Shown in pieces: positions 1-64,000 of a DNA stretch of 64,000 nt. The position numbers and the translations under genes were made by a program. Within the stretch, counting starts at the first letter, position 1; the number at the start of each line of letters is the position of its first letter. Below the pieces are notes generated by a model. That model made no database searches and had not been told where the DNA came from. It was given only the letters and a program-made list of their open reading frames with translations. This stretch comes from Macrostomum lignano (lineage: Eukaryota): contig NIVC01000985.1 of the NCBI GenBank assembly GCA_002269645.1, forward strand, positions 62,001 through 126,000, read 5' to 3'.

Positions 1-180
1 ATAGAGGGCGAAGGACAGTCAGAGAGGGTGAGAGACAGTCAGAGAGGGTGAGAGACAGTCAGAGAGGGTGACTGGGTGAGGGACAATAATAGAGGGCGAA
101 GGACAGTCAGAGAGGGTGAGAGACAGTCAGAGAGGGTGAGAGACAGTCAGAGAGGGTGAGAGACAGTCAGAGAGGGTGAG
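1..180. repeat. 20-bp GA-rich tandem repeat (agagagggtgagagacagtc), truncated by the window edge
   Basis: Direct tandem copies are visible. Confidence 0.9.
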
Positions 181-1106
181 GGAGGAAGCACAGACTGTCT
201 TATACTTTCCCTTATTAAGCGAGTTCAATAAGACAGATTAAATTTGTGTTAGGTGTGCATGGTAACTGGGTGCGGTTGAAATGGAACAGAAAATCACATA
301 ATGAGCATCGAGTATATATATATATGAAACATAATTGTCAGCAAAAAGACACATAAGTGTACATTACAATTCTTTCGATATCATAAGAAAAATAAATAAA
401 TAAATCCACAGTGGCATCAAGAAGTTCATCGCGAAAGCGGAGCTGCATACATGGCACACCAAAGTAAACACAGAAAGCATAGAGGTTACATTAGGTTGTT
501 ATGCATTAAACACTTATGAAAATGTGCACTCACCAATACATACTAGTACATGAATGTATAATGAAACATTATTATATTATTAATAAAATTTAAACCCAAC
601 GTAACCAATAGTACAGAACAAAATATAACAGAGAGACAAATATTACAATTAATAAAGAAACAAGCAGTTATTTAAACGGGAAAGACAATAAGAAATAATG
701 GCTAGCAATGCCTAACATAGTTGCTCTCAAAGTGCCGGCCCGGTCACAGTGCGCAGCACCGCAAAAATACTAATTAAGTTTTGGCAGCGCGAATTCATTT
801 CAACCCCACTACTACTTATACGGCCAGGCTACACGAGTAGTATATAGATAGTTATATTAAAGTAGTCAAGTTCTGTATATTGAATTTCTATTGGGCTCTA
901 CACCACCAAAGCTGGGAGTAAAATATTTGAGTATCACAGATTAAAGATCAGGATGTAACAATACAGTGCTGGCAATGTGTATGGGATTCAAGATCCCCAG
1001 TTGCGATTTACAAATATGGTCACATTCACGCATAGTAACTAACTGCATCTATTGGACAGTAACAATCCAATAGGTACATTGACAAGAATAATAACAGAAT
1101 GACATT

Positions 1107-1392
1107 GTGTCACTCTTTAGTGCGTCACTGACTGCCGCGGCATGGCATGTGTCACTCTTTAGTGCGTCACTGACTGCCGCGGCATGGCATGTGTCACTCT
1201 ATAGTGCGTCACTGACTGCCGCGGCATGGCATGTGTCACTCTTTAGTGCGTCACTGACTGCCGCGGCATGGCATGTGTCACTCTATAGTGCGTCACTGAC
1301 TGCCGCGGCATGGCATGTGTCACTCTTTAGTGCGTCACTGACTGCCGCGGCATGGCATGTGTCACTCTATAGTGCGTCACTGACTGCCGCGG
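1107..1392. repeat. 42-bp minisatellite, about 7 copies, downstream of the TMF1 stop
   Basis: Unit tgtcactct(t/a)tagtgcgtcactgactgccgcggcatggcatg; it explains the spurious 14-aa periodic ORF 1107..1409. Confidence 0.95.
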
Positions 1393-1503
1393 CTCTACAC
1401 AGCTCATAGTTCCTGCTAGCTACATATTTAAAAGCTAGTAAGCCAACACCCCAAAAAAGGAACTGAAGAACTACAACGCACAGATTGCGGTGAGTAGCTA
1501 CAA

Positions 1504-11431
<9,928 letters not shown>

Positions 11432-11948
11432 TTTGCCTGCTACAGTTTTCCAGAGCTACGCTTCTGAGATAATTACTCTTTTTGTGTTATTAGCAATTTT
11501 TGCGGCTATTTTAAGCCCGCACCAATGATGAGCTGGTTAACTTGAGCAGCTGAAATGGCGCAAGTAATGATTTATTAACATTTGTTTAGTACTGCTGTTA
11601 GTAGTAGTAAAGTTGGCACTTATGATGACTCTTTCATATTGCCAAAAAGTAAAAGCAGATCGGATTACGTCACTTAAGGGCAATTTTTTTTTAAAAAAAA
11701 ATTTACTTCTTCACTTCAGGCTATTTAGGAGCAAAATAATGTCAATGCAGAAATTACCAATGAACTGGGAAAAGCAGAGTACAAAAATAATATCCAGCTA
11801 ACTGCTTAGTTTGACTGAAAGATCAAATGAAATACAAAGAGTAAACAAATGGAAATTTTAAATAAGAGCAATGATATTTGATGGTTGATAATAATGTTAG
11901 TTTAAGAGTAAAATTGCTAATTGATTATAAATTGGAGCAACTAGGGTT

Positions 11949-12297
11949 TGATATCGGGAGTGAGTGTAAATTGGGGTGAGGAAAGCGGGCTATTGTGCCT
12001 TGATATCGGGAGTGGATGTACTTTGGGGTGAGGAAAGCGGGCTATCATGCCCTGAAATCGGGAGTGGATGTACTTTGGGGTGAGGAAAGCGGGCTATCAT
12101 GCCCTGAAATCGGGAGTGGATGTACTTTGGGGTGAGGAAAGCGGGCTATCATGCCCTGAAATCGGGAGTGGATGTACTTTGGGGTGAGGAAAGCGGGCTA
12201 TTGTGCCCTGATATCGGGAGTGGATGTACACTGAGGTGAGGAAAGCGGGCTATTGTGCCCTGATATCGGGAGTGGATGTACATTGGAGTGAGGAAAG
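11949..12297. repeat. 42-bp tandem repeat between the TIMELESS stop and the TMF1 ATG
   Basis: Unit atcgggagtggatgtactttggggtgaggaaagcgggctat..., about 8 copies. Confidence 0.93.
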
Positions 12298-12546
12298 TGG
12301 AAAATTAAATTAATATTAAATTGAATTATTGAAAAAATGCAGCCTGTTGTAACATAAAATGCCATGTCATTAGTAAACAACGATAAAAATGCCTTGTTGC
12401 AAATTGAACAGAACAGGAACAATACTCGCATAATAAAACATAAACTAAGTCAGGTCACAATAAATAAATAGTGATGAAAAATTTTACAGCCGAACAGGCA
12501 GGTAAATTGACACTAAATAATAAGAATTAATGTATCGTTATAGCTA

Positions 12547-15500
12547 TTATTCCGAGTCGCTACTCATGATCAGCTTCTGACGTTTCTGTTTGACGGCGGC
12601 AGACGACGGCGATACAGTCGATAAGGCAGCGGCCGATCGTGCCGACTTGCCGACGCCGACAACTGGGTCGGTCTCATCATCGGATGATGACGAAGAGGAA
12701 GACGAAGACAGACGGGGCCGTTTGCTGTTGCGCTTCTCCTGCGTGTCGGCGTCGACATCGACGTTTTCTTTGTCGGCCGCCGCATCGGCAGCGGCAGAGG
12801 AAACGGACTGACGGCTGTTGCTGTCCTCAGCGACTGGCGCGCCGCCGGTGCGTCCAGCCGGCAGGATGTAGGCGTCAAACTCGCTGCGATCGGCCGCCGT
12901 CGTCGTGGACTTCAACGCTGGCGGCGAGTTGAGAATGCCGTCAAAGGCTAGCGGATCTTCACGACGCGATGGTGGCAATCTGAGCTGCTGTTGCTGGCGT
13001 TGGCGCCGAAAGTCTGCTAGGCTGGTGCACGGCCCGGCCTTGTGCGCGTCGGTGAACTCGTCAGAAACGTCGTTGTTGTCGTCGGCAAATTGTCGCAGCA
13101 CATTCCGGATGTCCTCGTCGCCAATGCCATCGATGTCGCTGTCGCCGTCGCCGCCGTTTTCATCAGCGTCGCCATTGTCGCTATCGGAAAACTCTGGCCG
13201 GCCAAAGTTGGCCAGCACCAGGGCCTCGAGATCGGCATTCGGGGCGGCCAACAAGTCCAGGACTCGGCGCAGCTTCTCAGCGCTGGCGTCGGCCGGGCAG
13301 CGCCAGAATCGGCTGGCGGCATCCAGGGCCGGCGGCTGCAGGCCGGCGCTAAGCAGCAGACCGGTGCAGATTGGCTCCTCGTCCAGAGCGGCGTCGGCAG
13401 CCGGGTCCAGACAGAGCAAAACCTGCTCGTCGGCGTCACCAGCCAGACGGTCGCGCAGACAGTCGGCCAGCTGGTCAGCTAGCCAGGCCAGGCAGGCGGC
13501 CACGCCGGGCCGATCGGACTGCAGTCGGCGGGCATTCAACAGCCGCTCGGCCAGTTTGGCTTCGTCCATTCGCGGAGCCGGCGGTGCCGGCGCCGAGGCT
13601 GATTTAGCGGCAGCAGAGCCCGAGGGTGGAACGAATTCCTCGCCATCGCGACCTGCCCGACGATCCGCTTCATCGCTGTCGCTATCATCCGAGGTCGCGC
13701 CTTTCTGTCCGCTAGTCGCTTTGCTGCGACGCTGGCGTGCCTTCGAACTTGACGGATTGTCGCCCGGTCGCTTGGCCCGCTTCGCTTTGGTCGCCGGCTT
13801 CTTGCGGAAATCGGCCGCCTTGGAGCCGAGGCCCAGCTGCACCATGCGCCGCATCACCCGGCGCCGGCTGCGGCCCCGGTCGCTCAGTTCCGACTGCACA
13901 AATTCTACAATGTCGTTTACGTCCTCGCGTTGAACGGCCAGATCGTACAGGCAGCGCAGCTCAGCGTCCAGATTCTCCGTCCAGCGAGCTTTTTCGCCCA
14001 GACGTCGGGCAGCCGCTGCGCCTTTCGGATCGATGGCGGCGGCGTAGTTGTCGGAGATATCCCGCGACTCAGGCAGCGACTTGAGGAACAGGGGCTCGCA
14101 GAATACGGCCGGATTGCGTTTCACCGCGGCGACAAACTGGCCGACAATATGGCGACAGAGGCGCGGCAGCTCCTTGTCCGGACAGTCGGGATCCTTTAGC
14201 ACAGTCTGCAGTACGCGGAACGTTCTCAGCTGGTAGAACATGGGCCCGGCGCTGGTTTCTGTGATCATTTTATGCGCTAGCCGAACAGCGCTACAATTGA
14301 CGGCTGGCGCGTTTAGCCGATAGTTGGCCAACACTCGGGTCAACGCGAGAACAGTGGCCGGATGACAGAACCGCAACAAGTATTCGCCGCTGTCGAAACG
14401 GCCTTCCTCGAATTCTAAGTCTTCCTCGTCGTCGACTAGACCCTGCGCCTCGAGGAGCTCCTCGTTCACAGGCGGCGCCTCATCGTCCGCCTCCTCGTTG
14501 CCAACGGCGACGTCAGCATCAGGCTCGGCCGCATCCGGCTTTGCACTGTTAACCAGACTGGCGTCCATTAGGATCGCTCGCAGCAACAGCAGATCGTCGG
14601 CAATGTCGAAGTGGCCGCACATGGGGAACAGCAGCCGGCAGCGCCGGGCGCACACCACCGACTCTGCTAGGCGGCCGTCGATAAGCAGACGCTGTACAGC
14701 GCCGGCTGCTGAAGCCGCCTGCTCGGCCTCTGGAGCCAGTGGGTCGAACAGGCGCGGCAGGCCGGCTTCGTTAACCTCGGCCTCGACGCCTTCGGGAGGC
14801 GCGGAAACCAGCTGGCTGAGCGCTTCGCCGAAGCTGTTCCACAAGTCGTCGCGCTGCTCCTCCGTTAGCACTGTCGCCTGTTGCTGTTGCTGTTTAGCCG
14901 CTTTCCGTTTGCTAGCCGCCAATTTATTACCTTGCTGTCGGCGACGGCGCCTAGCCTTGGCGCGGCTCTTCTTGCGCTGCTGCACCAGATTGCCGTCTCG
15001 GGCCCAGCGGTCCATTAGGCGCATCATAGCGAATCCGCCTTCTAGGACTTCCCTATAGAGATCCAGGCCTGCCCAGCGGTCTTGGATGCTGCGCAATAGT
15101 TCGGGATAGGCATCGCGATACTCTGGCAGGTACAGAACCTCGCGGGCCAGGGCGCGGGACTCTTCAACCTGGGCTAGCCAATCGGGATCAGTCTCGTAAT
15201 CGGCCGGGCCATTTTTATTAGCTGAATTAGACGGCAGGGCGATGGCAGCTGACAGCACTAGAAACATTTGATTATAGGCGCTCAAGGCTAGCAATAGCCG
15301 GCGCGACCAAATAGCTTGATTGGCGCCGCGCTCAAGATTGGCGCTCTCCGCGCAGGTCATTATCTGGCGATGAACGAAGCCGAACGAGTCCAAGCTGAAC
15401 GCGGCAGTCAGATGGTGCAGCGCGGGGCGCCGGGATCCGCCAGGCCGGTGTCGGGCGTAGGCAAAGAAGAACTTCACGGACCAGAGGTAGAAGGTCTCGT

Positions 15501-18118
15501 CTCCAACCTGACTAGACGGACTATCCAGGTGTTGTCGAGCGCGCCGCATCAGTGGGTTGAACGCTCGGGCTAGGAGGGCTTCGCATAGGTCGCGCAGACC
15601 CTCGGTGACGCGCGAGGTTGTGATAGGCGCGGCGCCGCCTTCAAAATCGCAGCCGCCAGCGCCGGTCGAGCGAGGATCGTCCACTACTAGGCGGCGATTT
15701 TTTGGCACTTTGCGGCGGGTTTTGTCCTGATCACAGGACCAGTCCCGCAGCTGGTTGAGGTCTCGGTGGAACACCACGGGCCGGCCGGCCACGCCCGTGA
15801 CCCCAGTTAGCTGGTAGGTGCCGCCGAACCTGCAGAGGCAGTGGGCATTGAGGCTACTTGACAATCAAGTTACTTGATAACCAGGCTACTTGACAACCAG
15901 GCTAATTGACAACCTGGCTACTTGACAACCAGGCTATTGGCTACCTGGCTACTTGACAACCAGACTATTGGCTACCTGGCTACTTGACAACCAGTCTATT
16001 AACTAACTGCCTGGCTATTAACTACCTGGCTACTAGCTACATGGCTATTAGCTACCTGGATATTGGCTCACCTGTCTATAAACTACCTAATGCTCTAATT
16101 AGCTACCTGGCTGCTTACGACTACTGGAGGCTTAACGCTCAGATTTAGCTGGTCTTTCTATCGATAATTTTGTCCATCGGCCAGCAAAATTCAACGCGAC
16201 TTGAAGCTTTCTAGTAAATAAATCGTAATAGAGTCATTGTAGGTGCATCAAACGCCCAGTGTAACTGAATAAAAGAATATCAGTCTAGGAGTATCTGCAC
16301 CAATAAGTCAATTGCTCTCTGAGAACGGATAGCACGCACTGCCATTAAATTACATTAGCCTAAATGCGAGCACAAAAATTCTCAGAATACAAATCTATTA
16401 TTGTCGGTGTATCAAACGCCTAATAAACTGAATCAATTCAATCAGCCTAGGAGTATCTACACCTTAAATTTACTCTCTGAGAACGGATAGCACGCATTGT
16501 CATTTAAAAAATATTATTTTTTGACCCAAATGCGAGCACAAAATTCTCAGGCCATATACGCCGGACTGAATGCTTCGCGTATATGTTGGCGTTTACATGC
16601 GTAATAAGCGCCCGACTCTTGCATCACGACCCCTGGTTCGATTCCGTGCGCCAGCACAATTCATTTGGGGCCTGTCGTACGATTCAAACCCGTGAGGGCC
16701 AATCCCTAAGGCACAGAGTCAGAGTGTGTACATGCCTGACAATTAGAAAGTCAGGGCCGCTGTACACCCCGTGTGAGCGTGTGTATGAGTGCGTGCCTGA
16801 GTACAGCATTGGCATGTGCTCAGCGGAATGGTGCAGAATTGCCTCAGCGCTTGCATTGGAACTTGTCTAAGCTGATCTGCTACGCTCATATATTCAATTA
16901 GCAAAGTAATGTACGATTTACCTGCCCCTGCCTTGCCCCCCTTCGCTCTGTACACTGTACACTGCTTTATCGATCGTCCAGTCGCCCCAACCCCCTTATT
17001 GACTCACCAATGCTAGCCATCGCTCCGGCGGGCTCTTTACCTTTTTGCGCCTCGTATTCTAATATAACTGGCCGATTTCACAATACCGCTGGTTGGGGGG
17101 GCAAGTCATGTCAGCAATTTTTACACGCATTATATGGTCTGTTATAGGGTAAACAGCAAGAGCTACTATGACTCTATTAAGATTGTCAGGCGCCTCGTCA
17201 TCTAATCACTCACCTTCCATGCCTTGTGGACAGGTATCGAAAATTGTCACACCGAGTCTCGGATCGAGCCTCGGCTTTGGCCGCTCGCTCCAGCGCGGCC
17301 GATGCGGACGCAACCGCGGCGCTGCCGCCGGCCAGAGCGGCCGGATTCCTGTGCCGCAGCAGCAGGTGCAAAATCTCCAACAGGTGCATGCTGTAGTGCT
17401 TGCAACCGGCGGAGTTGGCCGCCAAGCCAACCAGGGCCCGCGGCAGGCCGGCGTCCAGCAGGCAGCGAATCAGGCGCTCATGACAGATGCGCGGATCGTC
17501 GCGGGCGTCCTGACCGCAATTAACAGCGGCATCGACTCCGCCGGCGTGTAGGACATTGCGCAGTACAACTAGCACCCTTTCGAGTCCTTCGCGCTCCTCG
17601 TCGCCGATATAATCCGAGCCAGCGTCGCGACGATCAACAAAATTATCGATTAATTTAGTGAATTGACGCAGCAGCTCGACGTCGCAAAAAGCCAGCTTGT
17701 AGTCGGCCAGGTGGCTGAGCAAGGCGATGTAGTGCGGCCTGCGTGCCGGGTCAGGCAGCTGGTTCTGGAAGCACAGCAGGGCCGGCTTGGTCAGGCACAC
17801 CATCAGTCGGAGTGTCCGGTCTAGAACGTCGGTCTCGTCAGCGTAGCGCTTCACTAGGGGCAGCAGGTCGCGCTGCAGCAAACGCAGCCTGGCCAGCTCG
17901 CGCCGCATATCGCAGGTGTCATCTTCGCGACGGAGGCAGCGGAGAATGTCGCGCAGAGTCTCGGCGCAGTCTGGCTCGCGAATGTACACACCGGATTCGT
18001 CCGGGAAGCCGAGAGAGTTGCAGAATACGTGCAGATCGGCGAAGCGCTGATTAGTGGACGGCTGCGGCTCCGACTGCTGCTGACTAGGCTGGGACCGCTG
18101 CGACTGCGATGAAGCCAT
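12547..18118 (-). CDS. TIMELESS: Timeless / Tof1-family replication fork protection protein, 2 coding exons
   Basis: Exons 18118-17214 and 15829-12547 join as ...STRHGR|FGGTY. Motifs YIREPDCAETLRDILRCLRREDD, LLQRDLLPL, LRLMVCLTKP, FYLWSVKFF and C-terminal LAWLADQLADCLRDR match mammalian-type TIMELESS. Confidence 0.93.
15855..16110. repeat. Degenerate 16-26-bp tandem repeat (gctacttgacaaccag / gctacctg) in the TIMELESS intron
   Basis: Visible tandem copies. Confidence 0.8.
16235..16386 (-). ncRNA. Box H/ACA RNA copy 1 (predicted U2 Psi34 guide)
   Basis: Hairpin CUGAGAA...UUCUCAG, H box AGAGCA (16318-16313), second hairpin GGUGC...GCACC, ACA (16240-16238) plus 3 nt. Pocket AGAUACU / CGUUUGAU. 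Confidence 0.82.
16399..16550 (-). ncRNA. Box H/ACA RNA copy 2 (predicted U2 Psi34 guide)
   Basis: Same architecture: H box AGAGUA (16476-16471), ACA at 16404-16402, compensatory stem changes (GGUGU/ACACC, CCUAG/UUAGG). Confidence 0.82.
16583..16870 (+). mobile_element. tRNA-derived SINE, family A
   Basis: B-box GGTTCGATTCC near 16634 followed by the family core atttggggc...gagggccaa..c..ggcacag..gtgtgtacatgcctgac. Confidence 0.8.
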
Positions 18119-18351
18119 GATGAATGCAGTCAGCCCGGTTGCAGCGGGTGATGGGGAGAAATGCTTGGCTAACGACTGTCTCAGTACACTACTTTGAACT
18201 GCCTGAATATTGTCTACCTGGCCTTGTGTTTATTCAATTTTAATTAGCAATTTTGCCTCAGACAGTGACTTAGCATCTGCCATCTACCATACTTGATGAT
18301 ACACAGTGTTAAAGATCTTAGAGATTTAGTACATTTTATATTGTATATTGT

Positions 18352-18503
18352 GATTGTAGGTGCATCAAACGCCCAGTACACTGAATATTGCAATGCTCAG
18401 CCTAGGAGTATTCTACACCCTAAATGAGTTGATTGCTCTCTGAGAACGGATAGCACGCACTGTCATTATAGATTAACACAAGTGCGAGCACAATAATTCT
18501 CAG
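18352..18503 (-). ncRNA. Box H/ACA RNA copy 3 (1-nt insertion in the guide pocket)
   Basis: H box AGAGCA (18439-18434), ACA at 18357-18355; left pocket reads AGAAUACU instead of AGAUACU. Confidence 0.75.
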
Positions 18504-18547
18504 TTGTCGTAATACAGTGTGTGCTGTATTAGTACTGTCTACACTAT

Positions 18548-18960
18548 GTAAACTACCTGAAGATTGTCTACCTGGAACTTCACTACCTGAATACTGTCTG
18601 CCTGGCGTTTCACTACCTGAATATTGTCTACCTGGCGTTTCACTACCTGAATATTGTCTACGTGGTTTTTCACTACCTGAATATTGTCTACCTGGCGTTT
18701 CACTACCTGAATATTGTCTACGTGGTGTTTCACTACCTGAATATTGTCTACCTGGCGTTTCACTACCTGAATATTGTCTACCTGGCGTTTCACTACCTGA
18801 ACATTGTCTACTTGGCTTTTCACTACCTGAATATTGTCTACTTGGCTTTTCACTACCTGAATATTGTCTACCTGGAAGTTCACTACCTGAATATTGTCTA
18901 CTTGGCTTTTCACTACCTGAATATTGTTTACCTGGAAGTTCACTACCTGAGTATTGTCTA
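18548..18960. repeat. 30-bp minisatellite between H/ACA copies 3 and 4
   Basis: Unit cactacctgaatattgtctacctggcgttt, about 14 copies. Confidence 0.95.
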
Positions 18961-19060
18961 CTTTTGTTTCGTTTATTCAATTTCAATTAGTAATTTTGTT
19001 TAACGGTTTCTAGACAGTGACTTAACATCTACCGGTACTGTACTTAATGGTAAAAAAGTG

Positions 19061-19211
19061 TATTGTAGGTGCATCAAACGCCCAGTACACTGAATATGTC
19101 AATGCTCAGCCTAGGAGTATCTACACCCTACATGAGTTGATTACTCTCTGAGAACGGATAGCACGCACTGTCATTATGGATTAACACAAGTGCGAGCACA
19201 ATAATTCTCAG
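19061..19211 (-). ncRNA. Box H/ACA RNA copy 4 (predicted U2 Psi34 guide)
   Basis: CUGAGAA...UUCUCAG, AGAGUA, then GGUGU AGAUACU CCUAG...CUGGG CGUUUGAU GCACC U ACA AUA. Confidence 0.82.
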
Positions 19212-20414
19212 TTTTCATATAACATGCTAACAGTGGCCGAGTACATTACTATACACAACAATACAATAAAAATATTGACCCTAACAGGGGTGAAAGTAAA
19301 AACGGTGTCATTATAATAGTATATTTACAAAAGCGGAATATATATATTGGATAAATAATAGCAACAGCCAAGGGCTTACAGACAGGAAGCGCGAGAAAAA
19401 TAGAATTGTCCGATAATGATTACTAATCATAATTAATACAATAAAAACAATTAAAATGGTCAAAATGGGGATTACTTTAATAAACATAAAAGACTGAATA
19501 AAATTAGGAAAAATAACCCAGAGTTTAACTGGTTGTTAAGAAATTTATGAAAGAAGCAGATTGGAAGACGGCAACAAATTAAAAGGCACTTCTACCTAGA
19601 CCAGTGCTTAGTATAGTGTTGGCAGGTGTTAGTTGATGATAAAAAACTGCATAGGTTTGGTCATTTTAGCCGTGTGATAGCAGATTGTTACAGGGAAGAA
19701 TAGCTCGTATCTACAGGAAGATTTATAAGCAGCTGATAATAACGTCTGCTACTGACAGTAGTGTGCATAGCCTGCTAAAAACTTGCTTTTTAAATAATGC
19801 ATTGAAATTTGGAAATTGTAATACATTTAGGGCCTTATATAGATCCGAATTGTTGCTTTAAATTGCGATAATAATGGCACAATAAATAAAAGAGAAGCTG
19901 TTCAGTATTATGATAGAAACTTCTCTGGGTTGAAGCACAATAATTCTTTGTTGCTGCGCATAATGAAGAAACATACATAAATATAGACCAGTGGAATTTA
20001 GATAAACCTTGGTCAGCCCAATCACTTTAGCTTATTTTTTTTACATCTGGCTCTAGGCGACTCTAAAATGATGAGATGTCACAGTCAGTACAAGTCGCCT
20101 AAGAGCCAATTTGAGGCGTTTCATTGTCTGCGACTTTGAATCAACCCTGGGGTTACTTTATAAACTAGAATCGCATTTCGCATCTATAACAACTATATCT
20201 AGTCTACTTGAGTAATTCGAAACATAAGCGCTAAAACACCGACTTTACGATTCTGCAACTCCCGCTTATGTTGCGCGATTTAGTCGCTAAAATTACTAGT
20301 GCGTTGTTTGCAATGAATCTTTAGCTGTGAAAGTTTAATATTCTGGCTCACAGAAGTAGTTGTCAAGATTTTCTGGGGCTTAGACAACGCATACAGAGAT
20401 AAGACAGCAGATTA

Positions 20415-20804
20415 TCAGGCAGGCTTCGATTGGAACACTCCAGCCGAAGCCAATATGGACATAATAATAATGATAATAATAACGGCAACCACAACAGCCA
20501 GAATAATCTTCATTTTGGTATTCTGCCACCACATTTTCCGTTGCACCCGAGTTGTAGTCCGGCTGTACTGCACAGCGGACTCCTGCAGCGCCTCGGTCCG
20601 GTCCACCAGCTTGTTGATGTTGCCATCCCGTTCGATAATCCTGTTCATGTTGTCCCGCATCACGTCGGACACTTCGCCGACTGTCTGCTGCATTTGCTGC
20701 AGCCGGATATCGTCTGGATGCTGCGGCTGCGGCTGCGGCTGATCAGCGCCGCCACCGCCTCCGTCACCGCCTCCGCCGCCGTAGTTGTACCTTGACGAAC
20801 TCAT
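20415..20804 (-). CDS. Synaptobrevin/VAMP-family R-SNARE, single coding exon
   Basis: RLQQMQQTVGEVSDVMRDNMNRIIERDGNINKLVDRTEALQ R-SNARE motif, WWQNTKM juxtamembrane segment and C-terminal TM helix. Exact VAMP paralog not assignable. Confidence 0.93.
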   Translation of the reverse strand: MSSSRYNYGGGGGDGGGGGADQPQPQPQHPDDIRLQQMQQTVGEVSDVMRDNMNRIIERDGNINKLVDRTEALQESAVQYSRTTTRVQRKMWWQNTKMKIILAVVVAVIIIIIIMSILASAGVFQSKPA

Positions 20805-21620
20805 TGTGCATGCAAATAATAATTGGCCTGTTAGAATTAAATAACACATTCATATAATCTGTAGAACAAAATACAGCCTACTTGTCTACTAATTTTCAGT
20901 AGTAAACATGCGTTTAAAGCTCGTTTACCCTTATTTGCTGCATCTGAAAAAAAACCTATGCTTCTTTTTTCGTTTGAAAATACCTAAAAACGCTTATATT
21001 ACTAATATTGCTGTTAAGTAGAAGGAAAATATATCTATCAAGATTTTTTAGACCTGTTGACTGGACCAGGGAGCGGGCTTGCTGTACTAAAATGTGCTAC
21101 AATAATAGTTATAAAAAATGTATCTTATCTAAAGCAGGAATTTTCAATCAAAATGCCTAAACTACTACTACAAGTGGCTAAATAAAATTTAATTAAAATA
21201 GCTAGCGATCCCTGTAGAAAAAAATGAAAAGAAACAAGACAAGCAAATAAGTGCAGGATAATACTCTGTCATTTCCATACAGAAAATATACTCGCATAAT
21301 CTTATAAGATTTTAATCTTGGCAACCAATACAAAATGCACGCAACGACTCATTTAATTGAAATCACGAGCGAATGCAGTTTAGGCGAGGCACAGAGCAGC
21401 TTGCCCTTTTAAGCTGGTAATCTTCCAGTCACTCAAACGAAGCGATACGGCAACCAAAAACTCCTTCGGACAATGGGATCAAAGGAAACAACGGCAGGGA
21501 ACAGTGGCATTTAAATTGCAAGGAGTTGTGGCTAAAATTACAGCTCATCTGTACACTCCTATCGCTCACAGTAAATACAGTACTTCTTGTAGTACCCACT
21601 AAATAGGCCACTCAGTTATA

Positions 21621-22375
21621 CGAGGGGTGTCGCATGACTGTTTTTCACAGTCAGCAAGAGTAACAGCAACTGATCCATTTCATAGCGGCTTTACTTACTA
21701 ATGACAGTGAAAAATTGTGAAAATATCAAGAACTTTTCAAAAGTTATACCTCTTTTTACTTGCAGTGGGGTACTGCATCTCAATGAACAGGAACTTGGAT
21801 GCTGCATATGAAGCCCCAGGAAACAGTAAGTCAGTTGTCTTTCAAAAAAGTTTAAATGTCTTCCTCAGTGGCAACTGAGACCTCAATATAGGCACCCTTC
21901 AGTTGGATTGCATTTCCTTCACCGGGAAAGCATGTCTTCAATGGCATCTGCGTACGCCTGTCTTGGCATTTCGTGGACAACAAGAACCTGTCGCACTTCC
22001 TGCTCAAGGCTGACACTATTAGCATGAACTCTGCCCCTCAGATTCAGAGTGCCACACAAGCAGAAGCAAATGAAACTTGTACCATAGATATAGAAAGTGA
22101 TGACATGGCACATGCTAGAGATGTTTCGCACAATGTCGAATTTGGTTAATTTCTGTGAGAGTTAAAATTGTAGTCCAGTTCAGTTCTTGTTCATTGAGAT
22201 GAAGTACTCCACTGCAGTTAAGGAGACTTAACTCTTGAAAAGTTCATGATATCTTCAAAATTATTTTACTGGGTCATTAGTAAGTAAAGCCGCTATGAAA
22301 TAAATCAGTTTATGTTACTCTTGCTGACTGTTAAAATAATGTGAAAAAGTCCTAAGACTTTTTGGACACCCCTCA
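21621..22375 (-). mobile_element. Non-autonomous Tc1/mariner deletion derivative
   Basis: TA|CGAGGGGTGTC...GACACCCCTCA|TA, with ~180-bp imperfect TIRs. Internal remnant QAYADAIEDMLSR*RKCNPTEGCLY resembles a mariner transposase C-terminus. Confidence 0.85.
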
Positions 22376-22931
22376 TATTTATGCAGTTAATGACTACTTT
22401 CTAAATCTGTTGTGTAAGAGATGTATCGAGTCTAAGAAAAAAATGCTATTTTTAGAATCCAGATGCTAAATTTAGATTTAGTTTCTTCCATAGATTCTGA
22501 ACTACTATCTATGGCAATAACGTACTTTAGTCTCCGATATTAAACAAATTGGATGACAATAAGCATCCACGACATGGATGAAGTTCATTGGCTGCTGCAA
22601 TTTAATAATAGTCCCCCTTAAGTTCTTAATGGCTGAAGCTTCTACTTAGGGGAAATTCTAATTTCTTTCCCTCAAGACCGTCGTGGCACAGAGGAAGAAA
22701 GCAGTTAAAGATGTCTAACGTTAATCGTAACTTTGGAATTTCCCCCGTGTACAAGCTTGTACAAGCTTCAGCCAGTAAGAACTTAGGTGGGGGGTATCCC
22801 AATTTTTAGGAAGCATTGGCCATAGACTCGCTTTCAGATGAGCGATCCTTTCTATTCCTTCATCCATGATCCACGAAGAATAGATAAGAATTCAGCTAAG
22901 AGTCCAAATATTGAAGGCTATAATTAATAGT

Positions 22932-25900
22932 TCACTTCTTCCTGCTTCTAGTCCGCTGTTTATCAGCGTGTTGAACAATCTGCTGCCTAACTGGCATGCC
23001 TTTGCGCCGTCTCACTTCCATCAGATAATTGACAATCCGCATTCGTTCGTCGCGCAGGTCGTCGTCTTCGCGGGGCAGCATCAGCGGATCCCAGTCGCAC
23101 AGGGCCCAGTGACTGAAGCGAAGCTGCGCCCCGGCGAAACCCGAAGTTCGTTTGCGTAGCTCATCTGCTAGGCCGAAGCTTTCAATAACTGGCATGTGAC
23201 CGCGGAGTACAAACATGTTAGTGCCTTCTCGCAGGTCCTCCGACACAATGCGGCCCTGATGCTTGGCTAGGACTGCGTGTACTTTGCCTAATACCTGCGG
23301 GTATTCGCGCGAGATTGTGCGGCTAATTTAGTCTATGCTAGTTTTACAATGTACAGGTGGTATTTTGCACTCGATTCTTATAATTCTCTACATGTAGTGG
23401 TTTTTGTGCGTATTGACCAAAAAGCATATATAAGATCTATAAGATTAGCTACCCCCCTCGCCAATTCATCAGCTACCCCCCCAATCCATCAATAGTTAGC
23501 TACCCCCCCCAATCCATCAATAGTTAGCTACCCTCCAATCCATCAATAGTTAGCTATCCCCCCCAAACCATCAATAGTTAGCTACCCCCCCCCAATCCAT
23601 CAATAGTTAGCTACCCCCCCCCCCCCAATCCATCAGTGGTTACATCAGCCGGTTGAAAGCCTACGAGTACATCCTACAGCCCTAGATAGGTAAATTCATT
23701 ACCTCGCTGCGGCACTGCACATCAACGGTGAACGCGGCCAGCATGAGCCGCCTATTGGCGTGGCACAGGAACGCTTTACCGAACGTCTTGCTGGCGTGGC
23801 TCATCAGCTGACCGGCTGACACCGTCAGCTCCGGGTAGCGCTCGTCTCCAGCTGTTGAAACTTCGCAAACGTCCAATAGAACGAAGGCGACGCCGCGTAG
23901 AGGCTCTCGACAAAGCGGACCTTGTTGACAAGTCCATTGGAAGCCGTTAATTATCGCCTGCCACAGGTGCGAGGAAGCAGCCGATGCAGGAGTACTATTA
24001 GTAGTATTAGTAGGCAGCAATGGCGCGGCAAGGGTACCGTCGGGCAGTCTGGCAGACGGGCCAAGCAGCAGCAGGTTGCAGGGATCGCGGCGGGGCCCGG
24101 CAGCCAAGACGGAACAGTCGGCAAGTCTGCCAAGTTCAACAGAAGCGGCGGCGGCATCAGAAGTGGCGGCTGAATCTAAGGCTAGGAGTTCGCTACGAAG
24201 GCCGTCGCGCAGGGCTAGAAGCGCGGTGTCAGCGGCGCCGGCAGCAGTGGGACGCCTGCGAAGCGCATCGGCGTGGTTCTCCAGCAGGCGAATGGCGCCA
24301 GCCGACAGAGGAACGGCGCGGACAGTCAGCGCCAGATGTCGGTCGGCGTCGCGAGCCTGCATTCGACAGCAGACGAGGCCCCGACAGGCGTCTAGCACCT
24401 CTGGATCGTCTTTGCCGCCAGATTCGCCGATGTCCAGCTGGCTGAGCAGCTCTTCCGGCGGCGCTTCGTCCGCGTCGTCTGTGTCAGCATCGGGATCGTC
24501 GGCGGCTGCGGCGGCGGCTTCAGCCAAAGCCTCGTCCGTAGCTAATGTCTCACGGAACGGCACCACAATAGGAGAGGTGGTGAATTCCACCTGGACGACG
24601 ATAGCAAATTGCGGAGTATGGAGTATTATTAAATCTATTTTTTGCTACCATGGTAAAATGTTTCATTGAATTGAATCGTCAATATAGAACACTTCCACAC
24701 AAGCATGAACATTATATTTTTATGTGTTTGGCAGCCCCCGACTCCCGATTAGGAGTCCCTGACACCCAAATCAAAATTGATGACCCTGACATCCAACCCT
24801 GACATCCAGACAGGCATCCTGACAGCTAGATCAAAACTTGGCACCCAGGTCTAAACCCCTGACACCCAGGTCTAAACCCCTGACACCCAGGTCTAAACCA
24901 TGGACACCCAGGTCTAAACCCCTGACACCCAGGTCTATCTAAACCCCTGACACCCAGGTCTAAACCTCTGACACCCAGGTCTAAACCATGGACACCCAGG
25001 TCTAAACCCCTGACACCCAGGTCTATCTAAACCCCTGACACCCAGGTCTATCTAAACCCCTGACACCCAGGTCTAAACCCCTGACACCCAGGTCTAAACC
25101 CCTGACACCCAGGTCTAAACCCCTGACACCCAGGTCTAAACCCCTGACACCCAGGTCTAAACCATTGACACCCAGGTCTAAACCATTGACACCCAGGTCT
25201 AAACCCCTGACACCCAGGTCTAAACCATTGACACCCAGGTCTAAACCATTGACACCCAGGTCTAGACCCCTGACACCCAGGTCTAGACCCCTGACACCTA
25301 GGTCTAAACCCCTGACACCTAGGTCTAGACCCCTGACACCTAGGTCTAGACCCCTGACACCCAGGTCTAGACCCCTGACACCTAGGTCTAGACCCCTGAC
25401 ACTCATGTCTAAATCCCCAATAATATTTTAATGAAACAAATTCTCACCTTAGCATAGCACTGCCGTAGGTCGCTTAAACACTTAGCCAGGTGCACCTCCC
25501 CACTAGAGCAGACGACATTCTCGCCAGTGTCTTCCAGCAGCACCTCGGCTCCGGGATCGTGCCGCTCTAGCAGGCGCAGCCCGGCCAGCAGGCGGCTCTG
25601 ATCGGCCGGATTGACGCACTCGACTGCCACCCGGATGATGGGCGCCGCCTCCGACGCCATGTCGCTAAAAGCCGGACAAGCCAGCGTAGCGCTCAAAGTT
25701 GCCGTTTTAATAACCCGATCGGCGAGACCTTCGACGCCAACAATGGCGCCGGCGCCGGCGCCGGGCACCGATTCGAAGTCGCGACCTCGCATTAGTAGCA
25801 CTCGGCCTATTGTGCAAACGCTCGCGTGTCTCAGTCCGGAATCGGACAGTCGTTTCTCAGCGTCCAGCGCGTCCGGCGTCAATTCGGCCAGGCCCGGCGG

Positions 25901-28900
25901 CAACCGGTCGGGTCGGTGGCGCGGCGACAGCAGAAACAGGCGATCGCCGGGCCGAACAATGCCCGAATAGATGCGACAGAAGGCTACGTAGACGCTCGGC
26001 GAAGAATCGTTGTCCGTGTTGGAAGCGGAAGCTTCGGCGGCACTTTCGCCGTTGGCATCGACAGTGGCAGCCTTGGTGGCCCGCATTGCCTCCCACTGGC
26101 GTCGGGCCTCAAGACGGCGCTGCTCAAGTTCGGCAGCCGATGTGGCCGAGGCTTCCGGCGGCGGAGCCGAAGTCAGACCGGCCGGAGCCGGTTCAACAAT
26201 GCAGCCAGCCGGCACGGCCATCATTTTGGAGGCGAACGCGACAAGAGGACCGTCAGGGCTGCAGGCGAGAAAATGCTGACGGAGGCAGCTTAAGCCTGCG
26301 CTCTCCGGGCTGCCTTCAACGCCGCCGATAGTTAGCAGGCGGTTGACCTTGAAGTAGATAGAGAGCAACTAAAACATTATGCTTATGAAAATAATAGCAA
26401 TACAATATAGACATTTAGCCTAGCCTTCAATATAATCCGACTGGTTTGGCCACTGGATTGTTGGCCATACAAATGTGCACTATTAAGATTTTAGTCAAGT
26501 CTAATAAAAAATGCCTACCTTATCAGTGCTCAGCTGTCGAGGCGAGGGGCACCTGGCCACAACGGCTTCTAGGACGGCGCGGGCCACCGGCAGCCATTGG
26601 GCGGAAAAAGCGGCCAGTGCCGAGTGCGGATCAGCGCCAGATTTAAGATCGCGCGGCCCAAGGCGGATGTCTAAACTGGCGCACATTTTGCTTATCTTAT
26701 CGGCATCCCGATTAGTAACAAAAGTGTCGTAAACTGTCCACAGGTTCTCTAGTACAAGCTGTACGAATAGCGGTTTGCGACCTTTGACGCTGGCGCCTCT
26801 GTACACCTAGAAATCGGAGTATTTATTATTAACATGTTACGCTCGTATTGCTCTGAAACTACTTTTCCTTCAAGTGCCATAGAGTGACTGTTTGGATGAG
26901 ACAGTTTATATTCATTGGATAGAACGCCATATGAATTCTATACCAAAACTCTAACTAGCCTACTGCTAATTAGAAGCAACACAAGGTAAGGCATTAGTAG
27001 AACGTAGGCACCAGAAACATTAATTTGGGGGGGGGGGGCACGGTTCCTAACCTTTAAAATCATTGCTAAACTGCTATGAAGGAACTGACCTAATATTATA
27101 GAAAATAATGGGATGCATGTAAAGTTCCGCTGAAATCTCGCCTTCGACGCTAATATTTTGCCTTCAGCACTAAATTGGCGTTAAATCCTCGCCTTCAGGG
27201 GGTTGTAACATAGTGTTTAGAGCGTCGGACTCACGACTTGAAGGTCGGGGGTTCGTTTCCTGAACCCACTGAAACAATTTGTGTCCTTGAGCAAGACACT
27301 TATAACTCTGCATTGCTTCAGTTCACCCAGCTGTAAAATGGGTGCCAGCATTAGCTGGGGTAATTGAGGGTGTGTGTGGCGACCCCCCCCCCAGTCCTTG
27401 GACTGAACAGCCGTACGCAGCCTTCAGATGCGCCGCGCAATAGCTGCGGCTGAGCTGTCGGTTGCACACCTGGCCCAATTGAGACAGGTGTAATCAATTT
27501 ATTATTATCTCCTTCGGCACTAAATTGGCACTAAACCCTCGCCTTCGGCACTAGATTGGCGCTACACAGGCTCGAGAATATACCTGTAGTAGTGGGAATC
27601 TTGTCCACTTCTCAAAAACAAAAGTTCCGTAGAACGACATTTAAACAGACGTAACTCTGTGGCCTGATAAAAATAGTATACGAAAACACGCCAAAAAAGT
27701 TTCTGAAAGCTTTCTAAATCTAAACACCAAATAATTTTCATAGAAACGCAGCCAATCATTGCGTCTAAAGTTCTCGCCTGATAATAAGAAACTTCCTGCC
27801 TCTGTGGTCTGACTGTCCTCAGCTAGAACTAACAAAGTAGTATATGAGTAGTATGCAAGCACATAACTAAAAAAACTGACCTTTTTCTCCTTAGCAGCAT
27901 AAAAATAGTCGCCCCACAGAGCCCTGCTAAGTATCCGTTCGCTGCAGCCCAGTCTCTTAGCTAATAATCCAGCGAAATCGTCTAGACGAAAGCCCCAGCC
28001 GTCGAGGGCGCTAGCGAATACAACATTGCCGCGCGCCGGCGCAAAGTACACGTGCTCGTCTTCGGCCGACTCCAAGCCGCTCAGCCAATCGCTGCTCAGT
28101 GTCACCTCGGCGACGCTGTCGGTGGTTTTTTCGACAGGCTGCGATTCCTTTGGCTTCTCTTGCTGTTGTTGCTGCTGCTGTTCTTGCTGCTCCTGCCGCT
28201 CGAAGAATTCCATTCGATAGAGCTCAGCCATCAGAGCGTTCACGGATTCAATTAGCTTCCACAGGTGGTGATAGGCATCCGTGGGACTTAGCCGCAGCTC
28301 TAATATTAGCCTGTCGACTTTGTTAATTAATAGTACAGGCGTGACGCTGTCTCGCCAGGCCTGGCGTAGCACGGCTACAGTCTGGGGCGAGACGCCTTCT
28401 ACCGCATCCACAACTACGATGGCGCCATCGCTGAGGCGGACCGCGGCTGACACCTGGGTGGAGTATTGGAGCATCGAGGTGGATCACAAGGCTCATTTAA
28501 GGGGAATTTAATTGGTGCTAAGGGGTTAGGGGTGGATTTCTACGAGGATTAGGGTGGATATCTATGAGGATTAGTAGTAGATATCTATGAGGATTAGGGG
28601 CGGATATCTATGAGGATTAGATGCGGATATCTATGAGGATTAGATGCGGATATCGACGAGGATTAGGGGCGGATATCTATGATTGGGAGCGGGTATCTAT
28701 GAGGATTAGGGGCGGATATCTATGATTGGGAGTGGGTATCTATGAGGATTAGGGGCGGATATCTATGATGATTAGGGGCGGGTATCTATGAGGATTAGGG
28801 GCGGATATCTATGAAGATTAGGGGCGGATATCTATGATTGGGAGCGGGTATCTATGAGGATTAGGGCGGATATCTATGATTGGGAGTGGGTATCTATGAG

Positions 28901-30020
28901 GATTAGGGGCGGATATCTATGATGATTAGGGGCGGGTATCTATGGGGATTAGGGGCGGATATCTATGAAGATTAGGGGCGGATATCTATGATTGGGAGCG
29001 GGTATCTATGAGGATTAGGGCGGATATCTATGATTGGGAGCGGGTATCTATGAGGATTAGGGCGGATATCTATGATTGGGAGTGGGTATCTATGAGGATT
29101 AGGGGCGGATATCTATGATGATTAGGGGCGGGTATCTATGGGGATTAGGGGCGGATATCTATGATTGGGAGCGGGTATCTATGAGGATTAGGGCGGATAT
29201 CTATGATTGGGAGTGGGTATCTATGAGGATTAGGGGCGGATATCTATGATGATTAGGGGCGGGTATCTATGGGGATTAGGGGCGGATATCTATGAAGATT
29301 AGGGGCGGATATCTATGATTGGGAGCGGGTATCTATGAGGATTAGGGGCGGATATCTATTATGATTAGGGGCGGATATCTATGAGGATTAGGGGCGGATA
29401 TCTATTATGATTAGGGGTGGGTATCTATGAGGATTAGGGGCGGATATCTATTATGATTAGGCGCGGGTATCCACGAGGATTAGGACCGGATATCAACAAT
29501 GGGTTAGGGTAGTTATTTGAACAGCTTTAGGTGGAAATCTATTAGATTATTAGGATGCATAATAGTGCATATCTGTAAGGGGCTGAAAGGCACATATTTA
29601 TAGAGCAGGGTTTGGATGCATGCAAGGGACTTAAGCCAGAAATATTCTTGACTTCGTGGCGCTTTTCTACAGATGCTCGGAGCTAAAACAGCAAAAAACA
29701 AGCTAAAGCAACCCCTTACCCACCTCCGAGGAGAAGTCGATATGACCGGGACTATCAATCAGGTTAACAACGTACTGTTCGGAACATTCTTTGCGATTGT
29801 ATAGCAAAGATATTATGGAGCTTTTCATAGTGATGCCGCGCTCCTGCTCCTGTTCTAAGCTGTCCATGTAGCGCAGGCGGGCAACTGAGCGACTAGGAAT
29901 GATGCCGTTTGTAGCTATTAAACAGTCAGCCAGGGTGGTCTTGCCGTGGTCAACGTGGGCCAAGATGCACACATTTCTGGTTCGTTCAGCCTTGGACTTG
30001 GTGGCTGTAGGCGGCTCCAT
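22932..30020 (-). CDS. EFL1: Elongation factor-like GTPase 1 (Ria1/EFL1, 60S maturation), 6 coding exons
   Basis: Exons 30020-29724, 28453-27881, 26806-26519, 26347-25448, 24590-23703 and 23294-22932. Motifs [75 protein letters not shown] and RRRKG. Confidence 0.95.
23447..23635. repeat. ~29-bp tandem repeat (agttagctaccccccccaatccatcaat) in the last EFL1 intron
   Basis: About 6 copies. Confidence 0.9.
24775..25401. repeat. 21-bp minisatellite (gacacccaggtctaaacccct) in an EFL1 intron
   Basis: About 28 copies. Confidence 0.95.
27200..27508 (+). mobile_element. tRNA-derived SINE, family B (CORE-like central domain)
   Basis: tRNA-like head (gagcgtcggactcacgacttgaaggtcgggggttcg), central gtgtccttgagcaagacactt...cagttcacccagctgtaaaatggg, 3' end caggtgtaatcaa plus (tta)n. 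Confidence 0.85.
28520..29500. repeat. Compound 20-23-bp G-rich minisatellite (gaggattaggggcggatatctat) in EFL1 intron 1
   Basis: More than 40 units. Confidence 0.95.
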
Positions 30021-30239
30021 TTGCCTTTGGCTGGCTCTGATAGATTTAACTGTGAGAATCAATGCACTATTGGCTCATTAACCATAGCATTGTGATTTTA
30101 ATTAATAGAAAACAACAAGCCGATCTCGTACGACGTATATATGCATTGAAAATAAACAAGACAATTAGGAAATTGACTAGCAATCTTCGCCCTCCATTGG
30201 GGAGGCAACAAATAGTATTTTGAATACTTTGCTGTGAAT

Positions 30240-30555
30240 AGTAATAATATAATAATAATAATAACTGATTACACCTGCCCTAACTGGGCCAGATGTGCTA
30301 CCGATAGCTCAGCCGCAGCTATTGCGCGGCGCATCTGAAGGCTGCATACGGCTGTTCAGTCCAAGGACTGGGGGGTCGCCACACCCAACTCTCAATTACC
30401 CCAGCTAATGCTGGCACCCATTTTATAGCTGGGTGAACTGAAGCAATACAGAGTTAAGTGTCTTGGTTAGGGACACATTGTTCTACTGGGATCAGGAATC
30501 GAACCCCCAACCTTTAAGTCATAAGTCCAAAACTAACCACTAAGCTACAACCCCT
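30240..30555 (-). mobile_element. tRNA-derived SINE, family B
   Basis: Reverse-complement match to 27200-27508, with an (aat)n tail near 30245-30263. Confidence 0.85.
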
Positions 30556-33500
30556 TGAACCCTTTGAATAACCATTTAGGGGCTACCACCACTTGAATAG
30601 CAATTTAGTCATAGTCTTCTAATGACAAATTTAAATTTGTACTACGAATTGGCTGGCCAATTTGGTCAGCCAGATCAGCCAACTTGGCCGACTGTTGCGC
30701 ATGTATGCTGACAATGCACTTTGAAATATAAAATATATTAAAAATTGACTTCATTATTCATTCTTAGCTTCTTATCCATTTTTATTAACCACAAAGCAAT
30801 CAAACATATGAATTTTACTTAAGCAACAATAACCCCTATAAAGATATTAATCTTAATTTCTATAAAATCAAAGAAGTAATCTTTACCTATGAAAATAAAA
30901 ATTATCTGTGTGCATGTATAAATGTGTAGGAGGCATTTATTGAGACAAGTGTATATAAAGTGACCCATGCTATTAGAACAAGTGTGTCCAAACATACCAA
31001 AAATGAATAAAAAATACCAGAACTGTCTTTCAATTCTCCTTTCAAAAATCGAGGCTTTTTTCATATTTTTAATCAAACACAAGAAATTTAATGATTTGCA
31101 GTGTATTAAGAACTTCAAAAATAATGCAAAATCATTCTTTTCCAATATAACTATTGGGTCTCAATTGGACTTCTTGTTCTTTTACAATATTTCTTACAAT
31201 ATCAGGGAAATTTTACTACAAATAATAGGGAAAGGTTGTCTATAAGGCCAGAAAGCTACCAATCAATGCTTAAAGGATTCAATGACATTTGACAAAATGT
31301 TTAGTGTTTACCCAATTTTGTATATAAGAAACAATTTAATATAGATTTATAATACTTTTTTTGCATAGAAAGTGCTATCCCTTATCCCTTAGTTTTGCTT
31401 GTATATGAACAAGCATGGCAGATGGAGGTTACACCTAAGCCATTTAAACTGAAAGTCTCATTTTCATTAGTTTCATTGATCTATTTGTCTATAGGCAAAT
31501 TGGTATTGACTGACTCAAGTTAGTGACTGGAGGCCATTAATGGGCACTTCCAATAAAGGTAATTTCCCAATAGAAATCTGGCAGTTTTATGAAGTGCTTA
31601 TAGTTATAAAGGAGGCAAGAAATAAAAGCCAAAGATATTTTTTACATTTCCTGAGCATTGATTGCTTAATTATATAGTTATTAAAGGCAAACATTATTTC
31701 TAAGGCTTTATATTTCTAATTGGCCCTGAGTTTGGCCAGCTATTATTATATTGGGTCTATGAAGTTTGCTAGCAAAAAATCTGCTAGCCAAAGTTTGCAA
31801 GCAAGAAATTTGCTTGACAAAATCTGCTAGCAGTAATGTTGCTAGCAAGGATTTTTTACATATAGATAAACTCTGACATTGATTATGTTTTATCGCAAAG
31901 GGCAGATAATTAAGTTTTAACATTAAATTTAATATATAATATTAAATGCTAAGTAGCTGAGAGTGGCAGTAAAAGCTATAGTTAGACTTGTACAAATCAA
32001 AGTGGCTGACTCATTTGTTGATAAGCAAAACACAATAGATAAGAAAGCAAGTTAAGGCAGCAAGTTTGGCTAGCAAAATTCCTGCTAGAAGATTTTGGCT
32101 AGCAAAATCCTCACTAGCAAAATTCTTGCTACCAAGCTTTGGTTAGCAAATTTGGTACAAATCTTGTACTCTATATTATGTTAGCATAGTATACCATAGA
32201 ATTCTCATTTGATGTTGAGATATACTAGAACTGAGGAACTATTAAACTTAAGATAACTTCAACTTACTTCATGTCTGCTAGTGCATGTTTGCATGTCACT
32301 GCAAAGTATAGTCAATTAGTTGACCCTTAAACTAACTAGTGTATAGTCTTCTATGAAAAGCAATTTTATCTGCCTGAGTCTGATCAATAAAGGAAAATGT
32401 GTATAATGTGTATATATTCAGAAGTATTAAACAAGCCATTTATAAGACCTAAGCAATCATGTCCACAGACTGACTTATTAGTGTAGATTCCTAGCAAAAA
32501 CCACAGCATGTGGCAGAGGATAGGGGAGGCAGGCGCAAAAAGGTAGATTAGATTGTCATAAAATAATCTCCTAGATCTAGAGGTTAGTTAATCTATTTAA
32601 TGAGGCCAAAAATGGGCTTAAAGCCTATAGATAGAAGGGTAGACATTCACTTTGACAATGGCATCTTTCAGATGGTCAAATAAATATTTCAATTATGAGA
32701 CCTGCACTACACTAGCAAAATATGCCAATGCACGAGTTTCTATGGCCAGGCATAGAAAGACTTGGCTAGGAACCAAATAAGTAAGTTGAAGTTCAAAAAT
32801 CCTTTTTTGGCTTATTATGCTTAACTTTAACCCAAAATTTAAAAGATTATTTTTTAATGATTTTAAGATATGCTGATACAGATCAACCATGTTGATATAT
32901 ATTTGTACACTTTTCTGGCAGATTTTTTATTTGATTGCCTTCATTTCTTGTAGGGTTGTCTAGCAGCAACATTTCCTATATTGGTCTAATATTCTTAGTT
33001 GAGGCTGATGTTTTTTGATACAGCAGATGGTGCAGCAACATTTTCTATTCGTTAGCCAAATACTGCACCTACTTTGTCTGGCCCATTGACATTTGCAAGT
33101 GAAGATTACAACCCTTATGCTCTGCATAGCAAAAGCAATGGTTGCATACAAAAATCTGCAACTCAATTTGGCTGGCTATGTGTATGAGGATATATATCAA
33201 ACTACTTCCAAAACTGAATGTGTTGTCATTGAGTCCAAGACATCTATTAATTGTGAAGACCTATCTACTAGCACTTTATACGTAAAAGTTAATTTGCTTT
33301 TTGTCAGGATATCAATACCCTAACCTCTGCCTCTCTATCTTTCTTTTATCTGGTGAGATGTGGAAAAAGGAGGCTTTCAAATTGACTAAATTTTGGTTGC
33401 CATAAGTTTGTTCTATATGAAGTGATTAACTTCAAACTTGAAATAATACTTTATTGACTTATTGTCTGTCTGAATGTAGTCTCAACTCTAGAACTCAATC

Positions 33501-36500
33501 AGAATAGAAACTATAAACATATGAAGATTATCTGTTTTTTCTGGTATTGGGCCATTTTCACTCATTCATTTCTCCAAACAGAGAGGGGTAGACCAATATA
33601 TATAGGCAATATACAGTGTTTTGGAATTTAACTTTGACATTTATTTGTGTCCTAATAAAACTTTGCATCCGAAAATTCTAGCTGCCTAACTAGAACAATT
33701 CTATTATAGGCCTAATAGTTTAACAGTTTAATAGTAGATGATAAGCAAGATAGCAATTAATAAAACTGTTATGGTTTATAAAATTGAAAATCCATGAAAA
33801 AGTAATACTGGCTTAATTGCACAAAATGGAAATTTCAACACTAAAAGAAAGTTTACTTGAAGCCACTTTAAAATTTGAATGCTTTCAAATGTAGATTGAA
33901 TGCAAGTATAGCAGAAAAAGAGCAAACCTACTTATAAAATATAATCTTTCAACCATAGGCATTATCATCAGCAATAAGTGCCAATAGTTACCAATTGATT
34001 TCTTAAACTCTAGAGCAGGGTAAGCAAACTCTACCCACAAAGCCCTTCTATTTGTCTGTTATTTCCATTACCTATGTTATTAACAAAATTCTTTGCTTTT
34101 TTCACATTGAGATGCTTAGGAACAGCACAAATGACTGCAAAAGCTAGGAATTTATTTTAATAACTGTATTAAATTTTAACCACTTTTGGCCATTTCTATA
34201 AAGAAAAAAAGCTAAAGGTCAGAAACAATGCATTTTTAATTTTTTAATAACAATAATAACATTATGTGCAGTGCAGTGCAGTGTAGTGCCAGTGGACTTG
34301 TAGAAGCTACAGATGAATTTCTTTCTTTGGTTGTTTGTTTCTAAGAACTAAAGAAAATATTTTTATTAACTTAAAAAAATTAAAAGCGAAGATATTTTAC
34401 TGAAACTAACAAAGTAAAAACATGTTTCAAGTATTTCTTCATTAACTACAGCGCAATACCATATGATACTATTCACTCAATTTTTAATTTAGGAATGACA
34501 AATGCTAAAAATGTGACAACTAGCATAATAGCTAAGTATATCAGTTTTAAATTTAAATATTATGATTGTTGCAAAGTAGCTATAATAGACTTTTGAAATT
34601 CAAGTAACTTAGGCCTACTGTTATTCCATTATCAAAATAGGAAAGTAACTTGTATAAGGAACACTTTACAAAAAAGTAACTTGCATTACCATTTGCAAGT
34701 TATTCAGTAACGGAAGTGCCCAACACTAGTTATAGTCTATACTCCCAAAGATGATGTTTTTAAAGGAAAATTCTTGTATCATACATGCGCAACTGCTGGC
34801 TGACCTGGCTGATCTGGCCACCATAAATTGTGGTAGACCAGGGGTAAGTCGCAAAAATGCCCAGCCTAAAGAATAGACAGTCTAATTAGATGATGAGGCA
34901 TTTAGCCCTTATAGGACAGTCATAGTTACTCTTGCCGTTTACCCAAAATTGCATTAGTGTTTCTTTCACAGGTAGAAAAAGGTGCATTTTTGGTCAAAAA
35001 GTAAGTTGCATGGCCAGTGTAAATCAGGGGGTTGCGCATGTATGTCTTGTATACAACAAGGTCTTAGACAGTCTAGTACTGCATGCACAGTGTGCATCAA
35101 GGAGTTGGAAAAGTTTTTAGGCATACTTCACATAGCAAGGCAATGTATAAAAAGGTAAAAATGTATGGTACTATTGTCAGAGCTATGTAGTAGCTATGTC
35201 ACAGAAATTTTCCAATCATTCTAAAAATATGACATGATACTTGTCACTTTTGAAACGAGTATTATATATAATAATTTTTAAGACAGATAATGTAATAATT
35301 GAAAAGCAAATAAATGTATTTAGATTGCAAACAAAAGAGCATTGCCATAAGCATTGTTTATTTGCAATCTTAAATAAAATTCAAAACACAAAAAAGCTAT
35401 ATAGTTATAACACAAAAAGGTCCCTTATTATTGTAGTGCCCTAAATTGTAATCTTTTCCTAGTCTATTGCTATTGGTGTACACTTATTTAGGGTAGACTT
35501 AATGCATAATAATGTGTAGAGCAAAAAAAATTCTCATACTTGGGACTATGGGTTATGGTATAGGCCTACTTAAAGTACCTTGATTGGCTTAAAGTTCAAC
35601 TTCAATTTAAAACTACAAGACTAAACATACTTAGACATAGGCATAATCTTATAAGTTACGGCTTATGCTTTATAAAATTATGTTTTCCAGCAGTTTTAAA
35701 CAATAAATTATTTAATTATTTAATTAGCCCCCCTAATTAATTTTAAAATTAGACCCACTAGATGGCTAGGTCTATATTGACTAGGGCCTAGCTAGGCCTA
35801 TGTTATGCACATTGCACATAATGGCCTGGCCTATGACTATGTCATGTGTACAAAATATTACATTTCAATAAAAGTTCATATAGATAAAGTAAGACAGATT
35901 ATAGATAGGCTTAGAGCAAATTTGCTAATAATTACAATTACAAGACAATATCACAATGATAATGTAATGATAATAGGCAGCCTAGGGACTATCATTCTAT
36001 CAAATCAACTCAGGTGATAATAATAGACCTAAGAGATGAGATAAAATGTCTAAACTAATAAGACTGACTAGGTCTAGGATGTTGAAGAATCTAAAACTAA
36101 GTCATATACTCATATCATATAGTCATAGATATAGGCTATAGCCATTATGCACAATGCATGTACTATATAAGCTAGTCTTAGGCCTAACATAGCCTAGGCC
36201 TATATATTGATAGATATCCAGAATCCAGGATAGGCCATAAGCGATGGATATCTTGCATGCGCTAACTTTTGAATGAAGGACTTGACAATGTTGACTACTC
36301 TACTCTGTCACTCTGACTGTGCTCTATTTACCTACACCATTATCCATACTATAACATTAACAATGCTTGCAACCAGAACCAGCTATAAATTTTTTAGCGT
36401 GAAGTGAAACGTGTTTAAAAAAAATTGAGTGACCTAACAAAGCTGAGCTAAAGCTATGCAAGGAGACGGGGCTGTGCCTTTTATAACTGGTCATAATTAT

Positions 36501-36853
36501 TATTTAAAAATATGGAAAAAATCTTAAGCCCATCATGCACATCCAACTTCGTGGTGGAGGGGCGAGTGTCCATTTAAGGGTGTTTTGTCCTGCTGTGTGC
36601 TTGCTTCTCAAACTTGTCCATCTAATTTTGCTAGCCTATCCACACCTGCTTTATTGCATCATGTTAGCTTAATTAATTTAATTCTACCCTCTTTCTGTAT
36701 TATTGCCTTACGATGCTGATTGCTCAGCGAAACATGTCACGAAAACATCAATAAAAATCTATGGTTTAAAGAAAAAGAAAATAAAGAAGAAAACATGCGC
36801 GAATTTTCGGTTTTGCGTTCATTTTCCTATAGCATTCCTAAAACGGTGGTGTA

Positions 36854-37166
36854 CCCATGGAGGAAAGAATAGAATGGAGTGCTATTCTGAGCCAGTTATT
36901 TTTATCTCGCTCTATTTTCGCTTTTAACATCCCTTTCCCCCCTTCCTTGGCTGAAAGCATATTTTTATGCGAGCTCATACTATGCTGGGACAGACCTTTC
37001 AGAGGGGAACGAAAACGAAAACGAGACGAAAAATACTTTGTCTATGGCAGTCACGAGCCAATAGGAAAGAACGGGGGGGAAAGGGATGTTAAAAGTTGAG
37101 ATCGAGCGAGATAAAAATAACTGGCTAGCTCAGATTAGCACTCCATTCTTTTCTTTCCTCCATGGG
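36854..37166. mobile_element. MITE with ~100-bp TIRs, CCC...GGG termini and a TGTA target duplication
   Basis: tgta|cccatggaggaaagaatagaatggagtgct... / ...agcactccattcttttctttcctccatggg|tgta. Confidence 0.8.
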
Positions 37167-37599
37167 TGTACCCAACCTCAACTCTAAGAAATCTGGACTT
37201 TTTGCTGGCTCTCAATGAGAGATTTTAAAAAATGAGAAATAAAAAAATAAATGAAAAGAAATAAAAAAGTAACAGTGCTGTTTCCTCAAGCTGCTAAATT
37301 AAGTATTCCATTCCATAATTTAATGCCAGAAGTGACTGCAATGCCAAACTTACCAGCCAAAAATTGTTTTTCCCGAACCAGACATTTATATTACATACTC
37401 GTATGTACACACCACATTAGGAAAATCAAGCTGATCTCTAAGGCCCACAGGGCAATATAAGAGCCAACCATGCTGGGACTACTCTGGCCAAAGTCAGAGT
37501 GCACTCTAGGCCAAAGTGCACTATCTCTGCACTATCCCAAAGTTGCACTATCTCAATGTGCACTCTAGGCCAGAGTGCACTCTGGCCAAAGTGCACTAT

Positions 37600-38250
37600 C
37601 CTTTGAAACCGCATTCAACTCATCATCAACCAGAGGCTTCTCAACATCCAGAGCGGCTTTCGATCTGGACGCTGTGATCATCATTGACACCTGCGAGACT
37701 CGCCAAAAGGCGGTCAATTGTTTTTGTAGATTTCTGCAAAGCTTTTGACTCCGTCAGCCCCGCTGGCGGCCATTGCCTGGCTCCTCCAGCAGCATGGAGT
37801 TCCTAAGCTGCTGGTCCAGGCGATCATGGACCTCTACAGCTCGTCCAAGGCTTTTGTCCAGACTGAACACGGCCCTACACCTGAATTTGCCACCACCTCC
37901 ATCCGGGGTCCTGCAAGGTGACCCTATCACCGTTTCTATTCGTTATCCTGATTGACTACGTCATGCGGCTGGCTCTGCGCGACGAAGACGGCTATGTGGT
38001 GCCTCGCCGCAGCTCCCGCTTTCCCTGTGTCAAGCTGATCTGCCTCGTCTTCGCCGACGACTTGGCGCTGACCTGCTGCAGCCCCGAAGCTGCGCAGAGG
38101 GCGGTGAGTCGGCTGGCTGACGAGGGGAAGCGCGTGGGGCTCCACATCAAATAGGCTCGTACAGCAAGACAGAGGTGCTGCATTTTGGCATTGCCAACTC
38201 TCCACCGCCGCTGCTTCTACCGGACGGCAACACCATCAGACCTGAGTGTG
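37600..38250 (+). pseudogene. Decayed non-LTR retrotransposon reverse transcriptase fragment (RTE-like)
   Basis: Frameshifted motifs QSGFR, VDFCKAFDSV, HGVPKLLVQAIMDLY, GVLQGD, SPFLFVILIDYVMR and LVFADDLAL. Confidence 0.88.
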
Positions 38251-39186
38251 GGCTCTGCCGCTGAGGATCGAGTAGGTCTACCAGCGGATAAATATCGGGC
38301 CACCAAAGTGGGTTGATAAAATTCCCAAGGGGTTTAGAGGGCCCTTTTGGAGATGGGTGTCTTTACTGCAAATGTCGCAACTACTACACGGCTTGACTCC
38401 GCCCAAACCGGCTGTAGACCTGCAGTTTTAGAGATGGGATCTTGCCAGCGAGTTTGCACGATGTACTAGCATGAAAGCGAACACTTCTTACAGCGTGAAA
38501 TCTAGCTTAGCAACAATTCATGGACCTTTTAGACTACAGTATATAACAGTAGGGACGGCAATTTTTACGTTACTTAGAAAATCGGAGAGGAATTTTCCGG
38601 GGATTTAATCGCCTAAAGGACCGACAAGGCTAGTAGGGAAAACAGTCAGCTTTGGGTGAAGGTCGTTTGCCAAACTCTTGAGCTTGAGATGCTCAGGGAA
38701 CCCCGAAATTGTGAAGGCTCACCGGGTGGTTGAAGACTAAAAAACAAAGGCCCCACGGGGAATCAGAATGAGGAAATAAAATTAAGTTTCGTGCAGGTAA
38801 AGACTAAGAGAGATGCGAGAGAGTCACCATATCATGAATAAGTAAAGAAGGGATGCACCATGCCCGTGACAGAGACGCAAGCGCTGCTTACTAGTTCTAT
38901 TGAGGCTCAGCATATGCGGGATTTTCAATTAAAGCCCAAGCTTAGCAGGTCGATATCGGATAGGGAATGGTATAAAGCAACCATAGACCGCAGAGAACCG
39001 TAACAACCCGCAATCTCGTTCACTCTAGAGCCTAAGGCTACGCCCAGTGGTGAGTAAAGCCTCCCTGACCCTCCCTGCGGATTCAACGGCAGCCCTGGGC
39101 AGCTTATTAACGCAGTATAGAGTTTTGAAGGTAAGACTGCCTAAATCAGCGCCCTGCAATTCATACATCGAGCTCATCGAAGCGGA

Positions 39187-42107
39187 ATGGAGCTGATGCG
39201 CTCAGATATAAGTCGCCTCTATCCGGACACGTACTTCAGTCCGGTCACCTGGGAAATGGACCAGGAGCGCTTTCTGCGACTCCGGGTGAAAATTAACTCG
39301 GAAGGACTAATCGAACTGGATTTGAGCTCGCAGAACATTGTTGACTTGCCGCAGGAGGCCTACAACTTTAGCCGAGTCGAGTTGCTGAATGTATCCAAGA
39401 ACAGACTCGAGAGGCTGGGCCACCAGATCGGGCAATTTCGTCGGCTCAAGATTCTTCACGCCTACCTGAACTGCCTGTCTCATGTGCCCGACACCATCTC
39501 CAACTGCAACCAGCTCACGGAGCTGGACCTCTCCAACAACAATCTTTCTTCGCTGCCTGGCACGATTGGCTACATGAAGAATATGAAAGTGCTCAACATA
39601 TCGTCCAACTATTTTGAGCAACTGCCGCACGGCATAGGACAAATGGAGAATTTAAAGTCACTGAATGCTCAGAACAACAAGCTGTGGGGCGTACCGTTTA
39701 CGATGAAGAACTTAAAGAGTTTGAGAAGCCTCAACCTAGCTCACAATCGTTTCAATGTACTGCCTGAGGTAATCTGTTCAATTCGATCGATCAGGGAGCT
39801 TAATCTCAAAGGCAACCGCCTAGTTGACCTTCCAATTGAGATGCAGCAGCTGCGTAACCTTCAAGTGAGTGTAAAAATAATGATTAGAATGCTCCTAATT
39901 GAAAAGAAATTTGTTAAGAAATTGTTAAGAAACCAACAAGATTACGAGCTACCATTTAGGAAAATTGTAACTAACTTACTTTTTCACACTGCAGGATCTA
40001 AATCTGTCCAAGAACAAGTTCGAAACCATGCCTCAGTCAATCCTGGGCATTCGCTGCTTAGTGACTTTAAACCTGTCCAACAATCAGCTCAATCACGTGC
40101 CTTACCGTTTGTCGCGTCTGACAAAACTTAGAACTCTGCTTCTGCAAGACAATAAGATTCTGTCCTTCTCTTGCGATTGCGTGTCGCTCGAAACGTTGAA
40201 CCTCTCCGACAACAGCATGAAGTCGCTCTCGGTTGAGAAACTCGTCAACCTGAAGATGCTGAACCTGGCTGACAACCTGTTGGAGGCCGTTCCTATGGGA
40301 TTGTCGGATGCAACGGCTCTCGAGAGGCTGTTCTTGCAAAACAATCGTCTCTACTACCTGCCTCCGGACATTGCCTTGTTAAAGCGTCTCAGAACGCTCG
40401 ACCTCGGCAACAACCGCCTATCACAACTGCCGCCCACTCTAAACGAGCTAGCCAACTTGGAGTTTCTCAACATCAACGGTAACTCGATTAGTTCTGGGCC
40501 GATTGTGGTTCCGGGCCAGGTAGAAACTGGAGGAGCTGTTGGTGGTCGAGGTCGTCAACACCACCAGTCATATCCGCAACTACAGCAACAGCAGCAACAT
40601 CAACTACAGCAGCAGCAACAACAGCATCAAAAGCATCAACAGCAAATGCAGCAGCTTCAGGTGCCCCAGGGCCAGCAACCACAGGTGTCACCCAAGGCAT
40701 GGCTTGCAGCAGGTGGTCCGCAACCGGCCGTCACAAGCCGCAACCGTCACGGTGAGCTTCGCTCAAAATCGCAGTCCACATTTCTAAGAAACGGCGGCGG
40801 CGGTGGCGGCGGCCCAGCCAAAAAAGGAGGCCACGGCACGGCCAAGCGGAACGCGGCCCAGCGTAACACGTCTCACACGAGCAACAATGGGCACCTGCAG
40901 CAGCACCGTCGATCGTTTCACGCCGCTCTGCCTGACAGCAACATTGAAAGCGTCTCGGAGCCCGAGGGCGGCGGTCGACGCAGAGCGATAACACCAACGC
41001 CAATGTCTACCTCATTCGTTGGCGCCTTTGGTCAGCAGTCCGCCGTGATGGCAACCAAAGTGCTGCCGCTTCAGCCATCCAACGGGAACATTTTTATGTA
41101 CGATCCGACCAGCTACCCGGCCTCGCTGCAGGTGGCCTCAATCCAGGACCTGCACCAGGCGTCCATCATCGACCAGCTGGTGAATTCGCCCGACAGCACT
41201 TCAGACGAAGAAGACAGGCGACCAGTCCGTACGACGGTGTCCTCGAGGTCACAACCGGCTCAGCAGCATCTCCAGAATCATCATCAGCCGCAGCCGAACC
41301 AGAAGATGCAGAATCGTGTCGACTACAATCTGCTTGGCGTCTGCAACGAAGTGGAGACTCTGTTGCACGAGAATTGGGCCCGGCCGGCCGAGCGCTGGAA
41401 AAAGCTTAGCATTCGATCATTGAGGAAGGCCAAGTCCAAGTATGAATTCCATGTTACTCTTTTGTAGTGCAGCTCTTATACTTACAGTTTATCTGCAAAT
41501 TGTTTTATATTTTGTTCACAGCCAGGACCTCCGCTCCCAGACGGCAATGGACCGCAGTCCCAGCCTGCCGGTGCGGACGCTCAGCCAGCGCAGGGGTCAC
41601 TCGGTGCAGGCCCAGCCCGACGTGTTTGTCATCACCCAGGCCGGCGGACTGTTTGCGTCCACCTTTGATCCGGCTGTTCGGATTCACTTCCCAGCCAACT
41701 CGGTTGAGAAGGCCATCGAGCTGCATATGCGGGTTGAGTCTATTGATAAGTCACTGATTGACGAGCTGCGCCAGGTGCTGCCAGCCGTTGACAACCTGGT
41801 GACCGTGGGGCACCTGGTGCGCGTCGAGCAGATCACGGAAGCGCCGCTGCACGCGCAGGTCACGCTGTTCCTGCCGCTGCCAACTGCCGGCGGTGGAGGC
41901 GGCGCAATCAAAGGCCGTCTGCAGGTCGTGACCCTGCGCGAGGACACCTGCGTGCCGTTCACGTCCGGCTGGCGTCAGACGCCGGGTGGCATCGAACTCA
42001 GGACCTGGCAGCTGGCTGGCAAAGTTGCGGTGGTCACAAAAGCAAAGTGCAAGTATAAGGCCTGCAAGAGTGTTGAGGAACTGCTGGACACTGTGCACAG
42101 CATGTGA
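39187..42107 (+). CDS. Leucine-rich repeat protein with a Q-rich linker and C-terminal ZU5-like domain
   Basis: Exons 39187-39864, 39995-41439 and 41522-~42107 (GT-AG, phases consistent). About 16 LxxLxLxxNxL repeats; ZU5-like STFDPAVRIHFPANSVEKAIELHMRV...VTLFLPLP. The 5' and 3' ends may extend further. Confidence 0.8.
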
Positions 42108-42214
42108 AGAACCAGAAGCTATTTTTACTACTATCTAACAGCGAAACAACAAGTAGTAAGATTGATATTTTGAGTTTAGGCTTCATGTGTGCATTCCACT
42201 CTCATGTATTTATT

Positions 42215-42545
42215 TTTTCATTGGAGGCAGGGGGCTGTGTGTACCCTGCTGGCACACTTTAAGCGACATTGTCACACAACCGGCGATTCCGCCGACTCCC
42301 CTGAGCAGGCACACATGCGCGCGGATACGCACGCAGGAATCGCACAGGTCCACACTCACACAGGAGAGTACAGCGGCCCTAGCTGTATTTATCGTTAGGC
42401 ATGTACACTTCACTGTGCCCAGGGGGTTGGCCCTCAAGGGCGTTAATTGCACGAGCAGAGCAAAGCCGAGATTCCAATTTAGCCCCAAATTAAAGTGACT
42501 TCACTTGAAATCGAGCCTGAGCCGCTGGCAGATAAGAGCCCCCTT
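42215..42545 (-). mobile_element. tRNA-derived SINE, family A
   Basis: Near-identical to 6848-7190. Confidence 0.82.
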
Positions 42546-43384
42546 ACTCTCAGTTGTAAAGTAGAACTGATTCTCTCAATCCTCTCAATCCCAAAGACTA
42601 TTTCGCACGTAAATTTCATAAATCTTTGAGTCAGCATTCAAGGATCTGCTATTAACCATCATAGCCTGAATCTGTTCATGCTGGACGGCAGATTATACAA
42701 GCTGAAGATGTCGAATTTCGAAAATTTCAATGCGGATGTGTGTGCGGCCTGGTCATCAATCCTTAAATGAGCGCACTTGAGGCCAGGGTGGTCTCGTCAG
42801 TAAACGTTTTTTTATCACCTAAAACTTCTTCGCATTGATGCGCGCTCGTAGTAATATTAATCTTTATTCTACGAGTATCAGTAAGTTTCAATTGGCTAAG
42901 AGGACTGCCGAGACTACTTTATTTAGATGTTTTAGGTCTGTACATGTACTTACGTACCCTCGAATCTTTAACCCTCAGCCTCCCTTCACTAAATCGCTGC
43001 AACTTTATGGCTGTGCAATGCTACTTTTTCGAATATCTTGATTCTATATATTTATAAGCCTCGATACAAACGACTTTAATTTGTCGTTTTGTTTGAACTC
43101 AACGTACTTTTAAATAATGAATACTTTGCACGAATTTTCCTCTGCATTGCTCGGCTCCACTGTATCTCCTTTTCATGCATTGATTGCCATTTTGCACTAT
43201 ACTCTGCTAACAAAAACATGTCACTTTGTGATGGAGCAATTTTTTTTATTGATATTAATGCACACCCATCCTTGATTTATATTCCTAAAAAAGCAATAAA
43301 ACTTTAAAATAGCTCGTACATGTACATCACTGTGCCGCACCGTTGAGCAGCTTTGTTGTGTTGATGTCTCAGCTGGAATTTTGA

Positions 43385-43622
43385 TCTACTTTGAATCTGC
43401 CTCTCCGCTCATTGAATCCGCCTCTCCGCTCATTGAATCCGCCTCTCCGCTCATTGAATCTGCCTCTCCGCTCATTGAATCTGCCTCTCCGCTCATTAAA
43501 TCTGCCTCTCTGCTCATTGAATCCGCCTCTCCGCTCATTGAATCCGCCTCTCCGCTCATTTAATCTGCCTCTCTGCTCATTGAATCTGCCTCTCCGCTCA
43601 TTGAATCTGCCTCTCCGCTCAT
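43385..43622. repeat. 21-bp minisatellite (attgaatccgcctctccgctc)
   Basis: About 11 copies. Confidence 0.93.
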
Positions 43623-43848
43623 TATGCCTTGCGTTAGTTCTCTTCTCGCTTCCTTATACGAGCGTAATAAACCTTATCATTAAACATCTGCTTAGGAAAA
43701 CGATAAAAAATGTCTATGACAAAAGCGCCAGTCAGTAAATGTACGCAGTAAATCAGATTGAAAGAATCCCTAATTAGGATGTAAAAAATATACTCTGCAG
43801 AATCGGCGCCAGCACGAGCTATCGTATCAACTGTTCGGAACTTTTAGT

Positions 43849-46800
43849 ATGGCCGCCAGAAAGAGACAACCGACCCTTGGAAACCCACTAGGCGCTCGCA
43901 TTGAGATGATGCCCAGGCAGCAGCAGCCGCCCAAGCCTCAGGCGTCACACTCGTCAGTAAGTTCGGCAGCGCCAGCCATCGCTACGGCTGACGAGGTCGG
44001 CCAGGCTTCCATTGACAACATTGTGACCGCGGTGCGAATGTTCTCCGAGTCGCTGCTCACTAACAGAGTCTCCAAAGAGGCGCAGCAAGAAGTCAAGGCT
44101 CTGGCCGCGCAGATGGAGGTGAGATGGAGAGCTGAGATGGGGAGGTGAGATGGGGAGGTGAGATGGGGAGGTGAGATGAAGAAGAGAGAAGGGGAAGAGC
44201 GGGCAGTAGTATACGGGAAGGTGAGGATGAGTGAGAGGGTAGAGGGGGCGCTCTTAAGCAGTAGCCGATTGAGAAGCTGAGAATAGACTGAGCAGGCGCA
44301 GCACCGACTGTCCCGCTACCTGGCAGGTGCTCATCGCCCGCCGCAGGCTGTCGGATAGCCGCTCCCGATCGCCCAACGCGGCGGAGACGCGACTGGCGCT
44401 GCGCAACTTGAAGCGTTTTCTAGAAAGGGAGGCGGCTGGGGAGCGACTGGCGGCACCGGGTGGCAAGCTGCAATGCGTGTCTTGCACGACCGACACTCTG
44501 GAGTCCAGCTGCGGCTCGCGGATACAGGTTTGGCTTCATCTTTGCTTTCAATAGCAAGCCCGCGTATCTGGGCCTGTGTGTACACATGTGCACACATCTA
44601 TAGCTTCTGTTCCGCTTATTGTAGAGGGAAACAGTGTACGCGTATGTGGGTAAATAGCAAGCCAGAAAGTTCATAGCTATAAGAGCATAGCAGATAGATG
44701 GTAGATTAGAGTAGAATTAATGAGCTGAGCTGAGTAGGAAAGAAGAGAAGAGAAAAGACGAGACGAGACGAGAGGAAAGGAGCAAGAGAGGAGAGGAGTA
44801 GGAGAGGAGAAGAGAGAAGAGAGTGGAGAGAGGGGAAAGGAGAGAGGAAAGAGGAGAGAGGAGATAGGGGAGGAGAGGAGAAGAGAGAAGAGAGTGGAGA
44901 GAGGGGAAAGGAGAGAGGAAAGAGGAGAGAGGAGATAGGGGAGGAGAGGAAAGAACGAGAAGGGAATAGAGGAGAAGTGAGCTAGATTATTTTGCGGAGA
45001 CGAGAAGAGAGAAAGGAATGGAATAGGAATAGAGGAAAGCAACGAAAGAGACATATGAAGGAGGGCCTTGTACCTCTGTCTACTAGTCGGTAGTCGCTGC
45101 AATCTCATTGAAAACTTTCAAGGACCATTAACACCACGACACCCGCGGCCCCAACACAACCACCCAGGCCTTCTCGTCGGTCTCAGACCGCACGCAAAGC
45201 CCTGGCACGGATTCCGCTGTCGAGGACGAGGACGCCAGCAGCCCCTGCAATGACGGCGGCGGAGACGGCTGTCGCGCTCTACCATCAGCTGTGACAGCCA
45301 CGATCGTTGAGAACATGCGGCTCCGCTGCTGTCTTCATCGGCAGCCTCACCAAGCCTCGCCAGCGGCCACGCCGCCTTCGGCTGCTGAGAAGCCGCAGCC
45401 AAAAAAGAAGAGGCCTCACAGACCGTCGCAGCAGCCGACCTCACGGCCGCCGTCGCCACCGCCTAAGGAGCTTCTCGGACCGAGCCGACAGGTGCAACTG
45501 TTCAGCTCTGCGGGGCAGCCAGTGTTTCTGCTTCCAGCTTCGGATTTGCCCGACAATGAGCAAGGTTTCGAGCCCGCTTCGAGCTTCCATCGCGCGCAAG
45601 TGGCAGCAGATTTTGCTGAGCCAAACAGCGGCATGGAATCGATTCACTGGTTTCAAGCAAAGCAGCAGCAGCTTCCCCCGGTGATGATTAAACTGCAGCA
45701 ACCGGAAAGAATCGAACGCGAGCCGCTGAGAATCACCAATCCGCAGCTTGAGGAGCTGCTGCAAACACCGCCTCCGCCGCCGCAGCCGCGACCTCTTGAG
45801 GTGGTAGCTGAGCAGCTTGCCTACGAGCCTGAGATGCTCCTGACTGCGGAGGCAGCCGCCGGCTCCGGCTGGTGCGCCTCCTGCGGTCGCTGCACCGTAG
45901 TTGCCGACAAGGCGCTCGTAGGCGAGCAGGGCAACCAGAACTGCGCCAGCGTTGAAGTCCGCCTGCCGATTCCCGGCTCCATTTGCTGCACCGTCACGGC
46001 GACTGCGGCTGCGGATGTGAGCAGCGACACGTTGGTGAAGGCCGCCAACAAGATTGTGTCCACTTGCAGCTGTCCGTCTGACAGCGACGCTCACAGAGCG
46101 GAGGGCAAAAAAGACCCAACGGACGGGAACAAAGAGACAATGGAGGAAAGCGAAGATATCCAAGATTCATCGGCCCTGATGCACCAGCAGCAGCAGGAGC
46201 AGCAGCACGACGGCACGAAACCTGCCCTTCAGCATGTCGGACTTCAGGCGGCGCCCGTGTTGATCGTGCAGCGAGTCTGCGAGACCTCCAGCCCACCGGA
46301 GCGGCTGGTCTCGTCGGCCAGCCTGCTGGCTTTGATGAGCAGCGGCGTCGGTGGCGTTGAAGATAGCGGAGAAGGCGAAAGAGGCGGCGGCAGCGGCTTT
46401 GACAGCGTGGAAGACATCAACTGGCAGCAGCCGCTGTTTCGGATCGCCGACCTGGTGCGCCAGGTGAGGCTGGCAGCGCCGATGACCCGATCCGGCAGTC
46501 CTGAGCCGGTCGTCGCCGGTCAGCCGAATTGGGATGCCCAGGGAGTCGAGGACATCGGCGAGAGCAACTCCACTTTAGAGGTGCTGGACCAGAGCGGCGA
46601 GACTGACAAGGCGGCGGCGGTGATGGCAGCTGCGGCTCCTCTGGCGCCGACCTGGTCGTCGTGCGAGCTCGGCCAGTCGTCCGGCTTCACTAAACTGCTG
46701 CTCACGCTGGACAAGGCGGCCAAGCGGCGACGCGACCAGGCTTTAGCGAGGCGGCAGCGACACAAGAAGCAGCGTTCCACTCTTTCTCCGCCTCCGCCGA

Positions 46801-47084
46801 CGCCGCAGCCAAAGACGCGAGAGTCTCGACAGCTTAAAAGCTCGAAGCGCAGTCGAAAAACCTCTCGGTCGGGCAACAACAGCAGCTGCCGCGGACTGCG
46901 CCGACAGTTGCACTCGCCGCCTCCGCCTCCTTCGGCATCGTTGAGGTCGCTGTCCGAGGCGATGCGCCAGCAGCAGGCGGCGCTGCACCAGGCTGCCAAA
47001 TCGCTGTCAGGTTTGTCACGCAGCCTGCGGCATTGCGTCCGACAGGTTCAAGACGTCGCGAATGCGGTTAACAGCACTCTGTGA
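43849..47084 (+). CDS. Uncharacterised low-complexity protein (probably 3 exons)
   Basis: Exons 43849-44118, 44327-44527 and ~45168-47084 join in phase 0 with GT-AG. GC-rich coding-like composition and a 597-aa open frame; no recognisable domain. Confidence 0.6.
44745..45045. repeat. Polypurine (GA-rich) low-complexity tract with an internal duplication
   Basis: Visible in sequence; lies in the second intron of the orphan gene. Confidence 0.85.
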
Positions 47085-47949
47085 CCGTGCGGTCCGGCAG
47101 CACTGCATTTTTAGCAGCATTTTCGTGACAAGATCGATGAAATGCTACCGCATAATCTAAATTTACATCTGCTAAATTACTAACTACTTTTTGCTTTCCA
47201 AATATTCTTCTTTTTGTCGATTTGTATACAAACCCCAACCAATAGTCTTCGTTACTAACTATTTCTCAATATCTTAGTCCCTCTCGACTCCGATCGACAC
47301 CCCCCTCATTCCCTCTCACTCAGATAGACACCCACCTCACTCCCTACCCGGAACACCCACCTCACTCCCAAGCCCCAGTGGACACCCACCTCACTTTCTA
47401 GCCCCGTTAGAAACCCACCTCACTCTCACCAAATACCAATGTTATAATCCTAACTCATCCTAACTCAATCCTAACTCAATCCTAACTCAATCTTAACTCT
47501 GTATCCTGCAGTATCTTTTGCTTTTTTCTCAACGGGAGCACTAGACAGCAGGTTGGAGAATGCAGCACATTTAAAAGTGTGAAGCAGGGAAGCGACGCTG
47601 GTCCGATGCTGAATTGTACAATTTTTATTCATGCTGTATGAAGTAGTCGACCTTGATAATCGAAAAAGTGTTATCTTATTTTCCCGAAAAAACTTCATCC
47701 TGAAAGATGAACAAAAATATGGCTTCAGCGTTGCACCCAGCTCTTTAATCGCTTGTCTTCTGGTATGGTCAATAAAATTCAGTTGAAAGCAGTGGAGCAG
47801 TGGAATATTCACAGAATGGATTACGAGAGCAAAGTTAAAAGGGTAAAAATTCATTAGAAGCTCACAAGGCACAATTTTGGCTCAAATGCATTAATAGTGA
47901 GATAGAAGTTAACAGCCGTTCTTATTTGTTCTGGTGCTTGACTCGGTGA

Positions 47950-48480
47950 TGTGGAGTGCTCTTCCTTGCCATGACGACGGTTTTCTGCCATGGTGACGCG
48001 TGGGTCAACGCCAACTGGAGAGGCGGCTCAGCGTGCTTGGCTACGCTGACGATTTCACCCTGCTGGAGACGGAACTTCCACGATATCAGCAATTCGCCTA
48101 CCTCAGAGGTCTGGTTTACGACGTCCGCGAGGATCTGTGGCGCCGCCTGGACTGCCTTTTTGCGGTTTTGTTCCAGGAGGTGGTAGAGACCGTCTTGCTG
48201 GACAACGCTAAGATCTGGACGCTGCGGGCTCTCGAATGCTTGAACAGGAAGTTGACGCGGTGCACGTTGACCTGCTGCGCGCCGCCTTTAAGATCGGCGA
48301 CTAGCGAGTTTTCAAGATCGGTCTGGTCCGTCCAAGTGACCTGTTGCGCCATAGGAGACTACAGCTGGCAAGCCAGATCATCCGCACGGAGTTTTACTGC
48401 CCGAAACCGGTGCAGGAGGTGCTGCTGCCGACGCTGCAAGCATTCTAACGGCATTTGGCCTTGTGACGCAGATGTTGTTT
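47950..48480 (+). pseudogene. Decayed non-LTR retrotransposon fragment (RT YADD motif and downstream region)
   Basis: LSVLGYADDFTLL, then frameshifted IWTL...LLRAAF...LLRHRRLQLASQIIR remnants typical of LINE RT/thumb regions. Confidence 0.7.
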
Positions 48481-48992
48481 ATGAGCTAACCTGCCATCTG
48501 ACATCTAATCTGATATTGTTGTGTTGAAGGCCTTGAAGACCAGGTGTCAGAGGTGTAGAAAGTTGAAATTGATTTTTTAAGTCCTATATCTTGCAGGTCT
48601 TCAGAAGGCAAATAACAAGGCAAGCTGTTATTTTTGTACAAATAGCAAACTGATGCGTCAATCATGCGTATCAGTACTATATATAATTTTAATAATCCAG
48701 ATTTACCAAATTGTTGTCAAAGCCAAAGCTCTCTCTAACAGATTGAACAATTCAACAAAGAAAGAAATGCCGAATAAGTCTTATTCTTGCACTAAAAATC
48801 TCATTGAGTGAGCAAACGTTGGCGGTAAAAGAACATTGGAAAATGATTTAAAATGCTGCAGCTTATATGATGTCGAAGAGGCACAATCGCACAAACCATA
48901 GCAAAGCAGTTGAAACTTTTTGAAGCATAAAATAACAACCATTTCTCACCGAAATACGGATTGACTATCTATCAGGGCAGCTTTTATATCAC

Positions 48993-49262
48993 ATCCACAC
49001 CCGGGTCCACTTTCAGATCCACACCCGGGTCCACTTTCAGATCCACACCCGGGTCCACTTTCAGATCCACATCTGGGTTCACTTTCAGATTCACATCCGA
49101 GTCGACTTTCAGATCCACATCCGGGTCCACTTTCAGATCCGCATCCGGGTCCACTTTCAGATCCGCATCCGGGTCAGACTATAGATCCACAACCGGGTCC
49201 ACTTTCAGATCTGCATCCGGGTCCGCTTTCAGATCTGCATCCGGGTCCGCTTTCAGATCCGC
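48993..49262. repeat. 24-bp tandem repeat spanning the PUS10 stop codon and 3' UTR
   Basis: Unit atccacacccgggtccactttcag; encodes (DLKADPDA)n before the TAG at 49179. Confidence 0.9.
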
Positions 49263-52200
49263 TTTCGATTCCGCAGCCGCGTCGCCGCCAACGTGTGGCC
49301 AGTCGAGCTCCACGTCAACAACGTCCAGCAGCAGGAGGTCGCATTGCCGCCCCTCGCCCAGCAGTTCGCCAAGCGACGGTCGGGTCCGTCCGAGGTCACC
49401 GTGGACGAATTCCTTGACGTAGGCGCCGGCTTCAGTGCGAAGGCGCAGGCGGAACAGCCGGCCGGCATCAGCAGCGTCGGGCGGCAGCGGCTCCAGATTG
49501 AGGCTGAGGATGCGCCGCTTGCGGACAGCGACGGTGCGGCGGTGCAGCACGCGGACCGGGGTGGACTGCTCCAGCACCAGGCCTGAGGCGGCTAAACCAG
49601 AGAGCTTGCCGGCGTCCTCAGCGGTGATTGGCGGCCCGCCAGTGCAGCGGCACAGTGCAGAGTAGCATTTCACTTTTTCGCTTTCGCCGGCTCGCAACGC
49701 CTCACAATGGGCCCGGTTCACCTGGCACAAGTGCGACACCTGCGAGTTCGAATAATATCAGGGCTTATTAAATAAAACGAACATTCCAAAGAGGACTGTG
49801 GACATCTGGTGCAACGCCTGCGGCGACATCATCCCACAACCAGCGCTGACGGCAATTCTGCCCATTTCGCTGACTCCTGAGAACACACAAGCGCGCCAAT
49901 ACTGTACGAAGGCACGCACTCATGCACACACTCACACAGAGGCCCTTGACTTTGCCGTAGAGTCCTGTCAGGCATGCACACTCTCTGTGCCTGGGGGGTT
50001 GGTCCTCATGGTTGTGAATCGCACATCAACCTCCTGGCCAATTTCGTCCACAAGCCCCAAATGAAAGCGGCCGGCCCAACACGGAATCGAACCACAGCCG
50101 GGTCGTGGCATGAGAGTCAGACGCTGAACTACTGTGCCCTGATAAGCGCTCGTTCATAGCAATCAAATAGACAATTCTGACTAACAGAAATATGCTAGTA
50201 AACAAGCACACAATCACGGCAGATTAAAAAATAGAATGATGAACAAGGTTTACGCTTAGGTCTACTTTCTGAACATCAAGATAAGAACTTTTCGAATGTT
50301 ACAACAAATCATGCGGCAGGTCGATAAAATGCTCAATATTTTGTTATAATCCGCCTGTTTCATAGCTCCGTTGAGGTTCTCCGAAAATGTATATTAAAAA
50401 AGTAGTTATAACACAAGTCAAGTCTTCCGCATGTATTGTTTAGAAATCAAGCACATCCTGATTCTCAGTCTATTTTATACGAATAGAGAAAGCTATATCC
50501 TAATATTAAGATTTGATCGGGCTCCAGCGCTTAAAGACGTCTCTATTTTCATGTCACAAACGATGAATATCATATTTATCCGGAAGACTCTTTCCTCTAA
50601 AAGAAGAAACTCGAACCTGTCCATTTTTCTTATCGACTCGCGCAAAAGTAATCAAGCGATAGAAGTGAAATATTTACGAATCGAGCCCGGGACCAATTCT
50701 CACCTGGACCCGATCATCGGCCGCGTTGATCTCCGCCTGCACTGCCGCAGTCTCGGCCGCAGTCAGTCGGGCAACTCTCGGGTTGAGTAGCCTAAGCAGG
50801 AACGGCCGGCCTCGGCCAAGCATTCGCACGTCGACATCTTCGCGGCCGGCCGAAGCGAAGCTGGCCGAGTCGGCTTTAGCAAGCCGGACAATGGCCGGAC
50901 TGATCAACTCTTCGACGCTGGTGTCCATGCGTCGTTCGCCGTCCAGGATCCAGGGTGTCTGCGGCAGCCGGCGGCAGAGTTTGCGGTAGCGGCCGCCGAC
51001 AAACATGAGCTCCTTGCTCACCTGGAGTGGCGGAGGGATCAGGCTACTACTAACCAACTGAGTAGTTACTGGCGTACGGTAACTTTTCAAAATATTATGA
51101 TAAACTTGGGACAACTAAAACCACAGTAATAGCATAGCTTTTGTCTTAATAGGAGCTCGTAAGTTAGAAAACGGACCAGCCATCAATGTTAAAAGCCTAC
51201 AGAACAAAGACAGGTTGCAGAATTATTGTCATACAATATTTCTAGGTATTTTAGAGGCAACCCGCTCAACCAAATAACTACTAGAAGCCCTACCTCGGCT
51301 ACAATGAGTTTCACTGGGCCGCTGGCGGGAGCCGGTGGACAGGGCAGAGCGGCTTTGAAAGCTTCAGCACTGACCGAGGCCAGCGCACTCGCCGCCCCGT
51401 GTCTGGTGCTGCCGCCGCCGCCGCCGCCGCTCGACAGACGGCGCAGACAGTCGTCACTTTCTGACGCATCGTCAGCGTAACGAAATTCCAACGCCAATTG
51501 TAGAGGAATTGTTTCCACGTCGCCACGCGCTGCAATTGCAGATTAGCGGTTGAAGTTTGTGTTATCAATATTGAGATTTAAGAGTAATACGCCCCCTAAC
51601 CCACTGCAAGGCGACCTCATGGTTGGTACATTTCTTCTCATCCTTTATTTTTTACTCAAGCTCAGAACTGAACTGGACTGCCTATTCAGCTGTTTGCCAA
51701 CTGCTTAGTTAGTTAGTTGATTAGTTAGTTAGTTAGTTGATTAGTTAGTTAGTTAGTTGATTAGTTAGTTAGTTAGTTGATTAGTTAGTTAGTTAGTTGA
51801 TTAGTTAGTTAGTTGATTATTTAGTTAGTTAGTTGATTAGTTAGTTAGTTAGTTAGCAAGCAGATATGCCCATTCCATATTCCATATGCCCATTTCATAT
51901 GCCCATACGCACTCTGTTGACTTCCATCAGACAGAAGCCTCCGCTCGATAGCCTGCCTGGCCAGCGCCTTCCACAGGTCCTTCGCCGATATGGGCGCCTC
52001 CTTAATTTTCTCCACCGACTGTTGCTCAGCCTTAGCCAGTTGCCAGGCGTGATCGCGGATCAGGCAGACAATTGGCGAGCTGACTAATAGGCGGCAGGCG
52101 GTGAAGCTGTGCCCGCTGGCAGCCACCGCGTTTGCGATTAGATCGCAGACGTCGCTATCCAGACGGTCGAGCGTGGCTAGGATGCCTAGACATGCGCTGC

Positions 52201-52315
52201 AGACTTCGGTGCTGGTGCATGCAGGAGAATCGCCGTTGAGTTTCACTCGTTTCGCCTCTTGACTGTCTCCGCCTAGCTGAGAATCTTTGCTGCTGGCCGC
52301 GGCAATGTCTGACAT
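49179..52315 (-). CDS. PUS10: tRNA pseudouridine synthase Pus10, 4 coding exons
   Basis: Exons 52315-51913, 51529-51294, 51021-50704 and 49739-49179. Motifs FVGGRYRKLCRRLPQTPW, FASAGREDVDVRMLGRGRPF (catalytic Asp), QSTPVRVLHRR and TEAGAYVKEFVHGDLGRTRPSL. Confidence 0.95.
49820..50160 (-). mobile_element. tRNA-derived SINE, family A, in a PUS10 intron
   Basis: B-box GGTTCGATTCC (complement near 50090) plus the family core. Confidence 0.8.
51705..51855. repeat. (TTAG)n microsatellite in PUS10 intron 1
   Basis: Visible. Confidence 0.95.
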
Positions 52316-52489
52316 CAGCTGGGTGAAATCTGACTGACAGATGCGCAGCTGGCAGCGCCAGCAGAGATATGGAGCCTGCCGTGACTGCAGCTCAGCTGCT
52401 TTGCCCTCTGCAGCAATATTATTAGAGGCCTGAAAGTCGTTAGGGCGAGTTTTGGTGAGGGGGACAGATTAGACTAGAAATGCGAAATG

Positions 52490-52790
52490 AGACATGTTTC
52501 TTAAAAAAGCAGGTTTCCTAGAAATAAGACACGTTTCTTAGAAATAAGGCCCCGTTTCCTAAAATGAGACACGTTTCTTAGAAAAAGGCCCCGTTTCCTA
52601 AAATGAGACACGTTTCTTAGAAAAAGGCCCCGTTTCCTAAAATGAGACACGTTTCTTAGAAAAAGGCCCCGTTTCCTAAAATGAGACACGTTTCTTACAA
52701 ATAAGGCCCGGTTTCCTACAACAGACAAGTTTCTTAGAAAAAGGGCCCGTTTCTTAGAAATATGGCTCGGTTTCCTACAAATGAGAGGTT
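52490..52790. repeat. 42-bp tandem repeat upstream of PUS10
   Basis: Unit gagacacgtttcttagaaaaaggccccgtttcctaaaat..., about 7 copies. Confidence 0.9.
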
Positions 52791-53432
52791 TTTAATTTCA
52801 CAGAAATAAGATGCCAATTTTTTTGAATCGGTCGCCCAAATTTCAACAAAAACACTTCACTTTAATTTCCCAGAAATGCGATGACTATTTTATATAAAAT
52901 GAAAGCCATTTATACCACAACAAATCAATGAAATAAGTTCAATATTTATCATAGTTATTTATTGTTAGACTGTTACATACAGGTATATTTCCAACCGGCG
53001 GAATCTACATGTAAAAAACCAGTACTTTTTGATATTTTATAGTAGATACACAGGAATCCTACTGTGATCAATATTCTTTTAACAGTAACATCGTAGATGA
53101 TTGGCGAAAATTGGCTTTAGAAGCAGCGTTGGCTGGAAGTTTAAAAATAATCAGTGAATTTCTGTTACTTAGACAGGATCAAGTGCAGTCTTTATACAGT
53201 TTACTAAGGTTGCTACGACGGATAAGTTTACGAGCATTGATTAATAATATGGCAAATGTTGGGTAACAGTATTAGAAATGCATATTTAAGCAACTGAGTG
53301 ATAATCAATGAATTATTTATCCTGAAAGTTACGTAAACAGAACCATGCAATCTTTGTTAAAATTATTTTGGCAGTCTGCTACAGATCACTCCATTAACTT
53401 AGGATTATATAACTACGAGTAATAAAAAAAGG

Positions 53433-53520
53433 AGTCAGTCAGTCAGTCAGTCAGTCAGTCAGTCAGTCAGTCAGTCAGTCAGTCAGTCAGTCAGTCAGTC
53501 AGTCAGTCAGTCAGTCAGTC
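53433..53520. repeat. (AGTC)n microsatellite just after the BABAM1 stop
   Basis: About 22 perfect units. Confidence 0.95.
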
Positions 53521-53548
53521 AATATTTTCTATCAGCCTTCATATAGCT

Positions 53549-56165
53549 CTAGTCAGTATTGTCAGGTTGCTGGCTGAGGGTAGCGGTTGGCAGCAAGCCA
53601 GCTACAGGCTCCTGTGGCGGCGTCGGCGGCGGTCTCTGCAGCCGATAGTTGGCGTCAGACTGAGGCGGCCGCTGCAGCGGGTGAGCCAGAAAGGTGGCAG
53701 CCTGATTAAAAAACGCCGTGGGATTATTCAACACCTCGTGTATGTAGGAGCGGCTGTGCTCGCTCTCCAGACAGCAGAGTCGCTTGAAAATCTCCTCGGC
53801 CCGATTGTCCTCAGCCGGCGGCTCGTGCACGTACAGAATGTCGAAGAACAGGTCGGGCTCTGCTAGCAGAGGCTCCAATAGTCGCTTGCTAATGTGAGGC
53901 GGCGACTTTGATCGGCAGCAGAGTAGCACAATTCGCAGCAAACTCGGCTGAGAACCCGAGGACGACGGCGACGAGTTATCGACGAGCAGTCGGTTCGGGC
54001 ACAACTGGCCGCGGGCGTACTCGAGCAGGCAGTCAAGACTGAAGTCTGCCTCGTCTCCGGCCGGCTGTTGAAGCAGGTCGCGAAGCCCTTGCGAGGCTGC
54101 GGCTCTGGCGAAGGATGAGTTGCAGCGATTGTAAGGCGACTGTATTGGAAGATTACAAGTCACTAAGGAAAGATTCTTAGCCAGTAATGTTGGAAGTTTC
54201 TTAGAAAGTACGAGGGATTATTCTACATGTAAGGCAGTTGTGAGCAGTTTCTGAGGCAGCAATGGGGAAATTCCAAAGCAACAATGGGGAGAGTCTAAAG
54301 CGGCAATGGGGAGAGTCTAAAGAGGCAATGGGGAGAGTCTAAAGCGGCAATGGGGAGAGTCTAAAGCGGCAATGGGGAGAGTCTAAAGCGGCAATGGGGA
54401 GAGTCTAAAGAGGCAATGGGGAGAGCCTAAAACGGCAATGTGGAGAGTCTAAAGCGGCAATGGGGAGAGTCTAAAGCGGCAATGGGGAGAGTCTAAAGCG
54501 GCAATGTGGAGAGTCTAAAGCGGCAATGTGGAGAGTCCAATGGGGAGAGTCTAAAGCGGCAATGGGGAGAGTCTAAAGAGGCAATGGGGAGAGTCTAAAG
54601 CGGCAATGGGAAGAGTCTAAAGCGGCAATGGGGAGAGTCTAAAGCGGCAATGGGGAGAGTCTAAAGAGGCAATGGGGAGAGTCTAAAGCGGCAATGGGGA
54701 GAGTCTAAAGCGGCAATGTGGAGAGTCTAAAGCGGCAATGGGGAGAGTCTAAAGAGGCAATGGGGGGAGTCTAAAGAGGCAATGGGGGGAGTCTAAAGCG
54801 GCAATGGGGAGAGTCTAAAGCGGCAATGGGGGGAGTCTAAAGCGGCAATGGGGAGAGTCTAAAGCGGCAATGGGGAGAGTCTAAAGCGGCAATGGGGAGA
54901 GTCTAAAGCGGCAATGGGGAGAGTCTAAAGCGGCAATGGGGAGAGTCTAAAGAGGCAATGGGGGAGTCTAAAGCGGCAATGGGAGAGTCTAAAGCGGCAA
55001 TGGGGGAGTCTAAAGCGGCAATGGGGAGAGTCTAAAGCGGCAATGGGGAGAGTCTAAAGCGGCAATGGGGAGAGTCTAAAGCGGCAATGGGGAGAGTCTA
55101 AAGAGGCAATGGGGAGAGTCTAAAGCGGCAATGGGGAGAGTCTAAAGCGACAATGGGGAGAGTCTTAAGAGGCAATGGGGAGAGTCTAAAGCGGCAATGG
55201 GGAGAGTCTAAAGAGGCAATGGGGAGAGCCTAAAACGGCAATGTGGAGAGTCTAAAGCGGCAATGGGGAGAGTCTAAAGCGGCAATGGGGAGAGTCTAAA
55301 GCGGCAATGTGGAGAGTCTAAAGCGGCAATGTGGAGAGTCCAATGGGGAGAGTCTAAAGCGGCAATGGGGAGAGTCTAAAGAGGCAATGGGGAGAGTCTA
55401 AAGCGGCAATGTGGAGAGTCCAATGGGGAGAGTCTAAAGCGGCAATGGGGAGAGTCTAAAGCGGCAATGGGGAGAGTCTAAAGCGGCAATGGGGAGAGTC
55501 TAAAGCGGCAATGGGGAGAGTCTAAAGCGGCAATGGGGAGAGTCTAAAGAGGCAATGGGGAGAGTCTAAAGCGGCAATGTGGAGAGTCCAATGGGGAGAG
55601 CCTAAAGCGGCAATGGGAAGAGTCTAAAGAGGCAATGGGGAGAGTCTAAAGCGGCAATGGGAAGAGTCTAAAGCGGCAATGGGGAGAGTCGAAAGCGGCA
55701 AGATCATTTTTCGCACTTGGCCAGCTTGGCGGCATCATCAGTGAACGGCTCCAGCACGGAGATCCGATTGCCCCGCATGCCAACCAGTGACACCTGGTGC
55801 TTGCCGCCCAGCCGCAGTTTATTCTGCGCCAACAGGTGGAAACATTTCAAGGTCAAATCTAGCAGCGACACGGTCTCGCCGTTGCGCATCCGAAATGTTT
55901 TGACGGCAAATTCGGGCGAGGTGTCGACGCACAAGGCAAGGCGTTCGGGCCGGTTGGATTTGCTGGCCAGTCCGAGCTGCCGATTTCTCGAATCGAATGT
56001 CGGCTTGGAGTCCAGCAGCGATTGATAGTCGACTGGCGTGTTCGACCTGGGTGGCGGATGCTGCTGTTGCTGTTGCGGCTTCTCGTTGTCTTGGTTACTA
56101 GCAGTAGCTGGCGGAGCCGAAGGCTCAACCGGCTGCTGCTGCTGATCAGGTTTAGGCTCGGACAT
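53549..56165 (-). CDS. BABAM1: BRISC/BRCA1-A complex member 1 (MERIT40/NBA1, vWA-like), 2 coding exons
   Basis: Exons 56165-55717 and 54104-53549 (phase 2). Motifs PERLALCVD, FSLDCLL, LRIVLLCCRS, PDLFFDILYVHE and ATFLAHPLQRPPQSDANY match MERIT40. Confidence 0.88.
54280..55700. repeat. 21-bp minisatellite (gcggcaatggggagagtctaaa) filling the BABAM1 intron
   Basis: About 65 copies. Confidence 0.97.
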
Positions 56166-56329
56166 GCCGCTGCTGCTGCTGCGGCTTTCAAGGGCTGAAT
56201 CGAATTTTGAGCACTGTAGTTGAGTAGCTACCAGTTTCACTGCCAATAGTGGTTTCCTATTGAGCTAACTATTCACAGTTTAAGTATAAGTATATTTTAG
56301 TGGAGTGTCGGTTTAAAATAAGTCAATTA

Positions 56330-56942
56330 GGGCTGGATTTAGGTCAGAGATAGACAGGATTAAGCAGATTTAGGATCAGGTCAGATATCAATTACATGTA
56401 GGGTTGGATTTAGGTCAGAGATAGACATGATTAAGCAGATTTAGGATCAGATCAGATCAGATCAATTAGGGTTGGATTTAGGTTAAAGTTAGACAGGATT
56501 AAGCAGATTTAGGATCAGCTCACATCAGATCAATTACATGTAGGGTTGGATTTAGGTCAAAGATAGACAGGATTAAGCAGATTTAGGATCAGCTCACATC
56601 AGATCAATTAGGGTTGGATTTAGGTCAAAGATAGACAGGATTAAGCAGATTTAGGATCAGCTCACATCAGATCAATTAGGGTTGGATTTAGGTCAAAGAT
56701 AGACAGGATTAAGCAGATTTAGGATCAGCTCACATCAGATCAATTACATGTAGGGTTGGATTTAGGTCAAAGATAGACAGGATTAAGCAGATTTAGGATC
56801 AGCTCACATCAGATCAATTACATGTAGGGTTGGATTTAGGTCAAAGATAGACAGGATTAAGCAGATTTAGGATCAGCTCACATCAGATCAATTACATGTA
56901 GGGTTGGATTTAGGTCAAAGATAGACAGGATTAAGCAGATTT
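56330..56942. repeat. ~57-65-bp tandem repeat upstream of BABAM1
   Basis: Unit tagggttggatttaggtcaaagatagacaggattaagcagatttaggatcagctcacatcagatcaat..., about 10 copies. Confidence 0.93.
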
Positions 56943-57919
56943 TGCGGGCTTGCTATGACGTGATTCTTGGCCACACGAGGTCAACCACTAAGGCACAGAG
57001 TGTGTACATACAAATGTACATTCCGTTAGAGCTACTCCAACTTAATTCATCCCCACCTCAACGATAAGCCAATAATTCTCTTCTAAACAATCTAAGATAG
57101 GTACAAGAGACGAAAAAGTCCAAACTATACGAATTAGAATCCAAAAAAATGAAAAATCAAAGCCTTGGCAACGCAAGTTTTTCTAAGCAAAAAACAGGAA
57201 CTGTTTGCGATCTGCGTGCAGTATCTAGAAAAGGTTGACTTTGAGCAAAAAGTTATAATAATAATCCGTCTAAATTTCAAACACAAACAAAAAAATAAAA
57301 GCAAAAACACACGCTAGTGATAATAAGTGTGACCAGGGAGGTTATCAGGTGTGCACAAAAATAACATAAAATACAAGAGAAATGTTACGATAGCCAGTGC
57401 AAAAATGCTATTATTCATTTCAAGGTGTTAATCTGCTCTAAGCATTGCCTGTAATTTGAAATTTCAAAATAAATAAAATCAGAACAGATTAGACTAGTAA
57501 AACGAATATATTGCAATAAAATAGCTAAACAACAGCATTCGACTCTGTGCAAGTGAGAATCAATTGATACTAATGAGATTTTATTCTAATTGACATTACA
57601 GATATTTAGTTAAAACCATTAGGATTCTCAATCAAAGGCTTGTTTCAATTATCAAACCCAAGGGCTTAGGACTCGCGGTGCTGTGACTTGCTGTCCATAG
57701 CGGCTCTACAGTTTCACCCCTAGATTTTCATTTAGACAGGACTATCACAAGCAGTGAGGACGAAAGCAATGCTTCATTTGCCACTGCTGCAGAGGAGCCA
57801 GATCTGTCCCATAATCGTGGACCATGTGCTAGCTCGTAGACTGTCGAACGAACCCCACGAAGGAACATTCTGACGTCACCATGTGTTGGTACAGTGAAAT
57901 TTCCTCCAATAAATTTTAT

Positions 57920-58160
57920 TAATTAATATTTTATTTGATTACACCTGCCCTAATTGGGCCAGATGTGCAGCCGACAGCTCAGCCGCAGCTATTGCGCGGC
58001 GTATCTGAAGGCTGCGTACGGCTTTACAGCTGGGTGAACTGAAGCAATGCAGAGTTAAGTGTCTTGCTCAAGGATACAAATTGTTCCAGTGGGATCGGGA
58101 ATCGAACCCCCGACCTTTCAAGTCGTGAGTCCGACGCTCTGACCACTAGACTACAATCCT
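57920..58160 (-). mobile_element. tRNA-derived SINE, family B (internally deleted)
   Basis: Matches 27200-27508 but lacks the ~60-bp middle segment. Confidence 0.82.
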
Positions 58161-58499
58161 AGCTATGAAATTGGGTTTCATAGTCGCTATGGACCAAATT
58201 AAATGCAGCTGTGCCAGCCTTGCTACCATAGACAAAAGCTCCGTTACTTGGCAAACGAATCTTGAATTAAATTCAACGCGTGTAGGTCTAAATGGGCTGC
58301 AAAAAGCTATATTAAACACACTTAGTTATAGTTGTATCTGAAATTTCAGCTGGCTTGAGCATTCCTGTAAAAATGGTAGCCACAGTCTGGAAAAATCTCT
58401 CGTAATATCTTCAATTATATAATTACTACTCCGATGTAGCTAAAAAGTTAATATTTAGCCTGACAGATCTTTTGAGAACTTCCAAAAACAATGAGTTCG

Positions 58500-59530
58500 T
58501 CACTTTCGCCGCTTGACCAGCTTCAGCAGGCTGACCAGCTCCCTGCGGTCTCGCTCAACCATCTGCTGAGTTTCCGGCCAATCCCTGAGCAGCTGCTCCC
58601 TGAGCTGGCCAGCCTGAGCAGATTGGCCAAATCTGTGCAGCTGGCGTAGAAAATTCGGATTCGGATCGGCCAATATTCGGCGAGTTTTAACTGCCGCGAT
58701 GACGTCATCGACTGACAGGCCGGTCAGGGCGATCAGGTAGGCGCAGACAATGGTCACCGATCGGGAGATGCCCATCAGACAGTGTACCAGTACCTGGCAG
58801 GTGATCCATGCAAATTAATTAAGCCTATTTAAAAGCCTAAGGTTACCGCGAGTTCGAATCTCAAATTCAGGCAAAAAATGATATCCGTTTCCCACAATTA
58901 TTGCCTATAGAGAGCTAGACAGATAGCCATAAGAATGAATAAGCTAAACTTTAAATCTTCTAGTATGCCCCAACGCATGTACCAAACAGGTTAATGCTGA
59001 TTCAATCACACAGGGTGTACAGCGCCCCCAGGCTTTCTAATCGTCAAACATGTACACTCGCTGCGCCCTGGGGGTTGGCCCCTACGGGCGTGAATCGTAC
59101 GGCAACCGCCCCCCCCCCTAGCCAATTTCAGGTCACAAGCCCCAAATAAGTGGCTGAACACGGAATCGAACCAGGGGTCGTGGCGCGAGTCAGACGCTGT
59201 ATATGACTCGGATTGATTTTCAAATATTCTAAATAAGCGGGCACAACACACCTGACCATTGGCAGCCCGGGCCTCGTGTATAAACTGGGCCGCCTTGGTG
59301 AAGTGCTGCGTTAAATCCTGCCTAAGACTGTCCTCGGCGTCCAATCGCAGGGTCCGGATTGGAAACTCGAAGGGTCGGGAATAGGAGGCGTAGTTGAATT
59401 CCGGTTCGACCACGCCTAACAGGTGCGAGATGCGGGCCGATGTCAGTAGGCTGTGATTGGCCACCGCCTCTACGCCGCTTAGCCAGAGGCCTTCCACAAT
59501 GTGACTGAGCCTGTCACTGGATAGCGCCAT
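58500..59530 (-). CDS. Small atypical dual-specificity phosphatase (DUSP22/15-like), 2 coding exons
   Basis: Exons 59530-59252 and 58793-58500. Motifs SHIVEGLWLSG, ISHLLGV, D...QDLTQHF...FIHEAR, active site VHCLMGISRS (CX5R) and PNPNFLRQL. Confidence 0.92.
59015..59200 (-). mobile_element. tRNA-derived SINE, family A (3'-truncated), in the DUSP intron
   Basis: gactcgcgccacgacccctggttcgattccg head plus the core. Confidence 0.8.
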
Positions 59531-59546
59531 GCCGCCGCTGCGGGAA

Positions 59547-60962
59547 TCAGGGGCGATTCTTGACTGGGTTGGTGCTAGGGGCGATTCTTGGCTGGGCTGG
59601 TGTCGGGCGATTCTTGACTGGGTTGGTGTTAGGGGCGATTCTTGACTGGGCTAATAGTGTCAGGGGCGATTCTTGACTGGGCTGGTGTCAGGGGCGATTC
59701 TTGGCTGGGTTGGTGTCAGGGGCGATTCTTGTCTGGGCTGGTGTCAGGGGCGATTCTTGTCTGGGCTGGTGTCAGGGGCGATTCTTGGCTGGGCTAGTGT
59801 TAGGGGCGATTCTTGTCTGGGCTGGTGTCAGGGGCGATTCTTGGCTGGGCTGGTGTTAGGAGCGATTCTTGACTGGGCTAATGGTGTCAGGGGCGATTCT
59901 TGACTGGGCTAATGGTGTCAGGGGCGATTCTTTGCTGGGTTGGTGTCAGGGGCGATTTTTGGTTGGGCGATTCTTGTCTGGGCTGGTGTCAGGGGCGATT
60001 CTTGGCTGGGCTAGTGTTAGGGGCGATTCTTGTCTGGGCTGGTGTCAGGGGCGATTCTTGACTGGGTTGGTGTTAGGGGCGATTCTTGTCTGGGCTGGTG
60101 TCAGGGGCGATTTTTGGCTGGGCTGGTGTTAGGAGCGATTCTTGACTGGGCTAATGGTGTCAGGGGCGATTCTTGACTGGGCTGGTGTCAGGGGCGATTC
60201 TTTGCTGGGTTGGTGTCAGGGGCGATTTTTGGTTGGGCTGGTGTCAGGGGCGATTTTTGGTTGGGCTGGTGTCAGGGGCGATTTTTGGTTGGGCTGGTGT
60301 CAGGGGCGATTTTTGGTTGGGCTGGTGTCAGGGGCGATTTTTGGTTGGGCTGGTGTCAGGGGCGATTTTTGGTTGGGCTGGTGTCAGGGGCGATTTTTGG
60401 TTGGGCTGGTGTCGGGCGATTCTTGACTGGGTTGGTGTTAGGGGCGATTCTTGACTGGGCTAATAGTGTCAGGGGCGATTCTTGACTGGGCTGGTGTCAG
60501 GGGCGATTTTTGGTTGGGCTGGTGTCAGGGGCGATTTTTGGTTGGGCTGGTGTCAGGGGCGATTCATGGCTGGGTTAGTGTCAGGGGCGATTTTTGGTTG
60601 GGCTGGTGTCAGGGGCGATTCATGGCTGGGTTAGTGTCAGAGGCGATTCTTGGTTGGGCTGGTGTCAGGGGCGATTCATGGCTGGGTTAGTGTCAGAGGC
60701 GATTCTTGTCTGGGCTGGTGTCAGGGGCGATTCATGGCTGGGTTAGTGTCAGAGGCGATTCTTGTCTGGGCTGGTGTCAGGGGCGATTCATGGCTGGGTT
60801 AGTGTCAGAGGCGATTCTTGTTTGGGCTGGTGTCAGGGGCGATTCATGGCTGGGTTAGTGTCAGAGGCGATTCTTGTTTGGGCTGGTGTCAGGGGCGATT
60901 CTTGGCTGGGCTAGTGTTAGGGGCGATTCTTGTCTGGGCTGGTGTCAGGGGCGATTCTTGGT
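59547..60962. repeat. 24-26-bp G-rich minisatellite (ggggcgattcttgactgggctggtgtca) between EXOSC4 and the DUSP ATG
   Basis: About 55 units. Confidence 0.96.
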
Positions 60963-61310
60963 TGGTCTGCTATCTAAAAACTTTACAGCTGAAAAAAAGT
61001 GTTTATTACAGAAAAAATTATGCTGCAATAAGTGAAATTAAAATGCAAACACAAACGAGCCGTTTTTGTCATTCCTTTATTTCTAGTCCAAAGTTTAGAA
61101 CATAACAACGATTTCAAGTACGAATACAGAGTAAATGTAGGAAATGCACAGCGCAGTTTGCTTCCAACAACAAGGGGGTGAAAAGATTCATGGGAATTAC
61201 AGGGAGAACCAGAGGGGAATCCGGTGGGGATTTCACAGGAGAATCAGACAGGAAGTGGGAAGTCTCCATGGAATTAAAGAAATCAGAATCATGGCAACTC
61301 AGCGAGATGA

Positions 61311-62586
61311 TCAGGCGGCGGACTGGAAGCAGCAGGCGGCAAGCAGGTGAGCCTTGACGTCCTGGCCAAGCTGGTTGGCAACGCAGGCGCAGGCGCGCGA
61401 GGCGCAGGCCAGCAGGGGGTCCAGCTGTTGGGAGTGCAGCCTGGCGCCAACGGACGCGTGCAGAACCCGCTGGCCAACGCAGGCGACGGTGAGGCTGGGC
61501 AGCCCGGCGCTCTGCTCGTAGGAGTTCAAATCAACCAGGGGCGCTTGGTCGCAGTAGCCAACGGTGACAGCGGCAAGGTGGCCTCGCATGGCTACGCCGG
61601 CGTCCATCAGCGCGAGGCTGACGGCGTTAATAGCGGCCGACAGTTCGGAGCCGTCAGATTGAAGCACCTGATTGATTATGAAGGAAGCGTTGCAGGTGAA
61701 ATTTTCTTGTTTTCTATAATGTGCATGCAATTTATATCCGCGGTGATTTCCAATACAGAGATTAACTTTCTAATGTAATTAAAACAGAGGATAAAAATCC
61801 CATAGAGCTTCAAACTTATAAACACGAATACTCGCAGGAGGGCAGTGACCACCCTGGTGCAGCGCCTTCACGCTCACACAGGATGTACAGCGGCCCTGAA
61901 CTTCTAATCTAGTCAGGCATGCACACTCTGTGCCTTGGGGTGCTGGCCCTCAAGGTTAGTGAATCGCACGACAGCCTTCCCTGTGCCAATTTGTGGTGCG
62001 CACGCTCCAAATTGAATGCGGCCGGCCGCGCACGGAATCGAACCTGGGGTCGTGGCGCAATAGTCAGATGGATTTCTAAGAAAGCAAGGTTAACTAAATC
62101 CTACACATTGCCGTGTCGGAAATTTTCAATGTTTTTTTCTGCAGAACAGGTAACCGAAATCCGAGAGATAAGTTCTAGTTAATCCAGAACCTTCCATCTC
62201 CAAAGCCAAAAACATGCCTGAACTCGAATCTCAATCTGAGACCGTCTGTACAGCTGCTTGAGCACAACGCCGCCCAGGGCCTCCTCGATGAGCAGGGCGG
62301 TCTCGTCCTGCTTGCGGTCGCCGCGGCCCCGGCGCCGACGCTCCGTCATGCTGGCAAACGGCGGCTTGTTGTACAACACGCGCAGCACGCAGTCCTCCTC
62401 GGGTGACAGGTCGGCAGCTCTGGCCTGAGCGGGGCCGTGCACAGTGGCTAACAGGCGCGAGTTGCCGTGCTCAAGCAGAGCCGAGCCGTCAGCCTGCGGC
62501 TGCGTGCCTAATTGGGCCCTCAACAGGCGGTGCTCGTTTGGCCGGCGACCGTCAACTCGACGACCGTTGAGTAGGATGTCCGTCAT
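61311..62586 (-). CDS. EXOSC4: Exosome complex component RRP41, 2 coding exons with a GC-AG intron
   Basis: Exons 62586-62218 and 61667-61311. Motifs GRRVDGRRPNEHR, ADGSALLEHGNSRLLATVHGP, IEIRVQ|VLQSDG and AVSLALMDAGVAM (RNase PH fold). Confidence 0.95.
61835..62070 (-). mobile_element. tRNA-derived SINE, family A, in the EXOSC4 intron
   Basis: gccacgaccccaggttcgattccg head plus the core. Confidence 0.8.
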
Positions 62587-62779
62587 TAGGGAATCCGGGT
62601 TCTACTCTGGGCGAATACTGCCGAACTGTAAGCAAAAATAGGTGATCAATTGAGACTCGAACTCGCGTCTCGCGATAGGTGACTCATGCGACTTGTCACT
62701 TGGGAATTGGGGAGGGTTTTCATGGGAAGTTAGTTTTTTAGGGGGGGATTAGAGGAGATTCTGAAGGGGATCAAATTAG

Positions 62780-63790
62780 AGGAGATTTATAAGGGGAATT
62801 CGAGTAGATTCTTAAGTGGAATTTGAGTAGATTCTTAAGTGGAATTAGAGGAGATTCTTAAGTGGAATTTGAGTAGATTCTTAAGTGGAATTAGAGTAGA
62901 TTCTTAAGTGGAATTTGAGTAGATTCTTAAGTGGAATTCGAGGAGATTCTTAAGTGGAATTAGAGTAGATTCTTAAGTGGAATTTGAGTAGATTCTTAAG
63001 TGGAATTCGAGGAGATTCTTAAGTGGAATTAGAGTAGATTCTTAAGTGGAATTTGAGTAGATTCTTAAGTGGAATTCGAGGAGATTCTTAAGTGGAATTA
63101 GAGGAGATTCTTAAGTGGAATTCGAGTAGATTCTTAAGTGGAATTTGAGTAGATTCTTAAGTGGAATTAGAGGAGATTCTAAGTGGAATTCGAGTAGATT
63201 CTTAAGTGGAATTAGAGGAGATTCTTAAGTGGAATTCGAGTAGATTCTTAAGTGGAATTTGAGTAGATTCTTAAGTGGAATTAGAGGAGATTCTTAAGTG
63301 GAATTAGAGTGGATTCTTAAGTGGAATTAGAGTGGATTCTTAAGTGGAATTAGAGTGGATTCTTAAGTGGAATTAGAGGAGATTCTTAAGTGGAATTAGA
63401 GTGGATTCTTAAGTGGAATTAGAGGAGATTCTTAAGTGGAATTAGAGTGGATTCTTAAGTGGAATTAGAGTAGATTCTTAAGTGGAATTTGAGTAGATTC
63501 TTAAGTGGAATTAGAGGAGATTCTTAAGTGGAATTAGAGTGGATTCTTAAGTGGAATTAGAGGAGATTCTTAAGTGGAATTAGAGTGGATTCTTAAGTGG
63601 AATTAGAGTAGATTCTTAAGTGGAATTTGAGTAGATTCTTAAGTGGAATTAGAGGAGATTCTTAAGTGGAATTAGAGTGGATTCTTAAGTGGAATTAGAG
63701 GAGATTCTTAAGTGGAATTAGAGGAGATTCTTAAGTGGAATTAGAGTAGATTTTTAAGTGGAATTTGATGAGAATTTTTGGTGGAATCAG
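62780..63790. repeat. 26-bp satellite (gattcttaagtggaattagaggta)
   Basis: About 38 copies upstream of EXOSC4. Confidence 0.96.
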
Positions 63791-64000
63791 AGGAGATTCT
63801 AAAAGTATATTTAAAGGATATTATTAAGTGGAATTTAAAGAGATACATAAGTGGAATTGGAGAAGATTCTAAAAGGACATTCATTTAAGATTCCTATAAG
63901 AAGTTCGAGATTCATAATCGTTATTGTAAGGAAATTAACGAGATCAAGAGATGTTATACTATAGGCTAGCTAGAGTTTCATATGCCACAGTCACACTTTA

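What the first reader, a model, noticed from the sequence alone, without database searches (positions are those of the whole stretch)
16235..19211. Four paralogous box H/ACA RNAs whose 3' pocket fits U2 snRNA U34 (branch-site pseudouridine guide)
Seen: a ~150-nt unit occurs four times on the minus strand (16235-16386, 16399-16550, 18352-18503, 19061-19211). Each has hairpin, ANANNA (AGAGYA), hairpin, then ACA+3 nt. Loops and hinges diverge while stems and pockets are kept, with compensatory changes: the lower-stem pair is C-G, U-A or U-G across copies, and the upper stem is CCUAG with CUGGG or UUAGG. Established: the conserved U2 sequence reads 26-AUCAAGUG U34 AGUAUCU-41, Psi34 (yeast Psi35) lies in the branch-point helix, and human scaRNA8/U92 is its annotated guide. 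Inference: right pocket CGUUUGAU pairs with U2 26-33 (6 Watson-Crick plus 2 G-U), left pocket AGAUACU pairs with U2 35/36-41, and U34 sits 14 nt from ACA, the canonical spacing. This predicts an amplified spliceosomal pseudouridylation guide family hosted by the TIMELESS locus.
Basis: partly seen in the sequence, partly recalled or inferred. Interest (0 to 1): 0.88.

Follow-up and report, generated by a model that had tools for sequence, protein, structure and literature searches.

The report
Flatworm H/ACA guide RNAs for U2
Four neighbouring copies of a small box H/ACA guide RNA gene lie in and just upstream of the TIMELESS gene of the flatworm Macrostomum lignano. One guide pocket fits the U2 spliceosomal RNA so as to convert U34 of the branch-site region to pseudouridine; this is an unannotated but ordinary kind of gene.

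Summary
Four ~151-nt units lie on the minus strand: 16235-16385, 16399-16550, 18352-18503 and 19061-19211. No further copy occurs in the 64 kb window. The window is Macrostomum lignano contig NIVC01000985.1.

Each unit folds as hairpin, AGAGYA, hairpin, ACA plus 3 nt. All 30 modelled base pairs hold in all four copies. Six pairs vary and all stay paired; three differ on both sides between copies. Pockets and boxes vary at 3 of 36 columns, loops and hinge at 46 of 61. Similarity between copies stops at the predicted RNA ends.

The 3' pocket (AGAUAC(U) / CGUUUGAU) pairs with U2 26-33 and 36-41, which puts U34 14 nt from ACA. None of 20,000 shuffled pockets matched any snRNA as well.

Not shown: expression, this species' own U2 sequence, genome-wide copy number, and any target for the conserved 5' pocket.

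It is not detectably an SCARNA8 homologue. Rfam gives no hit, and the Psi34 pocket sits in the 3' hairpin rather than, as inferred for SCARNA8, the 5' hairpin. Only two copies are intronic (TIMELESS intron 1); the other two lie upstream of the start codon.

Verdict: a real, probably unannotated H/ACA guide family. It is a new member of a known kind and of modest interest.

The parts
16235..16385 (-). Copy c1 of the H/ACA unit (151 nt), in TIMELESS intron 1. H box AGAGCA 16318-16313; ACA 16240-16238. 3' pocket strands AGAUACU 16296-16290 and CGUUUGAU 16254-16247. 5' pocket strands UUUUGU 16377-16372 and UAUCC 16331-16327.
   Evidence: (172 bits)
16399..16550 (-). Copy c2 (152 nt), in TIMELESS intron 1, 13 nt upstream of c1. 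H box AGAGUA 16476-16471; ACA 16404-16402. 3' pocket AGAUACU 16458-16452 and CGUUUGAU 16418-16411. The 3' lower stem closes with U-A and the upper stem is CCUAG/UUAGG.
   Evidence: (153 bits)
18352..18503 (-). Copy c3 (152 nt), 234 nt upstream of the TIMELESS ATG. H box AGAGCA 18439-18434; ACA 18357-18355. 3' pocket AGAAUACU 18414-18407 (one extra A) and CGUUUGAU 18371-18364.
   Evidence: (178 bits)
19061..19211 (-). Copy c4 (151 nt), 943 nt upstream of the TIMELESS ATG and 1204 nt downstream of the synaptobrevin-like gene's stop codon. H box AGAGUA 19147-19142; ACA 19066-19064. 3' pocket AGAUACU 19122-19116 and CGUUUGAU 19080-19073.
   Evidence: (182 bits)
15830..17213 (-). TIMELESS intron 1 (GUGAGU donor at 17213, cag|G acceptor at 15830/15829). 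It is the host intron of c2 and c1.
   Evidence: The spliced junction STRHGRFGGTYQLTG is collinear with human TIMELESS RHSRFGGSYIVQG (7PFO chain K, E=4.6e-22)
17214..18118 (-). TIMELESS coding exon 1 (ATG at 18118). It separates the upstream pair (c4, c3) from the intronic pair (c2, c1).
   Evidence: Pfam TIMELESS E=2.3e-38

Best explanation
These are four paralogous genes for a two-hairpin box H/ACA pseudouridylation guide RNA of Macrostomum lignano. All are in the same orientation as TIMELESS.

**Production (inferred).** c2 and c1 would be released from TIMELESS intron 1. c4 and c3 would come from the upstream leader, outron or intergenic transcript. Dyskerin, Nop10, Nhp2 and Gar1 would bind the hairpins and the H and ACA boxes. 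Exonucleases would then trim the RNA to the base of the 5' hairpin and to 3 nt past ACA.

**Action (shown at sequence level only).** The 3' pocket pairs with U2 snRNA on both sides of U34: CGUUUGAU with nt 26-33, and AGAUAC with nt 36-41. This leaves U34 (and A35) at the base of the upper stem, 14 nt from ACA, where dyskerin would isomerise it to pseudouridine. Psi34 is the pseudouridine in the GΨAGUA branch-point recognition sequence. The RNA is therefore a functional analogue of the Psi34 domain of SCARNA8/U92.

The 5' pocket is conserved among the copies, but its target is unknown.
For: **H/ACA architecture.**
- All four copies fold into the two-hairpin architecture.
- The boxes are correctly placed.
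- 120 of 120 pair cells are standard pairs, against 25-50% when the partners are slid by 1-3 columns.
- Six pairs vary and all six stay paired. Three differ on both sides between copies: C-G, U-A and U-G.

**Selection on the functional parts.**
- Variable columns: pockets and boxes 3/36, stems 9/62, loops and hinge 46/61. Fisher p=5e-16 for functional parts against loops.
- c3 and c4 are 95% identical inside the unit. Similarity drops abruptly just before CUGAGAA and just after ACAAU.
- The copies are otherwise only 69-77% identical, so they are old and maintained.

**Target.**
- The U2 U34 fit is 8+6 bp, or 15 bp if A35 pairs. It is the only hit of 7 bp or more among five snRNAs.
- 0 of 20,000 composition-matched shuffles reach 15 bp and 21 of 20,000 reach 14 bp. 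For fully random pockets, 2 of 20,000 reach 15 bp.
- The base next to the target, G33, pairs with C by Watson-Crick. This is the position reported as most sensitive (abstract of PMC5733568).
- The U2 19-46 sequence and numbering are verified for Xenopus.
- RNA-guided Psi34 is established in vertebrates and Drosophila.
Against: - There is no evidence of expression or protein binding.
A Drosophila- or fish-type CAAAGUG variant would leave 5+6 bp.
- Two adjacent G-U wobbles sit at U2 positions 31 and 32.
- Either one guide U is left unpaired next to the upper stem, or A35 is paired so that only one substrate base is free.
- With four sequences the covariation is not formally significant (53-65 of 500 shuffles reach the observed values).
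- No conserved UGAG CAB box was found.
- There is no Rfam hit.
- Genome-wide copy number is unknown.
- Psi34 can also be made by Pus7 without a guide (PMC5473140), so the guide may be redundant.
Confidence: 0.72

Rival explanations
1. It is a genuine H/ACA RNA, but its real substrate is rRNA or some other RNA. The fit to U2 would then be fortuitous or secondary, making it an ordinary nucleolar snoRNA.
For: - No conserved CAB box was found.
- The conserved 5' pocket has no snRNA or spliced-leader target, so at least one pocket must act elsewhere or be inactive.
- Dual snRNA/rRNA guides are known in Drosophila (PMC3884663).
- The exact Watson-Crick complement of the 3' pocket (AUCAAACG..AGUAUCU) differs from U2 at two positions.
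Against: - The U2 match is 14-15 contiguous pairs, placed exactly on a conserved pseudouridine with the correct spacing. Chance is about 1e-3 or less before even requiring a known Psi site.
- No match of 8 bp or more was found in about 2 kb of rRNA fragments recalled from memory. This is a weak, unverified test.
Confidence: 0.13
2. It is a locally duplicated repeat or mobile-element fragment (for example a snoRNA-derived retroposon or a satellite-associated unit) that is no longer a working guide.
For: - Three of the four copies are followed by related CCAGGUAG minisatellites.
- c3 and c4 sit inside a larger segmental duplication with a shared downstream block.
- M. lignano is a repeat-rich hidden polyploid (PMC10468722 abstract).
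- Genome-wide copy number could not be checked.
Against: - Divergence is concentrated in loops and hinge. Pockets, boxes and stems are preserved, with compensatory pairs.
- Conservation ends exactly at the predicted RNA termini.
- All copies share the host gene's strand, and none lies elsewhere in the 64 kb window.
Confidence: 0.08
3. It is a different hairpin RNA, such as a miRNA or other small-RNA precursor or a cis-regulatory intron structure, and only resembles an H/ACA RNA by chance.
For: The hairpins are stable, and there is no Rfam family match.
Against: - ANANNA and ACA sit at exactly the canonical positions.
- Both hairpins carry internal loops at the canonical distance from their box (13-16 nt and 14 nt).
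- The conserved parts are the loop strands (the pockets), not a 22-nt arm.
Confidence: 0.03

Closest known systems
SCARNA8 / U92 / pugU2-34/44 (vertebrates) and scaRNA:PsiU2-35.45 (Drosophila)
   Same: It is a two-hairpin box H/ACA RNA, partly intron-encoded, with a pocket that brackets U34 of the U2 branch-point recognition region.
   Different: - The Rfam SCARNA8 model gives no hit, even at E<=10.
- Here the Psi34 pocket is in the 3' hairpin. In SCARNA8 the 3'-terminal pocket serves Psi43/44 (PMC5733568), so its Psi34 pocket is inferred to be the 5' one.
- No pocket here carries the conserved ACAGAUAC element that guides Psi44 (PMC5473140).
[quoted passage not shown]
- The host gene is TIMELESS, against gp210 in Drosophila.
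Generic intron-encoded box H/ACA snoRNAs, including multi-snoRNA introns
   Same: The architecture, boxes, pocket geometry and sense orientation inside a host-gene intron all match. c2 and c1 sit in tandem in one intron.
   Different: - Two copies lie outside any demonstrated intron, upstream of the start codon.
- The best predicted substrate is an snRNA rather than rRNA.
Pus7 (stand-alone pseudouridine synthase for U2 Psi34/35)
   Same: It acts on the same substrate position. It is known to act redundantly with the guide RNA in Xenopus, human and Drosophila.
   Different: It is a protein-only mechanism and is not encoded in this region.

Membership tests
Box H/ACA guide RNA | Hairpin-hinge-hairpin-tail secondary structure | tested here: met
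   All four copies give this minimum-free-energy fold, with z -2.7 to -4.3. 30 of 30 pairs hold in 4 of 4 copies.
Box H/ACA guide RNA | H box (ANANNA) in the hinge, directly after the 5' hairpin | tested here: met
   AGAGCA or AGAGUA abuts the 5' lower stem in all copies.
Box H/ACA guide RNA | ACA box 3 nt from the mature 3' end | tested here: inconclusive
   ACA is present 1 nt after the 3' hairpin in all copies, and similarity between copies ends 2-3 nt after it. The mature 3' end is not mapped.
Box H/ACA guide RNA | Internal-loop pocket whose upper-stem base lies 14-16 nt from the H or ACA box | tested here: met
   The 3' hairpin has 14 nt (CGUUUGAU+RCACC+N). The 5' hairpin has 13 nt, or 16 nt if the two G-C pairs below the U.U mismatch open.
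Box H/ACA guide RNA | Bipartite complementarity to a substrate, flanking an unpaired U | tested here: met
   The 3' pocket gives 8+6 bp around U2 U34. The U2 sequence comes from other species. No substrate was found for the 5' pocket.
Box H/ACA guide RNA | Stable ~130-150-nt RNA bound by dyskerin, Nop10, Nhp2 and Gar1 | not testable with these tools
   No expression or RNP data are available here.
scaRNA (Cajal-body-specific H/ACA RNA) | CAB box (ugAG) in the terminal loops | tested here: inconclusive
   UGAG occurs in the apical part of the 3' hairpin only in c3 and c4; c1 and c2 have UGAU. None occurs in the 5' loops. The flatworm CAB consensus is unknown, and Drosophila scaRNAs can function without a CAB box (PMC3884663).
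SCARNA8/U92 family (homology) | Match to the family's sequence and structure model | tested here: not met
   Rfam 15 gives no hit at gathering threshold over the window, nor at E<=10 over 15800-19600.
SCARNA8/U92 family (homology) | Second pocket for U2 Psi43/44 with the conserved ACAGAUAC 3' strand | tested here: not met
   The 5' pocket strands are U(A/U)UUGU and UAUCC. There is no pairing around U43 or U44. The defining element is taken from PMC5473140.

The most novel reading that the evidence does not exclude
The flatworm lineage may have evolved, or rearranged, its own U2-Psi34 guide independently of SCARNA8. The Psi34 pocket has moved to the 3' hairpin and is partnered with a conserved 5' pocket for a still-unknown, possibly flatworm-specific substrate. 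The gene is amplified to four copies. Two of them would be matured not from an intron but from the outron or intercistronic RNA of an SL trans-spliced gene, which would be a route of guide-RNA biogenesis not described in animals as far as I know.
Probability: 0.2. Interest if true: 0.5.

Novelty: new member of a known kind. Interest (0 to 1): 0.35.

Why it matters
- Pseudouridine at U2 position 34/35 lies in the branch-point recognition sequence and is among the most conserved snRNA modifications.
- RNA guides for it have been shown experimentally in vertebrates and Drosophila.
- A credible guide in a platyhelminth would extend RNA-guided Psi34 to the Lophotrochozoa.
- It would also show that the pocket can sit in a different hairpin and in a multi-copy gene.
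- It gives M. lignano, a regeneration model with no snoRNA or scaRNA annotation that I could find, a first concrete candidate.
- It does not change how these systems are understood.

Tried and rejected
1. **Rfam scans.** The gathering-threshold scan of the whole window and the E<=10 scan of 15800-19600 gave no H/ACA or SCARNA8 hit.
2. **Orthologous or paralogous loci for real covariation.**
   - Two protein searches with TIMELESS exons found only one UniProt M. lignano model.
   - That model and the exon-1 ORF are not on record in the contig collection.
   - The only contig retrievable, through the synaptobrevin-like protein, is the window itself.
3. **Metagenome scan for a 19-mer of the unit.** It gave two hits, both chance. 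The covariance model scores 9.4 bits or less on them.
4. **5' pocket targets.** The best is U2 U161 at 4+6 bp, which I do not know to be a pseudouridine. Nothing was found in the 35-nt M. lignano spliced leader (sequence from PMC8629364). Nothing of 8 bp or more was found in about 2 kb of remembered rRNA fragments.
5. **U2 Psi43/44 as the 5' pocket target (the SCARNA8 layout).** Rejected.
6. **CAB box.** Not conserved among the copies.
7. **A tRNA in intron 1, suggested by GGAATCGAACC.** ARAGORN finds none.
8. **The resemblance of c3/c4 GUUAAUC to a Drosophila CAB consensus.** It rests only on my memory and is not kept in c1 or c2, so it is not used.
Full report
**Origin and context.** The window is Macrostomum lignano, assembly GCA_002269645.1, contig NIVC01000985.1 (window x = record x + 62000). 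A 20.4-kb locus fetched through the synaptobrevin-like protein encoded at 20415-20804(-) is base-for-base identical to window 10415-30804. On the minus strand the gene order is:

| Feature | Window coordinates |
|---|---|
| EF-G-like GTPase gene (exons) | about 28474-22930 |
| Synaptobrevin-like single-exon gene | 20804-20415 |
| TIMELESS exon 1 | 18118-17214 |
| TIMELESS intron 1 | 17213-15830 |
| TIMELESS exon 2 | 15829-12547 |

 The intron borders are supported by homology. The spliced product ...STRHGRFGGTYQLTG... aligns without a break to human TIMELESS ...RHSRFGGSYIVQG... (7PFO chain K, E=4.6e-22).

**The observation.** The four units are real. They lie at 16235-16385 (c1), 16399-16550 (c2), 18352-18503 (c3) and 19061-19211 (c4), all on the minus strand.
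- A 25-nt core occurs four times with up to 3 mismatches, against zero in 100 shuffles.
- A covariance model of the four copies, run unfiltered on both strands of the 64 kb, finds these four at 153-182 bits and nothing else above 28 bits. The runners-up are opposite-strand echoes of the same loci.
- c3 and c4 are 95% identical. All other pairs are 69-77% identical.

**Architecture.** Each copy folds on its own into a 5' hairpin, a single-stranded hinge, a 3' hairpin and a short tail.
- 5' hairpin: 8-bp lower stem, internal loop, 8-9-bp upper stem with one U.U mismatch, and a 4-bp apical stem.
- 3' hairpin: 5-bp lower stem, 7-8/8-nt internal loop, 5-bp upper stem and a variable apex.
- Fold energy z-scores are -2.7 to -4.3.
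- AGAGCA or AGAGUA (ANANNA) abuts the 5' hairpin. ACA follows the 3' hairpin after one nucleotide.
- The base of the 3' upper stem is 14 nt from ACA. The base of the 5' upper stem is 13 nt from the H box, or 16 nt if the two G-C pairs under the U.U mismatch open.

**Evidence of constraint.**
- On the MAFFT alignment, all 30 modelled pairs are standard pairs in all four copies (120/120 cells). Sliding the 3' partners by 1-3 columns gives 25-50%.
- Six pairs vary and every variant still pairs. Three of them show both-side differences between copies: alignment columns 22-55 (U-G, U-A, C-G), 28-52 (C-G, U-A) and 100-152 (C-G, U-A, U-G).
- With only four sequences the shuffle control is not significant (53-65 of 500 shuffles). 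Covariation is therefore supportive, not proof.
- The distribution of change is stronger evidence. Variable columns are 3/36 in pockets and boxes, 9/62 in stems and 46/61 in loops and hinge. Fisher p=5e-16 for functional parts against loops.
- In the c3/c4 comparison with flanks, near-identity starts at CUGAGAA and ends at ACAAU. A 40-nt indel and about 75% identity follow beyond.
- This pattern is what selection, or conversion, acting on a mature H/ACA RNA would produce. It is not what a decaying repeat would produce.

**Target.** Xenopus U2 nt 19-46 reads GGCUAAGAUCAAGUGUAGUAUCUGUUCU. Yeast U2 from nt 31 reads AGUGUAGUAUCUGUUC.
- The 3' strand of the 3' pocket, 5'-CGUUUGAU-3', pairs with U2 26-33: C-G33, G.U32, U.G31, U-A30, U-A29, G-C28, A-U27, U-A26.
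- The 5' strand, AGAUAC, pairs with U2 36-41. The last guide U either faces or pairs with A35.
- U34 is left at the base of the upper stem, 14 nt from ACA.

| Pocket set (20,000 each) | Reach 14 bp | Reach 15 bp |
|---|---|---|
| Composition-matched shuffles | 21 | 0 |
| Fully random pockets | 7 | 2 |

 The hit also falls on a known conserved pseudouridine.
- c3 has one extra A in the 5' strand (AGAAUACU). That leaves 8+4 bp, or 8+6 bp with a bulge.
- The position before the target (G33) is Watson-Crick paired. Deryusheva and Gall report this position as the most sensitive one (PMC5733568).

**Caveats.**
- The M. lignano U2 sequence was not obtainable.
- A CAAAGUG variant exists in some animals (Drosophila numbering is shifted by one). 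It would leave 5+6 bp.
- The two wobbles at U2 positions 31 and 32 are adjacent.

**The 5' pocket.** Its strands are U(U/A)UUGU, one nucleotide shorter in c2, and UAUCC. They extend to ...GCU and UGC... if the two G-C pairs under the U.U mismatch open. The strands are nearly invariant, but I found no convincing target in the snRNAs, in the M. lignano spliced leader, or in remembered rRNA fragments. It does not fit U2 U43 or U44.

**Comparison with what is known.**
- SCARNA8/U92/pugU2-34/44 is the established guide for U2 Psi34, Psi43 and Psi44 in vertebrates. Drosophila scaRNA:PsiU2-35.45 is its orthologue (PMC5473140, PMC5733568, PMC3884663).
- In SCARNA8 the 3'-terminal pocket serves positions 43 and 44, through a conserved ACAGAUAC strand. 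Its Psi34 pocket is therefore inferred to be the 5' one.
- In the flatworm RNA the Psi34 pocket is in the 3' hairpin, there is no Psi44 pocket, and Rfam detects no similarity. It works like the Psi34 domain of SCARNA8 but cannot be filed as a member of that family.
- SCARNA8 is single-copy in most vertebrates. Here there are four copies within 3 kb.
- Pus7 can also make Psi34, so redundancy is likely.
- No paper in the searchable library annotates snoRNAs or scaRNAs in M. lignano.

**Genomic setting and biogenesis (inference).**
- c2 and c1 are 13 nt apart in TIMELESS intron 1, in the sense orientation. They lie 663 nt from the donor and 405 nt from the acceptor.
- c4 and c3 lie upstream of the ATG, separated by a 30-nt minisatellite.
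[quoted passage not shown] Nothing here tests that.

**Verdict.** The U2-U34 assignment is the best available and statistically non-trivial. It remains conditional on the species' U2 sequence and on expression. This is a new member of a well-understood class, of moderate-to-low general interest.

Noticed in passing
window 17107-17213 (-), 5' end of TIMELESS intron 1: Candidate box C/D snoRNA. It reads: C-like GUGAUUA (17209-17203); AUUAGAUGACGAGGC, a 15-nt antisense to 28S GCCUCGUCAUCUAAU; then GC and CUGA (D', 17189-17186); later AUGCGUGU, antisense to the adjacent 28S ACGCGCAU; and a terminal CUGA (17114-17111). The 28S sequence was confirmed from a Drosophila rDNA primer. The only Rfam lead is snR75 at 16.2 bits and E=4.1, far below the gathering score of 40. 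It starts unusually close to the splice donor.
   Followed up: partly
window 18552-18961 and 15851-16088: One minisatellite (30-nt unit, 13.7 copies, 90% matches) lies between c4 and c3. A related 15/16/31-nt array lies downstream of c1. On the minus strand many units contain CCAGGUAG, which resembles a 5' splice site. Three of the four H/ACA copies are followed by such an array.
   Followed up: no
window 21642-21795 / 22182-22336: Long inverted repeat, with arms together about 150 nt and 80-88% complementary, about 390-550 nt apart. It looks like a foldback or MITE-type element between the EF-G-like and synaptobrevin-like genes.
   Followed up: no
window 15764-17584 (-): The UniProt gene model A0A1I8GP92 (TIMELESS domain protein) joins exon 1 at about 17312 to 15829 and reads the start of exon 2 in the wrong frame (RRHLPANWGHG...). 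The GTGAGT donor at 17213 gives the conserved RFGGTYQLTG sequence instead.
   Followed up: yes
window ~18235-18300 and ~18960-19020 (-): A block conserved downstream of both c3 and c4 (AAGUCACUGUCU ... AAAAUURCUAAUURAAAUUGAAUAAAC) contains an AAUAAA hexamer. It could be part of the duplicated segment only, or a processing or polyadenylation signal for an independent transcript.
   Followed up: no
window ~16640-16650: GGAATCGAACC on the minus strand (GGTTCGATTCC on the plus strand) resembles a tRNA T-arm, but ARAGORN finds no tRNA. It may be a tRNA-derived repeat fragment or chance.
   Followed up: partly
window 16327-16333, 16485-16491, 18448-18454 and 19156-19162 (CUAUCCG); 16366-16373, 16532-16539, 18484-18491 and 19192-19199 (GUGCUCGC) (-): In all four copies the 5' hairpin carries CUAUCCG and GUGCUCGC. 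These are identical in sense, not complementary, to the human U2 stem-loop IIb loop (CUAUCCG) and to the U6 5' end (GUGCUCGC), both as I recall them from memory. Probably coincidence.
   Followed up: no
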